From the UHGV virus genome UHGV-0366580: a DNA stretch of 38,660 nt. The stretch is one strand, 5' to 3'. Shown here piece after piece: positions 1 through 38,660 of this stretch. The position numbers were made by a program, and so were the translations under genes. Positions within the stretch are counted from its first letter, which is position 1. The number at the start of each line of letters is the position of its first letter. The notes under the pieces were generated by a model that made no database searches, was not told where the DNA came from, and worked only from the letters and a program-made list of their open reading frames with translations. This stretch comes from a virus.

Positions 1-77
1 GCTCTCAGGTTCCTTTTTATTTATCTTATTGATATTAATAACAAAAACACCGCAAAGAATAAAAAGAACAAAATACC

Positions 78-140
78 TTGATTTGGTTCTTTTGTTTGTT
101 CTATTATTTACCCGTACAGATATCCGCACGAATATCCGCG
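78..140 (+). promoter_or_regulatory. Candidate early promoter (-35 TTGATT 78-83, -10 TATTAT 102-107) followed by tandem ATATCCGC repeats (120-127, 132-139), possible Ner operator
   Basis: Sigma70-like hexamers with ~18-bp spacer directly upstream of ner; direct 8-bp repeat with 12-bp periodicity between promoter and ner start. Confidence 0.4.
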
Positions 141-167
141 CGGGTAACTTTTTAGAATAGAGGAAGT

Positions 168-416
168 ATGAGTAGAAGAGAAGTTTCAGATCACGATTGG
201 CCGCCTGAAATCATCAAGGCGCGCTTACACATGGCTGGCTTATCACTGCGCTCTTTATCTTTAAAGGCTGGTTACAGCAGGGATTCGCTGAAAAGCGTAT
301 TACGTACTCCTTGCCGACCGTATCAGCAAATAATTGCTGATGCTCTTGGGGTATCGCCTGAAGAAATCTGGCCCAGTCGATACCAGGTTAAGAGCTATAT
401 GAGAAAGGCGTCATGA
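168..416 (+). CDS. ner: Ner-like DNA-binding regulator
   Basis: 82 aa; C-terminal ...QQIIADALGVSPEEIWPSRYQ resembles Mu Ner as recalled from memory; sits immediately upstream of the transposase. Confidence 0.85.
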   Translation: MSRREVSDHDWPPEIIKARLHMAGLSLRSLSLKAGYSRDSLKSVLRTPCRPYQQIIADALGVSPEEIWPSRYQVKSYMRKAS

Positions 417-417
417 T

Positions 418-2508
418 ATGTATGTCATTGCAAAAGAACTGATTGGCGCGCCCGGAATGCCTGCTACAACAAAAGGTATTCGCCAGGCATTACAACGTTA
501 CGTACAAGGGAAAAGCTGTTGTTCCCGTCGTCGCTCAGGCTCTAAAGCAACTGAATACAGCATCGACTGTTTACCTGAAGTGACGCAGCAGGCATTACGT
601 GAACGCTACGCCCTGCAACTGATGACTCAAAAAGTCGATGAATCACCGGCTCCTGTGGTGACAAAGGCCAGACGCTCGCCTGCCGTGGTTGATGCGGTGG
701 AGGCATATCGCGGATCACCACAACTGATGGTCGAACGCCTTAATGCCCTGACTGAAAACCAGCGCCAGGTGGCTGATGCACGAATCGCGATCGTCAGCGA
801 AGTTCTGAAAGTCGCGCAACAACCTGGTTTCAGCTGTGCGAAGGCTATCCGGTTTATCGTTGACAACCTGGCACGTTCGCAGCTGGACGAGCGCATTGTG
901 GCAATGGTTGAGACGGCGAACGCCAAAAAGGGAAACAGCCGCGCGTTAAGTGAAATCACTCTGAAACGCTGGATTGCGGCCTTTAACAAGGCGCAGAACG
1001 CCGCTGAACGCCTGCTTTTACTGGCACCGGGTAAGCGCCAGGAAATAAAAGCCGAAGATATTAACTGGCTGCCCGAATTTCTGGCGCAGTATCGCCAGTC
1101 AAACGGCCGACCAATGACCGAGGCTTACGAGGATTTTGTCGCTGAATGGCAGCACCGGCACGCTGATGAGCCTTATATGCTCGATATCATGCCGTCTTAT
1201 GACACCATTCGCCGCGCAATGAAGAAACTGCCGGAAGTGGTGAAACAAAAAGGCCGGGTGACCGGCAGTGAATACCGCCAGCTTGAGGGATTCACGCGCC
1301 GCGACTGGTCAAAAATGCCGGTGAATTATGTCTGGATTGGTGACGGTCACGGCATGAAGCTGAAATGTGCGCACCCGGTTCACGGGCGGCCATTCGCACC
1401 GGAAGTGACCTTTGTTATCGACGGTGGCACGCGCTTTGTGGTGGGCTGGAGCCTTGATCTGGCTGAAAATGTTTTCGCTGTAGCCGGTGCCATACAGCAC
1501 GGCATTCGCCATCACGGCAAACCGTTTCTGTATTACTCGGATAACGGCTCGGGGGAAACCGCCGACATCCTGGATAAGGAGGTTGTGGGGATCCTGCCGC
1601 GACTGGGGATTAATCACCCGACCGGGATTGCCGGTAATCCGCAGGGACGAGGCATTATCGAACGGCTTAACCGCACATTACCGATGCGCATAGCCCGTAA
1701 ATACCGCACCTATTTCGGGAAAGGTGCAGATCGCGAGACGTTACGCAAAACCAACCGCGATTTACGCTCGGCATTTACTGCCCTGCAACAGGGCAAACGG
1801 CTGAACGCCCGGCAGCAGTCAGCGATGCGTGATTTACCGTCCTGGGCTGAACTGATTGATGCCATTCGTGATGGTGTTGAGTGGTACAACAACCGGCCGC
1901 ACGATGAATTACCGGTGAAGCCGAACGGCAAGCATTACAGCCCGGCGGAGTTCAGAAAAAAACGCCTGGCGGAAGAGGACACGGAAATTGAATGGCTGTC
2001 CGATGTTGAGCTGCGGGATATGTTCCGGCCGATGGTGGAACGCCCTGTAAGGCGCTGTGAAATACGCTGGCTGAATAATATTTACTACGCGCCCGAGCTG
2101 CGTGACGAGCATGGTCGTAAGGTGCTTATCAGCTATGACATTCATGATGCCGAACGAATTACCGTTCGTCGCCCGGATGGCAGCGTGATTTGCGAGGCGG
2201 TATGGGACGGCAATAAACGCGAAGCCTTCCCGGTCAGCGCGGAATACTACAAACAGCAGCAACGCCTTAAAGGCATGCGTAAACGCGCAGAGGAAAAAAT
2301 CCGTGATGCCGAGGATGAAGTGGTCAACGTGCTGGAGCACAAGCCGCAGGAGCCCTGGCGGGAAAACATCTATCGCCCGGTAGGTAATACGGTGGCCGTT
2401 CAGCAACCTGCCGTTGATGATGAGCCTGATGAAGAATACGAGCGTAATTTCCAGCGGGGATTGCAGTTGCTCGAAGCGAAATTAAAAGAAAATGACCCGC
2501 TGGCCTGA
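418..2508 (+). CDS. Mu-type DDE transposase A
   Basis: 696 aa; candidate DDE residues in WIGDGHGMKL, YYSDNGSGET and RGIIERLNRT; start overlaps ner stop (TGATATG). Confidence 0.9.
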   Translation: MYVIAKELIGAPGMPATTKGIRQALQRYVQGKSCCSRRRSGSKATEYSIDCLPEVTQQALRERYALQLMTQKVDESPAPVVTKARRSPAVVDAVEAYRGSPQLMVERLNALTENQRQVADARIAIVSEVLKVAQQPGFSCAKAIRFIVDNLARSQLDERIVAMVETANAKKGNSRALSEITLKRWIAAFNKAQNAAERLLLLAPGKRQEIKAEDINWLPEFLAQYRQSNGRPMTEAYEDFVAEWQHRHADEPYMLDIMPSYDTIRRAMKKLPEVVKQKGRVTGSEYRQLEGFTRRDWSKMPVNYVWIGDGHGMKLKCAHPVHGRPFAPEVTFVIDGGTRFVVGWSLDLAENVFAVAGAIQHGIRHHGKPFLYYSDNGSGETADILDKEVVGILPRLGINHPTGIAGNPQGRGIIERLNRTLPMRIARKYRTYFGKGADRETLRKTNRDLRSAFTALQQGKRLNARQQSAMRDLPSWAELIDAIRDGVEWYNNRPHDELPVKPNGKHYSPAEFRKKRLAEEDTEIEWLSDVELRDMFRPMVERPVRRCEIRWLNNIYYAPELRDEHGRKVLISYDIHDAERITVRRPDGSVICEAVWDGNKREAFPVSAEYYKQQQRLKGMRKRAEEKIRDAEDEVVNVLEHKPQEPWRENIYRPVGNTVAVQQPAVDDEPDEEYERNFQRGLQLLEAKLKENDPLA

Positions 2509-2579
2509 AATAAAAAAATAACCCGAGCGGCGACTCAGGTTATTTGATTAAACAAGGTATCAAATGAGAGGTTAATAAT

Positions 2580-3512
2580 ATGACTGATATTAACGATGTA
2601 ATCAAGACCATTGATGAACTTATTGATGGCGGCGTACTGACGCAGTATGCCATCGCCAGAGAGGCGGGAATTTCCGATGGCACATTATCGGCTTTCCGTA
2701 AGGGAAAATATAAAGGCGATAACGCTGCTGTGGCTGCTTCCCTGCGTTCCTGGTATGAGAACTGGAATAAACAAAGCGCACTGCCCGAGCCGCCGCAGTT
2801 TGTGGAAACGCAGACAGTCCAGGAGCTGCGCGCGCTGTTTCAGGCGGTCCGCCTGATGGGCTGTATTAACGTCATAGTGGGCGTGCCCGGGGTGGGTAAA
2901 ACGGCCACCGCCCGTAATTACTGCCAGGAGCAACCAAACACCTGGATGATCACCCTGTCTCCCGCGCATTCCAGCGTCACGGAGTGTCTGCTGGAGCTGG
3001 CCGATGCGCTGGGGATTGATTATACCCGCGCGAACAAAGGGGCGTTATCCCGCGCCATCCGCCGTCGCCTGATGGGAACGCGTGGACTGGTGATTGTGGA
3101 TGAGGCGGATCATCTTGGTATTGACGGTCTGGAGCAACTCCGGGCAATCCAGGACGCCACGGGGATCGGGATGGTGCTTATTGGTAACCCGCGCGGACTG
3201 TTTAAGGGGGGGCGCCGCGCCGTTGATGATTTATCGCGCCTGTTCAGCCGTCTTGCCCGTACAAAACAACTTCGCAAGGCCAAAAAGGCGGATGTGCTGG
3301 CTATTGCCAGGGCGTGGGGTATCAGTGGTGAGGCCGAGCTGGCCGTCATGCAGGCTATCGCTGAAAAACCGGGAGCATTACGTGTTCTGACACATACGCT
3401 TAACCAGGCATGGATCACCGCCAGTGGTGAAGGCGCGGCGCTGACAGAAAAACATATTAATGCGGCCTTTAAAGAGGTTTATACCAACCCTGAATTACTC
3501 TCACAGGTGTGA
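2580..3512 (+). CDS. Mu B-like transposition ATPase (target DNA activator)
   Basis: 310 aa; Walker A GVPGVGKT and Walker B LVIVDEADHL; follows the A gene as in Mu. Confidence 0.88.
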   Translation: MTDINDVIKTIDELIDGGVLTQYAIAREAGISDGTLSAFRKGKYKGDNAAVAASLRSWYENWNKQSALPEPPQFVETQTVQELRALFQAVRLMGCINVIVGVPGVGKTATARNYCQEQPNTWMITLSPAHSSVTECLLELADALGIDYTRANKGALSRAIRRRLMGTRGLVIVDEADHLGIDGLEQLRAIQDATGIGMVLIGNPRGLFKGGRRAVDDLSRLFSRLARTKQLRKAKKADVLAIARAWGISGEAELAVMQAIAEKPGALRVLTHTLNQAWITASGEGAALTEKHINAAFKEVYTNPELLSQV

Positions 3513-3736
3513 TTATGATTGCATTTAATATTCCTGATATTTACGGACGCTTTCACCTGGTGAATTTCGATAACGTCAAAGCAGTCTCCGTGTCTGACAG
3601 TGAAGAATGTGGCGATTTACTTTTTGAATTTAATGATCGCACCAGAATGGTGATATCTGCCGGACTTGATCGTGAAGGTGCGAAAGAAGCTTACAGCAAT
3701 ATTTGTCGTTTTATCGGTGCAAAACGAATCAGCTAA
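3509..3736 (+). CDS. Hypothetical small protein (kil position)
   Basis: 75-aa ORF overlapping the B stop (GTGTGA); position only, no recognisable motif. Confidence 0.4.
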   Translation: MIMIAFNIPDIYGRFHLVNFDNVKAVSVSDSEECGDLLFEFNDRTRMVISAGLDREGAKEAYSNICRFIGAKRIS

Positions 3737-3748
3737 ACGAGGTGTTAT

Positions 3749-4003
3749 ATGAATATGCAATCCTGCGGTAACAAAATGAATTTATTCGACTCCCTGAACA
3801 GCGCGCGCCGTCTGACCGAACTTGCCGGTGCGGTACTGGAACGCAGTAAGCGCTACCCACAACGTTTTGCACTGAAAACCACGCCGCCGGTAGGCAACGT
3901 GCAGGGAACCGGTGAAATTGAAATCACCATACAGACCAACGGCCTGCGCCGCCGTGTGAAGGCCACCCGCATCAGCGGCTGCACGGTTTACTGGGAGGTG
4001 TGA
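3749..4003 (+). CDS. Hypothetical protein
   Basis: 84-aa ORF in the operon direction; no recognisable motif. Confidence 0.4.
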   Translation: MNMQSCGNKMNLFDSLNSARRLTELAGAVLERSKRYPQRFALKTTPPVGNVQGTGEIEITIQTNGLRRRVKATRISGCTVYWEV

Positions 4004-4078
4004 GGTGAAAAAAATCTCATTGCATGGGCGTGGTCGAGTGGTCTTATTGAGTTTGGTTACGTCCTGCCGGAAGGTGCA

Positions 4079-4285
4079 TTGCCGATAGTTGCCGGAAAGC
4101 CTGCCACGGTACGGCATGTGATTGAGGTTATGGCGCGTCATGGACGTGATGAACAGGAGCAGTTACTGGTTCCGGGGATACCGGAAGCGGTGACGGAGGA
4201 AGAAGCCTTTAATGCCATGATTCGGTTCTGCCGTGAGGTTAGACGCCGGGTCAGTTATCCAAACAGAACGAGGACCAGAGGATGA
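4079..4285 (+). CDS. Hypothetical protein (start uncertain: TTG 4079 or ATG 4127)
   Basis: ORF track calls a TTG start; internal ATG at 4127 has a GAGG 3 nt upstream. Confidence 0.3.
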   Translation: MPIVAGKPATVRHVIEVMARHGRDEQEQLLVPGIPEAVTEEEAFNAMIRFCREVRRRVSYPNRTRTRG

Positions 4286-4554
4286 GTAAAGTCGTACGCA
4301 TTATTTTCGAATACAAGGAAGATGTTATCTGCAAAAACTCTGATGGCAGCACGCACAGAGGGGTAAGTCTGGATATACGTTCAACCGGAATAAAGAAGAA
4401 AGATAATGGACCCGCCATGATTTTTGGGGTGGTTATGCTGGCAGAAAGCAGAAACTTCGCAGAGTTTGTGGCAATGAAAGCCAGTGCATTCATGAAAGAC
4501 AGAGGTATGGCTTCCGGGGTTATTAACGGTAATGAATTTAATCAACAGGGGTAA
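4282..4554 (+). CDS. Hypothetical protein, paralogue 1 of a tandem pair
   Basis: 90 aa, N-terminus MSKVVRIIFEYKEDV; overlaps upstream stop. Confidence 0.45.
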   Translation: MSKVVRIIFEYKEDVICKNSDGSTHRGVSLDIRSTGIKKKDNGPAMIFGVVMLAESRNFAEFVAMKASAFMKDRGMASGVINGNEFNQQG

Positions 4555-4558
4555 TTCC

Positions 4559-4852
4559 ATGAGCAAAGTACGCGTTATTTTTGAATTTAATCATGTTTCG
4601 CATGACGAAAAGTTGGCAGGCAATGACTGTGTTGAAGTGCATGAAAAGATTGGAGTGGATGTGAAAACAGAACGTGATACGGATAACAGGCCGACGTCAC
4701 TCTGTGACGTTTATGCAAGTATTCTCCAGTATCACAGTCCTGCAATTATTCAGTTTCTCTCAGCGGAATTTCAGGCATCTGCACAGTCTTTTGGAGCGGA
4801 TGCCATCATTAAACGCCACCGCGTGCATAAAGCATCAGGCACACTGCAATAA
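4559..4852 (+). CDS. Hypothetical protein, paralogue 2 of a tandem pair
   Basis: ATG at 4559 gives MSKVRVIFEFNHVSHDE, sharing the N-terminal motif with the upstream ORF; the ORF-track start at 4532 is less likely. Confidence 0.45.
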   Translation: MSKVRVIFEFNHVSHDEKLAGNDCVEVHEKIGVDVKTERDTDNRPTSLCDVYASILQYHSPAIIQFLSAEFQASAQSFGADAIIKRHRVHKASGTLQ

Positions 4853-4863
4853 GGAAAAACAAA

Positions 4864-5394
4864 ATGGCTAAACGCGTTACAAAATTAAAGGCCGCAGCCG
4901 AGGCGGCACCGCAGACCCGGGAAGAAGTCAGCCGTGATATCCGCACCCTGGGAGATATTCAGCGAGAGGCGCTGCGCCTGGAAACGGCGATGAATGACGA
5001 AGTGGCAGAAATCACCGCCCGTTATACGCCGCAGATTGAAAATCTTAAAAAGCAAATCAAAGTGCTTTTTAAAGGGATTCAGGACTGGTGCAAAACCAAC
5101 CGTGATGAGCTGACGAACGGCGGCAAAACCAAAACAGCCAATCTGACCACCGGAACGGTGTCATGGCGGCTGGGAACGCCATCATGCAGCGTCAGCCGTG
5201 ATGTGGAAGGTGTGATTGACACGCTGCGCCGTATGGGGCTTGAGCGATTCATCCGCACGAAAGAGGAAGTGAACAAGGAAGCCGTCCTGGCGGAGCCGGA
5301 TGCGGTGAAAGGCATTGCCGGTATAAAGGTGAATAAAGGCGCTGAAAGTTTTTATGTCGAGCCTTTTGAACAGGATGCCGGACTGAATAAATAA
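4864..5394 (+). CDS. gam: Gam-like host-nuclease inhibitor (DNA end-binding)
   Basis: 176 aa; resembles Mu Gam as recalled from memory, in the expected position. Confidence 0.8.
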   Translation: MAKRVTKLKAAAEAAPQTREEVSRDIRTLGDIQREALRLETAMNDEVAEITARYTPQIENLKKQIKVLFKGIQDWCKTNRDELTNGGKTKTANLTTGTVSWRLGTPSCSVSRDVEGVIDTLRRMGLERFIRTKEEVNKEAVLAEPDAVKGIAGIKVNKGAESFYVEPFEQDAGLNK

Positions 5395-5491
5395 CACCGC
5401 ATTAATTATTTAAATATCACTTCATTTTAATTATGGCGCTCGCGTCAGGGGACTGCTTGCGCCTGAAAGCTGAAAATAAGGAATCGGAAAT

Positions 5492-6034
5492 ATGGCATAT
5501 TTTTATTTCAAATTAGACCGTGTGCAGACAAATAAATATTTCACCAAATATCAACAGGCTGTTTTACCGCTACGCAACAGTATTCTTCGGACATTACTGA
5601 AAAATACAGGCGCTGCCGGATTGCGCTTAAAGCCGTTCGCCATGGACAGAATCAGTGAGTTTTATTTTGCCGGTGCTCTGCCTGCGGGCTGGCGTAAGCG
5701 CGATGATGTGGCTTTTATCGGTGGCGGACAGTGCTTTATAGCCAGACCTGATGAGTCATGCCCTGAAGGACCGGCGATTGCCGCAATGATTGAAGCCGCT
5801 GAACGCGAGTTAAGAAAGCGTCCTGATTTCCTTGTCTGGCTCTGTGAAAAGCTGGGGGTAATGAGAATCCCCTCCATGTTTAACACGGACTCCTGGTGGA
5901 CCCCTTCGTTCTCCCGTGATGCCCTGTGCGTGGTGTTTAAAGTGGGCGCTTATGGCAGGGAAATAAACGGATGTATTCCTGAAGAATGCCAGGAAATTAA
6001 ACATTCTGAATATGTGGCGCTGACGGAGGAATAA
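5492..6034 (+). CDS. Hypothetical protein (accessory, semi-essential region)
   Basis: 180-aa ORF with AAGGAA RBS 8 nt upstream; no recognisable domain. Confidence 0.45.
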   Translation: MAYFYFKLDRVQTNKYFTKYQQAVLPLRNSILRTLLKNTGAAGLRLKPFAMDRISEFYFAGALPAGWRKRDDVAFIGGGQCFIARPDESCPEGPAIAAMIEAAERELRKRPDFLVWLCEKLGVMRIPSMFNTDSWWTPSFSRDALCVVFKVGAYGREINGCIPEECQEIKHSEYVALTEE

Positions 6035-6037
6035 TTC

Positions 6038-6571
6038 ATGATTGATGCAAAAGTGCTTGAAGGGGTTAAAAACTGGCTGAGTATTTACGGGCGTCTGACC
6101 TGCGGCGTACTGGCTGAAAAAATGAATATGCCGCCATCCTCCATGGTTTATTTTCTGCGTGATGCGGTTGATGCCGGGGTGCTGACGGAATGTAACGGTT
6201 TTTATGATATTCCGCGTCCCCGCCCGGTGCAGCCGATTCGTCGCAAATGCAGACAGGAATCTGCGGCTGATGATGTTCAGTGGTGCAGCTTCAGAAAATC
6301 CCTGCCATGGATTGAGGGGCATGATATTCCGTCGATGGCGTGGGAATTTGCTCAGGGCGTTCTGACCTGTGAAACCGTTTATGTGGTGGCTGAAGTTGAT
6401 GAGCAGGCCATGAAAGAAGGCGTGCCCCAGTTTGTGATGGCGTATATCGACATTCGCCTGGGTGTCATCATCTGCGGTTTAAGCGGCTGGAATATCACCG
6501 CGCGTGTTCTGCGCTACCTGATTGTTGACCGGACAGCAGCGCCTGCCGGGATATCTGCGGAGGTGGCGTAA
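6038..6571 (+). CDS. Hypothetical protein, possible N-terminal winged-helix
   Basis: 177-aa ORF, tightly packed after the upstream gene; function unknown. Confidence 0.45.
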   Translation: MIDAKVLEGVKNWLSIYGRLTCGVLAEKMNMPPSSMVYFLRDAVDAGVLTECNGFYDIPRPRPVQPIRRKCRQESAADDVQWCSFRKSLPWIEGHDIPSMAWEFAQGVLTCETVYVVAEVDEQAMKEGVPQFVMAYIDIRLGVIICGLSGWNITARVLRYLIVDRTAAPAGISAEVA

Positions 6572-7086
6572 TGTTCTTTAAAACATCAAACCCTTCCGCG
6601 CTGGCTGCGTGGCAAAAATACCAGCAGGACTGCCAGACGGTAAAAGATGAGGCGAAACGCCTTGAGGCCGTGCTGAATGTTGCGTGCCGGTCGGTATTTG
6701 AATTCAGTATCAGTGGTTTTTGTTTTAAGGGACTGCGTTTTACGGAGGACAAATATCCTTTTCATCGCGACTTATGGCGAAAACCGACTGCGTCGAATGG
6801 CTGGAGCTGCACACCGCGCACATCACGTATCCCTAAAACCCTGCGTGTTGCCTCTGATGAACTGAACAGTCTGTGGCGTGAATATTCGCCCGTCACGTAT
6901 GCCAGAACCGATGCGCTGTTGTTCTGGTTGGGTATTGATTTCTCGGCAATCCTGTTTGGCCCTGTGAAGTGGTTCTGCGTTGACGATGTGATTTACCTTC
7001 AGTGCGGCGTAAAACCCGCAAAACAGAAAATGACCGAAATACTGTCTGATGAGTTTTATGCTGCTGAAAAGCGAGTCAGGGGGTGA
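6571..7086 (+). CDS. Hypothetical protein
   Basis: 171-aa ORF; start overlaps upstream stop (TAATG). Confidence 0.45.
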   Translation: MFFKTSNPSALAAWQKYQQDCQTVKDEAKRLEAVLNVACRSVFEFSISGFCFKGLRFTEDKYPFHRDLWRKPTASNGWSCTPRTSRIPKTLRVASDELNSLWREYSPVTYARTDALLFWLGIDFSAILFGPVKWFCVDDVIYLQCGVKPAKQKMTEILSDEFYAAEKRVRG

Positions 7087-7089
7087 TGT

Positions 7090-7641
7090 ATGATGATTTT
7101 ACAACACATGGGGCGAAAAGGTCGTACACCCGCTCATGTCCGCGCGTGGACACCTGAAGAAGATGCGCTACTGATTGCGCTTTATTCATCCACCCCGGTT
7201 AAGGATATTGCTGCCAGAATAAAAAGAACTGTCTGGGCTGTATATAACCGGACTGGTGTATTGCGCAGTTCATACCCGGAGTTACTGAAATATAAACACC
7301 CAAGATTTACACCTGATGAAGATAAGTTTATTCGAAAAAATGCCAGAACAATGACCTGCCAGCAAATGGGAGAATATCTCGGACGTAATAAAGATTCTGT
7401 CAGATGTCGGGCAGGAATGATTGGTGCTGGATTAACAAAGTGCGGAGAGTTACGCCCCGGCACGCGCATATCTGATGATGATGTACGTCTTATACGTGCG
7501 CTGCGTGATTCCGATTACCCACGCCGTCTGTCATTCCGGGAAATTGGCGAAAAGTTTGGAATATCTGAACATTCTGCTCACGCAGTTTATTACCGTCGCC
7601 GGACTGCCGAGGACGCTGTATTACGGGAGTTAACGCCATGA
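7090..7641 (+). CDS. Hypothetical DNA-binding protein with three tandem HTH-like repeats
   Basis: 183 aa; three ~45-aa repeats beginning WTPEEDALLIAL, FTPDEDKFIRKN and ISDDDVRLIRAL. Confidence 0.5.
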   Translation: MMILQHMGRKGRTPAHVRAWTPEEDALLIALYSSTPVKDIAARIKRTVWAVYNRTGVLRSSYPELLKYKHPRFTPDEDKFIRKNARTMTCQQMGEYLGRNKDSVRCRAGMIGAGLTKCGELRPGTRISDDDVRLIRALRDSDYPRRLSFREIGEKFGISEHSAHAVYYRRRTAEDAVLRELTP

Positions 7642-7970
7642 TAACGACCTTATTTGTTGAATCAGATGAACCTCTTGTGTGTGCCGCCGGAATGCCGCTC
7701 TGTGGCGGAACGCTGACCGGCGTTTATTTCGGGGATTTGCGCGGTTATCCCTGGCATTCACTGGATGACGCATTTCCGCCTGATATGGAGGCTGTCGTGC
7801 TGATTGTTCAGTATGGTGACCAACAGGAACTGCGCATCGGCCATATGGGGTATGAAGGCTTTTTTATTGATGAAGAAACCGGAGCCTGCCTTGAAGATGA
7901 GGACGGACAGGTGACGCACTGGTGCCATCTTTCGGCCTTGCCGGAATTACAGGGGATGCATAATGGATGA
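7638..7970 (+). CDS. Hypothetical protein
   Basis: 110-aa ORF; start overlaps upstream stop. Confidence 0.4.
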   Translation: MITTLFVESDEPLVCAAGMPLCGGTLTGVYFGDLRGYPWHSLDDAFPPDMEAVVLIVQYGDQQELRIGHMGYEGFFIDEETGACLEDEDGQVTHWCHLSALPELQGMHNG

Positions 7971-8106
7971 GCAAATTGTTGAATGTCCCACCTGTGGAAA
8001 TGAGGACCCGGAGTATCTGAAAGAGTGCCCACATTGTGGTGAGATAAAATGTAACCACTGCGATATGGGCGACGACACTGCATGTATAAATTGTGAGGAT
8101 GAATAA
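7963..8106 (+). CDS. Small zinc-ribbon protein, 47 aa (four CxxC motifs); absent from ORF track
   Basis: ATG 7963 (overlapping upstream stop as ATGGATGA) to TAA 8104-8106: MDEQIVECPTCGNEDPEYLKECPHCGEIKCNHCDMGDDTACINCEDE. Confidence 0.5.
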   Translation: MDEQIVECPTCGNEDPEYLKECPHCGEIKCNHCDMGDDTACINCEDE

Positions 8107-8107
8107 T

Positions 8108-8395
8108 ATGGAAAAAGAAATCAAATTTGCGCCTAAATCTATCGACGAAGAACTGGCTAAAATCGGCATGCTTGAACGTATGCGGGACATTATCGAATAT
8201 GCGATAAAAGAAAATCTTGCAGCCAGAGAAGCCCTTTTGATAATGGAGCGGGAGATTAACCTGATTAAGGATGCTGTATCTCTGGATAATAAAATAGCCC
8301 GCGAGGAATACGTTCGCCGTAGGCTCGGTGTTGATGGTTCAGCAATTCTTACATCTGAACATTATGCAAAAATTTTTAATCTTTTTCAGCGGTAA
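8108..8395 (+). CDS. Hypothetical protein
   Basis: ATG at 8108 (MEKEIKF...) right after the zinc-ribbon stop; the ORF-track start at 8093 overlaps it. Confidence 0.4.
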   Translation: MEKEIKFAPKSIDEELAKIGMLERMRDIIEYAIKENLAAREALLIMEREINLIKDAVSLDNKIAREEYVRRRLGVDGSAILTSEHYAKIFNLFQR

Positions 8396-8615
8396 TCCCC
8401 ATACAGGCCCGGAGATTGTCGAAATGCCAGTCGGTATTAATATATGAGCCATCCTGGATATCTTCTGCATTTTCCGGGGTAGAGTTTTTTTGAGCGAGAT
8501 TGATAATATGTATTGCCTCCTCACGGGAAATCAGCCCCTTATCGAACAGGGTTACCATAAGATTTCCAGCCATTGTGAATGCGGCAACATCAAGTGCATT
8601 TTTTATATCTGACAT
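8376..8615 (-). CDS. Hypothetical protein on the opposite strand to the early operon
   Basis: 79-aa minus-strand ORF filling a 290-bp gap with no + strand ORF; AAGGAAAA RBS upstream of its ATG. Confidence 0.35.
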   Translation of the reverse strand: MSDIKNALDVAAFTMAGNLMVTLFDKGLISREEAIHIINLAQKNSTPENAEDIQDGSYINTDWHFDNLRACMGITAEKD

Positions 8616-8643
8616 AGATTTTTCCTTTTATGTTAATTGACAT

Positions 8644-8672
8644 GGCGGTGCGGTAACACCGCCCATTTTTTA
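8644..8672 (+). terminator. Candidate intrinsic terminator (GGCGGTG/CACCGCC stem, then T6)
   Basis: 7-bp perfect stem 8644-8650/8657-8663, 6-nt loop, followed by CATTTTTTAT. Confidence 0.5.
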
Positions 8673-8685
8673 TGGAGCCACGATA

Positions 8686-9198
8686 ATGAATCGCGCTTCC
8701 CTGATTACCTTAATACATGTCGCAAAACGCGATCTACAGCTTGACCATGATACCTATACATCCGCGCTGCTGGCAGCCACCGGCAAATCCAGTTGCCGTG
8801 ATATGTCACCCGGTGAGTTATCCCGCGTGCTGGATGTTTTCAAAAAACGCGGTTTTAAAGTGCGTCAGAAGCCGGTTAACCGGGCCTTAAAACCGGGTAC
8901 GGTGACCGCCAAAATTCGCGCCATCTGGAAAGTGATGCACCGGCAGGGATTTATCTCTGATGGCGGGGAAACGGCCCTTAACCGCTGGGTGAAATCGCAG
9001 ACGGCCGCGCAGAACGACGGCGAAGGTGTGGCTAACTGGCAGTGGCTGGAGCAACAACCCGCGCTGGCCTCTGATGTGCTGGAGCGTCTCAAACGCTGGC
9101 ACCGCCGCAAAATGCTGGCAGCCCTGGATATGTCGGAACGTGCAGTGATGAGTTATGAGCGTGTTTGCAGGCTGTATGAAAAATCATTCCCCCGTTAA
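8686..9198 (+). CDS. gemA: GemA-like protein (Mu gp16 family)
   Basis: 170 aa; N-terminal LITLIHVAKRDLQLDHDTY pattern and position upstream of the Mor/C gene. Confidence 0.7.
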   Translation: MNRASLITLIHVAKRDLQLDHDTYTSALLAATGKSSCRDMSPGELSRVLDVFKKRGFKVRQKPVNRALKPGTVTAKIRAIWKVMHRQGFISDGGETALNRWVKSQTAAQNDGEGVANWQWLEQQPALASDVLERLKRWHRRKMLAALDMSERAVMSYERVCRLYEKSFPR

Positions 9199-9202
9199 CC
9201 CC

Positions 9203-9233
9203 AAATCCCGCCACAGCGCGGGATTTTTATTTT
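9203..9233 (+). terminator. Candidate intrinsic terminator (AAATCCCGC/GCGGGATTT stem, then TTATTTT)
   Basis: 9-bp stem 9203-9211/9219-9227 followed by a T-run; sits where Mu has its early-transcript terminator. Confidence 0.6.
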
Positions 9234-9268
9234 AAACTTGCCCTGTGTAATGATGACCGGAGGCGGGT

Positions 9269-9691
9269 ATGGCTGAAACACAGATGAGCATGTTTGGTGA
9301 CAGCGAACAGCTGCACGCGCTGATTGACCGTCTGGATGATATTCCTGATGATGAGCTGAAAAAGAACTGGCCCGGCACGCTGCGGGACCTGGTTGATGTG
9401 ATCAGTGCTGAACTGCACCGTCAGGGGATTGAACCTGCTCAGGCGGGAATGCTTGCCCGTAAGGTTGCAGCCGCACAGGCCGGGTACATGGGCGGGCGTG
9501 GTTATTATCTCCCGGTCGGTGAATCCCTTTTCACCGAACTGCGCAATAATGAAATTTTTTCCCGCTGGAGCCAGGGCGAAAAAATTGAAACCCTGCGCCG
9601 CCATTACCGGATGTCAGAAACCCAGATTTACACCGTCATACGCGAACAGCGCCGTCTGCATCTGGCAAGAACGCAACCGCCACTTTTCTGA
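9269..9691 (+). CDS. Mor/C-family transcription activator (middle or late regulator)
   Basis: 140 aa; C-terminal region resembles the Mor/C family as recalled from memory; directly precedes the lysis and structural genes. Confidence 0.7.
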   Translation: MAETQMSMFGDSEQLHALIDRLDDIPDDELKKNWPGTLRDLVDVISAELHRQGIEPAQAGMLARKVAAAQAGYMGGRGYYLPVGESLFTELRNNEIFSRWSQGEKIETLRRHYRMSETQIYTVIREQRRLHLARTQPPLF

Positions 9692-9762
9692 TATTCCGCA
9701 AAGCCTGCCGCCTTTCCTTCACCGTTACGCTGACTCAGAGAACATCATGAGACAGCGTAACA

Positions 9763-10263
9763 ATGCCAAAACTCCCCGCACCACTGCGTAAAAAGCTGAT
9801 TGCCCTTGTTCTGGCCGGTGCCGGGACGTTCACGATTGCCACGCATTACACCGGTTACTGGGAAGGGAAAGAAAACTCCACGTATATCGATCCCACCGGT
9901 ACACCCACCATCTGTTACGGCCATACCGGCCCGGATGTGAAACCGGGTATGACCCTGACGGATGAAGAATGCCTGGAACTGCTGGAAAAGGACATGAAAT
10001 GGGCCTTTGCGGCTATCGATCGTCATGTTCAGGTGCCGCTTACCCGTGGTCAGACGGTGGCGTTGGCCTCCTGGATTTTCTGGGCCGGTGAAACGAACTT
10101 TCGCAACTCCACGCTCCTGCGCCTTATCAATGCCGGGCAGATGCCCGCGTCCTGTAAGCAGTATATCCGCTGGATTTATTCAAAGGGGGTAAAACTCCCC
10201 GGTCTTGAGGCCCGCCGTTCGGCGGATGAATGGTTATGTCGTTACGATTTGCCGAAAGTCTGA
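9763..10263 (+). CDS. SAR-type endolysin (T4-lysozyme-like glycoside hydrolase)
   Basis: N-terminal weakly hydrophobic Gly/Ala-rich segment LIALVLAGAGTFTIATHY, then E...D...T catalytic pattern (YWEGKE..YIDPTGTPTICYGHTG). Confidence 0.8.
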   Translation: MPKLPAPLRKKLIALVLAGAGTFTIATHYTGYWEGKENSTYIDPTGTPTICYGHTGPDVKPGMTLTDEECLELLEKDMKWAFAAIDRHVQVPLTRGQTVALASWIFWAGETNFRNSTLLRLINAGQMPASCKQYIRWIYSKGVKLPGLEARRSADEWLCRYDLPKV

Positions 10264-10375
10264 ACCGCTTCTGGCGACCGCTCATGATTGCGCTGCTGTG
10301 TGCCGTTGTGCTGCTGCGGGGTGTGCTGTGTCTGCGGTGAACAATCCCTTACCGGCCCTGATTGCCGGAGGCTGT

Positions 10376-10726
10376 ATGGCGGCGCTGGGGGTGATGAGCG
10401 TGCTGGCTGCCGTGGTATGGGGAATGCACCAGAAGACGCAGCGCCTTGAGGACAATAATCATGTGCTTGTGCGTGAACGGGACGAAGCCCGTCTGGTGCT
10501 GGCAAACCAGCAACGCACCCTGCAACTCATTTCACAAATCAGCAAGGCGGCCACGAATGAAAAACAGCAGAACATGCAGCACAGCGAGGAGCAGCAGAGC
10601 GTTGTCCGCCGGTCGCTGGCAACAGTGCCTGCGGCCTCTGTTCCTGTGCCTGATGATGTGGCTGAGCGGGTGCGCCGGGCCGTCTGTGAAATACGTGCCT
10701 GTGAAGCCGGTGCCGATCCCCGCTGA
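10376..10726 (+). CDS. i-spanin (Rz-like); start uncertain (ATG 10376, GTG 10337 or ATG 10205)
   Basis: N-terminal TM segment MAALGVMSVLAAVVWG then charged coiled-coil-like region; GGAGG 4 nt upstream of ATG 10376. Confidence 0.6.
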   Translation: MAALGVMSVLAAVVWGMHQKTQRLEDNNHVLVRERDEARLVLANQQRTLQLISQISKAATNEKQQNMQHSEEQQSVVRRSLATVPAASVPVPDDVAERVRRAVCEIRACEAGADPR

Positions 10727-10928
10727 ATGGCTGGCTGACTGCCTGGTGCCTCCTGCGCCGGAGCCGTTCACGTTTGGGGCATCGGTCACTTACAACCTGC
10801 AACTGCTGGCGGTGATCAAGAACTGCAACGTGGACAAGGCCAGTATTCGTCGTCTGGAGGCGCGGCGACAACATGAATTTACTGATATGGCCGGAACGCC
10901 TGCTGTTCCGGCAGGAAAGACGAAGTAA
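10557..10928 (+). CDS. o-spanin lipoprotein (Rz1-like), overlapping the i-spanin in another frame; start uncertain (ATG 10557 or TTG ~10602)
   Basis: Signal peptide ending in lipobox LSGC, proline-rich mature region (PVKPVPIPAEW); begins inside the i-spanin gene and extends past its stop. Confidence 0.6.
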   Translation: MKNSRTCSTARSSRALSAGRWQQCLRPLFLCLMMWLSGCAGPSVKYVPVKPVPIPAEWLADCLVPPAPEPFTFGASVTYNLQLLAVIKNCNVDKASIRRLEARRQHEFTDMAGTPAVPAGKTK

Positions 10929-10937
10929 GGAAAAGCT

Positions 10938-11165
10938 ATGGATGATTCAGATCGTGCTCAGGCTGTGATGGAGCGGGGATCAGAACGCGCCCTTTGTAAC
11001 CGGCTGACACGTAAGTGCCGGGCAATGGATGCTCCGGGCAGACGTGTCTGCGCAGACTGTGGCGGAGAGATCCCCGCCGCACGTCTTGTTGCTGTGCCGG
11101 ATGCCATCCGTTGTGTGAACTGCCAGAACATCATGGAGGCCCGTCATGTGGGTCAGCATCGTTAA
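10938..11165 (+). CDS. TraR/DksA-family C4 zinc-finger protein
   Basis: 75 aa with CADCGGEIP...RCVNCQ four-cysteine motif. Confidence 0.7.
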   Translation: MDDSDRAQAVMERGSERALCNRLTRKCRAMDAPGRRVCADCGGEIPAARLVAVPDAIRCVNCQNIMEARHVGQHR

Positions 11166-11454
11166 AGATTATGTTGTGCCGATCCTTTCGGCGACGGCAA
11201 CCGCTGGCGGGATATTCATGGCGCTGATGCGCAAAACGTTTGTCCCCCGCGAGGCCTTTGAAAAACTCTCCGACCGCGTTGAGAAGGTGGAAACCCGCCT
11301 GTCGTCACTGCCGACAGAAGCCGAGGTCAACCGTCTGAATGTGGAAATCGTGACCCTGCGGGGTGAACTGAAAACCACGAACGCCACGCTCCGCTCTGTC
11401 TCCTATCAGAACGAACTGCTGCTGGAGCAGGCTGTAAGGAAAAAAACGCAATGA
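11146..11454 (+). CDS. Small membrane/coiled-coil protein (Mu gp25-like position)
   Basis: 102 aa; N-terminal hydrophobic segment VVPILSATATAGGIFMALM then heptad-like region. Confidence 0.5.
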   Translation: MWVSIVKDYVVPILSATATAGGIFMALMRKTFVPREAFEKLSDRVEKVETRLSSLPTEAEVNRLNVEIVTLRGELKTTNATLRSVSYQNELLLEQAVRKKTQ

Positions 11455-11741
11455 GTGATTTCATTACTGAAGATCAGCGTCTGGTCATTCTGCGGTCGCT
11501 GGCAGATTACAACGGTGAACTGGGTGAATCCGTGCTCCAGGACTGTCTGGATGATTACGGTCACCGCGTGTCCCGCGACACCGTTCACACCCACATTGCC
11601 TGGCTTACCGAACAGGGACTGGTGCGCAAACGCGTTCTGATTAACGGTTATTTCATCGCAGAGCTGACCGGCCGGGGGCAGGATGTGGCGGAAGGCCGCG
11701 CCAGTGTTCCGGGTGTGAAGAAACCACGCGCAAGGGGGTAA
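11451..11741 (+). CDS. Hypothetical protein (Mu gp26-like position)
   Basis: 96-aa ORF translationally coupled to neighbours. Confidence 0.45.
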   Translation: MSDFITEDQRLVILRSLADYNGELGESVLQDCLDDYGHRVSRDTVHTHIAWLTEQGLVRKRVLINGYFIAELTGRGQDVAEGRASVPGVKKPRARG

Positions 11742-11743
11742 CG

Positions 11744-12325
11744 ATGGACAAGCCGACGCGTGGCCGCGTGCGCAAGGTGGATTTGCTCCCCGACAGCATC
11801 CGTAAGCCGCTGCTGGAAATGCTGCGTGAAAAACGTCTGACGCAGGTCCAGATCCGCGAGGAAATCAACCGTCTGATCCGCGAGGCAGGCCTGCCGGAAG
11901 AGCAGCAGCTTTCACCGGCGGCCATCAGCCGGGAAGCCTCCCGTAATGAGCTGATTGCCCGTAACCTGCGTGATTTACGCGAGCAGACAAAAGCCATGAT
12001 GGCCGAACTGGGGGACAAGCCGACCGGTGAAACCACTGCACTGATTCTGGAAATGTCCCGCGCCCTGATGTACCGCCGCCTGCGTGCCGCGACCGAATCC
12101 CTGAACAGCGACAGCGACGTGGATATGCGCCTCATCAAAGATATCCTCCTGTCAGCACAGCGTGCGGAAAGTGCCGCCGAGCGCAGCATTAAGCGTGAAA
12201 AAGAAATCCGGGCCGCATTTGCTGAAGAGATGGCAAACGCGGTCACCGACGAACTGCGCGGCGTGGACGGGATGAGTGAACAGCTTGAGTCCCGTATTAA
12301 GGGGATTCTGTTGGGTAAAGTCTGA
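11744..12325 (+). CDS. Putative terminase small subunit (Mu gp27-like)
   Basis: 193-aa charged helical protein immediately upstream of the large terminase. Confidence 0.55.
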   Translation: MDKPTRGRVRKVDLLPDSIRKPLLEMLREKRLTQVQIREEINRLIREAGLPEEQQLSPAAISREASRNELIARNLRDLREQTKAMMAELGDKPTGETTALILEMSRALMYRRLRAATESLNSDSDVDMRLIKDILLSAQRAESAAERSIKREKEIRAAFAEEMANAVTDELRGVDGMSEQLESRIKGILLGKV

Positions 12326-13989
12326 TGAATAACGCCGAAGAACTCTCCCCCTTACTGACGAATACCGTCTCCACCCGCAAAATTGATCTGGCCGGTGAAA
12401 AAGCCCTGCTGGGCGTGGATGTGCCGGACAGCCTTGATTTGCCCGGTGATATGCCGGTATTTCTGGATTATCAGGCCCGCTGGTTTGAGGATGAAAGCGA
12501 GGTCTGCATCGCGGAAAAATCCCGCCGTACCGGGCTTACCTGGGCGGAAGCCGGGCGTAACGTCATTACCGCTGCAAAACCGAAGCGGCGCGGTGGCCGC
12601 AATGTGTTTTATGTGGGGTCAAAGCAGGAGATGGCGCTGGAATATATTTCTGCCTGCGCCCTGTTCTCCCGTGCCTTTAACCAGCTGGCAGATGCTGATG
12701 TGTATGAGCAGACCTTCTGGGATCGGGATAAAAAAGAAGAAATTCTGACCTACATGATCCGCTTTCCGAACAGTGGATTCAAAATTCAGGCACTGTCTTC
12801 CCGTCCGTCAAACCTGCGCGGCCTTCAGGGGGATGTGGTGATTGATGAAGCCGCGTTCCACGAGTCACTGGATGAGCTTCTCAAGGCGGCAATGGCGCTT
12901 ACCATGTGGGGCGCGCGCGTGCGTATTATCTCCACGCATAACGGCGTCGATAATCTGTTTAATCAGTACATTCAGGAAGCCCGCGAGGGACGCAAGGATT
13001 ACAGCGTCCACCGCATAACCCTGGATGATGCCATTGCGGACGGGCTGTACCGTCGTATCTGTTATGTCACCGGCCGCGAATGGTCACCGGAAAGCGAGCA
13101 GAAGTGGCGTGATGATCTCTACAAAAACGCCCCGACCCGTGAGGATGCCGACGAGGAATACGGCTGTATCCCGAAAAAATCCGGCGGTGCCTATATTCCT
13201 CACGCGCTTATTGAAATGGCGATGATCCGCGACATCCCGATTCTGACGTTTGAAGCCCCGGACGACTTCATCAGCCGTGCTGCATGGCTGCGTGAATCGG
13301 AGGTTTTAACCTGGTGTGAAGAACATTTAAAACCGCTTTTAGAGAAATTAAATCCCCGTTCCCGCTTCAGCTTCGGGGAAGACTTTGCCCGCACCGGTGA
13401 CCTGTCCTGCTTTGTGCTGCTGGAAATCACCGAATCCCTGGCAAAACGCGAGGTGTTTCGCGTGGAGCTGCGTAACCTGCCGTATGCCCAGCAGGAGCAG
13501 GTGATGATGTACATCCTGACCCGCGTTCCGGCACTGACTGGCGCGGCGTTCGATGCCACCGGTAACGGCGGCTATCTGGCCGAAGCCGCGCTGCTGGCCT
13601 TTGGTCCGGACATCATCGACTGCGTGATGTTATCGCCGAAGTGGTACGGCGAGTGGATGCCAAAACTGAAGGCCGAGTTTGAAGATCAGAATATCCTCGT
13701 CGCCCGTCATCAGACCACGCTTGATGATTTGCGCCATGTGAAGGTGGTGAACGGTATCCCGCAAATCGACAAGGGGCGTACGAAGGACCAGAACGCAACG
13801 GCTGTGAACGCCCGCCGCCATGGTGATTTTGCCGTGGCGCTCTGTATGGCAAACCGGGCGTCATACATGGAGGGCTTCATCCTGGATGAATCAGCCTGTC
13901 AGGCGCTGCCGGAGCGGTCGCGGGCCATGGAGGGCGGTTATCGTGATGACGATGAGGCATATCATAAATTTGATCGGGGGTGCTGGTAG
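12325..13989 (+). CDS. Terminase large subunit (Mu gp28-like)
   Basis: 554 aa; position and size; Walker-B-like VVIDEAAF. Confidence 0.8.
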   Translation: MNNAEELSPLLTNTVSTRKIDLAGEKALLGVDVPDSLDLPGDMPVFLDYQARWFEDESEVCIAEKSRRTGLTWAEAGRNVITAAKPKRRGGRNVFYVGSKQEMALEYISACALFSRAFNQLADADVYEQTFWDRDKKEEILTYMIRFPNSGFKIQALSSRPSNLRGLQGDVVIDEAAFHESLDELLKAAMALTMWGARVRIISTHNGVDNLFNQYIQEAREGRKDYSVHRITLDDAIADGLYRRICYVTGREWSPESEQKWRDDLYKNAPTREDADEEYGCIPKKSGGAYIPHALIEMAMIRDIPILTFEAPDDFISRAAWLRESEVLTWCEEHLKPLLEKLNPRSRFSFGEDFARTGDLSCFVLLEITESLAKREVFRVELRNLPYAQQEQVMMYILTRVPALTGAAFDATGNGGYLAEAALLAFGPDIIDCVMLSPKWYGEWMPKLKAEFEDQNILVARHQTTLDDLRHVKVVNGIPQIDKGRTKDQNATAVNARRHGDFAVALCMANRASYMEGFILDESACQALPERSRAMEGGYRDDDEAYHKFDRGCW

Positions 13990-15578
13990 TGGGACGCATA
14001 ATTGATCTTGACGGAAAACCTTTCTCCTTTGACCCGGAGATGCAGAGTGCCGTGCTGGATATTCCGCAGATTGCCAGCCGTTATATTGAACATCCGGCCT
14101 CGGGTATCACCCCGAACCGGGCGGCGCAGTGCCTTCGCGGGGCTGAACATGGCGATCTGATTGCCCAGTCCGATCTGGCGGCTGACATTGAAGAAAAGGA
14201 CACCCACCTTTTTGCAGAGCTGGGCAAGCGACGTCTTGCCATTCAGGGCGTGCCCTGGAGTATTGAGCCGCCACCGAACGCCAGCGCGAATGAGAAAAAG
14301 GACGCGGAAATGCTCGACGAATATCTGCATTCCGCCGACTGGTTTGATGCCATGCTGTTTGATGCTACCGATGCCATCCTGAAGGGCTATTCCTGTATGG
14401 AGATTGAGCACGGGATGCTCGGTAAAATGCACATCATCCGCGCCATCCGCTGGCGTGACAGCGGGCATTTCTGCCTTAACCCGGATGATTTGAGCGAACT
14501 GCGGCTGCGTGACGGCAGCCATGCCGGGGTGGCGTTTCAGCCCTTTGGCTGGATAGTGCATCAGTCACGTTCACGCACCGGTTACGGCGGCGCAACGGGG
14601 CTTGTCAGAACGCTTATCTGGCCGTTCATTTTCAAAAACTATTCCGTGCGCGATCTGGCTGAATTTCTGGAAGTGTACGGCCTGCCGATGAAGGTCGGTA
14701 AATACCCGTCCGGGGCAACACCGGAGCAGAAAAGCGCCCTGATGCGGGCGGTGATGGATATCGGGCGACGTACAGGCGGGATCATCCCGGCCGGGATGTC
14801 GCTGGAGTTTCAGGCGGCAGCGAACGGTCAGGCCGATCCGTTTGAAACCATGATTTCGTGGGGGGAGCGTTCCATCTCCAAAGCTATCCTCGGCGGCACG
14901 CTGACCACGGAAGCCGGAGACAAAGGCGCGCGCTCGCTGGGTGAAGTGCATAACGAGGTGCGCCGGGAAATCAGGGATTCTGATTTACGTCAGCTGGCTG
15001 CCACGCTGAACCGCGATCTGGTGTATCCGCTGTACGCCCTGAACACCACGCACACTATTGATATCCGCCGTCTGCCACGTATCTGCTTCCAGACAAAAGA
15101 ACCGGGGGATATCACCAAAATCACCAGTGCGGTGATGCAGCTCAGTACGGGGATGGATATTTCTGATCCCTGGATACGTGAGCAGACGGGTATTCCGCAG
15201 CCCACGCCCGGCGAAGCCATCTTCCGTGTCCGTCAGAGTGGCAATGAACCGGCTCAGACTGACAGGGAAATACCACCGGAAACACAGGAAAAGACAGAGC
15301 AGACGGCGCTGTCAGCCCGAGTGCCGGAAGCGAAAAGCAGCCCCCGTGATGAACTGGACGACATGGGGGATGCGGTGCCTGCCCGCCGGTTACAGGAGGC
15401 CATCGACCCGCTACTGGAGCCGGTCATTGATGCCATCAGAACGCGGGGGCTGGCGGATGCGCTGGCAGACCTGCCCGCCCTTTACCGTGAAATGGATGAT
15501 TCCCGCCTGATGACGCTGCTCAGTGATGCCATGTTTGCTGCGGAAATGAAGGGGATGCTGGATGGCACAGGGGATTGA
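13980..15578 (+). CDS. Portal protein (Mu gp29-like)
   Basis: 532 aa following the terminase; GTG start overlapping the terminase stop. Confidence 0.75.
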   Translation: MLVVGRIIDLDGKPFSFDPEMQSAVLDIPQIASRYIEHPASGITPNRAAQCLRGAEHGDLIAQSDLAADIEEKDTHLFAELGKRRLAIQGVPWSIEPPPNASANEKKDAEMLDEYLHSADWFDAMLFDATDAILKGYSCMEIEHGMLGKMHIIRAIRWRDSGHFCLNPDDLSELRLRDGSHAGVAFQPFGWIVHQSRSRTGYGGATGLVRTLIWPFIFKNYSVRDLAEFLEVYGLPMKVGKYPSGATPEQKSALMRAVMDIGRRTGGIIPAGMSLEFQAAANGQADPFETMISWGERSISKAILGGTLTTEAGDKGARSLGEVHNEVRREIRDSDLRQLAATLNRDLVYPLYALNTTHTIDIRRLPRICFQTKEPGDITKITSAVMQLSTGMDISDPWIREQTGIPQPTPGEAIFRVRQSGNEPAQTDREIPPETQEKTEQTALSARVPEAKSSPRDELDDMGDAVPARRLQEAIDPLLEPVIDAIRTRGLADALADLPALYREMDDSRLMTLLSDAMFAAEMKGMLDGTGD

Positions 15579-16887
15579 TCTGGGTTATGCCGCCACGCTT
15601 CCCTCAAAAGAGGCGGTGGCATACTTCCGCGCCAAAGGGGCGCATATCAGCTGGAACTGGTTCGAAACAGACGCGGATGTTCATGCCCGTTCATTCACGG
15701 CGGCAAAAGTGGCACGCCTGGACGTACTGACCACACTACAGGCGGAAGTGCAGCGTGCTGTTGATGAGGGGATTTCACAGAAAGCATTTATTCGCACGCT
15801 GACACCCCGCCTGCAAAAGCTGGGATGGTGGGGAAAACAGATTGTGGTGGACAGTGCCGGTAACGCGGAAGAAGTGCAGCTGGGCAGTCCCCGCCGTCTG
15901 GCGCTGATTTACAACGTGAACACCCGTGTGGCTTACAATGCCGGGCGTTACACGCAGATGATGAACAACACGGACACGCATCCGTTCTGGCAGTATGTGG
16001 CGGTGATGGACAGCCGCACCCGCCCGGCACATTCCGCCTTTAACGGGCTGGTATTCCGCTATGACGATCCGTTCTGGAATACACACTACCCGCCCAATGG
16101 CTGGAACTGCCGCTGCCGTGTCCGGCCATTATCTCAGGCCCGTCTGGATGCAATGGGGTTATCCGTTTCATCCGGTCAGGATCATCTCTCCACCCGCAAT
16201 GTTGAGGCTGGCGTGGATAAGCAGACCGGAGAAGTCAGAGAAATGCCGGTGACCACATATTCAGATGGCACCAGAACCATGACACCGGATGTGGGCTGGT
16301 CATATAACCCCGGTTCGGCGGCGTTCGGCACAGACCAGGCGCTGATCCGTAAACTGATCGAGGTGAAAAGCCCGGCGTTACGGGAAATGGTGGTTCAGGA
16401 GATGAACAACAGCCCGGAGCGGCAGCTGGCGTTCCGCATCTGGGCAAAAAACATCATGAAGACCCGGCGAGGTGGTCACGATATCCGCACGCTGGGCTTT
16501 ATGACCGAAAGTATTGCGCAGGCGGTGGAAAGCCGGACGGGAACGCCACCGGCCCGCCTGCTGGCGATGAGCGGTAAAAATGTGCTCCATGCGGACAGCG
16601 TGAAACATCAGAATGACGGCATTGCCCTGACGCCGGAGGATTTCGGGCGATTACCGGCAATGCTGGCCGCGCCTGATGCCGTGCTGTGGGATCATGTCCA
16701 TCAGAATCTGCTTTACATCACTGAAACCCGTGACGGAACGGCAAAGATTGCCGTCAATGCGCCTTATAGTGTGAAACGTCAGCCGGATAAGCTGGATGTG
16801 GTGATTAATGCCTACAGAGTCAAAAAGGAGGCATTACTTGATGATCTGCGCGGTGGAAAGCTGGAATTACTGGAGGGTGAATTGTAG
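15562..16887 (+). CDS. Mu F-like head morphogenesis protein
   Basis: 441 aa; contains the NGWNCRCRV region typical of Mu F / SPP1 gp7 minor head proteins. Confidence 0.75.
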   Translation: MAQGIDLGYAATLPSKEAVAYFRAKGAHISWNWFETDADVHARSFTAAKVARLDVLTTLQAEVQRAVDEGISQKAFIRTLTPRLQKLGWWGKQIVVDSAGNAEEVQLGSPRRLALIYNVNTRVAYNAGRYTQMMNNTDTHPFWQYVAVMDSRTRPAHSAFNGLVFRYDDPFWNTHYPPNGWNCRCRVRPLSQARLDAMGLSVSSGQDHLSTRNVEAGVDKQTGEVREMPVTTYSDGTRTMTPDVGWSYNPGSAAFGTDQALIRKLIEVKSPALREMVVQEMNNSPERQLAFRIWAKNIMKTRRGGHDIRTLGFMTESIAQAVESRTGTPPARLLAMSGKNVLHADSVKHQNDGIALTPEDFGRLPAMLAAPDAVLWDHVHQNLLYITETRDGTAKIAVNAPYSVKRQPDKLDVVINAYRVKKEALLDDLRGGKLELLEGEL

Positions 16888-16971
16888 GTCGGTGGCGGGG
16901 GTCGAACCCGCATAAACATCCCTCAGGAAAAAACCATCAGGCGCCGCTTTACCAGTTAAGAGTACACCGAC
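16888..16971 (-). other. tRNA-like element or degenerate tRNA remnant
   Basis: Minus strand: 7-bp acceptor stem GTCGGTG/CACCGAC, U8-A9, D-loop-like TAACTGGTAAAG with GG, canonical T-arm GCGGG-TTCGACC-CCCGC; no clean anticodon stem found; no CCA. Confidence 0.35.
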
Positions 16972-17009
16972 CTGCTTTTATTTTAACCAGGTAGTTTCAC
17001 GGAGGCAAT

Positions 17010-17483
17010 ATGTCATCCATTGATGCCGCTGTCGTTGTTGACGTTACGCGTCTCCAGCGGGTGTTTGCCCGGCTTCAGTTTGTGGGGGGCGGAAAAGACC
17101 TGGCCCGCAGTGTGGCGTCCAGCCTTCTGTCATCCTCAGAAATGGCGTTTGAACAGGAAAAAGAGCCGGACGGCGAACGCTGGCATGACTGGTCAGATCC
17201 TTACCGCAAGTGGCGTACCCGTAAGGGATACACGCCCGGCAAAATCCTGACGCTGAACGGCGATCTGGCCCGCCGCCTGACCACGGATTATGGCGATACC
17301 TGGGCGCTGATTGGATCAAATGAACCTTATGCAGCCATTCATCAGTGGGGTGGCCTGCCTGGTATGCCACCGGGACTGGCAGCCATTGGCGCACGTCCGT
17401 ATATGGGCTTTGATGAGGTGGCTGAACAGGAGATCATGGACGAAATCAGAAAACGCTTTAAAAAGGCCACAGAAACGCCTTAA
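17010..17483 (+). CDS. Mu G-like virion morphogenesis protein
   Basis: 157 aa; position between F-like and I-like genes. Confidence 0.7.
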   Translation: MSSIDAAVVVDVTRLQRVFARLQFVGGGKDLARSVASSLLSSSEMAFEQEKEPDGERWHDWSDPYRKWRTRKGYTPGKILTLNGDLARRLTTDYGDTWALIGSNEPYAAIHQWGGLPGMPPGLAAIGARPYMGFDEVAEQEIMDEIRKRFKKATETP

Positions 17484-17659
17484 TTGTTTAAGGTATGCAA
17501 ATGCATTACCTTACCCCCTTCAGGCGCGTGTCGTGATTTTCTAACCTGTATTTAACGGGCTTTAAAATCTGCGTGAAGCGCCTTTGTATTTTTCCCCTGA
17601 AAGCACTTCCTGAAATCCCGCAAAACCCGCCCTGAAAATTCCCGGCTTATGCTGCCGGA
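17484..17659 (+). promoter_or_regulatory. G-I intergenic region: candidate late promoter and/or strong gyrase site
   Basis: 176-bp non-coding gap at the genome centre; three direct CCTGAAA repeats (17596, 17609, 17631) upstream of the I start. Confidence 0.4.
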
Positions 17660-18784
17660 ATGAAGACGAAAAACACGCCCAAACTTGCTTATGCCATTCT
17701 GAATGCCATCAGCCTGTCCGCAGACGGGGACGGTGACTGGTGTCAGATCATGCCAGCCGGTCGGGTAAAGGCCCGTGACGGTCGCCCGGAAAAACCGGCT
17801 GAAGGCTGGCTGATTAACCGTGCGACCGTTGAGCGCATGGTATCCCGGGTTGTGGCGCTCAATCAGCCGGTAAAAATTGACTACAACCACCAGACCCTGA
17901 TTAAGGGGCATCAGGCACCGGCTGCCGGTTTTGTGACGGCTTCACCGGAAAACTTCCGCTTCAGTGAAGAGCGTGGCTTCGAGGTGCGCCCGAAGTGGAA
18001 CCCTCCGGCCCTTGAACATCTGCGTAATAACGAATTCCCCTGGTTTTCACCGGTGATTGGCTATGACGAGAACACCGGCGAACCTGTCGAACTTCGGATG
18101 CTGGCTATTACCGGTGACCCCGGTCTGACCGGCATGAATCCTGTCGCCGCGCTGTCGGCGGATGACCTTTATAACGCCTTAAACCCTCCTTTAAAGGATA
18201 CCTCCATGAATGAGCAATTACGCCAGTTGCTGACGGCGCTCGGTCTGACCGTGGCTGACGGTGACGAATTTACGCCGGAGCTGGGCACGGCGGCGCTGTC
18301 TGCCCTCACCGGGATCAAAACCCGTGCGGATGCACACGACAACCTGAAAACACAGGTCGCCAGTCTGTCGGCAGAGCTGGAAACCGCAAAAGGCACACCG
18401 GCTGGCGGCAGTATTGATCTGACGAAATACGTGCCCGTTGAGACGTATAACGCCCTGCGTACCGAATATGTCGCGCTGTCGGCACAGCACGGCAGCACCA
18501 CGCTGGAGCAGTTGCTGGATAAGGCCGAGTCCGAAGGACGCATTTTCAAAAGCGAACGCGGATACATGGAAGGACTCGGACAACAGATTGGCGTTGCAGC
18601 ACTTTCTGCGCAGCTTGACGCCCGCCAGCCGGTTGCGGCTCTGACCGGTCTTCAGACCGACACCGTGACCGTGCCGGATAAAAAGACCGCCACCGCCTCG
18701 CTGTCGGCTGAAGATATCGCCGCCGCCCATCTTCTGGGTAAAACCGAAGCCGAATTCCTGAAAATGAAAGAGGAAATGCAATAA
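17660..18784 (+). CDS. Mu I-like head protease/scaffold protein
   Basis: 374 aa immediately upstream of the major head gene, as in Mu. Confidence 0.75.
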   Translation: MKTKNTPKLAYAILNAISLSADGDGDWCQIMPAGRVKARDGRPEKPAEGWLINRATVERMVSRVVALNQPVKIDYNHQTLIKGHQAPAAGFVTASPENFRFSEERGFEVRPKWNPPALEHLRNNEFPWFSPVIGYDENTGEPVELRMLAITGDPGLTGMNPVAALSADDLYNALNPPLKDTSMNEQLRQLLTALGLTVADGDEFTPELGTAALSALTGIKTRADAHDNLKTQVASLSAELETAKGTPAGGSIDLTKYVPVETYNALRTEYVALSAQHGSTTLEQLLDKAESEGRIFKSERGYMEGLGQQIGVAALSAQLDARQPVAALTGLQTDTVTVPDKKTATASLSAEDIAAAHLLGKTEAEFLKMKEEMQ

Positions 18785-19731
18785 TGCCTACCCCGATTAC
18801 ACCGGCGATGATCACCGCCCTGATGACGGGCTACCGTTCTGATTTTCAGGCCGGGATGTCCATGGCCCCGTCGCAGTACAAAAAAATTGCGATGACCGTG
18901 CCCTCCACCTCGAAATCCAACACCTACGGCTGGCTGGGGCAGTTCCCGCAGTTCCGTGAGTGGATCGGCTCCCGCGTCATCGAGAAGATGAAGGCCTATG
19001 GCTATGCCATCGTGAACAAAACCTTTGAAGGCACCGTCGCCATTAACCGTGATGACTTCGAAGACGATAACCTCGGTATTTATTCCCCGTTGTTCCAGGA
19101 GATGGGGCGCGCTGCTGCGGCACAACCGGATGAACTGGTCTTTGCTGCTCTTCGTGACGGGATTAATGCGGCCTGCTATGACGGCCAGAACTTCTTTGAT
19201 ACCGAACATCCTGTTTACCCCAAAGTGGATGGCTCCGGGGATGCGCAGATGGTCAGCAATATGTTTGTGGCAAAAACCGGCTCTGTCGGTGCACAGGCGG
19301 ATTACAGCGGTCCTGCCTGGTATCTGCTCGACTGTTCACGCGCAATCAAACCGCTGATTTATCAGGATCGCCGTAAGGCTGAACTGGTTGCCCAGACCAA
19401 AGTCGATGAAGGTCGCGCATTCACCGATAACGAATTTGTGTTCGGTGCTTCCGCCCGTCGCAATGTGGGCTACGGCTTCTGGCAGATGGCCTACATGATG
19501 CAGTCACCGCTGACGCTGGATGCACTGTGGCACGGCTGGTCAGCCATGCGCGAATTTACCGCTGACGGTGGCCGCAAGCTCGGCATCAAACCCACCCATA
19601 TTGTTGTCCCCACCTCGCTGGAAAAACAGGCGGTGCAGCTGCTGGAGCGTGAACTGTTCGCAGACGGAAACGCCACCGTCTCTAACGAGATGAAGGGCAA
19701 GCTGGAGCTGGTTGTCGCGGATTATCTGTAA
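18784..19731 (+). CDS. Major head subunit (Mu T-like)
   Basis: 315 aa; start overlaps the I stop (TAATG); followed by a GC-rich hairpin (19739-19757). Confidence 0.8.
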   Translation: MPTPITPAMITALMTGYRSDFQAGMSMAPSQYKKIAMTVPSTSKSNTYGWLGQFPQFREWIGSRVIEKMKAYGYAIVNKTFEGTVAINRDDFEDDNLGIYSPLFQEMGRAAAAQPDELVFAALRDGINAACYDGQNFFDTEHPVYPKVDGSGDAQMVSNMFVAKTGSVGAQADYSGPAWYLLDCSRAIKPLIYQDRRKAELVAQTKVDEGRAFTDNEFVFGASARRNVGYGFWQMAYMMQSPLTLDALWHGWSAMREFTADGGRKLGIKPTHIVVPTSLEKQAVQLLERELFADGNATVSNEMKGKLELVVADYL

Positions 19732-19774
19732 ACGGTGAGCCGGGCTTACGGCCCGGCCCCTGCGGAGGGCAAAT

Positions 19775-20146
19775 ATGAATGAACATCACACTGTGGCAGC
19801 AACAGATGATTCAGGTCTTCAGGTCAGTGGTGACAATTCTGTCACGGTGCTGGCAGAAGTGCGTTGCAGTCGTTCGGCGTTTCGTCGTGCGGGGTTCCTG
19901 TTCACGCGTGGACGTCAGCAGGTTGAGGTCACCCCGGAGCAGCTTGCCCGACTGGAGGCGGAGCCATGCCTCACTGTGCGAATACTACAGACGCCTGCTG
20001 ATGATGCGGGGAGCGTGGCGGGTGTGGTTCATGCAGTGGCCGGTACAGATTTAGCCGAAGCCGAAGCCGAAGCCGAAGCCGGACAGGATGCTCCCCGGAA
20101 AAAGACCGGTAACAAAGCGAAACAGGCGAAAAAGGCCCGCGCATGA
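19775..20146 (+). CDS. Hypothetical head-region protein with (Ala-Glu)n tract and lysine-rich tail
   Basis: 123-aa ORF; contains the (GCCGAA)4 repeat encoding AEAEAEAEA. Confidence 0.45.
   Translation: MNEHHTVAATDDSGLQVSGDNSVTVLAEVRCSRSAFRRAGFLFTRGRQQVEVTPEQLARLEAEPCLTVRILQTPADDAGSVAGVVHAVAGTDLAEAEAEAEAGQDAPRKKTGNKAKQAKKARA
20054..20081 (+). repeat. Hexanucleotide tandem repeat (GCCGAA) x4.5, in-frame within a CDS
   Basis: gccgaagccgaagccgaagccgaagccg read directly. Confidence 0.9.
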
Positions 20147-20562
20147 ATTACGCCACTGAAAGCGATATGCGGGCGCGTTACCGCGAGGATTTGCTCAGGC
20201 CGTTACTGGCAGTGCCCCGTTCGGATGAGCTGGACACGCGCAAGCTGAACCGGGCGCTGACAGATGCGTCAGCCCTTATCGACAGCTATCTGTCCGCCCG
20301 TTACACGCTGCCGCTGGAGGTTATCCCGGCTGTTCTTGTTCAGCACTGTTGCGCGATTGCCTTTTATTACCTGTGCGATCAGCGAGCCTCCGATCAGGCG
20401 CGTGACCGTTACCGTGAAGCGCTGGCCTGGCTGAAAGATGTCATGAACGGCAATGTGCCGGTAGGTGTGGATACGAACGGTGCGGCCCCTGAATCCGGGG
20501 ATTTACCACAGGTTCAGTCTGATGCAGCGGTATTCGGGCGCAACCAGAAGGGCTTCATATGA
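20143..20562 (+). CDS. Mu gp36-like head-tail connector-region protein
   Basis: 139 aa, position after the head genes; start overlaps upstream stop. Confidence 0.6.
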   Translation: MNYATESDMRARYREDLLRPLLAVPRSDELDTRKLNRALTDASALIDSYLSARYTLPLEVIPAVLVQHCCAIAFYYLCDQRASDQARDRYREALAWLKDVMNGNVPVGVDTNGAAPESGDLPQVQSDAAVFGRNQKGFI

Positions 20563-21119
20563 TTACGGAAACCGAACAGGCATACATCGCCCGTATCCGT
20601 GAGTATTTCGGGAATGAACTTGTGTCTGTTGACACGCATCCCGGCGACTGGAGCGACAGCGTACTGCGCACCATGCTGATTAACGCTCCGGCGATCTACG
20701 TTGCCTGGCTGGGTGCCGGTGAAGGCCGTACCCGTGGTCGCCTGGTCAGTCACTGGGTGTTCTACGTCATCGGCGACATGCTCAACGGGCGTGAGGCCAG
20801 CCGTCCCGGACTGTATCAGATTGTGGCCCGGCTGATTGCCGTGCTTAACGGCTTCAGAACCGAAAAAACCTCACCGCTTTACTTTGAAAAGGCGGTCAAC
20901 GGTTACACCGAAACCCAGGCGAACAGTGGTGCGGTGATGTATGCGCTTTATTTCTCCTGCGAGGAAATGATCGCACCGCTGACCGATATCAGCTCGCTGG
21001 ACGACTTCCTGCGTCATTACGAAACCTTTGTGGAGCCGCCCGGTACGCCGCCGTTTGAGGCACATATTGATTTGCCGGGGAACACGACAACGGCGGTCGA
21101 ACCGCCGGAGGAACTGTAA
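20559..21119 (+). CDS. Mu gp37-like protein
   Basis: 186 aa; position and translational coupling. Confidence 0.6.
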   Translation: MITETEQAYIARIREYFGNELVSVDTHPGDWSDSVLRTMLINAPAIYVAWLGAGEGRTRGRLVSHWVFYVIGDMLNGREASRPGLYQIVARLIAVLNGFRTEKTSPLYFEKAVNGYTETQANSGAVMYALYFSCEEMIAPLTDISSLDDFLRHYETFVEPPGTPPFEAHIDLPGNTTTAVEPPEEL

Positions 21120-21398
21120 ATGAAAACCATCTTTATCAAACCCGCGCCGGGACGCCTGATTCGTGATCCCGACACAATGCGCCCGCTGGCACAGGAGGGG
21201 GAGGAAAAAACCTTCACGCCGTTCTGGTGTCGGCGTCTTGATGACGGCGATGTCATTCAGCCTGGAAGCCTGCCGGAAAGTGAAGCTCCCGCCGTGACGG
21301 AAGAAAACAGTGATAACGACATGGCGATGAATGCCGACCCGGTTATGGACAGTGACACGGTATCCGGCCCCGCAGTCTCAGATGAGGAAACGCTCTGA
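21120..21398 (+). CDS. Mu gp38-like small protein
   Basis: 92 aa immediately upstream of the sheath gene. Confidence 0.5.
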   Translation: MKTIFIKPAPGRLIRDPDTMRPLAQEGEEKTFTPFWCRRLDDGDVIQPGSLPESEAPAVTEENSDNDMAMNADPVMDSDTVSGPAVSDEETL

Positions 21399-22900
21399 TG
21401 ATCAGTTTTAATCAGATTGGGGATGATAACCGCATCCCGCTTGTACAGATTGAATTTGATAATTCCATGGCCGTCACCGGCACCCCGGCGCAACGTCAGT
21501 CTGTGTTGCTGTTCGGGCAGGCTGCCATGAAAGACACCGCCGTACAGGGTTCCGGTCAACTGGACATTCCTGTACGTATTACCCGTGCATCTCAGGCAAG
21601 AGAGCTTTGGGGGCGTGGTTCCATGATTGCGCTGATGGTGGCGGAATTCATCGCCATTAATCCCGACACAGAGTTATATGCCATTGCCCAGGGGGCGGGC
21701 ACTGGTCAGCCGCAGGCGTGTGTGATGAATATCATTGGTACGGCGACGGCAGACGGTGTGTTATGCGTCTATATTGGTGGTCGCCGTTATCTGCTGGCTG
21801 TCGGTACAGGGCAAAAAGGTAAAGCGCTTGTGGAAGCACTTGTGAAGGTCATTAACGCCGATGTTGATGCACCATTCACGGCTTATGCAGCAGAAGTCAG
21901 TGGAGATAATGCTGAAGGCCTTAAAGGCAGTATGGGGGTGAATGCCCGTTTTACCGGTGAGTGCTCAGTTCATGATTTACGTGTGAACTATTACGACGGT
22001 GAAACCACCCCTTCCGGCCTTACATTGCAGATAACATCTCCAAAACAGAAGGCCACAAACCCGGATATCACCCGCAGCGTGGCGGGGATGGGGGATCGTC
22101 AGTACAACTACATCGTCATGCCCTATAAGGATGACGCAAACCTGAAGGTGATCAGCGATGAACTGCTGAAACGCTGGGGACCGGTCAAAATGTCCGATGG
22201 AGTCATCTGGATGGCTCACACGGGCACATTCGGAGAAGTACAGGCGTTCGGTGAAAAACGTAACGATTTTCTTGCTACCTGTACGGCTATTCCAAAAGCA
22301 CCGGAACCCGATTATCTGTGGGCAGCCTCGGTGTGTGCGACATGCGCACCGTCATTATCTTCGGATCCGGCACGTCCACTTCAGACACTGGCCATCACGC
22401 CCCGACTGGCACCCGCCGCAGCGGATCGTCTGACCCGTGAAGAGCGAAACAGCCTGCTGTGGAGCGGTATCGCTACAGTAACCGTCGCAACCGGTGATGT
22501 GGTGCAAATCGAACGTCAGGTGACGATGTATCGTCAGAACGCCTATGGAGACAATGACCCCAGCTATCTGGATGTGGAAACCGTCTACACCCTTTCATAT
22601 CTGCGTTACTCCCTGCGAACGTTCATCACGCAGCGTTTTCCGCGCCATAAGCTGGCGGATAATGGCACACCGGTGAGCGCGGGACAGAATATTGTAACCC
22701 CGGAAATCATGACGCTTCAGTTGATTGCTCTGGGTGAGGAATGGGTCGATCAGGGGTTGGTCGAGAACCTGGACACTTTTAAAAAGAATCTGCTCGTGGA
22801 GCGTAACACATCAGATCGCAACCGCCTTGATGTGTTGTGCACACCGGACCTGGTTAACCAGTTCCGCTTTATGGCCGCGCAGATCCGTTTCATTTTGTGA
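21398..22900 (+). CDS. Tail sheath protein (Mu L-like)
   Basis: 500 aa followed by a ~120-aa tube gene: contractile-tail pattern. Confidence 0.8.
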   Translation: MISFNQIGDDNRIPLVQIEFDNSMAVTGTPAQRQSVLLFGQAAMKDTAVQGSGQLDIPVRITRASQARELWGRGSMIALMVAEFIAINPDTELYAIAQGAGTGQPQACVMNIIGTATADGVLCVYIGGRRYLLAVGTGQKGKALVEALVKVINADVDAPFTAYAAEVSGDNAEGLKGSMGVNARFTGECSVHDLRVNYYDGETTPSGLTLQITSPKQKATNPDITRSVAGMGDRQYNYIVMPYKDDANLKVISDELLKRWGPVKMSDGVIWMAHTGTFGEVQAFGEKRNDFLATCTAIPKAPEPDYLWAASVCATCAPSLSSDPARPLQTLAITPRLAPAAADRLTREERNSLLWSGIATVTVATGDVVQIERQVTMYRQNAYGDNDPSYLDVETVYTLSYLRYSLRTFITQRFPRHKLADNGTPVSAGQNIVTPEIMTLQLIALGEEWVDQGLVENLDTFKKNLLVERNTSDRNRLDVLCTPDLVNQFRFMAAQIRFIL

Positions 22901-22908
22901 GGTAATTC

Positions 22909-23274
22909 ATGAGCGGAAAACAGTATCAGGGGACCGCAACCATCCGTGTGAACGGTCAGGAGTTTGCCACGCTGGAAGGCGCAACCTTCTCGCCATCCGG
23001 TTTTGAACGTGAAGCCGTGAAAGGCGCAAAGGTCTACGGTTACCGGGAGAAACCCCGTGAGGCCACGCTGGAATGCAAATTTCCGGCCGGTGGTGAAGGC
23101 TCGCCGGCAACGGATGAAATCAACAGCTGGAACGCAGTCACAATTGAATTCGTCGCCGATACCGGTGAAGTCCATATGATGACCAAAGCCTGGAGTGTGG
23201 AGCCCGCGTCTTTAGATGGTGGTGGCGATATCTCTGCGAAGTTCGCCAGCGCAACCAGTACCCGTGTTCAGTAA
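22909..23274 (+). CDS. Tail tube protein (Mu M-like)
   Basis: 121 aa directly after the sheath gene. Confidence 0.75.
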   Translation: MSGKQYQGTATIRVNGQEFATLEGATFSPSGFEREAVKGAKVYGYREKPREATLECKFPAGGEGSPATDEINSWNAVTIEFVADTGEVHMMTKAWSVEPASLDGGGDISAKFASATSTRVQ

Positions 23275-23283
23275 GGAGCAGTT

Positions 23284-23760
23284 ATGGCATCACGTAAGAA
23301 AAAAACAGCGGTTTCAGACGAAGGCGTCATGGAGGCCATTCGTGAAGCGCTTGAAGGAGGCGATCCGCGCACCGCCGGTCTGACTGAACAACTGGCTAAT
23401 GGGTATGTGGATCTGCTGGATGGTCTGCCCTGCGGTGAAAGCCGTGAATACCGTGTCACATTCCGGGAACTGACCGCGAAAGACAGCATTGATGCTGAAT
23501 CAGAAGCCGAGAAAGTGATGGATACACGTAACGGTCCGATGCTGATTGCGTCTCCCTCTCTACGGGGGATTGCACTTCTGCGCCGTCAGATTGCCGCTGT
23601 CGGTGAGATTCAGGGACCGTTATCCCTCCGCCAGGTTGGGCAGTTGAGTGAACGTGACCTGTCCCGTCTGATGGCGGCGGTCGGCATTCTGGATACAGCC
23701 ATGGCCGGAAAGCTGGCGGCTGACCGGGGGCGAGCAGGCGCAGTGTCGGGCGCAGATTGA
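23284..23760 (+). CDS. Tail assembly chaperone-like protein
   Basis: 158-aa acidic protein between tube and tape measure genes. Confidence 0.55.
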   Translation: MASRKKKTAVSDEGVMEAIREALEGGDPRTAGLTEQLANGYVDLLDGLPCGESREYRVTFRELTAKDSIDAESEAEKVMDTRNGPMLIASPSLRGIALLRRQIAAVGEIQGPLSLRQVGQLSERDLSRLMAAVGILDTAMAGKLAADRGRAGAVSGAD

Positions 23761-23887
23761 AGAAGCGGCGATAGTACTGGGGATGGTGACGAAAAGCGGC
23801 CCGGAATGGGCGCTTAACCTCCCCTTATCGCAACTTTACCGGCACTGCCAACAAACGGAAAAAATCCTTAAAGCGAAGCAGTAAACG

Positions 23888-25954
23888 ATGGCAAAAAATC
23901 TGAAAGCCTCCCTGATAGTCGATCTGCTCGGCAATATTTCCGCTAAATCTCGCCAGTGGTCGCAGGAGCTGGGGGCATTTTCCCGTTCCGGACAGTCGGG
24001 GCTGGGTGGTCTGGGTAATGCAGCCCGTCGTGCCGGTCAGGAAACTGATCTTGTTGGCACCCGTATGCAACGTATGCTTGCCGGAGTCCGTGGCAGTATC
24101 CGTTCAGTCACCTCTGATTTTGACCGGCTTCAGGGAAGTATTACCGGTACGCTGGGATGTATCAGCAACCTTTACGGGATGCTGGCCGGTGGTGCGGCTG
24201 CGTACGGATTTAACAAGGCTTTTCTTCGTCCCGCATCAGAGATGGAGAATTACATTCTTCGTCTCAATGCCATCAATCATGGTGATACATCCAGAACAGA
24301 AGACGTCCGTAAGTGGGCTGTCCAGAATGCAAAAGAAACCACGTGGGGGCTGGCCGGCGTTATGCAGGAATACGCTTCCAGCCGTGGTTTTGGTATGAGT
24401 GATAAGGAAGCACGTAACTTTATCACCATGCTTCAGGATCAGGGGGGCTATCACGGCTGGTCCCTTGCTGACGCGCAGGGCGCATCCCTTCAGCTCAAAC
24501 AGATGTATTCCCGTGGTGCAATTCAGGCGGCTGATGCCAGTATTCTGACGGGCTACGGTATCAACGTTTATCAGTTGCTGGCTGAAAAACTGAAAGTTGA
24601 TCAGAAAGTACTTCGTGATCTGGGTGGCAAAGGTAAGCTGGGACCGGACAGTATTCGTCTCCTGTTCCAGGTCATGGCAGAACAGGCAAAAGGTGCACAG
24701 AAAAATGCCATGAACTCCTGGACGGGCATGACTGCCATGATGGGGGATGTATGGGATGACTTTGCCCGTGACGTCATGGCCAAAGGACCTTTTGACAGCC
24801 TTAAAAACAGCCTTAAAGGCTTTCTGGATTATGCTGATGAGGCAAAGTCCAGCAGTCTTCAGGAAAAACTGGCGGCACAGACAGCGGGTGCCCTGAATCA
24901 GGGCTTTGAGTATGCCCGTGATGCGGCAACTGGTTTTTACCGGGCTATTCAGAAGGTACGGGAAACGCTTCAGGCGCTGCGTGATGCAGGGTATGGCGAT
25001 ACGCTGGACGGTATCGCTCGTGGTGCACAGACAGCTGCGAAATATCTGCTGTATATGTATCTGGCCACCCGGGCACTGAAACTGGTCAGGGCTGTTGGTG
25101 GAAGTGCGCTGCGTCTTGGTGCAACACCGCTTCGCTGGGGCATGTCCACCGCTTCTGTTCTGACCTCCCCCTTCCGCAAACCACAGACCACCGTTCCCGA
25201 AACCATACCGGGGCGTGGCGGTCGGTTCCTGAATTTTCTGACGGGGGTTAACCCCGCAGCCATTCAGCCCGTAAATGTCATGAACTGGCCAGCCGGTGCC
25301 ATGGCGGGGGGCGTTTCTGATGTGATCAGCGGAGGTGAAGGAAAACGTCAGCGTGGACGCACCAGACGCGGGCCGGGGCGCGGACGCCCGGTGACGTCGG
25401 TTGTTACTGTACCGGCAACGCCGCCAGCCTCACCCCCTCAGGGCTTCTTCGGGCGCATGATGAGCCGTGCCGGTGGCTTGCTTTCATCCGCCGGTAACCG
25501 GCTGGGTATGGGGCGTTTCTCCGGCCTTTTCCGCCGTGCCGGTGGGGTTGCCGGTCGTTTGGGCGGTGGAGCCCTTTGGGCCGGGGCGATGGCCGCCCCT
25601 GTCCTGCTGGACGATAGTGCCAGTGCTACCAACAAGGGGGAGGCTGTCGGCTCTCTTGCTGGCAGCATTGCCGGTGGAGCGCTGGGAGCTGCGGCAGGAC
25701 CTGTCGGCGTGGCTATCGGTTCAACGGTGGGAAGTTATCTCGGTAATTATCTCGGCGGCTGGCTGACAGAAGCCTGGCAAAAACTACGGGGGGATACCGA
25801 TAACAGCGGAGGAAAAGCCGCTGAACAGGCTTCTGCCCGTGTGGAGCTGGTTGCCCCGGATGGCTGGAGCGCAAGAAGTATTGATATCAATGAAACCTCC
25901 GGCAGTTCGCTGGATGTGGATGTCTGGAACGGAGGTAACTATGTCCACTGGTGA
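23888..25954 (+). CDS. Tail tape measure protein
   Basis: 688 aa, largest tail-operon ORF; helical N-terminal region and Gly/Ala-rich C-terminal region. Confidence 0.8.
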   Translation: MAKNLKASLIVDLLGNISAKSRQWSQELGAFSRSGQSGLGGLGNAARRAGQETDLVGTRMQRMLAGVRGSIRSVTSDFDRLQGSITGTLGCISNLYGMLAGGAAAYGFNKAFLRPASEMENYILRLNAINHGDTSRTEDVRKWAVQNAKETTWGLAGVMQEYASSRGFGMSDKEARNFITMLQDQGGYHGWSLADAQGASLQLKQMYSRGAIQAADASILTGYGINVYQLLAEKLKVDQKVLRDLGGKGKLGPDSIRLLFQVMAEQAKGAQKNAMNSWTGMTAMMGDVWDDFARDVMAKGPFDSLKNSLKGFLDYADEAKSSSLQEKLAAQTAGALNQGFEYARDAATGFYRAIQKVRETLQALRDAGYGDTLDGIARGAQTAAKYLLYMYLATRALKLVRAVGGSALRLGATPLRWGMSTASVLTSPFRKPQTTVPETIPGRGGRFLNFLTGVNPAAIQPVNVMNWPAGAMAGGVSDVISGGEGKRQRGRTRRGPGRGRPVTSVVTVPATPPASPPQGFFGRMMSRAGGLLSSAGNRLGMGRFSGLFRRAGGVAGRLGGGALWAGAMAAPVLLDDSASATNKGEAVGSLAGSIAGGALGAAAGPVGVAIGSTVGSYLGNYLGGWLTEAWQKLRGDTDNSGGKAAEQASARVELVAPDGWSARSIDINETSGSSLDVDVWNGGNYVHW

Positions 25955-27356
25955 CGGCAAGGGGTCGTTTCGCGGTGTGCCATTCCTGGTATTTCGCGAA
26001 CAGCGTGAACGCGGTGGGCGTAATATCGTTCGCCGGGAATATCCGTTACAGGAACGGGGCGGTGCAGATGATCTGGGGCCAAAACTGCCGGAATACACCT
26101 TCACCGTACTGGTGATGGGAGAGGATGTTCACACGCAACGAAGCCGTCTTCGGGATGCCCTTCGCGCCCCCGGGCCGGGTGAACTTATGCACCCGGAATA
26201 TGGCACTTTAAACGTGATGATAAACAGCTTTGAAAGCCGTTACAGCGCCGATGAACAGCGCATTGTTGAATTCACAATTAATGTGTCTCCGGTCAGTGAT
26301 GAAACAGCGCCAACGGCCAGCCAGGATACGGCTGCACTTCTGGAGGCCAGAAGTGGTGCAGCCCTGAACAGCATGTTTGGTACGCTGGCAAGTGGCTGGA
26401 CCGTCATTTCCGATGGTATGCATGATGTGCAGGCAATGGCTGAAACCATCAGTGACAAAATTGAGGCGCTGGAAAATTCCGTTTCCGGGATGGGGATTGT
26501 GCAGGATATCAGTGCCTTTACGGCCACGTTTACGGCGCTTAAAGGTAACGTTACCGCATTGCTCACAAGTCCGCAGCGAATGGCGGAATCACTGGCGGGT
26601 ATGTTTGTCACCCTGACGGCATTACCCACGATCCCTGCGCTCTCCCTTACCCGGAAGAATACCGGCAGTACCGTAACCGGTGCTTCCGGGGGGAATGGCG
26701 GTACGGTTTACACCAGAGGCAGTGGAGGCGAATTGCCCGCAGGGAGTCTGGATGTGGTGATGCAGAGCACCCTTGAACAGGGACTTCCTCAGCTCTACAG
26801 AACCTTATCCTCCCTGCGTTATGCGCTGACAGAACAGGATGATCCACAGCGTCTGATTGGGCTTACCCCGCCAGCTCAACAAAATATCCGGCTTCTCAGG
26901 GCAGTGATGCAGAGTGCAGCCGTGGTGTCTCAGGCTCAGACAGTGGGAAAATTGCTGGATCAGGTAATCAGTCTTGAAACAGCCCGGACAAGTAATAACA
27001 CGAAGTCAGCCGGTCTTGTCTGGCTGGAAAGTGCCGCAGATGTTGAGCGTATCAACCGTGATTTGAGTGATGCGCTTGAATTACAGGTCATGGATTTGTC
27101 TGCGCTGGGGTATACCTCCACAGCCCTGACTCTCAGGGATGCCCGCCTGGCGTTGACAGAAGATCTTACGGTCAGGGCGGTCTCCCTGCCGGGGGCTGTA
27201 CAGGTATCCGTCCGGGCGACAGAACCTGCACTGGTAACCCTGTACCGTGAAACAGGAAACAGCACCCGCTGGCAACATTTTGTGCGTCGTAACAACATTT
27301 CAGACCCGCTTTTTGTGCCGGGGGGAAGTACTGTGGAGGTGATCAGTGAACAGTAA
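25941..27356 (+). CDS. Mu N-like DNA circularization / tail protein
   Basis: ATG 25941 with GGAGG RBS, overlapping the tape-measure stop; ORF-track start 25839 is inside the tape-measure gene and rejected. Confidence 0.7.
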   Translation: MSTGDGKGSFRGVPFLVFREQRERGGRNIVRREYPLQERGGADDLGPKLPEYTFTVLVMGEDVHTQRSRLRDALRAPGPGELMHPEYGTLNVMINSFESRYSADEQRIVEFTINVSPVSDETAPTASQDTAALLEARSGAALNSMFGTLASGWTVISDGMHDVQAMAETISDKIEALENSVSGMGIVQDISAFTATFTALKGNVTALLTSPQRMAESLAGMFVTLTALPTIPALSLTRKNTGSTVTGASGGNGGTVYTRGSGGELPAGSLDVVMQSTLEQGLPQLYRTLSSLRYALTEQDDPQRLIGLTPPAQQNIRLLRAVMQSAAVVSQAQTVGKLLDQVISLETARTSNNTKSAGLVWLESAADVERINRDLSDALELQVMDLSALGYTSTALTLRDARLALTEDLTVRAVSLPGAVQVSVRATEPALVTLYRETGNSTRWQHFVRRNNISDPLFVPGGSTVEVISEQ

Positions 27357-28476
27357 AGTGGAGCTGTATCTTGGCAGCCAGATTTTTACCGGCTGGGTGA
27401 CGGTCAGTGTACGACGTTCTCTTGAACATCTTGCGGGATCATTCGAGCTGGGCCTTATGCTCCCCGGTGAACCGGTTCCGGCGATCATCTCGCCCGGTCA
27501 GTCAGTGACACTGAAAATTAACGGTCAGACAGTCATCAGCGGCTGGCTGGATCAGGTGAATCAGAGTATCAGCGCCACGCGTTATCAAATTACTATCAGT
27601 GGCCGCGATAAAACAGGTGATCTGGTTGACTGCTCTGCTGTTCACCAGGGAAGTCAGTGGCGGAACCGGACGCTGGCCCAGATAGCCGCTGATTTGTGTG
27701 CGCCGTTTGGTATCAGCGTTCGCTGGCAGGTTAATGATGTCACGGCAGAGAAACCGTTCGCATCTTTCACGCTTGAGAACTCAGAAACAGTGGCGGATGC
27801 ACTCACACGAGCCGCACGGCATCGTGGGGTTCTGGTAACCAGTAACGCTGTGGGTGAACTGGTTTTTACTCAGGCTGGAAGCAAGCAGACCGATACGCTT
27901 GTACTGGGTGAGAATTTGCTTGAGGCCATTTATAACGATGACCACCGTATGCGCTACAGCGAATACCGAATCAGAGGACACGGGCGCGGAGGCGGCAAAT
28001 CCGGTGACAGCGCAAAACCAGCCAGCCTGTCTGCACCGGTCGGGGTGGTGAATGACGAAGGTGTTACCCGTTACCGTCCGAAAATTGTTCTCGCCGATCA
28101 TCACATTGATACCAGCGGAGCCACACAGCGGGGATTACGGGAAATGCGCCGGGCAGTGGCCCGTTCCTCCCGCTTTACCGCCGTGGTGCGTACCTGGTTC
28201 CGCTCAGACGGCACGTTGTGGGATCTTAATCTGCTGACGCGCGTTACCGCTTCACGGTTTGGTATTGACCAGCGTGATCTGCTGATTTGCCAGGTTGAAT
28301 TCTCCCTGGACGCACAAAAAGGCGAAACCACGCGGCTGATTCTTGCCCCCCGTGATGGTTTTATTGTTCCTGCGGAGCCTGACAGTAAAGGTCGGGGCGG
28401 AAATGATGCCGGTGGCGTGGATGCCTTTATCCATCAGCAGATGAAAAAACAGGGGATCACCTTTAATGATAAATGA
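27346..28476 (+). CDS. Mu P-like tail/baseplate hub protein
   Basis: 376 aa; position and coupling. Confidence 0.7.
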   Translation: MNSKVELYLGSQIFTGWVTVSVRRSLEHLAGSFELGLMLPGEPVPAIISPGQSVTLKINGQTVISGWLDQVNQSISATRYQITISGRDKTGDLVDCSAVHQGSQWRNRTLAQIAADLCAPFGISVRWQVNDVTAEKPFASFTLENSETVADALTRAARHRGVLVTSNAVGELVFTQAGSKQTDTLVLGENLLEAIYNDDHRMRYSEYRIRGHGRGGGKSGDSAKPASLSAPVGVVNDEGVTRYRPKIVLADHHIDTSGATQRGLREMRRAVARSSRFTAVVRTWFRSDGTLWDLNLLTRVTASRFGIDQRDLLICQVEFSLDAQKGETTRLILAPRDGFIVPAEPDSKGRGGNDAGGVDAFIHQQMKKQGITFNDK

Positions 28477-29080
28477 AGAGGTTTTCAGCCGCCTTATAGC
28501 CCCCGTTATGCGTGGGGTGCGTCTTCTGATTGGACGGGGGGTTCTTACCGGTATCCGTGATGAGCTGAAAATGCAGAATGTACAGCTTACCGGAATGGAG
28601 GGGGAAACGTTTGATGATGTTGAACGGCCACAGCAGTACGGACAAATCAGCGTACCCTTACCGGGGGCGGAGCTATTCTTCGCCTGTCCTGGTGGTCAGC
28701 GTGATCAGGCCGTTGTTCTGGTGGTTGATGACCGGCGTTACCGCCCATCCGGGCTGACTTCCGGCGACAGTGGGCTTTATCACTACGAAGGGCACCGCAT
28801 TCGCCTGACAAAAGACGGACGCATCATCATCACCTGCCGGACGCTTGAGATTTTTGCTGATGAGCGCGTGAGCGTTGATACCCCTGAAACGGTCTTCACC
28901 GGCGATGTCATCGTGGAAAAAAATCTGCATGTGAAAGGCAATCTTGCGATCGATGGAACCGGTATGTCAAAAGGCACATTTACTATGTCTGAAGCCAAGA
29001 TTGCGGGGATCACCTATTCCGGACATGTGCACCATGACAACGGCAAAGGAAGTAAAACAGGAGGACCGGAAAATGGCTGA
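28466..29080 (+). CDS. Baseplate assembly protein (Mu gp45 / gpV-like spike)
   Basis: 204 aa; position in the baseplate cluster. Confidence 0.65.
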   Translation: MINEEVFSRLIAPVMRGVRLLIGRGVLTGIRDELKMQNVQLTGMEGETFDDVERPQQYGQISVPLPGAELFFACPGGQRDQAVVLVVDDRRYRPSGLTSGDSGLYHYEGHRIRLTKDGRIIITCRTLEIFADERVSVDTPETVFTGDVIVEKNLHVKGNLAIDGTGMSKGTFTMSEAKIAGITYSGHVHHDNGKGSKTGGPENG

Positions 29081-29510
29081 TATTGCCGTGATATGGAAAC
29101 AGGGGCATGGTGCACTGCAACTGAATGGCGCAGATCTTCTGACAGACAATACATTGCAGACGGCAGTGATTATCTCACTGTTTACTGATCGTCGAGCCCT
29201 GGCATCAGATGTCATACCAGATGGTACCCGCGATCGCCGTGGATGGTGGGGTGACAGCTTCCGGGAATACCCCATAGGCTCCCGTCTGTGGTTGCTGAGC
29301 CGGGAAAAAACGCTTACTTCGGTGGTAAGTCGTGCACAGGCGTATGCGGATGAGGCGCTGGCATGGCTTCGTCAGAGCGGCGTTGCATCGGATGTTGTGT
29401 GTCGTGCTGAACGAACGGCGCACGAGCAACTTTCATTATTTGTTGAAATCACGCTGCCGGACGGCAGTCGGGAACCCATGATTTTTTATGCTGATATTAA
29501 GGGGGAATGA
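29073..29510 (+). CDS. Mu gp46-like baseplate protein
   Basis: ATG 29073 (MADIAVIWKQ...) with AGGAGG RBS; ORF-track start 28944 rejected. Confidence 0.65.
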   Translation: MADIAVIWKQGHGALQLNGADLLTDNTLQTAVIISLFTDRRALASDVIPDGTRDRRGWWGDSFREYPIGSRLWLLSREKTLTSVVSRAQAYADEALAWLRQSGVASDVVCRAERTAHEQLSLFVEITLPDGSREPMIFYADIKGE

Positions 29511-30592
29511 TGCCTTATCAGCCCTTGCCACTGGCGCAACTGATCACCCAGACACAGCAGGATATCAGCCAGCGTCTTCCCGGTTCCCAGCCGGGTGTGA
29601 GTGAAACAACATTAAATGCCATTGCATATGCTCAGGCCGGGTTGTCTGCGCAGGAGCATGAGCACCTTGCCTGGATTGCCAGGCAGATTATTCCGACAGA
29701 AGCAGACGAGGCTGAACTGCTGAAACACTGTTCCTTCTGGGGTGTGATCCGTAAACCGGCATCACGTGGCGATGGTCCCGTCCAGTTGATGCTGACGACA
29801 GATGCCGGGGTGACCGAAGGGGTACAACTTCAGCGCAGTGATGGTGAGGTGTACCGCATCACCGGGTCTGTTACCGGAAAGGCCGGAACCCTGACCGTGC
29901 AGGTTGAAGCGGAAAATGCAGGTCGTTCCGGTAATGCCCCAGCAGGTACCCCCCTGACGTTCGTCACCCCGCAGGCGGGTATAAATCAGACAGCCACCAT
30001 TACCGGTACGGGGATCACCGGAGGTGCGGATGTTGAGTCAGTCCCGGAATTGCTGTCCCGCCTGGTGTTTCGTGTACAGAATCCACCATCCGGTGGTACG
30101 CAGTATGATTTTGAGCGCTGGGCGCGTGAAGTTCCGGGGGTAACCCGTGCATGGTGTAAACCGGAATGGCCTCAGGCTGGCAGCGTTGGAGTGACCTTTG
30201 TTCAGGATAACAACCCTGATATTTTCCCCGGCGAAGGTGACGTACAGCGCGTGGCGGAATATATCCGTAGCCATGATGATCCAGCAACGGGGCAACCCGT
30301 CGGACAGCCACTGGGACCAACGGTAAAGGTCTTTAAGTTAACGAATAAGCCCGTGGATTTTGAAATCCGCATAGTCCCGAAAACGCCGGAGAACCAGGCT
30401 GCTGTAAAGCAGGCGCTGACAGACCTGTTGTATAACGAATCAAGCCCGGGGGCCCTGGTTCTTCCGTCTTCATTCTGGCGAACCGTGGCAGGTGTGAAAA
30501 ATCTTGAGGATTTTGAAGTCCGCAGCCCCCTCAAATCGGTTATGGCTGGTGATGCTGAATTGCTGACGGTGGGAGAAATTACATGGCTCTGA
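29507..30592 (+). CDS. Baseplate J-like protein (Mu gp47-like)
   Basis: 361 aa; position between gp46-like and gp48-like genes. Confidence 0.7.
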   Translation: MMPYQPLPLAQLITQTQQDISQRLPGSQPGVSETTLNAIAYAQAGLSAQEHEHLAWIARQIIPTEADEAELLKHCSFWGVIRKPASRGDGPVQLMLTTDAGVTEGVQLQRSDGEVYRITGSVTGKAGTLTVQVEAENAGRSGNAPAGTPLTFVTPQAGINQTATITGTGITGGADVESVPELLSRLVFRVQNPPSGGTQYDFERWAREVPGVTRAWCKPEWPQAGSVGVTFVQDNNPDIFPGEGDVQRVAEYIRSHDDPATGQPVGQPLGPTVKVFKLTNKPVDFEIRIVPKTPENQAAVKQALTDLLYNESSPGALVLPSSFWRTVAGVKNLEDFEVRSPLKSVMAGDAELLTVGEITWL

Positions 30593-31140
30593 CGCTTGCA
30601 GCTCATCAGCGCGCATTGTTGCAGCTCCTACCCGATGGCCTGGCATGGGATAAACGTCCTGAATCCGTGTTGTCAGCCTTATGTCTTGGGCTAAGTCACG
30701 CCACCGAGCGTGTATCCTGGACGGCTAATCAGTTACTTTCGGAGCGCTTTCCGGAAACATCCCGGATGTTACTGGAGGACTGGGAGCGTTATCTGGGGTT
30801 GCCTGAATGTGATATGGCAGGAGCAACGTTGCAGGAGCGCCAGCGATACGCGGCGAATAAATACCGTATGAAGCCGTCACTGAACCGCGAGTTTTATATC
30901 CGGTTTGCGGCTGAATTTGGCTATGTGATTGATATTCAGCCATCACCGGAATCGCAGTGGATCAGTATTGTGACCGTAAAAAGCGAGGTTGGGTATCGTC
31001 ACATGCATGTGCTCGATCACATTCTGACGCCTCTGCGGATATATGAAGGTGGTGCGCTGGAATGCATTTTAAACCGGTATAAACCGGCCTGGCAGACGTT
31101 TTTATACATTTACGAAAAGTCGCATGAGGAGACGGAATAA
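30583..31140 (+). CDS. Mu gp48-like tail protein
   Basis: 185 aa directly upstream of the tail fibre gene. Confidence 0.65.
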   Translation: MALTLAAHQRALLQLLPDGLAWDKRPESVLSALCLGLSHATERVSWTANQLLSERFPETSRMLLEDWERYLGLPECDMAGATLQERQRYAANKYRMKPSLNREFYIRFAAEFGYVIDIQPSPESQWISIVTVKSEVGYRHMHVLDHILTPLRIYEGGALECILNRYKPAWQTFLYIYEKSHEETE

Positions 31141-32108
31141 TGTATTTCGTGGATAACAATACCGGTACGACAGAGATGCCAGCGCTGGCTCCATCGCAGG
31201 GTACTGAAGTTAAGTGGTTTACGGAAGGCGACGGTAATAAAGGTATCAGCCATATCGGGCAGGACTGGCTTAATATCATTCAGGCAGAATTGCTTGCGAT
31301 TTTGACTGAAGGAAAAATTCAACCAGATAAAATGAAGCTGAATCAGCTTACACTGGCAATCAAGGCCATTATTACGGCCAATGCTTTTTTACGTAAAAAC
31401 AACCTGAAAGAAATCGAGGATGCGGGAGCTGGTGCTCAGGCGAATGCCAGAAAAGCTCTTGGGCTGGGGACTCTGGCGACAAAAGATAAGCTTTCACCAA
31501 CAGATGTTGGTGCGCTTGAAAAAAGCAAAAATTTGTCTGACGTACCCGATAAAGTTGCGGCCCGTACCAACCTTGGGGTTTACAGTAAAGAAGAAGGTGA
31601 TCGGCGTTATCTGAAAAGCGGCGCAGATATTGGTTCATATAGTCGCGAACAAAGTGATGGGTCATATCTTAAGGTTGCGTCAAATGGTTCTGACATTGCA
31701 AACAGAAGTGCCTTTATCGATAACCTCGGTTTACGGGAAACGGTAAACAGGGCGGCGAATGCCCTGCCATCGAACGGAACGGCCGTTGCCGCGAACAGGC
31801 TGGCAAATGCCCACACAATTAATGGTGTTCCCTTTGACGGAACGCAGGATATCAACATTACCTCCGGTATGACCGAAGCTGCTGCTGATAACAAATACGT
31901 TCGCAACGTTCAGCTTGGTGCCCAGAGTTACCATTCACCCGGAGGTAATGAAATGTCCTGGAGTTATGGCGCGCCTTCCGGTTGTATGCTTTCAGGTATT
32001 AACGTGCAGGAGACCGGGAGAAATTCAGCCGATAATATCGGAGGCGTTTATTACCGTCCGGTGCAGATATATATCGGTAATGCCTGGCGCACAGTTTCAT
32101 CCGTCTGA
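31140..32108 (+). CDS. Tail fibre protein S; the 3' ~380 bp (variable part Sv) lies inside the invertible segment
   Basis: 322 aa; the gix-L site falls inside the coding sequence, so the C-terminus is exchangeable. Confidence 0.8.
   Translation: MYFVDNNTGTTEMPALAPSQGTEVKWFTEGDGNKGISHIGQDWLNIIQAELLAILTEGKIQPDKMKLNQLTLAIKAIITANAFLRKNNLKEIEDAGAGAQANARKALGLGTLATKDKLSPTDVGALEKSKNLSDVPDKVAARTNLGVYSKEEGDRRYLKSGADIGSYSREQSDGSYLKVASNGSDIANRSAFIDNLGLRETVNRAANALPSNGTAVAANRLANAHTINGVPFDGTQDINITSGMTEAAADNKYVRNVQLGAQSYHSPGGNEMSWSYGAPSGCMLSGINVQETGRNSADNIGGVYYRPVQIYIGNAWRTVSSV
31714..31739 (+). other. gix-L-like recombination site for Gin (half-sites TTATCGATAACC / GGTTTACGGGAA, core TC)
   Basis: Closely resembles the Mu gixL sequence as recalled from memory; inner 20 bp is a perfect inverted repeat of 33141-33160. 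Confidence 0.75.
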
Positions 32109-32116
32109 TTAAAGGA

Positions 32117-32139
32117 AAAGGGTGCGATAAGCACCCTTT
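32117..32139. terminator. Hairpin between convergent Sv and tail-fibre assembly genes (possible bidirectional terminator)
   Basis: 9-bp perfect stem AAAGGGTGC/GCACCCTTT with GATAA loop, just after the S stop. Confidence 0.4.
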
Positions 32140-32142
32140 ACG

Positions 32143-32685
32143 TTATTCAGGCTTCTCCGGCCATTTAATGTCGTCAAATTCAGCTTTGTTTTTAATCGCT
32201 GGTAGTTCCATTTTTTTCACCTGACTGATGTATGCCATCCATCGGGTAAGTGCGGCTCTGTCTTCATCACTGATGGTGCCCAGCTGTAATTCTGTTCTCC
32301 AGTCATTAATTTTTTCATATGCCTGATTAAGATATGACTGGCGCATTGCTTCCAGTTTTCTTGCGTAGTTAACCGGAATACGGGAGATCACGCCATTATC
32401 AAACTTCCAGTTACCCGAAATATCAGCACCTTCAGGGAGTTCGTCGACTTCAACCACAGAGAACCCCGCAGGATACAGCGCCGAAGCGTCCTGTGATATT
32501 GAGCAGATAATGCCGCTGTCAGGTGTTATACAAAGTTTATATTTTTTTGTGAATAATGGCAGGGACTCGTAGAAATCCTTACCATCTTCACTCTGAAAAT
32601 ACTGTACATCATTACCATAGAGGGTGTTTTCCGGGTAATATCGTTTAACATTAATCAGTTGCATAAACATCACCATGTGAATCAA
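32143..32685 (-). CDS. Tail fibre assembly protein (U'-like), currently antisense to the tail operon
   Basis: 180-aa minus-strand ORF inside the invertible segment, downstream of Sv' on that strand. Confidence 0.7.
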   Translation of the reverse strand: MIHMVMFMQLINVKRYYPENTLYGNDVQYFQSEDGKDFYESLPLFTKKYKLCITPDSGIICSISQDASALYPAGFSVVEVDELPEGADISGNWKFDNGVISRIPVNYARKLEAMRQSYLNQAYEKINDWRTELQLGTISDEDRAALTRWMAYISQVKKMELPAIKNKAEFDDIKWPEKPE

Positions 32686-32784
32686 TGATAAAAACAGGAA
32701 TAATACTATCGCTATATACGGACAGGGGTTGTCTGAGATAACGCATATATCAGGCGCTGCCTGCCGTACGCCATGAGCCGTTAA

Positions 32785-33160
32785 TTAAATACTTGCAGCG
32801 GATACCCAATTCCCATTAATACAATATTGTATCTGTCTGTAATAAACACGGTCATCACCACCACGCATTTCCCAGTCTCCGTCAGTCTTAAAACCGGTAA
32901 TCACATTTCCTGATGACAGGGAGTAATTATATTCCAGTACGCCGCTTAATGCCTGCGCTCCCAGTCTTACCCCTGTAACATAACGCTGATTGGCCGTTGA
33001 TTCCGGCATTCCTGACGTAATGTTTATATCCCGCGTCCCGTCGAAAGGAACACCATTAATATTTCTTGGGGTGGCGAGTCTGTTTGCTGCCACGGCGGTT
33101 CCCCCCGATGGCAGGGCATCAGCGGCCTTATTTACCGTTTCCCGTAAACCGAGGTTTCAG
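32785..33160 (-). CDS. Alternative tail-fibre C-terminal module Sv' (no start of its own; expressed only after inversion)
   Basis: Minus-strand frame open from the gix-R core; encodes ...NRLATPRNINGVPFDGTRDINITSGMPES..., a paralogue of the S C-terminus. Confidence 0.7.
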
Positions 33161-33174
33161 GGATGCCGTATATC
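33149..33174 (+). other. gix-R-like recombination site (TTCCCGTAAACC / GGTTTCAGGGAT, core GA)
   Basis: Inverted copy of gix-L with matching core dinucleotide (TC/GA), 45 bp upstream of gin. Confidence 0.7.
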
Positions 33175-33218
33175 TGCTTTAAAAAGCATTTCCACCTCTT
33201 TTTAAGGAAGGTAAATAC

Positions 33219-33779
33219 ATGCTGATTGGCTATATACGCGTATCAACAAATGACCAGAACACAGGTTTACAAAGAAATGCGCTGGAATGTGCAGGATGTG
33301 AGCAGATTTTTGAAGACAAAATGAGTGGTAAAACGACGCAGCGGCCGGGACTGAAGCGGGCACTGAAGAAACTAAAACCCGGCGACACACTGATGGTCTG
33401 GAAACTGGACAGGCTGGGGCGCAGTATGCGCCACCTTGTTGCGCTGACAGATGAATTACAGCAACAGGGGATAAATTTTCGTAGTCTTACTGACAACATT
33501 GATACGTCAACCCCCATGGGGCGCTTCTTTTTTCACATAATGGGTGCGCTGGCAGAAATGGAGCGTGAATTGATTGTCGAACGGACACGGGCTGGTCTTG
33601 CTGCTGCCCGTGAAAGGGGACGAACCGGCGGCAGACCCCGTCGTCTCACGCAGGAACAATACGAGCAGGTCGGGCGTTTACTGGCCGGGGGTGTCAGCCG
33701 AAGACAGGTGGCACTTATTTTTGATATCGGCCTTTCAACCCTTTATCGTTATTATCCTGCGAGCGTTTCGGAAAAATAA
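33219..33779 (+). CDS. gin: Gin DNA invertase (serine recombinase, Hin/Gin/Pin/Cin family)
   Basis: 186 aa; MLIGYIRVSTNDQ catalytic-serine motif and C-terminal HTH; closely resembles Mu Gin as recalled from memory. Confidence 0.92.
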   Translation: MLIGYIRVSTNDQNTGLQRNALECAGCEQIFEDKMSGKTTQRPGLKRALKKLKPGDTLMVWKLDRLGRSMRHLVALTDELQQQGINFRSLTDNIDTSTPMGRFFFHIMGALAEMERELIVERTRAGLAAARERGRTGGRPRRLTQEQYEQVGRLLAGGVSRRQVALIFDIGLSTLYRYYPASVSEK

Positions 33780-33878
33780 GACGCTCTCTTTGTTGGGCCT
33801 TTACTGAATTAACGCAAAATGGCGTTTATCGGTCTGTGGATATGATAATTCTGTTTATTCAGGAACAGGCTGATTATT

Positions 33879-35918
33879 ATGACGTCCAAATGGGTTCAAC
33901 TATCATCAATGCCCGGAAACTTTACTGTTAAAGTTTCCGGTGGTACAGCGGCATTTCTTGAGGCTCCCTTTCCTCCGGCCGAAACAAAAGGAGGAATGAC
34001 ATTTGCTGACTGTCTCATCAGTTTTAATACACGGGATTGCCTGTGGGTAAGGCCAGTATCCGGTGATCCGAGCGTGGAAATTACCGGTGCGGGTATTGGT
34101 GCTGTCATTCCGTTAAGTGCTGATGTTGCCGGTACTGCTGAACCGTCAGACTGGGATAATGCTGAAACACATACCCGTCCGTCAGGAAATGAAACTGCTT
34201 CCAGCTCCCCTTCCTGGTATTACGTGGTGGTTCTTGCTGGTCAGTCAAACGGGATGGCCTACGGTGAAGGTCTGCCGCTGCCGGAGACATATGACCGCCC
34301 CGAACCGCGTATTATGCAGTTAGCCCGTCGCAGTACAGTCACGCCGGGAGGTAAAGCCTGTCAGTATAACGACATCATTCTGGCCGACCACTGTCTGCAT
34401 GATGTGCAGGATATGAGTGGAAAAAATCACCCGAAAGCGGATGTGGCTAAAGGGCAATATGGCACCGTGGGTCAGGGGCTTCACATTGCCAAAAAACTGC
34501 TGCCGTTTATTCCGGCAGATGCGGGGATTCTGCTGGTTCCCTGCTGCCGTGGTGGTTCTGCATTCACGGCGGGTGCTGACGGCACGTACAGTGACAGCAC
34601 GGGTGCTTCAGAGGACTCAGCCCGCTGGGGTGTGGATAAGCCGCTGTATAAGGACTTAATCAGCCGGACAAAAGCGGCACTGGCGAAGAACCCGAAAAAC
34701 CGCCTGCTTGCTGTGGTGTGGATGCAGGGCGAGTTTGATATTGATGCGAAGCCGACGGAGCATTCCGCGCTGTTTCTGGCGATGGTGGAAAAATTCCGCG
34801 CAGACCTGGCTGAACAGGCGGAACAGTGTACCGGTGGCAGTGCTGCTGGCGTTCCGTGGATTTGTGGCGATACCACGTATTTCTGGAAACAGAAAAACGA
34901 ACAGGCATACCAGGCAATCTATGACGGCTACAAAAATAAAACAGATAAAAACATTCATTTCGTCCCATTAATGACAGATGAAAATGGCGCGAATGTACCC
35001 ACCAACAATCCGACAGAAGACCCGGATATTGAATCCATTGGTTATTACGGCTCAACGTGGCGTAACAGTGCCGCCACCTGGACATCTGCGGGCCGGGCCA
35101 GCCATTTCAGTTCATGGGCACGTCGTGGGATTATTTCCGACCGTCTGGCCACGGCTGTTCTGACTCATGCAGGGCGAACCACAGTAAAAGCCGATGTTCC
35201 ATCTTCTGAAACTGAAGCACCAGTGCCGTCACCTTCAGAAACTGAAGCAGTAACCACAACACTGCTGTCTTACCGTGTCAGTGAGTCAGAAGGAAATCTG
35301 AAAGCCCAGGGCTGGGAGCCGGCTGGCGGTAAAGCTGAAATTATCAGTGATGCAGGAGGCACAGGTGGTAAGGCAATGAAACTGACCAAGGAAACAGGTA
35401 AATCATCCTGGTATCTGGATCATGATGCCGGTACTGGTGCTGAACTGCTGAAAAATGGTGGTTTAATCAGTTGTCGTTTTAAAGTACCTGGCGACCTGGT
35501 GGCAAACCAGTATGTCATGGCGCTTTACTGGCCGGTTTCCTCTCTGCCGCAGGGTGTCACCCTGACAGGGGATGCAGGGAATAATCTGCTGGCATCGTTC
35601 TACATCCAGACAGACGCAAAAGACCTGAATGTGATGCACCACAATGCAAAAGTGGCAACAAATAACCAGAAACTGGGAACCTTTGGTGTATTTGATAATG
35701 AATGGCATACGCTGGCCTTCCGTTTTGCAGGAAATAACAGCCTTCAGGTTATTCCGGTTATTGATGGTCAGGATGGTGCCGCGTTTACCCTGACGCAGTC
35801 ACCAGTAGGAACTTTCCCGGTGGACAAACTCCGCGTAACGGATATCACCAAAAATGCAACTTACCCGGTGCTGATTGACAGCATTGTGGTGGAAGTGAAA
35901 AAAGCGGTAACAGAATAA
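33879..35918 (+). CDS. Putative sialate O-acetylesterase-like protein (SGNH/SASA esterase with lectin-like C-terminal domain; NanS-p-like)
   Basis: 679 aa; GQSN motif (VVVLAGQSNGMAYGEG); Ser/Thr/Glu/Pro linker; beta-rich C-terminal ~200 aa. Lies between gin and com. Confidence 0.6.
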   Translation: MTSKWVQLSSMPGNFTVKVSGGTAAFLEAPFPPAETKGGMTFADCLISFNTRDCLWVRPVSGDPSVEITGAGIGAVIPLSADVAGTAEPSDWDNAETHTRPSGNETASSSPSWYYVVVLAGQSNGMAYGEGLPLPETYDRPEPRIMQLARRSTVTPGGKACQYNDIILADHCLHDVQDMSGKNHPKADVAKGQYGTVGQGLHIAKKLLPFIPADAGILLVPCCRGGSAFTAGADGTYSDSTGASEDSARWGVDKPLYKDLISRTKAALAKNPKNRLLAVVWMQGEFDIDAKPTEHSALFLAMVEKFRADLAEQAEQCTGGSAAGVPWICGDTTYFWKQKNEQAYQAIYDGYKNKTDKNIHFVPLMTDENGANVPTNNPTEDPDIESIGYYGSTWRNSAATWTSAGRASHFSSWARRGIISDRLATAVLTHAGRTTVKADVPSSETEAPVPSPSETEAVTTTLLSYRVSESEGNLKAQGWEPAGGKAEIISDAGGTGGKAMKLTKETGKSSWYLDHDAGTGAELLKNGGLISCRFKVPGDLVANQYVMALYWPVSSLPQGVTLTGDAGNNLLASFYIQTDAKDLNVMHHNAKVATNNQKLGTFGVFDNEWHTLAFRFAGNNSLQVIPVIDGQDGAAFTLTQSPVGTFPVDKLRVTDITKNATYPVLIDSIVVEVKKAVTE

Positions 35919-35953
35919 AAAAAATCCCGCCGGTCATGATATGGCTGGCGGGA
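35916..35953. terminator. Hairpin with upstream A8 tract (on the minus strand: hairpin followed by T8)
   Basis: TCCCGCCGG...CTGGCGGGA 9-bp stem immediately after the esterase stop. Confidence 0.45.
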
Positions 35954-36067
35954 GCTACCTAACCCATAAAGGAAAATAAAAATACTCCCGAAGGAGTAGT
36001 TACCAGTCACTTCGTCATGTTTTTACCCGATAACGAATTATGTAGTCAATATCAAAGGTAAGGTTAT

Positions 36068-36250
36068 ATGACATTCGTTCATACAATGCTGCTTTATTTC
36101 TGCGCTGTGGTCAGTGCGTTATATCTGGTGAGCGGCGGTTATAAGGTCATCAGAAATTATATTCGCCGCAAAATTGATGACGCAGCAGCCGAAAAGCTCA
36201 GTAAAACAGCACAGGCACCATCATCCCCAAACGACCCGACCCCGCTCTGA
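36068..36250 (+). CDS. Small membrane protein (one TM segment)
   Basis: 60 aa; hydrophobic LLYFCAVVSALYLVSGGY; AAGGTAAGG RBS. Confidence 0.45.
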   Translation: MTFVHTMLLYFCAVVSALYLVSGGYKVIRNYIRRKIDDAAAEKLSKTAQAPSSPNDPTPL

Positions 36251-36285
36251 TAACGGGGCAATATACCTGCAAAAGGAGAATATTC

Positions 36286-36531
36286 ATGCCAGAGATTAAA
36301 GGCACGGTTACTGAAGAGCTTGTCAAACAGGCACTTTATTCTGAAGAAGTGAACCGCGTGCTGAAGGCGCAGGTTCGCAAGGATTTTGAGGCACAAATCG
36401 ACGCATATGTTGATGAAGTGCTGGCCCGAATGGTTGGCCGTTCTCCGGCTGAAAACAGCACGGAAAATGCTCCTCAACCCGTAGAGCAACCAGAGCCGGT
36501 TCAGCCCGGAACTGACGGTACTATGATGTAA
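36286..36531 (+). CDS. Hypothetical small protein
   Basis: 81 aa; strong RBS AAAGGAGA 7 nt upstream; followed by a terminator hairpin. Confidence 0.5.
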   Translation: MPEIKGTVTEELVKQALYSEEVNRVLKAQVRKDFEAQIDAYVDEVLARMVGRSPAENSTENAPQPVEQPEPVQPGTDGTMM

Positions 36532-36540
36532 CAATACCGA

Positions 36541-36572
36541 CCGGCAGGTTTCCCTGCCGGGTGAATTTGTTA
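36541..36572 (+). terminator. Candidate intrinsic terminator (CCGGCAGG/CCTGCCGG stem, TTTC loop)
   Basis: 8-bp perfect stem followed by GTGAATTTGTT. Confidence 0.5.
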
Positions 36573-36599
36573 ATGCACGTTTTGTGTATTTTCCCTCTG

Positions 36600-37149
36600 G
36601 GGAGAACAGGCAGGGCATATCAGCATCCTGAAACAGGAAGCATTTTTTGGTTTGTATGTCTTGCCATTTTGAGATCGAGAACGGCGATAGATGAGCTGTA
36701 AGGGAGTCTTACAGGCAGGGTAAACAGGCTCTTTATCCATGATAAAGATCTCCTTTTTATGCATCTCTGCTTTACAGGAGACCGGGGAATATCATAGGAT
36801 ACGCCACGAGCTCGAAGTAAAGCATTGATGCAAAATTGTCTAAATCGGCCCAGAATAGTTCGCGCTATCTGGGTCGCCCTTTATGTATGTAGTATCCCAT
36901 TGATTTGAAACATACTACATATACGCACAATCCTACCTTCACTGTATAAAAAGTCAATAAAATGATCATTTTATGATCGTTTTCACCACCTAACTCTTCG
37001 TTTTCTTTAAGTAAGTAATCACCGCCCTGAATCATTGTTGATGACTTTTCAATCTATTTGTTGTATCAATTAAACAAACCGAATCGATCGTTTTTGTCGA
37101 TCGATTGCATGAGAAAGGCATCAACAACAAAGCAGGAGGTTATGCGGCC
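36600..37149 (+). promoter_or_regulatory. AT-rich non-coding region upstream of com with GATC clusters and inverted repeats (candidate mom-type late promoter)
   Basis: GATC at ~36673, 36748, 36964, 36976, 37086, 37098; AATCGATCG-N7-CGATCGATT inverted repeat at 37082-37106. Confidence 0.45.
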
Positions 37150-37335
37150 ATGTATCGAAACATACGGTGCCGACACTGCAATAAGCTACTGGCACGGGCC
37201 AGTTTCAGTTATCTGGAAGTAAAATGTCCGCGCTGCAAAACCCTCAATCAAATCACATCTCAGAGCGCCACAGAGCACCCCACATACACAAGGAAATCCT
37301 GCCGTGGGGAACAAGAAACATTACTTTCAGTCTGA
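37150..37335 (+). CDS. com: Com-like zinc-finger translational activator
   Basis: ATG 37150 with AGGAGG RBS (TTG at 37105 is the upstream alternative); RCRHCNKLL...KCPRCK motif; 3' end overlaps the next gene by 32 nt. Confidence 0.75.
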   Translation: MYRNIRCRHCNKLLARASFSYLEVKCPRCKTLNQITSQSATEHPTYTRKSCRGEQETLLSV

Positions 37336-38356
37336 TAAGTCACTAACCTATGGTTCAGTATGCAGTGGTATTGAAGCTGCGACAGTAGCCTGGAGCAATC
37401 TTGGCTGGAAAGCCAGATGGTTCAGTGAAATAGAGGACTTCCCGTCAACACTTCTTTCATATCGCTGGCCCCATATACCAAATCTTGGTGATATGGCTTT
37501 GCTTGCGCCTCGTATCAGGGATGGGCTTATTGAAGCACCAGATATTCTTGTAGGTGGAACTCCGTGTCAGGCATTCAGTATGTCAGGCAAACGAAAAGGC
37601 CTTTCAGATCCACGGGGGCAGTTAACACTGTCTTTTGTTGAACTGGCGAATCAGATAGATACCGTTCGGGCATCGCTCAATAAATCCCCCTCAATAATCG
37701 TATGGGAAAACGTCACAGGAGTTTTAAGTAGCCATGACAATGCATTCGGTCATTTTCTTGGTGCGCTGGCCGGAGCAGGTTGCGCATTACAGCCAGCAAG
37801 GAAAAGATGGGCAAACGCTGGTGTTGTGTCTGGACCATCGCGTATCGTCGCCTGGCGAGTACTTGATGCCCAATATTTCGGAGTCGCCCAGGCTCGCAGA
37901 AGAGTGTTTGTTGTGGCAAGTGCTGGAAAAAGGCTCGATCCCGGAAAGGTATTATTTGAGTTCCCGCCTGTGTCGCAGGGCGATAAAAACTATTACGGAA
38001 AGAAGAAAAAATCCGAATCCCTTCTTGATCAAGGCATTGAAGGAAAATTGCACCGATATTGCCTTGAAGCATTGCCAAAACGAACAGGCACAGTAATAGC
38101 TGGCTATAACGGAACAACTAACCAGGACATGACTATGTCTGGTGGGCTCATAGTTGAAAGAGCGCCATATTCAAGGGTTCGTAGGTTGACGCCAACCGAA
38201 TGCGAGAGGCTACAAGGTTTTCCCGATGGATATACAGATATTCCATGGAAAAATTCATCTCCAGCTCATCGTTATAAGGCCATTGGAAATTCAATGCCTG
38301 TACCGGTCATGAAATGGATTGGTCGAAGAATACAGGAAGCGTTAAACGAAGTTTAA
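37304..38356 (+). CDS. C5-cytosine DNA methyltransferase (Dcm-like), in the position Mu uses for mom
   Basis: 350 aa; motifs GGTPCQAFSMSG (PCQ), ENV (IVWENVTG), QARRR, ERLQGFPDGYT, AIGNSMPVPV; GTG start inside the com 3' end. Confidence 0.85.
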   Translation: MGNKKHYFQSDKSLTYGSVCSGIEAATVAWSNLGWKARWFSEIEDFPSTLLSYRWPHIPNLGDMALLAPRIRDGLIEAPDILVGGTPCQAFSMSGKRKGLSDPRGQLTLSFVELANQIDTVRASLNKSPSIIVWENVTGVLSSHDNAFGHFLGALAGAGCALQPARKRWANAGVVSGPSRIVAWRVLDAQYFGVAQARRRVFVVASAGKRLDPGKVLFEFPPVSQGDKNYYGKKKKSESLLDQGIEGKLHRYCLEALPKRTGTVIAGYNGTTNQDMTMSGGLIVERAPYSRVRRLTPTECERLQGFPDGYTDIPWKNSSPAHRYKAIGNSMPVPVMKWIGRRIQEALNEV

Positions 38357-38590
38357 ACCTAAGCAAAAGACATTATGAAGTTGGTTTTTGTGCCGTTAAA
38401 AGATGTCTTTAAGGAGTGCAAAGGAAAGCGCCAATTTAGTATCAAAAAAGATGCTTATCGGCGCTTTTCATCGGTATCAAATGAAATGCAAATCGGTATC
38501 AAAAAAATCGCCGCGCTATACGGTGTACACATTACTTGAACGGTCTGCCCGCCAGTGGGCGCAGGCATTGAACGCAGAGCAGGTATAAGA

Positions 38591-38660
38591 ATGACAGAAA
38601 AAGTAAAACAACATGCCGCTCCGGTAACGGGCAGTGATGAAATCGATATTGGTCGCCTGG
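38591..38660 (+). CDS. 5' end of a probable flanking gene, truncated by the window
   Basis: ATG at 38591 opens MTEKVKQHAAPVTGSDEIDIGRL, running off the window end; identity unknown. Confidence 0.25.
   Translation, partial: MTEKVKQHAAPVTGSDEIDIGRL

Follow-up and report, generated by a model that had tools for sequence, protein, structure and literature searches.

The window analysed here is the whole of UHGV virus genome UHGV-0366580, a stretch of 38,660 nucleotides. It is a Mu-like prophage with 100% identity to the chromosome of E. coli DETEC-S792. After gam it carries a block of four consecutive genes, which we call ORF1 to ORF4 (Table 1), and this block is present in 233 of 5426 complete E. 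coli genomes (~4%). The first-pass annotation had reported four ORFs of 170-183 amino acids at positions 5492-7641; all of them are there, on the plus strand, each with an ATG start codon and a Shine-Dalgarno-like sequence. They are closely packed: ORF1 and ORF2 are separated by a 3-nucleotide gap, ORF2 and ORF3 overlap by one nucleotide, ORF3 and ORF4 are again separated by three nucleotides, and ORF4 overlaps the next gene by four. RefSeq annotates the same four CDSs in its record of the E. coli chromosome that matches at 100%. Measured against a reference set of diverged intact copies, the median dN/dS is 0.34 for ORF1, 0.14 for ORF2, 0.18 for ORF3 and 0.28 for ORF4 (0.12 for gam). All four ORFs are thus under purifying selection, and these values rule out chance ORFs in favour of real genes. 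The minus-strand ORF that overlaps ORF1 and ORF2 has no RefSeq annotation and was taken as a shadow ORF.

Table 1. The four-gene block and its surroundings, in positions of the window
Feature	Position	Strand	Properties
gam	4864-5394	+	host-nuclease inhibitor, directly upstream of the block; Pfam Phage_Mu_Gam 6.9e-42; 57% identity to Mu Gam
ORF1	5492-6034	+	180 aa; pI 8.2
Minus-strand ORF	5810-6322	-	170 aa
ORF2	6038-6571	+	177 aa; pI 5.2
ORF3	6571-7086	+	171 aa; pI 9.0
ORF4	7090-7641	+	183 aa; pI 10.0
Acidic 110-aa gene	7638-7970	+	pI 4.05; 19 D+E vs 2 K+R; phrog_6925; dN/dS 0.16
gp13 ortholog	7963-8106	+	small, Cys-rich; 88% identity over 41 aa to Mu gp13, E 2e-27
gp14 ortholog	8108-8395	+	49% identity to Mu gp14, E 2.5e-29
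Terminator-like hairpin	8644-8663		5' of gemA
gemA	8686-9198	+	Pfam GemA 1.8e-28
Mor/C-family gene	9269-9691		downstream of gemA

The block is flanked by genes for transposase A and B, a kil-like gene, gam, gemA and a Mor-family gene, and these early genes bear out its placement in the semi-essential early region of a Mu-type phage. The first-pass annotation had located it between gam and the late genes: the upstream boundary is correct, but what comes next is a further series of early genes, including gemA and the Mor/C-family gene, and the late genes are not adjacent. The acidic gene that follows ORF4 is translationally coupled to it and is missing from Mu. The small gp13 ortholog has no CDS in the RefSeq record. 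On the plus strand within the block, our scan found neither promoter-like nor terminator-like sites, and the hairpin upstream of gemA is the first strong terminator-like element after it. Rfam and repeat scans of the block revealed nothing hidden. It is very probable that the block forms the mid-part of the Pe-driven, semi-essential early operon in a Mu-like prophage of E. coli, and that its four ORFs are co-transcribed, translationally coupled accessory genes drawn from catalogued phage families. Compared with Mu, there are two insertions, one consisting of ORF1 and the other of ORF4 together with the acidic gene.

No motif had been recognised in these genes at first reading. This did not hold up: all four match PHROG families (E 6e-52 to 8e-105), ORF2 contains the Pfam domain Gp11_C and ORF4 gives Myb/SANT and helix-turn-helix signals. 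By homology, ORF2 and Mu gp11 (formerly E10/E11/E12; Gp11_C, PF25754; phrog_1949) are orthologs. The two proteins are 67% identical over the full length of 177 amino acids (blastp, E 2.7e-80), the match to phrog_1949 reaches 8e-105, and the complete Gp11_C profile (1-78) aligns with residues 90-167 at 136.3 bits (cut-off 27; 4.6e-40). Mu gp11 has nearly the same size (176 amino acids), shares the C-terminal domain and likewise has its place between gam and gp12; in Mu, however, it comes directly after gam, whereas a DUF5420-type gene is placed between the two in the prophage. The N-terminal half of ORF2 has sub-threshold matches to winged-helix families only (HTH_20, the best, at 0.012; PCI, HTH_CodY and WH4_Lhr), and a winged helix is possible there. 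When the PDB was searched by sequence, neither single sequences nor family profiles yielded a meaningful match; the top one, between gp11 and MIF, covers 23-35 residues at E 0.3 and was dismissed as due to chance.

ORF3 is, on the same kind of evidence, the ortholog of Mu gp12 (formerly E13; Phage_Mu_Gp12, PF26885; phrog_2314), with 54% identity over 169 amino acids, that is, full length (blastp, E 3.3e-67), and a match to phrog_2314 at 1.4e-83. The PF26885 domain is precomputed on the representatives of its 95%-identical cluster. The start of the gene overlaps the gp11 stop codon in Mu as it does in the prophage. The two phages differ in what follows: gp13 comes directly after gp12 in Mu, while ORF4 and the acidic gene come after ORF3 here. 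SfMu carries a frameshifted gp12, an observation that corrects the literature.

ORF1 has no counterpart in Mu or D108. Its sequence marks it as a divergent DUF5420-type protein (phrog_2260, 2.4e-73), and a full-length homolog, SfMu ORF11 (also SfMu gp11; 'DUF5420 family protein' in RefSeq), fills the corresponding slot, after gam and before gp11, and is 41% identical from end to end (E 2e-45). This slot is used in the same way in Yersinia Mu-like phages. With the Pfam DUF5420 model (PF17457) ORF1 scores 12 bits (E 0.18), short of the gathering cut-off of 26, and neither SfMu ORF11 nor the YpM_3 homolog matches this model, while canonical members of the family score 40-44 bits. As ORF1 and SfMu ORF11 both fall below the Pfam cut-off, we regard them as a divergent subfamily. 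A phmmer search of a library of 1.84 billion proteins connects the two subfamilies, aligning residues 1-180 of ORF1 with residues 1-188 of P0185, a PF17457-positive protein (E 1.9e-4). Across both subfamilies 23 columns are invariant; they include the motifs YFKL at the N terminus, PD, and IKHSE..A..EE at the C terminus, which are present in ORF1 and in the Pfam-positive members alike. Salmonella prophages carry two DUF5420-type genes in tandem, one of each subfamily.

ORF4 consists of three Myb/SANT-like helix-turn-helix repeats, at about residues 15-62, 67-116 and 121-172. The Pfam Myb_DNA-binding match (PF00249) is marginal, at 25.2 bits where 24.4 are required; this score is the sum of the repeats, none of which passes alone. 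A homolog reaches 25.5 bits, and in it a single stretch clears the cut-off. ORF4 has in addition an HTH_AsnC-type match (7e-4), and RefSeq names it a SANT/Myb-like DNA-binding domain-containing protein. The first repeat follows the Myb/SANT pattern W-T-P-E-E-D...I-A...R-T, and the protein is basic; in repeats 2 and 3, however, the tryptophans are replaced, and repeat 3 is more like the helix-turn-helix of AsnC or of sigma-70 region 4. In mycobacteriophages the repeat module is found fused to HNH endonucleases or methylases. The basic pI, the three repeats and these fusions suggest that ORF4 is a DNA-binding protein.

The closest relation of ORF4 in Mu is gp9 (formerly E8). Both match PHROG 323, a 'transcriptional regulator, D5-like' family: ORF4 at 5.8e-52 (positions 82-256 of the 319 in the phrog_323 profile) and gp9 at 5.2e-29 (positions 142-244). 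The second and third repeats of ORF4 (residues 66-168) pair with the entire gp9 at 26% identity (pairwise E 3e-7). Gp9 is nevertheless much shorter (99 amino acids against 183, ORF4 having the extra N-terminal repeat), and its gene lies upstream of gam in Mu, whereas ORF4 is downstream of gp12. From these similarities, ORF4 is a member of the gp9 family, located here in place of the gp9 gene upstream of gam.

How variable is this part of the operon? We surveyed 49 non-redundant gam-to-gemA intervals from IMG/VR loci retrieved via gp11, which is therefore present in every interval by construction. A DUF5420-type gene and gp12 occur together in 22 intervals, gp12 alone in 11, the DUF5420-type gene alone in six, and neither in ten. 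An ORF4-type gene is present in 22 of the 49, never together with an upstream gp9; this mutual exclusion may reflect two phage lineages instead of functional replacement. The region had been expected to vary between Mu-like phages, and these counts agree.

Since the four genes fall into catalogued families, and two of them are direct counterparts of Mu gp11 and gp12, the block is an ordinary one. The first-pass annotation had seen in it the likeliest place for uncharacterised phage-host interaction genes, a view against which homology to conserved Mu early proteins would count. Such homology is largely what we found, confidently for ORF2 and ORF3 and at the family level for ORF4, while the homolog of ORF1 is the one in SfMu. 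As to function, the same annotation was right: no database entry or experiment assigns one to any of the four families, and our literature searches found no paper on DUF5420 or on the function of gp11 or gp12.

Structure prediction, proposed with the first-pass annotation as a check, gave a confident AlphaFold2 model for ORF1 (pLDDT 88.4, pTM 0.80) and a model of moderate confidence for ORF3 (pLDDT 72.4, with two segments below 50). No fold could be assigned to the ORF1 model from the PDB: Foldseek returned no match at E <=0.001, the best having an E-value of 0.18 and a TM-score of ~0.2. In both models the secondary-structure elements follow one another in an identical order, at near-identical positions. 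In a Foldseek search of BFVD, five of the six best matches of ORF3 (whose model has a pLDDT of 72) were also listed for ORF1; the best ORF3 matches A0A7G8Z7V2, A0A6G5YHC7 and A0A8S5PYN2 have ORF1 probabilities of 0.94, 0.98 and 1.00. This suggests, indirectly, that the DUF5420-type protein ORF1 and the gp12 protein ORF3 share one alpha/beta fold that has no solved representative, and from the models we infer that the two would be distant paralogs.

Sequence comparison by itself does not reach this far. A sequence-only hhalign alignment pairs residues 4-178 of ORF1 with residues 1-166 of ORF3, and thereby the same structural elements, yet it is not significant. Between the family profiles of ORF1 and ORF3, built from shallow and from enlarged alignments, hhalign gave a probability of 0.12-0.18% and E-values of 0.34-0.47, again not significant. 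We therefore rejected the two genes as sequence-detectable paralogs and retain their proposed relationship at the level of structure. The authors of the SfMu study came independently to a similar guess, namely divergent homology between SfMu ORF11 and Mu orf12 (PMC4406740).

A broader version of this proposal would have DUF5420 and gp12 form a single phage-only superfamily that duplicates and diversifies around gp11, with zero to three copies per Mu-type phage and a host-directed activity (counter-defence or arm/cim), the invariant C-terminal IKHSE..A..EE tail of the DUF5420 branch serving as a docking or catalytic element. It would extend to unrelated phages, namely Pseudomonas PaBG, Gordonia GMA2 and mycobacteriophage ShiVal. 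We consider this extended version rather improbable.

What could these genes do? The explanation that we prefer joins the identities given above to a mechanism, and as a whole we consider it somewhat more likely than not. In its mechanistic part, ORF1 to ORF4 would be dispensable and would act early, modulating the DNA transactions of the phage or of its host. DNA would be bound by ORF4 and perhaps by ORF2 through its N-terminal half, and the role of the set would resemble that of arm and cim; an essential role in replication or morphogenesis is not favoured. The mechanistic part of this explanation, comprising the shared fold, the DNA binding and the action as accessory early modulators, is tentative and may well be wrong. 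The arm and cim functions of Mu were assigned genetically and are unmapped, and attributing either of them to these genes is a conjecture.

It is also conceivable, though on balance unlikely, that one or more of the four proteins, most plausibly ORF1 and ORF4, act in counter-defence or host takeover: in the early phase of infection they would bind a protein or a defence system of the host and neutralise it. The genes are small, expressed early and, by comparison, dispensable, as they are missing from Mu or from other relatives, and gene content differs between close relatives. By dN/dS, constraint is weakest on ORF1 and ORF4; the DUF5420-type genes, duplicated in tandem in the Salmonella prophages, form a phage-confined family of just eight representative clusters in 1.84 billion proteins, and the invariant IKHSE..A..EE tail of their products could serve for docking. 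The neighbourhood also fits, with gam, an inhibitor of RecBCD, on one side and the very acidic 110-residue protein on the other. However, none of our results connects the four with host takeover or anti-defence, and none of the proteins resembles an anti-defence protein that has been characterised: neither PADLOC (at E-values up to 0.1) nor NCBIfam returned a match for any of the four ORFs, and the ORF1 model matched no fold in the PDB. Across Mu, D108 and the prophage, gp11 and gp12 retain 54-67% identity under clear purifying selection, a pattern that is unlike an arms race, and ORF1 and ORF3 are basic proteins, not acidic DNA mimics.

The invariant residues of ORF1 raise another question: could it be an enzyme acting on nucleic acids, with ORF3 by extension? 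K7, R28, D87, K170, H171, S172 and E173 would then make up an active site, for instance one of a PD...ExK-like type. PD (86-87) and E-I-K (168-170) are indeed invariant in all aligned DUF5420-type sequences, and the weak, non-significant PDB matches of the model are all DNA-handling alpha/beta domains (MutS domain I, I-DmoI, the C-terminal domain of T4 MotA, the IS608 transposase). However, no PD-(D/E)xK nuclease is among the top Foldseek matches, even though the PDB holds many of them, so that the negative PDB search counts against a nuclease of this class. The canonical PD-(D/E)xK arrangement is a hairpin, whereas PD and ExK are separated by about 80 residues in ORF1, and gp12 lacks the PD and has EIL where DUF5420 has EIK. 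An enzymatic role is for us very unlikely. We find it highly improbable, too, that gp11 and an adjoining partner of the DUF5420/gp12 fold constitute an obligate two-component module. A DUF5420-type gene, a gp12 gene or both do adjoin gp11 through coupled junctions in Mu, SfMu, the Yersinia phages and the window, but the ten of 49 intervals that carry gp11 without either partner are, at about 1.1-1.8 kb, too short to harbour a divergent one. A requirement of gp11 for such an adjacent partner was rejected on this ground.

RefSeq already annotates the genes, Mu-like prophages of E. coli commonly carry them, and existing Pfam and PHROG families cover them; as it stands, the finding matters little. 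A useful outcome is a map of how this early operon differs from that of Mu, with its two insertions and with gp9 replaced by a three-repeat relative located elsewhere in the operon. If DUF5420 and Phage_Mu_Gp12 do have a common fold, the problem posed by two families of unknown function would be halved, and this fold would be a good target for structure determination. The four genes and their acidic 110-residue neighbour are obvious candidates for mapping arm and cim, or for counter-defence screens in Mu-type phages.

ORF1 to ORF4, the four genes that follow gam, belong to an E. coli Mu-like prophage: the block and its flanks are 100% identical to the DETEC-S792 chromosome, and a copy of the block occurs in 233 of 5426 complete E. 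coli genomes, mostly at 90-95% identity. The four ORFs lie where the first-pass annotation had placed them and have the sizes it gave; all are on the plus strand with ATG starts. RefSeq has the same four CDSs; it names ORF4 a 'SANT/Myb-like DNA-binding domain-containing protein' and calls ORF1-ORF3 hypothetical. These are real, selected genes, co-transcribed within one early operon. Each has a Shine-Dalgarno-like sequence, and the genes are separated by 3 nt (ORF1/ORF2, ORF3/ORF4) or overlap by 1 nt (ORF2/ORF3) and 4 nt (ORF4/next gene); a scan of the plus strand within the block turned up neither promoter-like nor terminator-like sites, and only downstream of it does a strong terminator-like hairpin appear. 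Median dN/dS, computed against diverged yet intact copies in other prophages, is 0.34, 0.14, 0.18 and 0.28 for ORF1 to ORF4, and 0.12 for gam. A 170-aa ATG ORF on the minus strand, overlapping ORF1 and ORF2 and not annotated in RefSeq, presumably just shadows the coding strand.

Coordinates of the block and neighbouring features in the window
Feature	Position	Strand	Remarks
Early gene upstream of gam	4019-4285	+	88 aa; phrog_1518 'host nuclease inhibitor', 3.6e-41; RefSeq: hypothetical
gam	4864-5394	+	upstream neighbour of ORF1
ORF1	5492-6034	+	180 aa, ATG start
Presumed shadow ORF	5810-6322	-
ORF2	6038-6571	+	177 aa, ATG start
ORF3	6571-7086	+	171 aa, ATG start
ORF4	7090-7641	+	183 aa, ATG start
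Acidic 110-aa gene	7638-7970	+	pI 4.05; D+E = 19 vs K+R = 2; translationally coupled to ORF4
gp13 ortholog	7963-8106	+	47 aa; 88% identity over 41 aa to Mu gp13
Terminator-like hairpin	8644-8663
Mor/C-family activator gene	9269-9691	+	40% identity to Mu C, 28% to Mor

ORF2 is the ortholog of Mu gp11 (67% identity over the full length, E 2.7e-80), with matches to the Pfam domain Gp11_C (4.6e-40) and to phrog_1949. Its N-terminal half has sub-threshold matches only, every one to winged-helix families, and the protein may bind DNA through such a domain. ORF3 is the ortholog of Mu gp12 (54% full-length identity, E 3.3e-67; phrog_2314), and its close homologs carry PF26885 (Phage_Mu_Gp12).

Neither Mu nor D108 has a counterpart of ORF1. 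Its homolog in SfMu is ORF11, a DUF5420 family protein in RefSeq: the two share 41% identity from end to end (E 2e-45), both fall into phrog_2260, and both genes lie between gam and gp11. ORF1 scores 12 bits against the Pfam DUF5420 profile (PF17457), under the 26-bit cut-off, and phmmer, run exhaustively against 1.84 billion representative proteins, linked it over its full length to a Pfam-positive member (E 1.9e-4); by this search the family is very small, with 8 representative clusters. An alignment of both DUF5420 subfamilies has 23 invariant positions, the invariant motifs being an N-terminal YFKL, an internal PD and an IKHSE..A..EE that closes the protein. That the invariant PD...EIK marks a nuclease is unlikely: no PD-(D/E)xK fold was found and the residues are not kept in gp12. 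Wherever checked, DUF5420-type genes lie in a Mu-type operon between gam (or DUF3164) and gp11. Two Salmonella prophages (L088 and L089, 5001-6136) carry a tandem pair upstream of gp11, one ORF1-like and Pfam-negative, the other Pfam-positive; in L088 a DUF3164 protein replaces Gam. In the Stx1a phage Stx1_JNE122137 (LC727895.1), where a Mu-like element is inserted within an Stx-converting phage, the protein in the ORF1 slot (12562-13131) is 24% identical to ORF1, while the remaining block is ~70-90% identical. Divergence or replacement is concentrated locally at this slot.

Are ORF1 and ORF3 themselves related? Searches of the PDB by sequence, with ORF1-ORF4 as single sequences and as family profiles, returned no matches. 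ORF1 gave a confident AlphaFold2 model (pLDDT 88.4, pTM 0.80); Foldseek found nothing significant for it in the PDB (best E 0.18, TM ~0.2), and in the viral library BFVD it matched uncharacterised phage proteins (identity 17-18%, TM 0.69-0.74). The ORF3 model is of moderate confidence (pLDDT 72.4, pTM 0.62); its secondary-structure elements follow the same order as those of ORF1, and their positions nearly coincide. The best BFVD matches of ORF3 recur in the ORF1 list: A0A7G8Z7V2 (E 4.5e-9 for ORF3, probability 0.94 for ORF1), A0A6G5YHC7 (E 6.9e-7 and probability 0.98), A0A8S5PYN2 (probability 1.00 for both), A0A6G5YGU2 (E 1.1e-2 and 0.49) and A0A0K0N751 (E 2.1e-2 and 0.36). Profile-profile comparison of the two families was not significant (E 0.34-0.47), yet with enlarged profiles the non-significant alignment runs end to end and pairs predicted elements. 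We put it at about two chances in three that DUF5420-type proteins and gp12 have a common fold, one with no solved structure, and are probably ancient paralogs. The SfMu authors had conjectured the same relatedness from gene position (PMC4406740).

ORF4 is a predicted DNA-binding protein, basic (pI 10.0) and built of three Myb/SANT-like helix-turn-helix repeats, with a marginal Pfam Myb_DNA-binding score (25.2 bits vs a 24.4 cut-off). It matches phrog_323 ('transcriptional regulator, D5-like', 5.8e-52), the family of Mu gp9, the whole of which aligns with ORF4 residues 66-168. Similar modules are found in a P2-like Citrobacter phage, and mycobacteriophages have them fused to HNH endonucleases or methylases.

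The presence of these genes varies among relatives. We fetched 81 loci via gp11, which is present in all of them by construction, and assigned their ORFs by family HMMs; counts rest on 49 non-redundant complete gam-to-gemA intervals. DUF5420-type and gp12 genes occur together in 22 of these, gp12 only in 11, a DUF5420-type gene only in 6 and neither in 10; these 10 stand-alone gp11 intervals rule out that gp11 requires an adjacent DUF5420/gp12 partner. An ORF4-type gene is found in 22 intervals and gp9 upstream of gam in 19, the two together in none. Compared with Mu, the window prophage therefore carries two insertions, one being ORF1 and the other ORF4 together with the acidic gene, and upstream of gam it has no gp8 or gp9. 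Mu orf12 was reported to have no SfMu homolog (PMC4406740). However, an unannotated 514-bp gap in SfMu (NC_027382, 3443-3971) holds a frameshift-split gp12 homolog ('MFFKTSNPAALLAWDQFMA...' then '...NFPGNERPFSPELWTVQR...'), so the published absence is an annotation artefact, a pseudogene or a sequencing error.

Upstream of the block lie Ner-like, transposase A, B, kil-like and small early genes, with gam last; ORF4 is followed in order by the acidic 110-aa gene, gp13 and gp14 orthologs, a minus-strand 79-aa gene, gemA, a Mor/C-family gene and a lysozyme gene. The 88-aa early gene, from its family match, may be a second nuclease-inhibitor-type gene beside gam. The gp13 ortholog, Cys-rich like the CxxC-rich, zinc-ribbon-like Mu protein, lacks annotation in the 100% identical RefSeq record. 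The Mor/C-family gene is the only one in the whole 38.6-kb window, with the lysozyme gene almost directly 3', whereas Mu and SfMu have two activators (Mor, C), suggesting that transcription in this prophage lineage follows a simpler cascade of two tiers.

The first-pass annotation recognised no motif and named this region the likeliest place for phage-host interaction genes. An anti-defence role for genes of the block fits, without being established by, the variable gene content between relatives, the tandem duplication of the DUF5420 type and the fact that ORF1 and ORF4 are less constrained; searches of ORF1-ORF4 against PADLOC and NCBIfam gave no matches. The product that looks most counter-defence-like in the whole region is that of the acidic 110-aa gene (phrog_6925, function unknown), which Mu lacks and which evolves under purifying selection (dN/dS 0.16). 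DNA-mimic anti-restriction proteins typically have a charge profile as acidic as this one.

That proposal finds partial support: the region is indeed variable, but by the yardstick that the first-pass annotation itself set, the block consists for the most part of ordinary, conserved early proteins of Mu, namely gp11, gp12, a relative of gp9 and a DUF5420 protein of the SfMu type. ORF2 and ORF3 are orthologs of conserved Mu proteins, the ORF1 and ORF4 families are present in other Mu-type phages, and all four families were previously catalogued and annotated. The four would act early in infection to modulate DNA transactions of the phage or the host, and would be dispensable. What is modestly new is the probable common fold of DUF5420 and gp12, the mutual exclusivity of gp9 and ORF4, and the corrected SfMu annotation.

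Follow-up and report, generated by a model that had tools for sequence, protein, structure and literature searches.

A single C-type activator gene behind a predicted early terminator in a Mu-like prophage of Escherichia coli

Phage Mu uses two paralogous activators, Mor and then C, in a three-tier cascade. What becomes of this cascade in a Mu-like prophage in which only one such gene can be recognized, and what is the role of the two terminator-like hairpins that lie on either side of its gemA gene? The window analyzed here is the whole stretch of 38,660 bases, a Mu-like prophage of E. coli of the Sp18 type (Sp18 being its relative in O157:H7). The two hairpins and the lone Mor/C gene are confirmed, and the genes run in the order gemA, hairpin 2, one C-type activator and lysozyme (Table 1). 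The finding is largely ordinary, because one activator, rather than the two of Mu, is the usual layout of such phages; the interpretation that a first-pass annotation had placed on the locus is, as a whole, partly supported. We consider it probable, though by no means assured, that a single C-type activator behind the hairpin 2 terminator commands a two-tier cascade and that hairpin 1 is no part of a designed bracket.

TABLE 1 Features of the gemA-activator region and predicted late promoters in the window
Feature	Coordinates	Strand	Remarks
Leftward gene, 79 aa	8376..8615	-	Variable cassette just upstream of gemA
Hairpin 1, gemA-leader stem-loop	8644..8671	+	Stem-loop 8644-8663, T6 8666-8671; at most a weak terminator in the window lineage
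gemA (gp16 family), last early-operon gene	8686..9198	+	Pfam GemA PF06252, 1.8e-28
Hairpin 2, predicted canonical intrinsic terminator	9203..9233	+	Stem-loop 9203-9226, T tract to 9233
Candidate -10 hexamer TAAACT	9233..9238	+	Abuts T tract of hairpin 2; putative promoter for activator gene
Sole Mor/C-family gene, C (late activator) type, 140 aa	9269..9691	+	Pfam Mor, 1e-30
Plys-like late promoter (predicted)	9688..9731	+	Box CTGATATTCCGCAAAGCCTGCC 9688-9709; -10 TACGCT 9726-9731
Lysozyme, first late gene	9763..10263	+	No terminator between it and activator gene
PI-like late promoter (predicted), before head protease gene	17610..17653	+	Box CTGAAATCCCGCAAAACCCGCC 17610-17631; -10 TATGCT 17648-17653

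One Mor/C-family gene of the C type

The first-pass annotation had seen only one Mor/C-family activator and proposed an HMM search for another. Run over the whole window (hmmsearch --max with a profile of Mor, C and the window protein, against all stop-to-stop frames of at least 25 aa in six frames), that search returned no second member, the next-best frame having an E value of 0.87. Of 20 small early and late ORFs scanned against Pfam, one matched Mor, and single-sequence searches with filters off likewise gave no second activator. The Mu-type arrangement for a three-tier cascade, two paralogues with mor in the early operon, is thus absent from the window. The annotation had also wondered whether the second activator was too divergent to spot. 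Several early ORFs (3509-4852 and 5492-7086) carry no family assignment and might house a Mor/C-like activator beyond the reach of sequence methods, but Mor and C are themselves 37% identical, the profile finds members in phages of Vibrio, Burkholderia and Shewanella, no other frame in the window scored better than the value above, and single-activator phages are the rule. We find a hidden paralogue hardly credible.

The protein encoded at 9269-9691 matches Pfam Mor with 106.3 bits against a cut-off of 24.9, over profile positions 2-107 of 107, and falls in phrog_532, "late transcriptional activator." It is closer to Mu C (40% identity, 112 bits; PDB 9l0x, 7e-29) than to Mor (28%, 58 bits; PDB 1rr7, 4e-11). 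Its β-strand linker, GGRGYYLPVGE, aligns with GGRQFYIPCGD of Mu C and has the pattern GG..Y.P.G, with G75, G76, Y80, P82 and G84 invariant in a three-way alignment, and its helix-turn-helix region aligns to C in 9l0x. The gene also adjoins a Plys-like promoter and the lysis genes. By sequence and by place it is a C-type activator gene, and the earlier observation that it is placed after a strong terminator, like Mu C, holds: hairpin 2 precedes it. The protein may bind a site centered near -43.5 and activate sigma-70 promoters that lack a -35; the evidence for this is indirect, a 22-nt box that recurs upstream of two TAnGCT hexamers.

How common is such an arrangement? The gemA-hairpin 2-activator-lysozyme layout occurs in ~231 of 5,426 complete E. 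coli genomes (about 4%), including O157:H7. Three architectures were found among 90 loci from GTDB and IMG/VR, and in isolated transposable phages two family members were found by tblastn only in Mu-type phages. In published work the "late regulator Mor/C" counts as a single marker gene (PMC8705779), and one activator as the norm is also supported elsewhere (PMC9239132). One activator is therefore the norm in transposable phages, and since the search of isolated phages showed two only in Mu-type phages, the suggestion that the regulatory cascade may be rewired was overstated. TraR/DksA was considered as a marker of one-activator phages and rejected; Mu gp24, which occupies that position too, shares its Cys pairs, so it is no real difference from Mu. 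These counts correct a Mu-centered expectation: the textbook two-activator cascade is the exception, and a prophage family common in pathogenic E. coli appears to run on one C-type activator behind an early terminator. How a gene behind a good terminator is activated without Mor would tell the timing of the late genes, including lysis, a matter that touches a prophage present in that same share of complete E. coli genomes.

The two hairpins around gemA

Membership of gemA in its family is clear (Pfam GemA, 100.3 bits against a curated cut-off of 27; phrog_286, 1.7e-53); a GGAG lies at 8674-8677, and the stop codon is at 9196-9198. Rfam and tRNA scans of the window gave no matches. A generic terminator scan was not enriched overall (15 sites against 12.9 expected in 12 kb), so it is folding and conservation that speak for the hairpins.

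Hairpin 2 (AAATCCCGC cacagc GCGGGATTT, then TTTTTATTTT) begins 5 nt past the gemA stop codon and ~40 nt before the activator gene. It has the G+C-rich stem (9 bp, with a 6-nt loop) and the T run directly after it that define an intrinsic terminator. Its fold (-13.5 kcal/mol, z = -4.5) was equaled in stability by none of 200 shuffles; the annotated Mu terminator after mor gave -12.2 and z = -4.1 in the same test. Both the E. coli relatives examined and C-only prophages of Kluyvera and Erwinia keep the hairpin immediately before the activator gene, and its stem, TCCCGC/GCGGGA, is unchanged in the phages of all three. One relative (L004) carries a two-gene insertion flanked by two copies of hairpin 2, while L027 has lost the left arm, which L011 and L074 lack as well. 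A role of the conserved stem as a protein-binding site was dropped, the motif (ATCCCGCC-N5-GCGGGATTTT) being a widespread phage terminator with at least 126 sites in IMG/VR, 95 of them not beside Mor or GemA genes. We read hairpin 2 as a conserved canonical intrinsic terminator, predicted to end the early operon and, largely, early rightward transcription. Placed before the activator gene, it would insulate that gene in the lysogen and delay it after induction, the job done in Mu by the Mor step.

Hairpin 1 is of another kind. It comprises GGCGGTG, the loop cggtaa and CACCGCC, followed by CA and T6, so that 2 nt separate the stem from the T run; as the first-pass annotation had it, a hairpin with a T run lies 14 nt upstream of the gemA ATG (8686). 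Alone, its fold is unexceptional (-13.3 kcal/mol, z = -1.3; 22 of 200 shuffles fold as well). The stem is nevertheless kept in 10 distinct variants from Mu-like phages, in which 70 of 70 cells pair against 29-70% in slid controls, and compensatory changes affect both members in two of the seven pairs. The T run is unconserved: Mu has CCCTTTCC, and most variants are missing it. In the O157-type, CI5 and CP55 relatives the hairpin itself is missing, and there gemA and the gene before it share 4 nt. Hairpin 1 is, on this comparative evidence, a conserved gemA-leader stem-loop of many Mu-like phages, Mu included, rather than a conserved terminator. Since the window sub-lineage happens to carry T6, the hairpin may attenuate transcription into gemA here.

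Just upstream lies the leftward 79-aa gene, which converges on an early gene at 8093-8395. It matches phrog_32893 over its full length (1.3e-45), has an AAGGA Shine-Dalgarno sequence 7 nt before its ATG and is annotated by PGAP in a 98% relative. It was found in the window and in L002, L024, L027, L043, L044, L047 and L048; L006 has a DUF2513 gene in its place, and the O157 type is without it. Hairpin 1 may have come with this cassette in the window sub-lineage.

The description of gemA as bracketed by two terminator-like hairpins therefore stands insofar as both hairpins are present and the first has a T6 here; it does not stand as a conserved design, given the relatives without hairpin 1 and a stem-loop that usually has no T run elsewhere. 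A stronger version would make gemA a unit with its own promoter at hairpin 1, closed off by two terminators and insulated from the early promoter. The homologous hairpin of Mu does lie within the semi-early promoter region annotated in the Mu record (8151-8217), and in the window a CTGACA-N18-TTAATT would place a transcription start at, or within, the left arm of hairpin 1, so that its transcripts would be without the full hairpin and early transcripts would contain it. That element, however, matches at 8 of 12 positions and was unreported by the promoter scan. The unconserved T run, its 2-nt offset from the stem, a fold no better than shuffles, and close relatives in which the hairpin is gone and gemA is translationally coupled to the upstream gene make such an insulated unit distinctly unlikely.

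Late promoters and a two-tier cascade

Two predicted late promoters share a 22-nt box. The box of the Plys-like promoter overlaps the activator stop codon, and the promoter core is homologous to that of Mu Plys (TTACGCTGAC-TCAGAGAAC versus TTAGACTGCCATCAGAGAAT). In 40 relatives, conservation covers the box and the -10 region but not the ~13 intervening nt, a footprint pattern. The PI-like promoter lies between G and I, the intergenic region that harbors PI in Mu; its predicted start site coincides with the protease start codon, so its mRNA would be leaderless. Box-to-TAnnCT spacing is the same at the two sites. Allowing up to three mismatches, the box has only these two matches in the window, with 0 expected, though they are also the sites from which the pattern was made. 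A third or fourth late promoter with a PP-like or Pmom-like copy was not found in the window, which leaves a "regulon" of two sites. Compared to the homologous box of Mu and L012, that of the window family stands 7 bp further from the -10.

The activator probably drives the Plys-like and PI-like promoters via this shared box. If the C-type protein alone serves as late activator and turns on both, the cascade would have two tiers (early to activator to late) compared to three in Mu.

How the activator gene may be switched on

Behind its terminator, the activator gene might be reached through read-through, self-activation or another early regulator. We favor residual read-through from the early promoter, a weak promoter at TAAACT, or both. 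TAAACT is weak as a -10, no -35 was found for it, and the consensus promoter scan did not report the candidate. The hexamer is nonetheless common to the window type and the O157 type, though the next ~15 nt differ, and in Kluyvera, Erwinia and other C-only lineages the matching place holds TATACT, TATAAT or TATGCT, with differing leaders. An alternative -10, TGTAAT (9246-9251), would center the hairpin at -43.5 but is unconserved in the O157 type; TAAACT is preferred on this pattern of conservation. A Mor/C-dependent promoter would have an activator box centered near -43.5 upstream of a -10 without a -35; the element after hairpin 2 shows a -10-like hexamer and no -35, but no recognizable box. 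The sequence upstream of hairpin 2 is unconserved among window-family variants and is replaced in L004, L021 and L031; together with the loss of the left arm in L027, this means that no conserved activator site can be named.

Could the activator nevertheless switch on its own gene? The promoter abutting hairpin 2 would then depend on the C-type activator, with the left arm AAATCCCGC as its box; a trickle of read-through would prime positive feedback, and one element would serve as terminator in RNA and as activated promoter in DNA. This 9-mer is identical to the PI-like box core and almost identical to the Plys-like one, Mu Plys and Pmom likewise have a T run up against the -10 and lack a -35, and the window has no other Mor/C protein to serve such a promoter. 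When elements from Kluyvera, L012 and L050 are aligned on the -10, they put AATCCCGC within 1 nt of where Mu Plys has ATAATCCCGC, and by eye some comparisons looked promising, such as TGTCATCAACAATCC in L008 against TGTCA-CCATAATCC in Mu Plys. A C-box position matrix made from six Mu-type late promoters, which scores true sites at 17-25 and Mu Pm at 9.0, tells otherwise: in Mu-C-like relatives it detected no C box in the matching regions, the elements upstream of the C gene scoring from -6 to 1.3 (the top 4-36% of background). The 9-mer of the window stands 5 bp nearer to its hexamer, TAAACT, than do its counterparts in the two late promoters, and the box flanks mismatch; L011, L074 and L027 do without the left arm. 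The stem is also generic, and with 95 of 126 IMG/VR sites unrelated to Mor or GemA the 9-mer match may be chance. An enrichment of AWATYCCGC (14 matches against 1.6 expected) was left unused, as the matches were mostly in coding DNA, the pattern was post hoc and the expectation came from dinucleotide shuffles that did not keep codon structure. Because the matrix picks up Mu Pm yet leaves these elements at background, self-activation was downgraded to a rival, and we hold it to be doubtful.

A non-homologous early regulator could alternatively stand in for Mor and preserve three tiers. The candidate is a 183-aa protein (7090-7641) with three Myb/SANT-like repeats, which would activate the activator-gene promoter. 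It has Pfam HTH/Myb hits and matches phrog_323, "transcriptional regulator, D5-like" (5.8e-52), a function that is an annotation; its gene occurs in window-family loci whose flank reaches that far and has no homologue in Mu-type loci. The protein is, however, absent from the Kluyvera, Erwinia and L049 C-only phages, all of them sharing the hairpin and the -10 element, and no binding motif was identified for it. A replacement of this kind seems to us quite improbable, and read-through with or without the weak TAAACT promoter remains the route that we prefer.

Comparison with known systems

The closest parallels lie with C, Plys and PI of Mu. The activators belong to the same family and subtype, and in both phages the lysis genes come right after the activator gene. 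The promoter between activator and lys is homologous to Mu Plys in the -10, the start region and the ATAATCCCGC / ATATTCCGC box, and a second boxed promoter occupies the G-I intergenic region, as PI does. The linker GGRxxYxPxG and the contact residues S110, Q113 and Y115 are retained (residue roles from bioRxiv 10.1101/2025.05.02.651988). In contrast, identity to C is 40%, and three of six helix-turn-helix contact residues differ (R98E, Q116T, R120E). The window gene is first in a unit directly behind the early terminator, whereas Mu C is fourth in a Mor-dependent middle operon. Unlike in Mu, the terminator scan found no terminator between the activator gene and lysozyme. The boxes also differ from those of the Mu late promoters in their spacing and in the missing PP-like and Pmom-like copies noted above.

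In Mu, the early-operon terminator overlaps promoter Pm (PMC4390567). The window resembles this arrangement in having an intrinsic terminator directly after a gemA-containing early operon, the next unit within tens of bases, and an overlap of terminator and putative promoter. It differs in being without mor, in its hairpin (TCCCGC versus AGCCGG in Mu), in a -10-like hexamer that abuts the T run (that of Mu is ~11 nt beyond) and in having no recognizable Mor/C-type box in the element.

Single activators elsewhere are arranged somewhat differently. In BcepMu, phiE255, Vibrio martha 12B12 and Pseudoalteromonas HS6 and in Mor-only prophages of Klebsiella and Raoultella, as in the window, one family member beside gemA is the sole known late regulator (PMC8705779). 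BcepMu-type records match under adjacent activator and GemA annotations. In the Mor-only loci examined and in the Idiomarina-type L013 and L014, the stop-to-stop frames of gemA and the activator overlap, which puts the activator right behind gemA inside the early operon, whereas the window has a terminator between the two. Mor-only and C-only types both exist in present enterobacteria. We speculate that the Mor-then-C cascade of Mu is a chimera of two single-activator lineages, in which a Mor-only phage supplied gemA-mor-Pm-gp18 and a C-only phage supplied C-Plys-lys, and that in phages like this one the terminator before the sole activator gene doubles as an activator-driven promoter at which read-through flips an all-or-none switch in place of the Mor step. 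We hold such readings to be unlikely.

The O157:H7 Sp18-type prophage belongs to the same family. It differs from the window in being without hairpin 1 and the leftward gene and in the 15 nt from TAAACT to the Shine-Dalgarno sequence, yet it shares ~87% nucleotide identity over gemA, activator and lysozyme, and the same hairpin 2 and Plys-like box.

A single activator of the C type

The window is a Mu-like prophage of E. coli, with genes arranged as in the table below. Prophages in several E. coli chromosomes match its 8300-9800 region at 98% identity, and 'inserted Mu-like phage' regions in two Stx phage records do so at 91%. At a coverage threshold of at least 80%, segment 8600-9800 was present in 231 of 5426 complete E. 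coli genomes, many O157:H7 strains among them.

Features of the window and their coordinates
Feature	Coordinates	Remarks
Ner-like gene	168-416	Left end of window
Transposase A	418-2508	
B gene	2580-3512	
Gam	4864-5394	Followed by a run of small early genes
Early protein, 183 aa	7090-7641	Three Myb/SANT-like repeats (W/F-T-P-E/D-E-D)
Leftward gene, 79 aa	8376-8615	phrog_32893 (1.3e-45); between last early gene and gemA; window and some relatives
Hairpin 1	8644-8663	5' of gemA
gemA	8686-9198	
Hairpin 2	9203-9226	3' of gemA
Activator gene	9269-9691	Single Mor-family gene
Plys-like promoter	9688-9731	Box and -10
Lysozyme	9763-10263	Followed by head and tail genes
TraR/DksA zinc-finger gene	10938-11165	Within lysis region
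PI-like promoter	17610-17653	
Gin-like invertase	33219-33779	Precedes cargo protein
Cargo protein, 679 aa	33879-35918	Sialate O-acetylesterase-like domain (SASA) and DUF6645
C-5 cytosine DNA methylase	37304-38356	

The first-pass annotation had recognized only one gene of the Mor/C family, and wider searching found no second member: a profile built from Mor, C and the window's own protein, searched without filters through all stop-to-stop frames of the 38.6 kb, had its sole match at 9257-9688 (next match, E = 0.87), and of 20 small ORFs scanned with Pfam one matched Mor. Sequence comparison places this protein in the C type. It shares 40% identity with Mu C (112 bits) versus 28% with Mor (58 bits), Mu C and Mor being 37% identical to each other, and among solved structures Mu C (9l0x, 7e-29) ranks far ahead of Mor (1rr7, 4e-11). 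The linker GG..Y.P.G is retained. Of six helix-turn-helix residues that are reported DNA contacts in the C complex (bioRxiv 10.1101/2025.05.02.651988), three are kept and three are changed; its DNA site is therefore expected to be related, not identical, to that of C.

A survey of 90 loci with 4-6 kb flanks, from GTDB species representatives and IMG/VR, yielded three layouts: Mu proper, gemA-mor-Pm-gp18(-19)-C-lys (23 loci); a C-only layout (28 loci of the window family and 8 of a Mu-C-like group); and a Mor-only layout (23 loci, plus Raoultella and Klebsiella), in which the activator directly follows gemA, with overlapping stop-to-stop frames, and is followed by gp18 with no C. By tblastn against isolated phages, two places per record were matched only in Mu, D108, SfMu, the Yersinia vB_YpM phages and PhiR68_1, and one place in the remaining matches listed (e.g., BcepMu, phiE255, martha 12B12, HS6, MuM16 and Pmp9). 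In reviews of transposable phages, too, 'the late regulator Mor/C' figures as a single marker gene (PMC8705779; PMC9239132). A single activator is thus the common state and the Mu cascade a special case.

Enterobacteria hold both C-only and Mor-only Mu-like prophages (compared loci L008-L012, L016-L018 and L049-L097, versus Mu itself, L003). Counterparts of Mu's mor, Pm and gp18 occur in the Mor-only type alone, and the nearest relatives of Mu's C, Plys and lys in the Mu-C-like C-only type. Mu might have arisen by recombination between two lineages with one activator each; alternatively, the others might have been derived by deletion.

The terminator before the activator gene

Hairpin 2, found where the first-pass annotation had placed it, starts 5 nt past the stop codon of gemA and reads AAATCCCGC-cacagc-GCGGGATTT, followed by TTTTTATTTT. 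Its predicted fold (-13.5 kcal/mol, z = -4.5, 0 of 200 shuffles as stable) is of the same class as the annotated terminator after mor in Mu (-12.2, z = -4.1); a generic terminator scan gave 15 sites versus 12.9 expected, with no overall enrichment. The hairpin is kept in the E. coli relatives examined, and its type also stands directly 5' of a C-type gene in Kluyvera, Erwinia and other enterobacterial prophages, again without mor. Right after the T run, these other prophages carry TATACT, TATAAT or TATGCT, and the window family TAAACT (9233-9238). This hexamer is retained despite differing downstream leaders, and in three variants without the hairpin or its left arm; it is probably the -10 of a promoter without a -35.

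The unchanged stem was also considered as a sign of protein binding and rejected: ATCCCGCC-N5-GCGGGATTTT is a generic phage terminator, occurring in IMG/VR at no fewer than 126 sites, of which 95 have no relation to Mor or GemA. In strain CP55 (1966-2776 of its locus), two genes are inserted between gemA and the activator with a copy of hairpin 2 on either side, and the terminator may be a joint at which small genes are inserted by recombination. Two-gene cassettes at this place, with one leftward and one rightward gene, occur in CP55 and in two further loci (L021, L031).

How the activator gene is switched on admits several explanations. Transcripts reading through the hairpin 2 terminator are one candidate. 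Self-activation via an element at hairpin 2 is possible but not supported, because a C-box matrix built from six Mu-type late promoters, which scores real sites at 17-25 and Mu Pm at 9.0, gave just -6 to 1.3 for the elements 5' of the C gene in Mu-C-like phages, and because the piece shared in the window family is only the 9-mer AAATCCCGC, 5 bp out of register. Another early regulator is also a candidate, for example the 183-aa early protein, which matches phrog_323 ('transcriptional regulator, D5-like', 5.8e-52) and is found in window-family loci whose flank extends to its position; no homologue was found in Mu-type loci.

Probable late promoters downstream of the activator

The 71-base gap between activator and lysozyme genes is homologous to Mu Plys, with a -10/start region reading TTACGCTGAC-TCAGAGAAC versus TTAGACTGCCATCAGAGAAT in Mu and an upstream box, ATATTCCGCAAAGCCTGCC, whose Mu counterpart is ATAATCCCGCACCTGCC. 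The box recurs in the intergenic region 5' of the head protease gene, the position of Mu PI, and in both copies a TAnGCT hexamer follows exactly 35 nt downstream. The pattern CTGAWATYCCGCAAARCCYGCC, built from these same two sites, matches nothing but them in the window at up to 3 mismatches, with none expected. At the Plys-like promoter, 40 relatives keep the box and the -10 region and vary in the ~13 nt between, as would be expected for an activator site plus a -10. We infer that the single activator drives both promoters. This reading is weakened because no boxed late promoters beyond these two were found in the window, the box lies 7 bp nearer to the -10 in Mu, and the predicted start of the protease transcript coincides with the protease start codon.

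The gemA leader

Hairpin 1 (GGCGGTG-cggtaa-CACCGCC, then CA and T6 at 8666-8671) likewise lies where first described, its T run ending 14 nt before gemA. Its energy is unremarkable (z = -1.3; 22 of 200 shuffles equally good). It is part of a variable cassette: in JKHS016 another leftward gene (DUF2513) and another hairpin fill the site, and the O157, CI5 and CP55 types have neither leftward gene nor hairpin, gemA and its upstream gene overlapping by 4 nt. A GGCGG..-loop-..CCGCC element stands ~20 nt before gemA in Mu, Mu-type IMG/VR contigs and Mor-only prophages, in Mu inside the annotated semi-early promoter region. Across 10 distinct variants all stem cells are paired, with two-sided changes in 2 of 7 pairs (TA to CG; GC to TA), and pairing falls to 29-70% in a slid-partner control. 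The T run is not conserved (Mu reads CCCTTTCC). Since the paired stem is widespread and the T run is not conserved, the conserved role of hairpin 1 is probably that of a gemA-leader element rather than an intrinsic terminator; it may be an operator, a 5' stabilizer or a processing site, and T6 may add some attenuation in the window lineage.

In Mu (AF083977), a leftward ORF 5' of gemA (7896-8162, minus; 88 aa) matches phrog_8747 at full length (6.6e-60) and has a weak match to the family to which the leftward gene of the window belongs. No PHROG matches the annotated Mu_54 (plus, 7960-8127); the wrong strand may have been annotated there.

Other features of the window

At the position of the TraR/DksA gene, Mu has gp24 (11524-11718), possibly a TraR-like protein that has diverged: the two align weakly (pairwise E = 0.018), with Cys pairs in register. 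In the 98% relative, PGAP places a 'tRNA-OTHER' between genes F and G (window ~16889-16968, minus); ARAGORN and Rfam returned nothing in the window. The G-I intergenic region opens with the near-palindrome AAGGTATGCAAATGCATTACCTT (17480-17530), matching the place of the strong gyrase site in Mu's record. A further hairpin, AAATCCCGCC...GGCGGGA (35922-35960), follows the cargo gene. Within 37040-38356, Mu's com-mom is replaced by the methylase and an overlapping small zinc-finger ORF (from ~37142), Com-like by eye; the preceding GATC cluster, AATCGATCG...GTCGATCGATT, is similar to the Dam/OxyR region that lies 5' of Mu Pmom.

Comparison with Mu

The first-pass annotation, which set gemA between two terminator-like hairpins and thought the cascade perhaps rewired, was right in its observations and partly so in its interpretation. 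Most of the biology is ordinary: prophage family and activator family are both known, and the terminator is canonical. What separates the window family from other one-activator phages is one feature, the terminator lying between gemA and the activator, and it raises a small but testable question on late-gene timing. In Mu, the annotated terminator (9179-9200) directly follows mor inside promoter Pm (9163-9233), where the binding site of Mor is a 16-bp element with its centre at -43.5 (PMC4390567); the window shares this logic without mor, passing from gemA through a terminator to the next unit.

Follow-up and report, generated by a model that had tools for sequence, protein, structure and literature searches.

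A predicted tRNA-shaped RNA without anticodon loop or free acceptor end between the F-like and G-like genes of Mu-like prophages

tRNA-like RNAs of phages and bacteria, and the locus studied

Among the closest described systems are the C4 RNA of phages P1 and P7 and the CI RNA of P4, small stable RNAs of about 77 to 80 nt that belong to temperate phages and satellites, are matured by RNase P, and owe their specificity to lineage-specific loops. Phage T4 encodes two stable tRNA-like RNAs, species 1 and species 2, for which no function is known. In the bacterial Y RNA YrlA, a module without anticodon mimics the T-arm, the D-arm and an acceptor-like stem of tRNA, and the pseudo-tRNA of Bacillus cereus (tRNA-Other) is tRNA-shaped, is labelled 'other' by tRNA finders, and is regulatory, not decoding. 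Both C4 and the M3 RNA of phi80 are listed as RNase P substrates (PMC11143913).

The locus described here lies in a 38,660-nt stretch of DNA (UHGV virus genome UHGV-0366580; hereafter, the window), which is a Mu-like prophage. Around the site, the gene order is portal (Portal_Mu), F-like, G-like and protease (Mu-like_Pro), all on the plus strand, and the element occupies the minus strand of the 122-nt spacer between the F-like and G-like genes. A scan of the window with a covariance model of the family found this single copy. The locus is made up as follows:

15562-16887, plus strand: F-like gene, with Phage_Mu_F and MuF_C domains; it flanks the RNA and is not part of it
16886-16973, minus strand: tRNA-shaped RNA of about 88 nt, from its predicted start to the end of the terminal helix (Rfam tRNA model, 27.4 bits; family model R1, 91 bits; labelled 'tRNA-OTHER' by PGAP at the identical locus of NZ_CP053731.1)
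17010-17483, plus strand: G-like gene (Phage_tail_S, virion morphogenesis); likewise flanking, and not part of the RNA

At its 3' end the RNA reaches into the F-like gene, positions 73 (16887) and 74 (16886) lying inside the TAG stop codon (16885-16887, plus strand), while on the other side the whole locus with its predicted promoter extends to 17008, the -35 element of this promoter overlapping the ribosome-binding region of G.

With regard to the described systems, the C4 (RF01695) and isrK models gave no match in the window even at E values of up to 10, though they do match a chromosomal island considered below, and the present RNA differs from C4 and P4 CI in that it keeps the full tRNA elbow, has its predicted start at the base of the stem, and yielded no complementary targets in the window or in the 12.5 kb sequenced from the island. 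The T4 species 1 and 2 RNAs and phi80 M3 are phage-encoded, stable and tRNA-like at their ends, with no known function, and the present, presumably stable RNA resembles them in this; but their genes belong to, or are close to, clusters of tRNA genes in lytic or lambdoid phages, and they have CCA-type ends. The likeness is one of kind, and we claim no homology. In YrlA, the ends of the RNA form part of the Ro-binding helix and a loop closes off the acceptor-like stem, whereas the present RNA has the reverse topology, its ends forming the acceptor-like stem; no Rfam hit to YrlA or another Y RNA was obtained in the window, and the genes on either side are phage head genes instead of rsr. The tRNA-Other of B. 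cereus is encoded on the chromosome, still has an anticodon arm and can be charged with an amino acid; it is unrelated to the present RNA in sequence and context. Finally, the element shares with phage morons the character of an extra unit, with its own (predicted) promoter, between genes that are adjacent in related phages, but its product would be an RNA and not a protein, and it has no terminator. Rfam holds no family for this tRNA-shaped RNA, and our literature searches did not find a published description of the element.

Anatomy of the RNA and its likeness to tRNA

Read from 5' to 3', the RNA is composed of the following parts:

16965-16973, minus strand: 5' strand of the terminal (acceptor-like) stem of 9 bp, positions -2 to 7; eight of the nine pairs have changed on both sides
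16946-16964, minus strand: U8 A9, one additional C, then the D-arm (three solid pairs in the stem UCUU/AAGC; loop AACUGGUA with G18 G19), nearly invariant over 26 sequences
16912-16945, minus strand: variable arm of 34 nt replacing the anticodon arm, hypervariable between clades in sequence and length and always a capped helix
16895-16911, minus strand: T-arm GCGGG-UUCGACC-CCCGC, with 98.3% of cells paired and two pairs showing double changes
16886-16894, minus strand: 3' strand of the terminal stem, positions 66-74, as read from the sequence and the covariation

The terminal stem contains a perfect 7-bp acceptor core, GUCGGUG/CACCGAC (16971-16965 with 16894-16888), after which U8 A9 follow, and is prolonged in the window by the pairs G16972:C16887 (-1:73) and A16973:U16886 (-2:74). 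The first-pass annotation had drawn attention to the 7-bp acceptor stem, U8-A9, a D-loop GG and the T-arm (16911-16895), all of which are present in the minus-strand sequence, and its failure to find an anticodon stem-loop or a CCA is borne out as well: there is no 7-nt loop, no CCA is encoded, and the 3' flank reads C-UAC. It had placed the element at 16888-16971, which is the right site, but the extent is better drawn as 16886-16973, taking in the two further covarying pairs. Since the terminal stem is extended by -1:73 and -2:74, no single-stranded NCCA is left; in some lineages this stem counts 10, 11 or 14 pairs.

In the D-stem, three pairs are invariant or nearly so in the family alignments, and most sequences have a U-C mismatch in place of the fourth; the family is also marked by an additional nucleotide between A9 and the D-stem. 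The variable arm of the window begins with the proximal pairs G-U, C-G and G-U (G27-U43, C28-G42 and R29-U41 in the clade of the window), continues as CCU-GA(U)-GG / CC-(U)GA-GG with a GA-containing internal loop, and is capped by UUUUUU; the UUAU that follows it is the equivalent of a short variable loop. Other lineages close the arm with UUCG, UCCG, GUAA or UCAG caps, or with loops of up to 13 nt, and a 7-nt loop on a 5-bp stem at the anticodon position is absent from all family members aligned. The elbow nucleotides, namely U8, A14, A15 opposite U48, G18 G19, U54 U55 C56 R57 A58 and G53:C61, are nearly invariant over the 26 sequences. One E. coli subgroup carries C instead of A58 in the T-loop, so not every copy need be functional.

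The RNA shares with canonical bacterial tRNA (RF00005) the cloverleaf, the 7-bp acceptor core, U8, G18 G19 of the D-loop, the 5-bp T-stem, the UUCRA motif of the T-arm, and a short variable loop whose last nucleotide, U48, faces A15. It differs from tRNA by the lack of a 7-nt anticodon loop and of an encoded CCA, by the extension of the acceptor with covarying pairs, by the extra nucleotide between A9 and the D-stem, and by the usually mismatched fourth D-stem pair. In a permissive local scan, RF00005 matched 16887-16971 (minus strand) over model positions 1-71 with 27.4 bits (E = 8e-4), that is, 1.6 bits below its cut-off of 29 bits, and in this alignment 25 nt stand where the model has 13 central anticodon-arm positions; two relatives score above the cut-off (31.8 and 31.1 bits). 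The possibility, raised at first, that no covariance model would match the element can be set aside on these scores. At the gathering threshold no Rfam family was reached anywhere in the window, and two snoRNA matches of the permissive scan were dismissed as chance. ARAGORN called no tRNA or tmRNA in the window and none of the elements in 12 family-bearing loci; it is too strict for this RNA family, and its negative does not count against the element. No Rfam match to tmRNA was seen either, and the intergenic region measures 122 nt against the roughly 300-400 nt expected of a tag-bearing RNA. PGAP, for its part, labels the homologous site 'tRNA-OTHER' (minus strand, 80-88 nt) in most of the E. 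coli prophages inspected.

Judged as a canonical tRNA, the element has the elbow but not the anticodon arm, the free CCA end or a score at the model threshold. A search for a donor tRNA, which the first-pass annotation had suggested, identified none; tRNA-His was the commonest of the real tRNAs carrying the D-arm motif among the matches listed (26/120), a weak hint about ancestry and not a donor. As read from its sequences, the RNA is a tRNA body of which both working ends, anticodon and acceptor, are closed off, and on the same reading the missing anticodon loop and free acceptor end are a conserved design and not damage.

Covariation, promoter and distribution

The folding energy of the single sequence is unremarkable (z = -1.08), and z-scores were not significant on either strand. 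Two alignments were compared. The first, of 26 distinct sequences, was MAFFT-based and made no reference to structure, and in it the terminal stem, D-stem and T-stem were 89.3% paired as compared with 79.3% in shuffles, with a covariation score of 0.377 versus 0.182 (reached by 0/500 shuffles; slid controls, <=0.156). The second, of 36 distinct sequences, was obtained via the family covariance model and is fitted to the structure, so that its pairing counts are somewhat inflated; here 92.7% of cells were paired versus 78.3% in shuffles, and the covariation score was 0.461 versus 0.176 (again reached by 0/500 shuffles; slid controls, <=0.171). Compensatory changes, affecting both partners, are seen in 13 of the 18 stem pairs over these 36 sequences. 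Of the two pairs that prolong the terminal stem, -1:73 is present in 33/36 (G-C in 18, U-A in 6, A-U in 5, G-U in 3 and U-G in 1) and -2:74 in 28/36, with five pair types. The strand can be told from the G-U cells in core pairs, 25 of which pair on the minus strand only, as against 2 A-C cells that would pair on the plus strand only; at the first pair of the T-stem there are 8 G-U variants, for which pairing is restricted to the minus strand.

The comparative data are decisive in this respect, while the single sequence on its own is suggestive and not conclusive: judged by the covariation, the terminal stem, the D-arm and the T-arm are selected as RNA structure on the minus strand, and the element is very probably a structured, selected RNA gene. 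Among the origins first put forward, that of a tRNA-like element thus finds support, in the form of a selected structured tRNA-like RNA with a predicted promoter of its own and covariation in 13/18 pairs, whereas neither a degenerate tRNA nor a relic of recombination agrees with compensatory changes of this extent, which are not expected of decay or of an attachment-site relic.

Upstream of the RNA, the following elements were recognised:

17003-17008, minus strand: -35-like hexamer TTGCCT, the complement of the G Shine-Dalgarno/start region (GGAGGCAATATG)
16980-16985, minus strand: -10 hexamer TAAAAT, invariant among E. coli clades
16973, minus strand: predicted transcription start A, the seventh nucleotide past the -10, with which the pairing of the terminal stem begins (from promoter geometry)

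No sigma-70-like site other than TTGCCT-17-TAAAAT (17008-16980, minus strand) was found in 16500-17400. E. coli and related clades have TTGCC(T/C) at 17-18 nt from the -10, and in independent lineages the -10 reads TATAAT, TATACT or TATATT at the same distance, several of them with TGn (extended -10). In most lineages with terminal stems of 8, 9 or 14 bp, the -10 ends 6-8 nt before the first paired base, and a lineage with the 14-bp stem is among them; the fit is looser in three (L194, L215 and L231), where the predicted start is merely within a few nucleotides of the first pair. No terminator-like site was found on the minus strand in 16500-17400 and, as none lies downstream, the transcript would run antisense into the 3' end of F. 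These observations suggest that the RNA has its own promoter, of predicted activity, and is independently transcribed; the placement of the promoter is strong indirect evidence that the primary 5' end would also be the functional 5' end, and the 3' end presumably results from processing that removes the transcript up to the terminal helix. A 5'-terminal helix stabilises E. coli transcripts, and the predicted start at the stem agrees with this. Viewed as a moron, the element is inserted between adjacent genes and has a promoter of its own, as predicted, and no terminator of its own. The predicted start at the first paired base also suggests that 5' maturation by RNase P may be dispensable for single copies; tandem arrays would need processing.

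The homologous F-G junction was found in 231 of 5,426 complete E. coli genomes, O157:H7 strains included, and pattern and protein searches added further members from viral and metagenomic contigs. A loose D-loop and T-loop pattern, which mostly returned ordinary tRNAs, gave one true member, in Edwardsiella anguillarum, among the matches listed, so that the taxonomic range reported here is an under-sampled one. In Mu itself, gp30 (F) runs as far as 17392 and G begins at 17389, which makes a 4-nt overlap without spacer and agrees with the first-pass remark that Mu has no tRNA here; the F-G junctions of D108 and SfMu look like that of Mu, and a relative with 64% identity in G (L064) has about 12 nt between the two genes. 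Because F and G overlap in Mu, we regard the element as an insertion at the F-G junction. Its position and antisense orientation at this junction are constant in nearly all Mu-like phages examined, a constancy that could point to a position-dependent role, against a reading in trans. In two lineages the RNA is duplicated in tandem, together with a fragment of the 5' end of G, and the two copies differ in their arm.

Members of the family also occur elsewhere. In one group of Mu-like elements (L215, L230 and L222/L232), the promoter and the RNA lie directly upstream of a cargo slot, on the same strand, and the RNA is followed in L215, L230 and L232 by three different cargo genes; between L230 and L232 the flanks of the slot are 94-97% identical and the downstream gene is different. 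One of the cargo genes codes for a DUF2971 protein that matches the candidate defence family PDC-S31, and the others code for unrelated proteins without known function. Furthermore, an E. coli island of about 11 kb, situated between yicC and dinD, carries at its accessory end a tandem array of 2-3 copies with different arms. This island contains an integrase, AntA/B, Icd-like genes, toprim, DUF927, PerC and Mor, the array being next to the Mor gene; part or all of the array region is present in 89/5,426 genomes, and most of it in 14. The array copies resemble the main phage arm types and are about 86% identical to the phage copies, and one of them is called 'tRNA-Tyr' by PGAP. At one island locus (L217), the C4 and isrK models score 80.7, 74 and 60.7 bits (two C4 copies and one isrK).

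Proposed role and rival explanations

The elbow and the acceptor/T-arm helix form the surface of tRNA that is read by RNase P, by other tRNA-processing or tRNA-modifying enzymes and by some tRNA-directed toxins. With anticodon and acceptor end both closed, it is this part that remains recognisable in the present RNA. The reading we prefer is that of an independently transcribed, stable mimic of the tRNA body, which would act in trans as an accessory RNA; we give it a probability of roughly 0.55. Its genomic settings are typical of conflict accessory genes: it occurs as a moron in the late operon, at a cargo slot by a candidate defence gene, and in an island at the accessory end. Different arm types coexist in several lineages, suggesting that specificity resides in the arm. 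The variable arm has no evident complementary target: on both strands of the window, and in the 12.5 kb sequenced from the island, no Watson-Crick match exceeds 11 nt, about what chance would give. The G protein was considered as a specificity partner and rejected, as it is identical (WP_000094812.1) in prophages with different RNA types.

The main rival to this reading is antisense control of the F-G late transcript, resembling that by P1/P7 C4 or P4 CI, with the tRNA shape serving for processing or stability alone. By pairing with this transcript, the RNA or its read-through would control F/G, or silence leaky late transcription in the lysogen, and the island copies would act in trans on the F-G mRNA of a helper phage. 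Such a role, which we consider rather unlikely, would suit the fixed antisense position at F-G in many divergent Mu-like phages, the overlap of the RNA promoter with the G ribosome-binding region and the lack of a terminator ahead of F. C4 provides the precedent of a known phage RNA processed by RNase P (PMC11143913), and the array copies, at about 86% identity to the phage copies, would be complementary to the phage late mRNA. However, members are also found where the F-G mRNA is absent, in cargo slots and island arrays; many arms are capped by UUCG, UCCG or GUAA-type loops, which are structural and not pairing loops; neither the window nor the 12.5 kb sequenced from the island yielded a separate target site; the conserved elbow nucleotides would be needless for a pure antisense role; and the Rfam C4 model, without match in the window, readily finds the two C4 copies of the island. 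It is because of the occurrence outside F-G, the tetraloop caps, the conserved elbow and the lack of any target longer than 11 nt in the sequences searched that we favour a shape-based function in trans over a purely antisense one. Less probable still is a promoter-plus-leader module for cargo cassettes, whose tRNA-shaped 5' structure would make the transcripts of any downstream cargo more stable or take part in their processing, whose conserved DNA would offer a homology anchor for cargo exchange, and of which the window copy would be an empty cassette. The direct upstream, same-strand position before three different cargo genes (L230, L232 and L215), the 94-97% identical flanks of L230 and L232, and the known stabilisation of E. 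coli transcripts by a helix at the transcription start all fit with it, but the cargo-less copies are the majority and still display compensatory evolution and a conserved elbow where an empty leader should decay, a simple hairpin would do as stabiliser, and the arrays of 2-3 copies are left unexplained.

A structure of the plus-strand late mRNA, for instance a terminator, an attenuator or a processing site in the F-G intercistronic region, is brought to mind by the 8-9-bp stem, which encloses a structured domain and has a U-rich stretch, UGCUUUUAUUUU, after it. We hold it very unlikely, given that on the plus strand 25 core G-U cells turn into C-A mismatches for 2 gained, that the D- and T-loop consensus is matched on the minus strand only, that the tail is not U-rich where the -10 is TATAAT or TATACT, and that the terminator scan found no such site; a plus-strand terminator in particular was rejected on the G-U asymmetry and the TATAAT lineages. 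A functional tRNA or amino-acid carrier, charged by a synthetase that ignores the anticodon after processing and CCA addition, would find its acceptor core of 7 bp, D-loop and T-arm intact, and G-1:C73, present in the window and 18/36 relatives, recalls tRNA-His, the tRNA that also leads the D-arm motif matches (26/120, among the matches listed). It is nonetheless slightly more improbable even than the plus-strand structure: no member has a 7-nt anticodon loop and ARAGORN calls none; CCA is not encoded, while E. coli tRNA genes, to our knowledge, all include it; the covariation of -1:73 and -2:74 preserves pairing (G-C, A-U, U-A, G-U), with no synthetase identity being kept; terminal stems reach 14 bp; and G3:U70 is absent. 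As for a decaying tRNA pseudogene or a leftover of integration or recombination, the score below the Rfam tRNA threshold and the want of anticodon and CCA are what one would predict from it, but the compensatory changes in 13/18 pairs, the conserved promoter and the spread over E. coli, Edwardsiella and metagenomes make its chances close to negligible; moreover, Mu-like phages transpose and are not known to integrate at tRNA genes, which also counts against it.

Returning to the mimic acting in trans, host sigma-70 RNA polymerase would start at A16973, the first paired base, so that the 5' end, buried in a helix, would resist 5'-end-dependent decay; transcription would proceed antisense into F without terminator, and the 3' end would be trimmed to the terminal helix. 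Made in the lysogen and during lytic growth, the RNA would behave as a 'moron', that is, an accessory gene with its own promoter in a phage operon. In the most speculative step, it would serve in trans as decoy or ligand for a factor that reads the tRNA elbow and the acceptor/T-arm body, candidate partners being enzymes that process or modify tRNAs, RNase P among them, and toxins or defence nucleases directed at tRNA. Its specificity would be tuned by the variable arm, or the arm would decide the partner engaged, and the setting would be phage-host or phage-satellite conflict. That the RNA is a decoy for a tRNA-binding conflict factor is possible, and we propose it tentatively. With more reserve, we raise the idea that these RNAs may be a class of RNA-only conflict modules not recognised before, anticodon-less and end-capped tRNA decoys borne both by Mu-like prophages and by satellite-like islands, the latter possibly exploiting these phages; this, if true, would explain both the 2-3 arm types found side by side in islands and some phages and the cargo hot spots by candidate defence genes.

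What is new here is a predicted tRNA-mimicking non-coding RNA with a distinctive end-capped architecture. Pipelines mislabel the element 'tRNA-OTHER', and it should no longer be included in counts of tRNA genes. Mimicry of tRNA recurs throughout RNA biology, but few cases from bacteria or phages are understood; the family described here is compact and widespread. An intact tRNA body with closed ends and a promoter that starts at the helix points to a function that reads tRNA shape and not to decoding, and the accessory and defence-cargo positions, together with the sharing between Mu-like phages and an integrase-bearing island, make the element a testable RNA candidate in phage-host or phage-satellite conflict.

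Recombination and gene exchange around the RNA

Sequence comparison of the retrieved loci showed that the spacer between the F-like and G-like genes, the usual site of the anticodon-less family RNA in Mu-like phages, has undergone tandem duplication in two of them, the repeated unit comprising the RNA gene together with its promoter and a 5'-end fragment of the G-like gene. In both loci, the two RNA copies differ from each other in their variable arms, the capped helix that replaces the anticodon arm:

L200, 1202-1281 and 1540-1623: duplicated RNA copies
L194, 119-197 and 753-833: duplicated RNA copies

Two E. coli prophages (L003 and L006) encode an identical G protein (WP_000094812.1) but fall into different clades in both RNA and F gene, which places a recombination breakpoint between the RNA and G. 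Three further loci have a cargo slot directly downstream of the family RNA, and each of them carries a different gene there; in one, the gene product is a DUF2971 protein that matches PDC-S31, a candidate defence family in PADLOC. L230 and L232 share 94-97% identity in the flanks of the slot.

L232, 2128-3795: cargo slot
L230, 263-1054: cargo slot, compared with L232
L215, 160-1500: cargo slot, compared with L232

Elsewhere in the window, two minus-strand ORFs stand among the plus-strand ORFs of the tail region, with a 198-aa plus-strand ORF after them, a layout (32143-33779) that recalls the invertible G segment of Mu and its invertase.

32143-32784, minus strand: ORF
32785-33156, minus strand: ORF

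An RNA array in the yicC-dinD island

Between yicC and dinD, E. coli harbors an island of approximately 11 kb (L216, 6170-6477; L217, corresponding to about 75.5-86.5 kb of NZ_AP045179.1; and L202, L205, L209 and L211), which encodes an integrase, an HTH protein, AntA/B, two Icd-like genes, toprim, DUF927, a partial SSB, PerC and Mor. At its end, 2-3 family RNAs with differing arms form a tandem array, one of these RNAs being labeled tRNA-Tyr by PGAP. A search of 5,426 E. coli genomes found the array region, whole or in part, in 89, with most of it present in 14. Four further RNAs are present in the island in L217, two of them C4 antisense RNAs (80.7 and 74 bits), one isrK and one int-alpA; the Icd-like and antirepressor genes adjoin them in an arrangement resembling P1 immI:

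L217, 1251-1338, 1740-1827, 1876-1955 and 4177-4242, minus strand: C4, isrK and int-alpA RNAs

Judging by its layout, the island looks like a phage satellite, which may be linked to Mu-like phages.

Deviant copies and ancestry

In one group of clade-2 copies (L036, L038, L048, L054, L056 and L057), the T-loop reads UUCGCCC (A58 to C), a change expected to disrupt the conserved U54-A58 pair; these copies may therefore be inactivated. The lowest-scoring family match (L208, 639-718; 59 bits) adjoins a pilin-like gene with an N_methyl motif, in a context that is not Mu-like, and may represent another kind of element, because its T-stem is mismatched and its 3' end is ACCA-like. Finally, the D-arm motif CTTAAYYGGTAAAG is common to the family RNA and to ordinary tRNAs of many phyla (L069-L188), its most frequent carrier among the matches listed being tRNA-His(GUG) (26/120), a sharing that hints faintly at the ancestry of the RNA family.

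Follow-up and report, generated by a model that had tools for sequence, protein, structure and literature searches.

A probable NanS-p-family sialate O-acetylesterase module between gin and com in Sp18-type Mu-like prophages of Escherichia coli

We analyzed a stretch of viral DNA of 38,660 nucleotides (UHGV virus genome UHGV-0366580, hereafter ‘the window’). We propose that the region between its gin and com genes is probably a NanS-p-family sialate O-acetylesterase module, carried as a standing accessory by Sp18-type prophages, with 9-O-acetyl sialic acids as its likely substrate. The enzyme family is already known, whereas the N-terminal variant described here and its fixed place in a Mu-like lineage were previously undescribed; our literature search turned up no publication dealing with ECs_4993 or with NanS-p in Mu-like phages. 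The module thus represents an overlooked additional family of NanS-p copies, located in Mu-like transposable prophages that include Sp18 of O157:H7 Sakai.

The prophage and the segment between gin and com

The sequence of the window is that of a transposable E. coli prophage, Mu-like and of the Sp18 type, whose right end lies near position 38520. Pfam matches identified MuA, MuB, a Mor/C-family activator, the gpT head protein, the sheath, gin and com, and the prophage shows 97-100% identity to prophages sitting in different host genes of different strains. All the features expected of a Mu-like phage of the Sp18 type were found, namely transposition genes, the activator, a head, a contractile tail, gin with an invertible tail-fibre segment (inverted repeats at 31722-31877 and 33001-33156), com and random insertion, and the annotation of Sakai Sp18 agrees with this assignment. 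With phage Mu the window shares gin, the invertible segment, the right end, random insertion and a com gene preceded by a GATC-rich region. It differs from Mu, which has mom and no esterase, in carrying a 3.3-kb insert and a C5 methyltransferase.

The gin-type DNA invertase gene (33219..33779, plus strand; Pfam Resolvase 1.4e-51 and HTH_7; PHROG ‘DNA invertase’) has 71% nucleotide identity to Mu gin. Its stop codon ends at 33779 and com starts at 37150, which leaves 3.37 kb between them, compared with 94 bp in Mu and 58 bp in the E. coli A21 prophage. An earlier reading made from the sequence alone had noted about 3.3 kb of extra DNA relative to Mu at this place, and this is borne out. However, the segment absent from Mu and A21 (about 33747..37063) is not confined to 33780-36600, as that reading had it; the insertion is real but extends past 36600 and holds a fourth gene, on the minus strand, that had been missed. 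On the left, the segment replaces the Mu-type 3' tail of gin, with homology to Mu gin stopping at 33746, inside the last 11 codons. On the right, a relic ‘atcaattaaa’ together with a GATC cluster (about 37064-37107) resembles the gin 3' end and the mom regulatory region of Mu and A21. We looked for flanking direct repeats or a transposase at 33747-37063 and found none.

The segment encodes a 679-aa esterase, a 60-aa DUF1378 protein, an 81-aa DUF826 protein and a decayed minus-strand gene. The first three lie on the plus strand where the sequence-only reading had placed them, and the Pfam matches and dN/dS values show that none is an open reading frame by chance. A sigma-70 scan between gin and the esterase gave nothing convincing, so that the promoter of the module is not assignable, and the esterase cassette lacks the 22-nt element that occurs upstream of both lys and I.

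The esterase and its domains

The esterase gene (33879-35918, plus strand) matches Pfam DUF6645 (E=2e-68) and, in the SASA/SGNH profile search that had been recommended, Pfam SASA (5.5e-12). Its NanS-type SGNH/SASA catalytic domain comprises residues 113-430 (34215..35168, plus strand), and the match to PDB 3pt5, the chromosomal E. coli NanS (YjhS), covers residues 104-428 of the esterase with E=9.5e-119. The GQSN motif that had been pointed out was found at residues 121-124 as block I, with Ser123, and block IV is RASH at residues 406-409, with His409 (block definitions from PMC10462455). GQSN and the (R)xSH block are common to this protein and NanS. The solved NanS chain of 337 residues corresponds to the catalytic part only, whereas the esterase of the window also has an N-terminal domain, a pair of linkers and a lectin domain. 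This last domain, a lectin-like jelly-roll carbohydrate-binding domain of the DUF6645 family, consists of residues 459-679 (35253..35918 on the plus strand, stop codon included) and matches PDB 6yp6, the C-terminal domain of NanS-p, with E=4.3e-111. The proposed sugar site (PMC10462455) retains its four aromatic residues: Y544, Y549, Y574 and F645, which correspond to Y510, Y515, Y540 and F611. Both linkers lie on the plus strand. The first (residues 79-112; 34113..34214) is rich in Ala, Ser, Thr and Pro, is modelled with low confidence (pLDDT <50 from residue 82) and has ASSSPS directly before the catalytic domain. The second (residues 431-458; 35169..35252) is composed of Pro, Ser, Glu and Thr and contains a 20-nt near-duplication (35200-35219 and 35230-35249).

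The esterase is 80% identical to NanS-p of lambdoid phage 1720a-02 over residues 100-676 and 73% identical to ST933Wp42 of 933W over 612 aligned columns, and its catalytic domain shows 81-82% identity to lambdoid NanS-p alleles. Relative to the NanS-p proteins of lambdoid/Stx phages (933W z1466/ST933Wp42; phi24B vb_24B_21/gp84), the catalytic and DUF6645 domains are 78-83% identical and the key residues are kept. The proposal of a NanS-p-like esterase with a lectin-like C-terminus is supported (3pt5, E=1e-118; 6yp6, E=4e-111). The protein has the catalytic domain, the lectin domain and the prophage origin of NanS-p, but neither the N-terminal DUF1737 domain nor the lambdoid late-operon location (3' of Q/stx, 5' of holin S). 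While lambdoid nanS-p lies between Q/stx and the lysis genes in a Q-antiterminated late operon, the gene in the window is located in a Mu-like myovirus, with gin on one side and com on the other.

It has been reported that z1466 of 933W is a Neu5,9Ac2 esterase by experiment, and that prophage NanS-p enzymes of EDL933 and O104:H4 strains are active on Neu5,9Ac2 and on mucin glycans (PMC8065619). The window enzyme is likewise likely to be a sialate 9-O-acetyl esterase, with substrate specificity suggested by its 73-82% identity to these relatives. Encoded between the tail-fibre/gin block and com, it would remove 9-O-acetyl groups from Neu5,9Ac2 on mucin-type glycans by a NanS-like SGNH machinery with Ser123 and His409, while the jelly-roll domain may hold it on the glycan. 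Given that no signal peptide can be read from the sequence, the enzyme would act once the phage has lysed the cell or when bound to particles that have been released, and the outcome could be sialic acid that surviving kin can use or an easier passage through mucus. In this account the domain identities, the conserved catalytic and binding residues, the synteny, the distribution, the purifying selection and the mosaicism are observed, whereas we infer the substrate, the timing of expression and the route of release, as well as whatever the N-terminal domain and the two small proteins may contribute.

We also considered the possibility that the enzyme deacetylates bacterial surface glycans (O-antigen, O-acetylated polysialic or other capsules) and thereby exposes a receptor or alters the surface of the lysogen, which is close to the ‘receptor-modifying’ role suggested from the sequence alone. 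SGNH esterase domains are known in phage tail proteins, as weak PHROG matches indicate; such an activity has been raised for NanS-p (PMC8065619), and the gene adjoins the invertible tail-fibre module that determines host range. However, the catalytic domain is very close to those of the lambdoid enzymes, of which the EDL933 and O104:H4 representatives act on Neu5,9Ac2 and mucin glycans; it matches chromosomal NanS very strongly; and a signal peptide for reaching the lysogen's own surface is absent. In addition, our search of the literature turned up no experiment in which NanS-p acted on LPS or capsule. We therefore regard this role as quite unlikely beside that of a sialate esterase.

The N-terminal domain sets the protein apart from its lambdoid relatives. 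Residues 1-78 (33879..34112, plus strand) are confidently modelled as a small all-beta, cupin-like barrel with six predicted beta-strands, which stands in place of DUF1737, the capsid-binding domain at the N-terminus of lambdoid NanS-p. DUF1737 had been suggested for the profile search, but no Pfam DUF1737 match was obtained in the esterase at E<=1. Moreover, the N-terminus is only 17-19% identical to the DUF1737 region of 1717 and 1720a-02, and the predicted folds differ, DUF1737 having one helix and three strands. The two domains are unrelated. We found the family of the new domain only in prophage esterases of E. coli and Salmonella and as a stand-alone 81-aa gene. Salmonella prophages carry the same family with W5, G21, P33, W56 and R58 conserved, at 18-36% identity to the window domain (37% for the prophage L051). 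In two Mu-like Salmonella prophages (L009 and L051) and a lambda-like one (L013), the domain is fused to a SASA esterase encoded after the tail-fibre genes, and L051 has DUF1353 where the window has DUF1378 and DUF826. In three others (L010-L012) a separate 81-aa gene encodes the domain and overlaps the gene for a DUF6645 protein without an esterase domain.

These observations bear on another explanation, which partly overlaps with the one we prefer. The N-terminal barrel may anchor the esterase to the Mu-like capsid or to the tail-fibre/baseplate region, in which case the displayed enzyme would serve the phage (adherence to or penetration of mucus, access to receptors) more than the lysogen. 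NanS-p of phi24B (gp84) is a structural protein whose DUF1737 domain binds capsid hexons and so anchors it to the capsid (preprint 10.64898/2026.04.10.717836), and the swap in the window affects exactly the DUF1737 position, with the remainder 80% identical. The architecture, a small folded domain followed by a disordered linker, is also consistent with an anchor, as is the occurrence of the domain as a stand-alone gene, since most DUF1737 proteins are single-domain too. In every context, with or without gin (Mu-like and Salmonella lambda-like), the gene directly follows tail-fibre and tail-fibre-assembly genes, and the catalytic region has weak PHROG matches to ‘tail protein’ families. On the other hand, the fold matches of the domain are generic cupins, and none resembles any known decoration or adaptor protein; the site after the tail-fibre genes is a classic moron site as well. 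Virion display is accordingly a possible explanation, though a doubtful one.

Distribution and exchange of alleles

To see how the module is distributed, we considered 5426 complete E. coli genomes. The window-type allele occurs at 246 places in 205 genomes and the M18-type allele at 39 places in 28 genomes, so that about 4% of the complete genomes carry the module, which is often broken in short-read assemblies. In the same genomes, the Mu-like head gene was found at 273 places (233 genomes), against about 285 copies of the module. Its location between gin and com is identical across prophage copies, as inspected in several strains. Among relatives in IMG/VR the module was present in 35 of 35, all of them Mu-like loci, and the diverged Salmonella prophages L009 and L051 carry it too. 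The copy in Sakai Sp18 corresponds to ECs_4993-4995, annotated as hypothetical. These results show that the module is a lineage-wide accessory component of Sp18-type prophages and not a recent cargo insertion. The description of the segment as cargo holds insofar as Mu and A21 lack it, but nearly every Sp18-type prophage of the complete E. coli genomes has it, and the possibility that related Mu-like phages carry the same genes as conserved core, named beforehand as evidence against a cargo insertion, is largely realized there.

Identity is unevenly distributed along the esterase. The catalytic and lectin parts are 78-83% identical to lambdoid alleles and 70-73% identical to the other Mu-like allele, whereas the N-terminal domain, which has no relation to DUF1737, and its counterpart in the other Mu-like allele are 57% identical. 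In four further loci (L025-L028), identity is 95-98% in the N-terminal domain, 67% in the catalytic domain and 38-44% in the lectin domain. This mosaic pattern indicates that the N-terminal domain remains linked to the Mu-like backbone, whereas the rest of the protein, catalytic and lectin parts alike, recombines with nanS-p genes of co-resident lambdoid prophages. Genes thus pass between phage types that have little else in common. The pattern says little in favour of virion display, since lambdoid alleles have no homology upstream of the catalytic domain and retention of the N-terminal domain is expected anyway.

We tentatively put forward a more general scheme, which we consider rather speculative. 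Phage-type-specific N-terminal adaptors may display the same esterase and lectin ‘mucus tool’ on differing virions: DUF1737 on phi24B-type capsids, and, probably close to the tail fibres, the beta-barrel of about 78 aa on Mu-like particles and on some lambda-like ones of Salmonella. The catalytic and lectin cassette would pass freely by recombination from one co-resident prophage to another, and DUF1378 and DUF826 would be co-factors of this tool and not of lysis. Because only the N-terminal domain differs and its lambdoid counterpart is a capsid anchor, the Mu-like variant amounts to a natural domain-swap experiment, one that can tell virion-displayed tools from released public goods.

The small genes, com and the cytosine methyltransferase

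The two small open reading frames, to which the earlier reading assigned no function, belong to named families of uncharacterized proteins, and a lambdoid phage has members of both behind its nanS-p gene, arranged as they are here. The 60-aa DUF1378 protein (36068..36250, plus strand; Pfam 1.2e-38, PHROG 494) scores 131.5 bits against a gathering threshold of 25, and is a membrane protein whose N-terminal segment is hydrophobic and whose tail is basic and charged. The 81-aa DUF826 protein (36286..36531, plus strand; Pfam 3.2e-15, PHROG 311) scores 56.5 bits against the same Pfam cut-off of 25. Some lambdoid phages likewise have DUF1378 and DUF826 genes behind nanS-p. In 1720a-02 the order is esterase, 60-aa gene, 81-aa gene and holin, and the products are 54% identical to the 60-aa protein and, for the 81-aa ‘ORF C81-like’ gene, 45% identical to the 81-aa protein.

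Two hairpins accompany these genes. The first, of 13 bp, begins 7 nt past the esterase stop codon (35925..35953) and is stable on the plus strand (-23.2 kcal/mol, z -4.9) in comparison with the minus strand (-14.7 kcal/mol, z -1.0). On the plus strand this hairpin lacks a U tract, and the A8 run in front of it reads as U8 on the minus strand. The second is a GC-rich, terminator-like 8-bp hairpin with a weak T tract (36541..36560; -19.8 kcal/mol, z -3.15), which separates the convergent DUF826 gene and minus-strand pseudogene. The 81-aa frame had been credited with its own terminator; the hairpin is real, but the terminator scan did not list it, the T tract failing the scan criterion. The pseudogene (36570..37035, minus strand) is a frameshifted homologue of ECs_4996 of Sakai (154 aa), annotated as ‘frameshifted’ by RefSeq in an identical prophage. 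ECs_4996 is intact in Sakai, has a C-terminal CPAC...CPAC zinc ribbon and matches no Pfam family. This minus-strand slot is variable among prophages, with a different 175-aa gene in strain M18.

The frameshift introduces the question of whether the whole module is a passive hitch-hiker or decaying remnant. In that case a single event of illegitimate recombination would have brought in part of a lambdoid late region, which would now be functionless in its Mu-like setting. The failure to find a dedicated promoter points in the same direction, as does the fact that the small genes adjoin lysis genes in lambdoid phages, a context that is missing here. However, all three plus-strand frames are intact in the window and also in alleles so diverged that their synonymous sites are saturated, and dN/dS between two diverged Mu-like alleles is 0.16 for the esterase, 0.30 for DUF1378 and 0.12 for DUF826. 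The catalytic and sugar-binding residues are also intact, and the module is kept in about 285 prophage copies and in the diverged Salmonella relatives. We therefore disfavour this explanation, which we consider highly improbable.

Beyond the module lies com (37150..37335, plus strand; Pfam Zn_ribbon_Com 1e-12, RefSeq annotation). The gene order had been read after the Mu com-mom pair. A com-mom operon, in which the gene for the adenine-modifying Mom is translationally coupled to com, was rejected, given that the frame after com encodes a C-5 cytosine methylase (37304..38356, plus strand; Pfam DNA_methylase PF00145, 1.6e-42) and mom is absent from the window. When aligned with mom-carrying prophages, identity ends after codon 3 of this frame; in the window prophage, mom has been replaced by a Com-controlled C5 DNA cytosine methyltransferase.

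Extent and distribution of the gin-com segment

With its 38.66 kb, the window represents an entire transposable prophage of the Mu type. It encodes MuA, MuB, the major head protein gpT and a tail sheath, together with a Mor/C-family activator immediately 5' of the lysozyme gene, baseplate genes, an invertible tail-fibre segment, a gin-type invertase and com; the right end of the prophage lies near 38520, with host DNA beyond. Across the region studied, the window is 97-100% identical to prophages residing in different host genes of different E. coli strains. Sp18 of O157:H7 Sakai is a well-known member of this lineage, and two Stx phage records contain 'inserted Mu-like phage' segments that match the window. 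The tail-fibre segment is bounded by inverted repeats of 156 bp (31722-31877 and 33001-33156; 83% complementary). In the present orientation, the sole tail-fibre assembly gene (32143-32685) is on the minus strand, so that no chaperone gene follows the expressed fibre (31140-32108) on the strand that encodes it; a 102-aa C-terminal fibre fragment (32785-33093) is likewise on the minus strand.

The distance from the gin stop to the com start is 3.37 kb in the window, compared with 94 bp in Mu and 58 bp in the Mu-like prophage of E. coli A21. The nucleotide sequence is homologous to Mu gin as far as 33746, eleven codons ahead of the window's gin stop. At about 37064-37107 lies a relic, 'atcaattaaa' with a cluster of GATC sites behind it, that matches the gin 3' end and the mom regulatory region of Mu and A21. 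These two limits place the extra segment at about 33747-37063. The sequence-only reading had proposed an insertion with three ORFs between gin and com. All three ORFs lie where it had put them, at 33879-35918 (679 aa, the esterase), 36068-36250 (60 aa) and 36286-36531 (81 aa), and the segment is indeed extra relative to the 94 bp of Mu; however, it runs on to about 37063 and includes a fourth gene missing from that list. This gene (36570-37035, minus strand) is a frameshifted homologue of Sakai ECs_4996, which is intact in Sakai and encodes 154 aa with a C-terminal CPAC...CPAC zinc ribbon; a search for a family assignment for this type of protein found none. The slot between the 81-aa gene and com differs among prophages. 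It holds a 175-aa zinc-ribbon protein with a hydrophobic segment, unrelated to ECs_4996, in M18, which carries a second Mu-like allele, and an additional 66-aa gene in FORC_043 and STEC299. We also considered insertion of the segment by an IS or a transposon, and rejected it because we found neither direct repeats at its flanks nor a transposase.

We surveyed 5426 complete E. coli genomes using the esterase 5' region, that is, the unique N-terminal domain and the upstream spacer, as the window-type query. This region was found at 246 places in 205 genomes, and the M18-type allele, whose protein is 65% identical to that of the window (about 57% in the N-terminal domain), at 39 places in 28 genomes; the major head gene of the lineage occurs at 273 places in 233 genomes. 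In all contexts inspected, the gene order was tail fibre/Tfa, gin (absent in some), esterase, DUF1378 gene (the 60-aa ORF), DUF826 gene (the 81-aa ORF), a small gene that varies, com, and finally mom or a methyltransferase. Likewise, all 35 IMG/VR loci with the N-terminal domain have Mu-like neighbour genes, in identical order wherever the contig is long enough. Among Sp18-type prophages, the module of esterase and two small genes is thus close to fixation. It is also present in diverged Salmonella Mu-like prophages, and is absent from Mu and from the A21 prophage, the right end of which resembles that of Mu. The idea of a cargo insertion therefore largely falls, as related Mu-like phages of the lineage carry the same genes, and lineage-wide accessory module is a more apt term for the segment.

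The genes of the module entered GenBank with the Sakai genome, as the 'hypothetical proteins' ECs_4993-4995, and the RefSeq name of the large protein is now 'DUF6645 domain-containing protein'. The NanS-p enzyme family, its structures and its activity are already known, and NanS-p surveys deal with lambdoid prophages (2023 survey; PMC8065619). In the searchable literature, neither a NanS-p homologue in a Mu-like phage nor its alternative N-terminal domain was found to be described, and a search on the tags ECs_4993, ECs_4994 and ECs_4996 returned nothing.

A NanS-p-like esterase with a different N-terminal domain

Pfam assigned SASA to residues 116-312 and DUF6645 to residues 524-642 of the 679-aa protein. 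Residues 104-428 match the E. coli NanS structure 3pt5 (E=9.5e-119), and residues 459-674 match 6yp6, the C-terminal domain of phi24B NanS-p (E=4.3e-111). The protein is 80% identical to the NanS-p of the lambdoid phage 1720a-02 over residues 100-676 and 73% identical to the 933W protein over 612 aligned columns; the 933W gene, z1466, has been demonstrated by experiment to encode a Neu5,9Ac2 esterase (review PMC8065619). SGNH block I (GQSN, residues 121-124), block IV (RASH, residues 406-409) and the four proposed sugar-site aromatics of the lectin-like domain (Y544, Y549, Y574 and F645) are all kept. The structural matches, the two Pfam domains and these conserved residues bear out the proposal of an esterase with a lectin-like C-terminus resembling NanS-p. 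By sequence comparison, the NanS-type catalytic domain and the lectin-like domain are intact and highly similar to those of lambdoid NanS-p. Single-sequence structure prediction of the full-length esterase gave a pLDDT of only 34, but a full-length model is not needed for these two domains because both have solved homologues. The linker between them, highly variable in length and sequence among alleles, contains a 20-nt near-duplication in the window (35200-35249; 90% identical, 30 nt apart) encoding a repeated SETEA motif.

The N-terminal part is different. Residues 1-112 matched no Pfam family even at E<=1, and with 17-19% identity, their resemblance to the DUF1737 part of the lambdoid NanS-p proteins does not rise above noise. 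In an AlphaFold model built with a 12-sequence alignment, residues 1-78 were confident (pLDDT about 90) and formed six beta-strands, followed by a disordered linker rich in Ala/Ser/Thr/Pro, whereas the DUF1737 fold consists of one helix and three strands. Of the two domains for which a profile search had been suggested, SASA was recovered with Pfam and DUF1737 was not. The window protein has the catalytic and C-terminal hallmarks of NanS-p, and lacks the DUF1737 domain and the NanS-p genomic context.

Exhaustive sequence searches revealed the N-terminal domain in three settings only. The first is the esterases of E. coli Mu-like prophages. The second is Salmonella esterases, with 18-36% identity in this domain: one lies 3' of gin in a Mu-like prophage (locus L009), another in a Mu-like prophage of greater divergence (L051), and a third in a lambda-like prophage (L013), where the gene comes immediately behind the side tail fibre and its DUF4376 chaperone. 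The third setting comprises stand-alone 81-aa genes at the same post-tail-fibre site of Salmonella lambda-like prophages, each overlapping the start of a DUF6645 protein without an esterase domain. In L010 (8001-9274), L011 and L012, this DUF6645 protein has 343 aa, the pair directly follows the side tail fibre and DUF4376 chaperone, and a Pertussis_S1 (ArtA-like toxin) gene lies a few kb away. Residues W5, G21, P33, W56 and R58 are conserved across the whole family. Two scans of GTDB species-representative genomes detected no relative; tblastn against phages matched the two Mu-like inserts and nothing in the rest of the phage collection; and a word-indexed protein search returned only fragments. 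A phmmer search of 1.84 billion representatives yielded 5 matches, one of which (P0005), a low-complexity repeat protein, we judged to be spurious. The sole match in a PDB profile search was due to the start of SASA contained in the alignment, and when all loci retrieved were searched with a profile, no second copy of the domain turned up elsewhere in the phage. Database entries with the domain (P0001-P0021) are mostly incomplete proteins from the ends of contigs. Short-read assemblies probably break at the catalytic domain, which is present in multiple copies, so that the gene family would be under-counted in draft genomes.

Based on its similarity to the lambdoid enzymes, the esterase would most likely strip 9-O-acetyl groups from the sialic acids of mucin glycans, and the lectin domain would increase its local concentration at the substrate. 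No hydrophobic signal-like segment is seen at its N-terminus, and it would therefore have to leave the cell through lysis or on particles. A 2026 preprint (10.64898/2026.04.10.717836) reports that phi24B gp84, a NanS-p, is a structural protein, that its DUF1737 domain binds as a hexamer at central capsid hexons, and that its esterase and lectin parts are cleaved away over time. It is precisely at the position of the DUF1737 domain that the Mu-like esterase differs from the lambdoid enzymes. One could speculate that the N-terminal domain is an anchor to a different particle, the Mu-like virion: it is small and folded, is followed by a flexible linker, also occurs as a stand-alone gene and always lies directly after tail-fibre and assembly genes, and the linker ends in an SSP-type motif, ASSSPS, which recalls the SISSP motif highlighted in the preprint. 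However, the post-tail-fibre position is also the usual site of morons, and the fold offers no lead, so that we consider an anchoring role rather unlikely.

Allele exchange and the two small genes

Next to the conserved gene order, the module is mosaic in sequence. The catalytic domain of the window is 81-82% identical to lambdoid NanS-p but 70% identical to the other Mu-like allele, and the lectin domain 78-83% compared with 73%; in the same comparison, the N-terminal domain is common only to the two Mu-like alleles. A third esterase allele occurs in the IMG/VR loci L025-L028 (e.g. L025:10001-12600). Its N-terminal domain and DUF826 protein are each 95-98% identical to those of the window, compared with 67% for the catalytic domain, 38-44% for the lectin domain and 58% for DUF1378, a pattern that places breakpoints at the N-terminal/catalytic junction and between the DUF1378 and DUF826 genes. 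Recombination thus replaces the middle of the module, the presumed source being the several nanS-p copies of lambdoid prophages in the same host, and the N-terminal domain remains with the Mu-like backbone. Given that lambdoid alleles have no homology 5' of the catalytic domain, such retention is mechanically expected and by itself is no proof of selection on the domain. Constraint on its sequence is nevertheless indicated by a pN of 0.235 at a pS of 0.77.

Pfam identified the 60-aa ORF as DUF1378 (131.5 bits) and the 81-aa ORF as DUF826 (56.5 bits); their PHROG families carry no assigned function, and NCBIfam has no model for either. Phage 1720a-02 has the order nanS-p, 60-aa gene, 81-aa gene ('ORF C81-like') and holin S, its two small genes being 54% and 45% identical to those of the window, and the 2023 survey notes that nanS-p and S are separated by DUF826 and DUF1378 genes in some Stx2a phages. 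At this position, other lambdoid phages, 933W and 1717 among them, have a different gene. Both small genes are kept beside the esterase in the two deeply diverged E. coli alleles, with dN/dS values of 0.30 (DUF1378) and 0.12 (DUF826) and synonymous sites close to saturation. The lysozyme gene of the window lies at 9763-10263, and no lysis genes adjoin the module. Since the small genes have been retained and constrained without adjacent lysis genes, we infer a functional link with the esterase rather than with lysis.

Expression signals and the methyltransferase in the mom slot

A sigma-70 scan of the 99-bp gin-esterase spacer gave no convincing promoter. The Mu C-protein site TTAT-N6-ATAA, which Mu has at its mom promoter, is not matched exactly anywhere in the window, and we discarded it as a guide to promoters because one-mismatch matches occur near chance level. 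A 22-nt element, CTGAWATYCCGCAAARCCYGCC, has exactly two copies (9688-9709 and 17610-17631; zero expected by chance), 5' of the lysozyme (lys) gene and 5' of the protease/scaffold gene I, and is probably a late-promoter or C-activator site of the lineage; it is absent 5' of the esterase gene, the DUF1378 gene and com. Hairpins lie after the esterase stop (35925-35953; -23.2 kcal/mol, z -4.9), with no U tract on the plus strand, and between the DUF826 gene and the convergent pseudogene (36541-36560; -19.8 kcal/mol, z -3.15). The module would be transcribed from upstream, by read-through from gin or as part of a late tail transcript.

Beyond the module, the mom slot holds a C5 DNA cytosine methyltransferase of 350 aa (37304-38356). 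In com and in mom codons 1-3 (GTG GGG AAC), the window shows no difference from prophages with mom; after codon 3, with the junction at 37304-37318, the methyltransferase runs on in frame until roughly 100 bp before the right end (right boundary about 38418). Retention of these codons means that the Com-dependent translation-initiation region has been kept. The variant occurs in 10 of the 5426 complete E. coli genomes, each time 3' of com, and the Salmonella-type locus L051 (13622-14831) has the same pair of com and a 350-aa methylase, 68% identical and also starting with MGN. Because the window and L051 share this arrangement and mom is found elsewhere, the Com-responsive initiation region appears, from these sequences, to serve interchangeable DNA-modification enzymes. 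Adenine methyltransferases in place of mom are described for Haemophilus and Neisseria Mu-like prophages (PMC3299994). Among cultured phages, the closest methylase belongs to Pectobacterium phage ZF40 (64% identity).

Follow-up and report, generated by a model that had tools for sequence, protein, structure and literature searches.

The analysed stretch of DNA (38,660 nt of the virus genome UHGV-0366580, hereafter the window) holds a Mu-type prophage of E. coli that resembles Sp18. It contains genes for Mu transposase and GemA as well as Mor/C and Gin-like genes. At the right end, com overlaps a gene for a DNA methyltransferase, which is the final gene and transcription unit ahead of attR in this Mu-like transposable phage. 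The locus comprises the following features:

9269..9691, plus strand: Mor/C-family late transcription activator (Pfam PF08765 Mor, E 1e-30; PGAP annotation of the twin prophage)
37082..37106, no strand assigned: GATC-rich palindrome AATCGATCG-N7-CGATCGATT upstream of com (conserved with Salmonella-type phages and Mu)
37150..37335, plus strand: com, encoding a 61-aa CCCC zinc-ribbon translational activator (Pfam, PHROG, BLASTP, alignment)
37263..37279, plus strand: putative Com-binding mRNA site GAGCGCC-ACA-GAGCACC, i.e., GAG(N)2CC twice (fit to the SELEX-derived Com motif)
37278..37309, plus strand: predicted translation-inhibition hairpin (MFE and centroid folds; Mu homology)
37304..38356, plus strand: orphan C5-cytosine DNA methyltransferase, 350 aa, GTG start (Pfam, motifs, fold, dN/dS)
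37315..38425, plus strand: exchanged cassette, differing between mom and methylase siblings (alignment with the mom variant L002; sliding identity against L005)
38426..38520, plus strand: attR, prophage right end (common to the mom variant up to ...GCGCTATA, diverging beyond)

Com and the methyltransferase at the prophage right end

By sequence, the ORF at 37150-37335 is a Com-family protein, as a sequence-only reading of this DNA had proposed. In the profile search named there as a check, it matches Pfam PF10122 Zn_ribbon_Com with an E value of 5.8e-13 (48.5 bits; cut-off 22.9). Further, it matches PHROG 13819 ‘gpCom control of modification’ (E 1.5e-13) and shares 52% identity across 44 aa with Mu Com (BLASTP, E 2e-14). 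The zinc ligands C7, C10, C26, and C29 are invariant among eight aligned Com proteins, Mu Com included. Translation starts at ATG 37150, which is preceded by an AGGAGG Shine-Dalgarno sequence (37134-37139) and agrees with the homologues and with PGAP. On these grounds, the upstream in-frame TTG at 37105, which the earlier reading had used as its left boundary, was rejected as com start. The putative RNA target of Com is encoded in the 3′ end of com, the last 32 nt of which are shared with the methylase gene; both ORFs, and with them the supposed overlap of com with the GTG start of a 350-aa protein, were confirmed.

The second ORF (37304-38356) is, by family, a complete C5-cytosine methyltransferase. 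It matches PF00145 with an E value of 1.6e-42, with positions 5-323 of the 324-position profile covered, and has no other Pfam match; in this search, it is not a match to the Mom family PF25680. All motifs on which the earlier C5 assignment was based (PCQ, ENV, QxRxR, GN-S-xPVPV) are in place as TPCQ (86-89), ENV (135-137), QARRR (196-200), and GNSMPVPV (328-335). Thus, the catalytic motifs IV (PCQ), VI (ENV), VIII (QxRxR), and IX and X (GN) are all present, with no substitution in any of 45 homologues at the residues P87-C88-Q89, E135-N136-V137, Q196/R198/R200, and G328-N329. A PDB sequence search with the methylase finds M.HhaI at E 2.7e-16, and its AlphaFold model matches M.HhaI and DNMT3A with a Foldseek probability of 1.00 and TM scores of 0.55-0.60. 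The catalytic domain is modelled confidently; the target-recognition region (222-280) has a pLDDT below 50, and the sequence specificity is therefore not predictable from the model.

Motif I of the methylase reads V-C-S-G-I-E-A (CSGIEA), which we take to carry Glu in place of the second Gly of the canonical motif I FxGxG. Since CSGIEA is invariant throughout the subfamily, this variant is probably functional. Neither a characterised member of this subfamily nor a characterised close homologue of the methylase was found, and a comparison of the N-terminal 107 aa with solved structures aligned motif IV alone and not motif I. The dN/dS values of 0.11-0.22 against homologues show that the coding sequence is under purifying selection. 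Moreover, every copy retains a full-length reading frame, and a Salmonella relative forms a cluster of 1584 member sequences.

The gene neighborhood marks the methylase as an orphan, in line with the earlier reading, which saw no restriction-enzyme partner before the end of the window and took the methylase as probably an orphan. Upstream lie com and phage cargo genes, while attR follows downstream. A linked restriction endonuclease gene, as would define a type II restriction-modification system, was found neither up- nor downstream of the methylase. The methylase is without a restriction partner because it is the terminal gene before attR, and the DNA past the right end is host sequence that varies from genome to genome. 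As the prophage occupies different chromosomal sites in different strains, a linked restriction enzyme is impossible. The 54-aa ORF at 38375-38539 was rejected as a partner gene; it has no family match, lies within attR, crosses the prophage end, and is considered spurious. attR carries three GTATCAAA repeats (at about 38439, 38474, and 38496), the presumed transposase-binding sites, and the prophage terminates at 38519 or 38520, with host DNA beyond. ARAGORN finds no tRNA in the window; in the twin prophage, PGAP annotates a ‘tRNA-OTHER’.

Cassette swap and the predicted start-codon hairpin

Alignment with sibling prophages shows that the C5 methylase has taken the mom slot via an exact in-frame cassette swap. 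The cassette bounds were set by pairwise alignments to the mom variant L002 and by sliding identity to the second C5 allele L005. Similarity to the mom siblings is lost from payload codon 5, and a second break lies at about 38420 in attR. The flanks of the payload are 97-100% identical to those of the sibling (Sp18-type) prophages, whose payloads match the Mom family PF25680 at E 7.8e-78. Both mom and the methylase begin at the same GTG coordinate and have the first four codons (Met-Gly-Asn-Lys) in common, which substantiates the module swap suggested from the sequence alone. Over the stretch from the Com site to the GUG, only 2 nt separate the window from the mom variant. The swap also alters the disordered C-terminal tail of Com; the protein has 61 aa here, ending in ...ETLLSV, and 66 aa in the mom-carrying form.

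A count over complete E. coli genomes puts the com element at 285 places; about 273 of these hold mom and 10 hold the C5 methylase, corresponding to about 3.5% of the copies. These ten methylase copies are at least 99.8% identical and are located at several insertion sites, indicating that the phage is mobile. The arrangement of com and a C5 methylase is a repeated one: Mu-like prophages of Salmonella and Citrobacter have it as well as those of E. coli. Among the lineages with the Com element, the methylases are 68-79% identical and the hairpin loops and flanks have diverged, while the element itself is intact. Unrelated C5 methylases sit behind com in other proteobacteria. In a Kiloniellaceae MAG, such a methylase overlaps the Com gene and comes with GAGCGUC motifs and with a hairpin that covers its start codon; in an Aquirhabdus MAG, overlap and motifs are likewise present, but the start codon is uncertain. 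Com-like matches from Margulisiibacteriota and Saganbacteria MAGs (L145, L158, L172) were discarded as false positives; judged by its N-terminal sequence, the ORF of ~597 aa following them is presumably an aspartyl-tRNA synthetase. Four enzyme families are found behind the Com gate, namely Mom and the C5, N6_N4, and D12 methylases, and the C5 methylase seems to be one among a number of exchangeable enzymes in the same Com switch.

The Com-binding motif GAG(N)2CC has been defined by SELEX (PMC6483171). Its bipartite form occurs once in the window, with 0.10 occurrences expected, and once per related locus, each time at the com 3′ end. Here, the putative motif overlaps the 5′ arm of the predicted hairpin, a start-occluding stem-loop of the kind that the earlier reading had suggested looking for; it appears in both MFE and centroid folds. 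In its 6-bp stem, CCCCAC (37278-37283) pairs with GUGGGG (37304-37309), which includes the GUG start, and the loop carries an AGGA Shine-Dalgarno sequence (37291-37294). The hairpin is homologous to the Mu hairpin CCCAC/GUGGG. Pairing is kept at 100% across 16 distinct sequences, with one compensatory change from C-G to U-A, and covariation support thus amounts to a single pair. The fold is modestly better than that of shuffled sequences (z = −1.9). Direct reading of the ORF revealed no other in-frame ATG, GTG, or TTG before motif I. The sole usable methylase start therefore lies inside the hairpin, leaving no bypass. No Rfam family matched the stretch 36500-38660 at E ≤ 1; hence, the Com operator and hairpin are absent from curated RNA families.

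The C-terminal residues E-H-P-T of Com are encoded by GAGCACCCCAC and are dual-coded with the control element, which extends four codons into the payload. Related phages have the same element, again with a Met-Gly-Asn start, in front of Mom, C5, N6_N4, and Dam-like methylases. Because the GUG-GGG-AAC start and the upstream element are the same before the unrelated Mom, C5, and N6_N4 enzymes, this conservation argues that the element is constrained as RNA and not as protein. Consistent with the proposed retention of Com-dependent control, the Com gene, the Com motif, and the predicted occluding hairpin are nearly base-for-base as in the mom siblings.

Further upstream, the GATC palindrome is kept in the window, in Salmonella-type phages, and in Mu while the surrounding sequence varies. 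By analogy, it may be the counterpart of the Dam/OxyR-controlled GATC cluster at the Mu mom promoter. It is 44 nt away from the com ATG compared to 79 nt in Mu, and the promoter geometry is therefore unlike that of Mu. A scan of 36900-38600 for sigma-70-like promoters and terminators gave nothing useful on the plus strand, the sole terminator-like match being the palindrome itself. The Mu-type C box (CATAACCCC, one mismatch) has 14 matches against 8.9 expected, none of them on the plus strand upstream of com. The Mor/C-family gene (9269-9691) is positioned directly upstream of the lysozyme gene, as is C in Mu, and its product is presumed by this analogy to activate the com promoter.

Proposed mechanism and alternative explanations

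Taken together, the locus probably encodes a Com-gated, late-expressed orphan C5-cytosine methyltransferase in the slot that holds mom in Mu and most siblings. In the lysogen, the com-methylase operon would be silent. During late lytic growth, the Mor/C-family activator would turn on the promoter upstream of com, which bears the Dam/OxyR-type GATC palindrome. On the resulting bicistronic mRNA, com would be freely translated and the methylase blocked. We propose that the methylase is untranslated without Com because its GUG start resides in the 3′ arm of the hairpin and its Shine-Dalgarno sequence in the loop. Binding of Com at the bipartite GAG(N)2CC would open the hairpin and allow initiation at the GUG. 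The enzyme would then add 5-methylcytosine (m5C) to replicated phage DNA ahead of packaging, and the packaged m5C DNA would be protected from m5C-sensitive restriction enzymes of the next host. McrA/McrBC of many E. coli strains target DNA that contains m5C. For some hosts, cytosine modification could thus be disadvantageous, a possible reason for the rarity of the C5 payload.

It is improbable that the methylase is functional while the Com/hairpin element is an inherited relic of the recombination junction, with control exerted by the late promoter alone. The hairpin is short, and its stability is about 2 sd better than that of shuffles; moreover, recombination inside the conserved com region would keep the element, needed or not. 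However, the element has stayed intact over lineages in which the methylases have drifted to 68-79% identity and loops and flanks have diverged, which is far longer than a relic would be expected to survive. The unrelated C5 methylases of the Kiloniellaceae and Aquirhabdus MAGs likewise overlap a Com gene with its motifs, and in the window the hairpin GUG is the only start that the methylase can use. We regard it as very improbable that the methylase has lost its activity and persists at the prophage end as a decayed passenger gene. Its atypical motif I CSGIEA and the rarity of the payload (10 among about 285 E. coli copies) would fit such decay, but the full-length frame in all copies, the catalytic residues invariant in 45 homologues, the dN/dS of 0.11-0.22, the confidently modelled catalytic domain, and the Salmonella relative in its cluster of 1584 member sequences speak against it.

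A different role for a Com-gated enzyme would be one outside classical restriction protection, as a mark for a phage process such as packaging or replication timing, in the way that Dam methylation marks P1 pac sites, or in countering another defence system. Orphan phage methylases can be regulatory: P1 dmt is required for pac cleavage (PMC12707154). Among the nearest relatives of the methylase is the C5 half of P1 Dmt (about 48% identity). In contrast, the gene swaps freely with Mom and with methylases of three other families, in phages that are otherwise nearly the same. This interchange of payloads argues against a developmental role and for a dispensable, host-directed protective function; Mom and its FluMu-type substitutes are documented anti-restriction functions (PMC3299994). 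We therefore consider a main role outside restriction protection unlikely, and favor a Com-gated anti-restriction methylase.

More speculatively, and with considerable doubt on our side, the Com site, hairpin, and Met-Gly-Asn start might form a payload-agnostic gate for interchangeable DNA-modifying enzymes, joined by in-frame recombination at codons 4-5. The C5 enzyme might then be a potentially toxic m5C hyper-methylase of relaxed specificity, the cytosine counterpart of Mom and of Hia5 and M.EcoGII, which methylate adenine non-specifically. If so, methylase toxicity, e.g., in McrBC-positive lysogens, would explain the need for the same multi-layer gate, and variation in host restriction and Type IV systems would keep mom and C5 alleles side by side in near-identical phages.

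The locus extends the Mu Com-mom paradigm to another modification chemistry, and its natural variants show where a portable control unit starts and ends. E. coli prophages that are near-identical but for the payload offer an isogenic system for comparing costs and benefits of adenine and cytosine modification across hosts with restriction or McrBC-type systems. The phage C5 methylase subfamily, uncharacterised and widespread in Salmonella and STEC-associated Mu-like phages, is flagged for work on its specificity. Induced phage DNA of C5-carrying strains may hold m5C that is overlooked by standard SMRT methylome surveys.

Relation to known com-mom and phage methylase systems

The replacement of mom by a methylase behind com has already been published for adenine methylases. 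A com homologue followed by an N6-adenine methylase in the mom position is known from FluMu (Hin1523) and Pnm1 (Nma1821) (Drozdz et al, 2012; PMC3299994), and the same combination from an H. influenzae biotype aegyptius island (Hia5) and Pseudomonas phage B3 (ORF47/48) (PMC3299994). Hin1523, Nma1821, and Hia5 are non-specific N6-adenine methylases; the Com-linked methylase genes have putative Com sites at their 5′ ends, and in the lysogen the gene is not expressed (PMC3299994). In our survey of genes after com, the H. influenzae representative L120 falls in the divergent D12 class. FluMu, Pnm1, Hia5, and B3 thus resemble the present locus as Mu-like elements with a DNA methyltransferase after com at the mom position, but their enzymes are N6-adenine rather than C5-cytosine methylases and belong to other hosts and phage lineages. 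A com gene coupled to a cytosine methylase in Mu-like phages is undescribed in the literature that we found; subscription journals (e.g., Morgan et al, 2002) were thinly covered, and this absence is not proof.

Related enzymes also occur outside the Mu-like phages. Lambdoid C5 methylases of Enterobacter, Citrobacter, Klebsiella, and Pectobacterium, encoded between the Q antiterminator and the holin, belong to the same subfamily; identity is 63-70% to this lambdoid ‘MTS...’ clade and about 48% to the C5 half of phage P1 Dmt. In a neighbor-joining tree without bootstrap, the Com-coupled genes are not monophyletic relative to the lambdoid clade. Like the methylase described here, these enzymes are phage-borne orphans, and the lambdoid genes lie in the late region, where late timing presumably comes from Q antitermination. 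In contrast to it, they lack a Com gene, the Met-Gly-Asn N-terminus, and a Mu-type start-occluding hairpin.

The regulatory arrangement resembles com-mom of Mu and of Sp18 (E. coli O157:H7 Sakai), which is likewise located at the right end by attR, with a GATC cluster upstream, a Com zinc-ribbon gene overlapping the next gene, and a Com motif beside a GUG-burying hairpin. The difference lies in the payload. Mu and Sp18 carry Mom (PF25680), an adenine-modifying enzyme of acyltransferase fold, whereas the locus described here carries a SAM-dependent C5 methyltransferase of family PF00145; the base modified behind the Com switch would therefore be cytosine rather than adenine.

The com–methylase pair and its prophage

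The window covers the greater part of a transposable, Mu-like E. coli prophage, in which ner, GemA, and head and tail genes are present along with the following features.

418-2508: Mu transposase
9269-9691: Mor/C-family activator
33219-33779: Gin-like recombinase

Ten complete E. coli genomes contain annotated prophages nearly identical to this one, and near-identical “inserted Mu-like phage” regions occur in two Stx phage records; such elements resemble Sp18 of O157:H7 Sakai, as described for CC119 STEC (PMC10132054). Two overlapping ORFs occupy the far right of the window. The smaller ORF (37150-37335) matches Pfam Zn_ribbon_Com (E 5.8e-13) and PHROG “gpCom control of modification” and shares 52% identity over 44 aa with Mu Com, with all four zinc-binding cysteines kept, confirming the Com homologue recognized in the sequence-only reading. 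The TTG at 37105, taken there as the region boundary, is not the com start, which lies at ATG 37150. Both genes are annotated automatically in RefSeq, where the com twins are named “Com family DNA-binding transcriptional regulator”; this name is misleading, since Com is an RNA-binding translational activator in the experimental literature.

The larger, 350-aa ORF (37304-38356) was likewise correctly assigned as a C5-cytosine methylase. It fits the profile almost end to end (E 1.6e-42), and the motifs PCQ, ENV, QxRxR, and GN read from the sequence are present and invariant in 45 homologues. The structure model comprises a confident catalytic domain, with M.HhaI and DNMT3A as best structural matches, and a low-confidence recognition domain (222-280). 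The gene is intact in all copies, and its dN/dS is 0.11-0.22 versus five homologues, with dS near saturation. Motif I reads CSGIEA, in which, we presume, glutamate replaces the second glycine of the canonical FxGxG; as this form is invariant across the subfamily, it is probably a working variant. Our search for a characterized member of the subfamily returned none. Many E. coli strains target m5C through McrA/McrBC, so a C5 payload would impose a cost in some hosts and, if expressed, would kill an McrBC-positive lysogen. Such cost and lethality, if true, fit the rarity of the payload and its tight gate.

Between the Gin-like recombinase and com (33879-36531), a NanS-p-like esterase (SASA + DUF6645, 679 aa), DUF1378, and DUF826 form a trio characteristic of Stx/lambdoid late regions, carried here as cargo of a Mu-like phage and found in mom-carrying siblings, too. 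The minus-strand ORF between DUF826 and com (36570-37035) is a frameshifted hypothetical pseudogene according to PGAP, in methylase and mom siblings, and has no family match. Tail-fibre and tail-fibre-assembly ORFs on both strands (31140-33205) adjoin the Gin-like serine recombinase, suggesting an equivalent of the invertible G segment; the orientation of this segment is opposite between the Salmonella-type loci L007 and L008. In the twin prophage L095, PGAP calls a “tRNA-OTHER” between head-morphogenesis and virion-morphogenesis genes (19400-19484, approximately 16860-16950 of the window, minus strand), while ARAGORN finds no tRNA in the whole window.

The Com control element and the upstream region

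In Mu, Com binds a short hairpin beside a translation-inhibiting structure that occludes the start of mom, and SELEX with a Com zinc finger yielded a bipartite GAG(N)2CC motif (PMC6483171). The putative Com site GAGCGCC-ACA-GAGCACC at 37263-37279 is the sole occurrence in 38.66 kb (0.10 expected), and each related locus contains exactly one bipartite motif, at the com 3′ end every time. Directly 3′ of this motif, RNA folding predicts the start-occluding stem–loop for which a fold had been suggested as a check: CCCCAC (37278-37283) forms a stem with GUGGGG (37304-37309), in which the GUG start is embedded, while the AGGA Shine–Dalgarno sequence is placed within the loop. Analogously, a homologous CCCAC…GUGGG surrounds Mu's own GUG start.

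As the fold is only ~2 sd more stable than shuffled sequence, thermodynamics alone is unconvincing, and comparison provides the stronger argument for the predicted element. The six hairpin pairs are 100% paired over 16 distinct sequences; five are invariant, and the outer C-G pair is replaced by U-A in Mu, in a Citrobacter phage, and in one further sequence. Moreover, the same element and the same GUG-GGG-AAC precede Mom, the C5 methylase, and an N6_N4 methylase alike, three proteins that are unrelated, which places the constraint on the RNA and not on the proteins. The operator is dual-coded, with GAG-CAC-CCC-ACA specifying the conserved E-H-P-T of Com. Upstream of methylase motif I, there is no alternative in-frame ATG, GTG, or TTG; thus, translation must begin inside the hairpin. 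Judged by its sequence, the Com control element is intact in the window.

A GATC-rich palindrome upstream of com (37082-37106, AATCGATCG-N7-CGATCGATT) corresponds to the GATC cluster in Mu's mom promoter, through which Dam/OxyR control is exerted according to references in PMC4461284. The palindrome is 44 nt from the com ATG compared with 79 nt in Mu, and being 35 nt closer, it must belong to a promoter and activator-site layout different from that of Mu. Neither a Mu-type C box nor a sigma-70-like promoter is visible upstream of com. Given this absence and the shorter spacing, it is from Mu that we infer late, C-dependent, Dam-sensitive transcription of com–methylase.

Payload exchange in the mom slot

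Among complete E. coli genomes, the com/promoter segment is found at 285 places in 233 genomes, with the mom body at 273 places and the C5 methylase at 10 (a share of ~3.5%). L002, a sibling with mom, has com and mom annotations whose coordinates match exactly those of com and methylase in the methylase-carrying L001. Both versions are nearly identical through GTG-GGG-AAC-A, the first four payload codons, and unrelated thereafter, until identity resumes at ~38420 within attR. A second methylase allele (L005, 79% aa identity) has flanks of 98-100% identity and a gene body of 61-89%, dropping from ~37315. The module swap proposed earlier is thus borne out, as mom and methylase siblings share their flanks and differ in payload only between codon 4 and attR. 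Flank identity with sharp breaks on both sides thus marks the payload as a cassette that is swapped through recombination, with com to its left and attR to its right.

Behind the methylase stop codon, attR extends for 164 bases and includes three GTATCAAA repeats; next comes host DNA, which varies by strain (hydratase gene, comEC, dacD, pgrR, or a tail gene of another prophage). In strain DETEC-S792, the hydratase gene is split by the prophage, with an ATGGA duplication. With only attR and strain-variable host DNA behind it, the methylase is an orphan, as had been supposed. A 54-aa ORF (38375-38539) spans the phage end, lacks a family match, and is considered spurious.

Com-linked payloads and known systems

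Met-Gly-Asn 350-aa methylases are located directly after the Com gene at Mu-like prophage ends of E. coli, Salmonella enterica, and Citrobacter; a single cluster from Salmonella comprises 1584 sequences. A sister clade of 344-aa proteins starting with Met-Thr-Ser resides in lambdoid prophages without Com, in Enterobacter examples within the late region from Q antiterminator to holin. A neighbour-joining tree (no bootstrap) does not recover the Com-coupled genes as monophyletic against this clade, a tentative hint that genes passed between the two late-gene slots more than once.

At 80 Com loci collected from IMG/VR, com is followed by Mom in ~29 cases, by N6_N4 methylases in ~31 (32 counted, of which L058 is without a called downstream ORF), by C5 methylases in 9, and by D12 (Dam-like) methylases in 3. 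Among 80 Com loci of GTDB representatives, D12 accounts for 48, N6_N4 and Mom for 6 each, and C5 for 3, the remainder being 13 other or unclassified and 4 without a called downstream ORF. Two of the three GTDB C5 genes (Kiloniellaceae MAG and Aquirhabdus MAG) belong to different C5 subfamilies and each overlaps its Com gene; thus, C5 methylases were placed there more than once. GAGCGUC-type motifs lie near both, with a hairpin clearly over the AUG start in the Kiloniellaceae MAG and an uncertain start codon in the Aquirhabdus MAG.

Proteins with weak ABC-ATPase/AAA matches, encoded ~110-125 nt after a Com-like ORF in a Moraxellaceae MAG (L105, 2798-3487) and a Pseudomonas MAG (L117, 2816-3937, also with a sub-threshold GNAT match) may represent another kind of Com-linked payload or mere neighbours. 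In Methylophaga thiooxydans DMS010, the same Com + D12 methylase pair recurs at thirteen loci (L115, L124, L127-L137) on at least eleven contigs, several at contig ends, suggesting either that a Mu-like element is present in several copies or that the assembly is broken where the element ends. A Salmonella-type Com + N6_N4 methylase locus in a contig labelled Vagococcus sp. WN89Y, a Firmicute (L098), probably reflects assembly contamination or mislabelling.

In FluMu, Pnm1, and the H. influenzae aegyptius island, com homologues are followed by non-specific adenine methylases replacing mom, and in phage B3 an adenine methylase likewise lies behind a Com homologue; Com-binding sites at the 5′ end of hin1523 were noted as well (Drozdz et al, 2012, PMC3299994). 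Consequently, the principle that com keeps its job while the payload changes is already published. No paper describing a C5-cytosine payload behind com was found in the literature searched, in which subscription journals are incompletely covered. The finding of com with a C5 methylase is real, and each check that can be made on sequence supports its first interpretation. Also of note, the exact cassette boundary lies four codons inside the payload, the operator is dual-coded within com, four enzyme families use one shared gate, and mom and C5 form a natural polymorphism in otherwise near-identical, mobile prophages.

Follow-up and report, generated by a model that had tools for sequence, protein, structure and literature searches.

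A candidate OxyR- and Dam-responsive operator before the com-cytosine methylase module of a Mu-like Escherichia coli prophage

Results

The locus and its genes

The window, by which we mean the whole stretch of 38,660 nt that was analysed, is a Mu-like E. coli prophage, for which genome comparison finds identical or near-identical counterparts in several E. coli chromosomes. It opens within the element, carries a homologue of transposase A at 418-2508, is blockwise collinear with Mu, and reaches the right end of the prophage at about 38520, where the 'inserted Mu-like phage' annotation of LC727895 also stops. The features of interest are given in Table 1. The region that adjoins gin (31711-33157) resembles an invertible G segment, and its Mu-like inverted gix-type ends match Mu 34998-35040 in both orientations. 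Mu has nothing between gin and com, whereas the lineage of the window has three accessory genes there, the first of which encodes a protein of 679 aa with a sialate O-acetylesterase-type (SASA) domain and DUF6645. Behind the last of these genes (DUF826), still between gin and com, a strong bidirectional terminator hairpin lies at 36541-36560. The intergenic gap 5' of com spans 618 bp and is A/T-rich (41% of G+C, against 53% in the whole window).

Table 1. Coordinates of genes and regulatory features at the right end of the prophage (positions in the window)
Feature	Position	Strand	Remarks
gin	33219-33779		
Three accessory genes after gin	33879-35918 (DUF6645/SASA), then DUF1378 and DUF826	+	Domains from Pfam
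Distal OxyR-type half-site ATTTGTTGTATCAAT	37056-37070		7/10 against ATAGnTnnnAnCTAT, without GATC; 16 nt upstream of the proximal half-site
A/T-rich gap between the half-sites	37071-37086		16 nt; varies among alleles
Inverted repeat AATCGATCG-N7-CGATCGATT, perfect	37082-37106		Arms 37082-37090 and 37098-37106; from the inverted-repeat scan
GATC pair within the inverted repeat	37086-37089 and 37099-37102		13 bp apart; from the list of GATC sites
Proximal OxyR-type half-site ATCGTTTTTGTCGAT	37087-37101		7/10 against ATAGnTnnnAnCTAT; both GATC adenines inside
Inferred com promoter	37097-37124	+	-35 TCGATC (37097-37102), 16-bp spacer, -10 CATCAA (37119-37124)
Shine-Dalgarno sequence of com, AGGAGG	37134-37139	+	Kept in all com families
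com	37150-37335	+	61-aa zinc-ribbon protein; Pfam Zn_ribbon_Com, E = 5.8e-13
C5 cytosine DNA methylase gene	37304-38356	+	Pfam DNA_methylase, E = 1.6e-42; TIGR00675

The Com protein of the window is 52% identical to that of Mu, which is a translational activator of the downstream modification gene and acts on the start region that overlaps com. Here, the gene behind com starts with a GTG (37304) and shares its first 32 nt with the end of com. Its product is a C5 cytosine methylase whose best solved relatives are M.HhaI and M.HaeIII, so the original prediction of a modification enzyme different from Mom was correct. The Mu-type arrangement, in which com overlaps the start of a modification gene at the right end of the phage, is thus present.

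Comparison with other genomes indicates how this module arose. Around 200 of the 5426 complete E. coli genomes, O157:H7 strains included, have the window's segment 36540-37318 at approximately 95% identity, followed by a true mom. The mom genes of these relatives start at the GTG equivalent to 37304, share their first codons with the methylase gene (M-G-N-K/R-K), and similarity between the two versions stops near 37318. The version with the C5 methylase was found in 10 of the 5426 genomes and in two records of Stx phages carrying an inserted Mu-like phage. As read from these alignments, mom was exchanged for the methylase as a precise cassette, just behind the Com-controlled start. Since the start codon is equivalent and similarity runs to about 37318, the C5 methylase inherited the start region overlapping com, and its translation is presumably still dependent on Com. 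By the same comparison, the control region was not made for the C5 methylase, but is the standard com-mom control region of the lineage. We rejected autoregulation by the methylase at the repeat: the protein has no N-terminal DNA-binding extension (motif I begins at residue 18), and an identical repeat precedes mom in the relatives. A link between M.EcoGII and com was dropped because the text of the M.EcoGII paper did not bear it out.

GATC sites and the inverted repeat

Four GATC sites lie near com, at 36964, 36975, 37086 and 37099, and span 139 bp, in agreement with the original prediction of four sites within about 140 bp. The predicted N7-spaced inverted repeat is also there and includes the last two sites. 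It was thought to end right at com, which would only be the case if the gene started at TTG 37105; the real start is the one preceded by AGGAGG, and the repeat stops 44 bp upstream of its ATG (37150).

Neither the density of sites nor the repeat is informative when taken in isolation. The span of 139 bp is the tightest in the window for four sites, but an equally tight one occurred in 54% of the trials when 117 sites were placed at random in 38.7 kb, so density by itself is no evidence. Across the window GATC is rarer than expected (117 observed, against 148 +/- 10.5), and the 618-bp intergenic stretch has six sites against 1.9 expected (Poisson P = 0.012, for a region chosen after the fact). 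The repeat by itself is unexceptional, because perfect inverted repeats with 9-bp arms and loops of 0-20 nt give 16 matches in the window, against 4.0 +/- 2.8 in shuffled sequences (these matches represent about 10 distinct repeats, overlapping registers being counted separately). The pair inside the repeat is nevertheless the sole GATC pair of the window spaced by exactly 13 bp. As judged from the alleles and loci compared below, the feature exceeds chance by its conservation and recurrence, not by its composition.

A two-part match to the OxyR consensus

The half-site consensus of OxyR is ATAGnTnnnAnCTAT (PMC2909390). We scanned the whole window for pairs of such half-sites separated by a gap of 15-17 nt, with 10 specified positions per half and a maximal score of 20. 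There was a single top match, at 37056/37087, with a score of 14/20 and a gap of 16 nt; no other pair in the window had 7 or more in each half. Its two matches to ATAGnTnnnAnCTAT (7/10 and 7/10) fall within the spacing of about 31-32 bp that defines a two-part site, their centres being 31 bp apart, as in Mu. The proximal half-site (37087-37101) has the form ATCG-N7-CGAT and takes in the two GATC sites of 37086 and 37099. As a positive control, the scan of the Mu genome placed the known OxyR region of Pmom joint top, with equal score and gap. Matches of 14/20 are expected 1.25 times per shuffled window, and the score therefore carries weight only through the location and the recurrence of the match. 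The arms of the repeat reach 5 bp past the OxyR 15-mer on either side, an extension that the consensus leaves unexplained.

Conservation within the lineage and recurrence in other phages

Both 15-mers are invariant in the 12 distinct alleles of the prophage lineage. The inverted repeat is also constant across them, except for one G>T change at 37103 that leaves the GATC intact. The sequences around these blocks are much less stable. The gap varies at five positions, with changes at 37075, 37077, 37079 and 37081 and with the base at 37072 deleted in one allele. Of the 15 positions in 37107-37121, 11 differ between alleles, and one allele has a 6-bp insertion downstream. In the recombinant type of allele, the block from about 37055 onward is kept while everything upstream is replaced; the AF39-type alleles (L007 and L040) have unrelated DNA upstream of about 37054 and preserve TATTTGTTGTATCAATTAAA...AATCGATCGTTTTTGTCGATCGATT exactly despite the replaced flank. 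From the alignment of alleles, this variation pattern is the one expected of two protein-contacted blocks with a spacer between them.

The element recurs before com in other phages. We took com loci from genomes and from IMG/VR, and scanned them in the same way. The top match of each locus was at the same place before com, always with a gap of 16 nt, in the Citrobacter-type Mu-like phages (family B, 16/20), the P2-like phages (family C, 15/20), the true Mu type with a ccATAACC C box (L103, 13/20) and a further family, E (13/20); the score of the window's own lineage (family A) is 14/20. In three families the element stands at a fixed distance of 56-57 nt from the ATG of com. The arrangement GATC-N14-GATC-N9-GATC (spacing of 18 and 13) is common to Mu, family C and L103, and the intervening bases differ. 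No such GATC cluster was found at non-enterobacterial com loci (Haemophilus, Marinomonas, Acinetobacter and others). Some P2-like com loci (L088, L091 and L011) have no GATC sites altogether, from which it follows that the element is dispensable in some phages.

The triple is not restricted to com. When IMG/VR was scanned with the pattern CGATCG-N7-CGATCGAT, the matches listed included GATC-N14-GATC-N9-GATC triples before other phage genes (L168, L175, L181/L184/L220/L246, L185, L194/L247/L261, L215, L217, L252 and L258). The genes behind the triple, among these matches, encode a UmuD-like S24 peptidase, a DUF4942 protein, a 270-aa membrane protein and a DUF826 protein. The distal 15-mer, which lies outside the search pattern, is exactly 16 nt upstream in each listed locus, with total scores of 12-17/20 (at least 14 in 9 of 10), two of the 10 positions of each distal half-site being fixed by the choice of the loci. 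These matches give the OxyR/Dam-type module the look of a portable cassette with a wide distribution in the DNA of enterobacterial phages. In one family (L181, L184, L220 and L246), a -10-like CATAAT/TAATAA stands behind the module, and a terminator-like hairpin (aaaaaacccgc...gcgggttt) comes about 60 nt further on. Behind this module we found no convincing ORF, and the family could encode a small RNA under Dam/OxyR-type control.

The distal GATC pair

The pair at 36964 and 36975 is spaced by 11 bp, not 13, and is located 122 bp upstream of the proximal one. It belongs to the segment that is replaced in the AF39-type alleles, and is therefore part of an exchangeable accessory segment. We found no OxyR-like site at this pair: two-part matches that touch it score 11/20 at most, and several hundred combinations of position and gap in the window score as high. 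By these comparisons, the distal pair is a separate feature and not part of the com operator.

This segment has some structure of its own. A perfect 18-bp palindrome, ATAAAATGATCATTTTAT (36957-36974), is centred on the GATC at 36964 and abuts a minus-strand sigma-70-like promoter, TTGACT-16-TAGGAT (36930-36957). A leftward transcript of the accessory segment may have its operator in this palindrome, with no connection to com. Just leftward (downstream) of that promoter, at 36886-36921, is another perfect inverted repeat, TATGTAGTAT-N16-ATACTACATA. A minus-strand ORF of 154 aa covers the distal pair in some relatives (for example WP_115801860 in FRIK2455; 36570-37035 of the window), and is here split into ORFs of 56 and 64 aa. 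It has no match in Pfam, and its only homologues are near-identical copies in E. coli, with frameshifts that make their C-terminal halves differ. We consider it doubtful as a gene, and by this comparison it is probably not a conserved one.

Promoter layout and the late-activator box

We scored promoters with a rough sigma-70 matrix, which was made with textbook consensus frequencies and recovers the mapped promoter of P22 gtr (TCGATC/17/TACACT, with its -35 over GATC4). The -35 of the inferred com promoter overlaps the second GATC of the repeat. The -10 is weak in the window, and sister alleles read TATCAA or TATCAT. A like layout is predicted in family C (TCGATA/16/TATCAT) and in the allele L044 of the window's own family (TCGATC/16/TATCAT). 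The predicted start at about 37131 places the GATC sites at approximately -45 and -32. An alternative promoter further upstream (ATGACT-17-TATCAA, 37041-37069) has a lower score; with it, transcription would start near 37076 and the leader would contain the repeat, as it does in agn43. The OxyR site probably overlaps the -35 of com, as in gtr, and its occupancy should repress com under either layout.

The original prediction also included a site for the C activator, as in Mu, and this part of the layout was not found. From the last GATC to the ATG of com there are 51 nt in the window and 51-52 nt in families B and C, against 78 nt in Mu; from the centre of the proximal half-site the distances are 56-57 and 83-84 nt, the element being 27 bp closer to com in the window. 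Between the repeat and the conserved ribosome-binding site of com there is no space for both an activator site and a -10. A Mu-type C box (ATAACC or TTAT-N6-ATAA) is absent near com. The phage has a late-promoter architecture of its own, which we derived from Plys and PI: TTyCTGAwATyCCGCAAA-N23-TAyGCT. The box is perfect at Plys (9685-9731) and PI (17607-17653), is conserved across 16 Plys alleles, and lies at 41 nt from the -10, as in Mu. It is probably the binding site of the phage's C-type activator, which has 140 aa and is 40% identical to Mu C. A weaker third candidate occurs at 25983. Before com, the best match to this box is 11/18, with no -10 in register. TATGCG (37141) would be a -10 at the distance seen in Mu, but we rejected it, as transcripts starting from it would begin past the conserved ribosome-binding site and the ATG.

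Discussion

Our results suggest that the segment 37056-37101 is a two-part OxyR binding site, of which the inverted repeat forms the promoter-proximal half with two Dam targets. We regard this as the probable reading, given the alignment with three experimentally defined OxyR/Dam sites and the conservation of the two blocks. The operator is most likely homologous to that of Mu, with an arrangement nearer to those of gtr or agn43. Both Dam and OxyR are present in E. coli. When the two GATC sites are unmethylated, an OxyR tetramer would occupy the two 15-mers, and hemimethylated DNA might perhaps be bound as well. Bound OxyR would block the com promoter, whose -35 is probably inside the site. 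Once Dam has methylated both adenines, OxyR would no longer bind and the promoter would be free to produce a transcript carrying com and the C5 methylase gene, the latter read from the retained mom-type GTG. As the operator is predicted to lie over the promoter, with no activator box, we expect repression by direct occlusion, as in gtr and agn43, and not the upstream mode of Mu.

The repeat might instead be the operator of a dimeric regulator of the phage (the C/Mor-type activator encoded at 9269-9691, or another one), the GATC sites being incidental or modulating. This fits the perfect 9-bp arms that extend past the OxyR 15-mer and are nearly constant in the 12 alleles, the Mu C site that begins at a GATT immediately behind GATC3, and a start at about 37131, which would centre the repeat near -37 when Mu C binds at about -44. 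Yet, the element recurs with unrelated late activators (the Mu-type C, the C of this phage, and those of P2-like phages) and also precedes genes outside the lytic programme of phages (agn43 and gtr), which points to a host factor. Moreover, the phage's late box, perfect at Plys and PI, is poor before com and lacks a -10 at the required distance, and the conserved distal 15-mer has no symmetry to the repeat. We thus find a phage regulator unlikely.

Still less likely, in our view, is an element that has no present regulatory role in this prophage, whether inherited as a relic or arisen by chance. Density, repeat and OxyR score are each insignificant in isolation, the GATC sites were lost at some com loci, and the -10 of the window's allele is weak. 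A relic or a chance feature would hardly have 15-mers that are strictly invariant beside hypervariable flanks, as seen in the 12 alleles, nor a block that survives a recombination break and keeps a fixed distance to com in three families.

The original prediction, in which all four GATC sites and a C-activator site make up a Mu-style mom switch, now seems very improbable as a whole. The four sites do form the tightest such cluster of the window, and Mu has three plus C. The proximal pair indeed corresponds to GATC2 and GATC3 of Mu and has its upstream half-site at a 16-nt gap. The distal pair departs from the model in its distance, its 11-bp spacing, its low OxyR score and its location in a segment absent from the AF39-type alleles, and neither a C box nor room for one with a -10 exists before the ribosome-binding site of com. 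Equally improbable is a nucleic-acid hairpin, either a terminator of leftward (antisense) transcription or a stem-loop of the com leader: the minus strand matches a terminator-like pattern (9-bp stem, 7-nt loop, tail CGGTTTGTTT), has a folding energy of about -11 to -12 kcal/mol and is T-rich on that side in several families, but the folding z-scores are only -1.1 and -1.4, no minus-strand gene ends there, the plus strand lacks a T-run, family B and L103 have a stem reduced to 6 bp with the GATC sites in unchanged positions, the distal 15-mer at its fixed 16-nt gap is left unexplained, and an Rfam scan of 35900-38660 at E <= 1 gave no RNA family. An intrinsic terminator was rejected for the same reasons, the minus strand (z = -1.4) passing only a loose pattern scan and having no transcription unit to end.

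If the segment is an OxyR/Dam-type operator, the Dam/OxyR control known from Mu mom would extend to a common family of Mu-like prophages of E. coli and to P2-like com-methylase modules. The com control region behaves like a fixed regulatory socket, into which Mom, an adenine methylase or a C5 methylase is plugged after the Com-dependent start codon. A point against the operator is that it does not account for a late switch-on of the operon, since our search before com gave no binding site of the phage's C-type late activator. Given that the site is predicted to overlap the core promoter, like those of agn43 and gtr, and that a late-activator box is lacking, the com operon could be a heritable, phase-variable ON/OFF switch in lysogens and not a purely late-lytic unit. 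This is a speculative extension to which we give little credence; if true, a subpopulation of lysogens would methylate host cytosines in the 10 genomes with the C5 methylase, whose prophage-borne enzyme would then be under Dam/OxyR epigenetic control, with one methylation system gating another. Our literature search for under-methylated GATC sites at this prophage found no report of them.

Comparison with known systems

In Mu, the mom promoter region I has three GATC sites that are bound by OxyR when unmethylated, according to the account of Bolker & Kahmann 1989 given in PMC4461284, and mom is controlled through these three sites plus C (PMC4461284). The Mu Pmom reads GATC-N14-GATC-N9-GATC, with the C site GATTATGCCCCAATAACC directly after. 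In the alignment, the pair of the window coincides with GATC2/GATC3 by its 13-bp spacing (GATC-N9-GATC) and its right flank GATCGATT. Both phages have a two-part OxyR-consensus site with a 16-nt gap and a score of 14/20, and in both the right end of a Mu-like genome is occupied by com and a DNA-modification gene that overlap each other. The two also differ. The window's operator has only two GATC sites, its distal half has none, and the position of GATC1 reads CAAT. In Mu, the -10 is about 45 bp downstream of the last GATC with the C site in between, whereas the window has no C box (TTAT-N6-ATAA or the phage's own) between the element and the -10. The site of the window is probably over the core promoter, whereas that of Mu is upstream of the activator site. 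Finally, the payload is a C5 methylase instead of Mom.

The proximal 15-mers corresponding to that of the window are ATCGGTAATACAGAT in Mu, ATCGTTTATATCGAT in agn43 and ATCGCTTGTATCGAT in P22 gtr. Dam methylation abolishes the binding of OxyR at agn43 and at P22 gtr (PMC2909390). The resemblance to agn43 (flu, in the K-12 prophage CP4-44), where OxyR is a repressor kept off by GATC methylation (PMC2909390), is close in the proximal half and its flanks, which are near-identical (AATCGATCGTTTTTGTCGATCGATT in the window and TATCGATCGTTTATATCGATCGATA in agn43; over a second span, CGATCGTTTTTGTCGATCGAT and CGATCGTTTATATCGATCGAT, respectively). The distal half-site of agn43 is 16-17 nt upstream of the proximal one, against 16 nt in the window. 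On the other hand, agn43 has three GATC sites (spacing of 19 and 13), its site is at and just past the transcript start, taken as the annotated 5' end of isrC at GATC-I, and it controls an adhesin with known phase variation.

In P22 gtr, each 13-bp GATC pair is within one half-site (PMC2909390). The OxyR(BC) site of gtr resembles the window in having such a pair in an ATCG-N7-CGAT half-site and a -35 (TCGATC) over the last GATC; its GATC sites are at -46 and -33 (PMC2909390), close to the positions predicted here. The second GATC pair of gtr, in a third half-site, provides it with alternative activating and repressing positions, whereas that of the window is not in a half-site, has the 11-bp spacing, and is 122 bp away instead of 64.

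The P2-like com-methyltransferase modules of E. coli and Salmonella prophages, for example phage Chuche, also have com followed by an overlapping methylase gene. They differ from the window in their three GATC sites (spacing of 18 and 13), in an annotated 'DNA methyltransferase' of a different kind and in their P2-like genomes. Like the window, they have an OxyR-type element 56 nt before the ATG of com, with the last GATC 51 nt from it.
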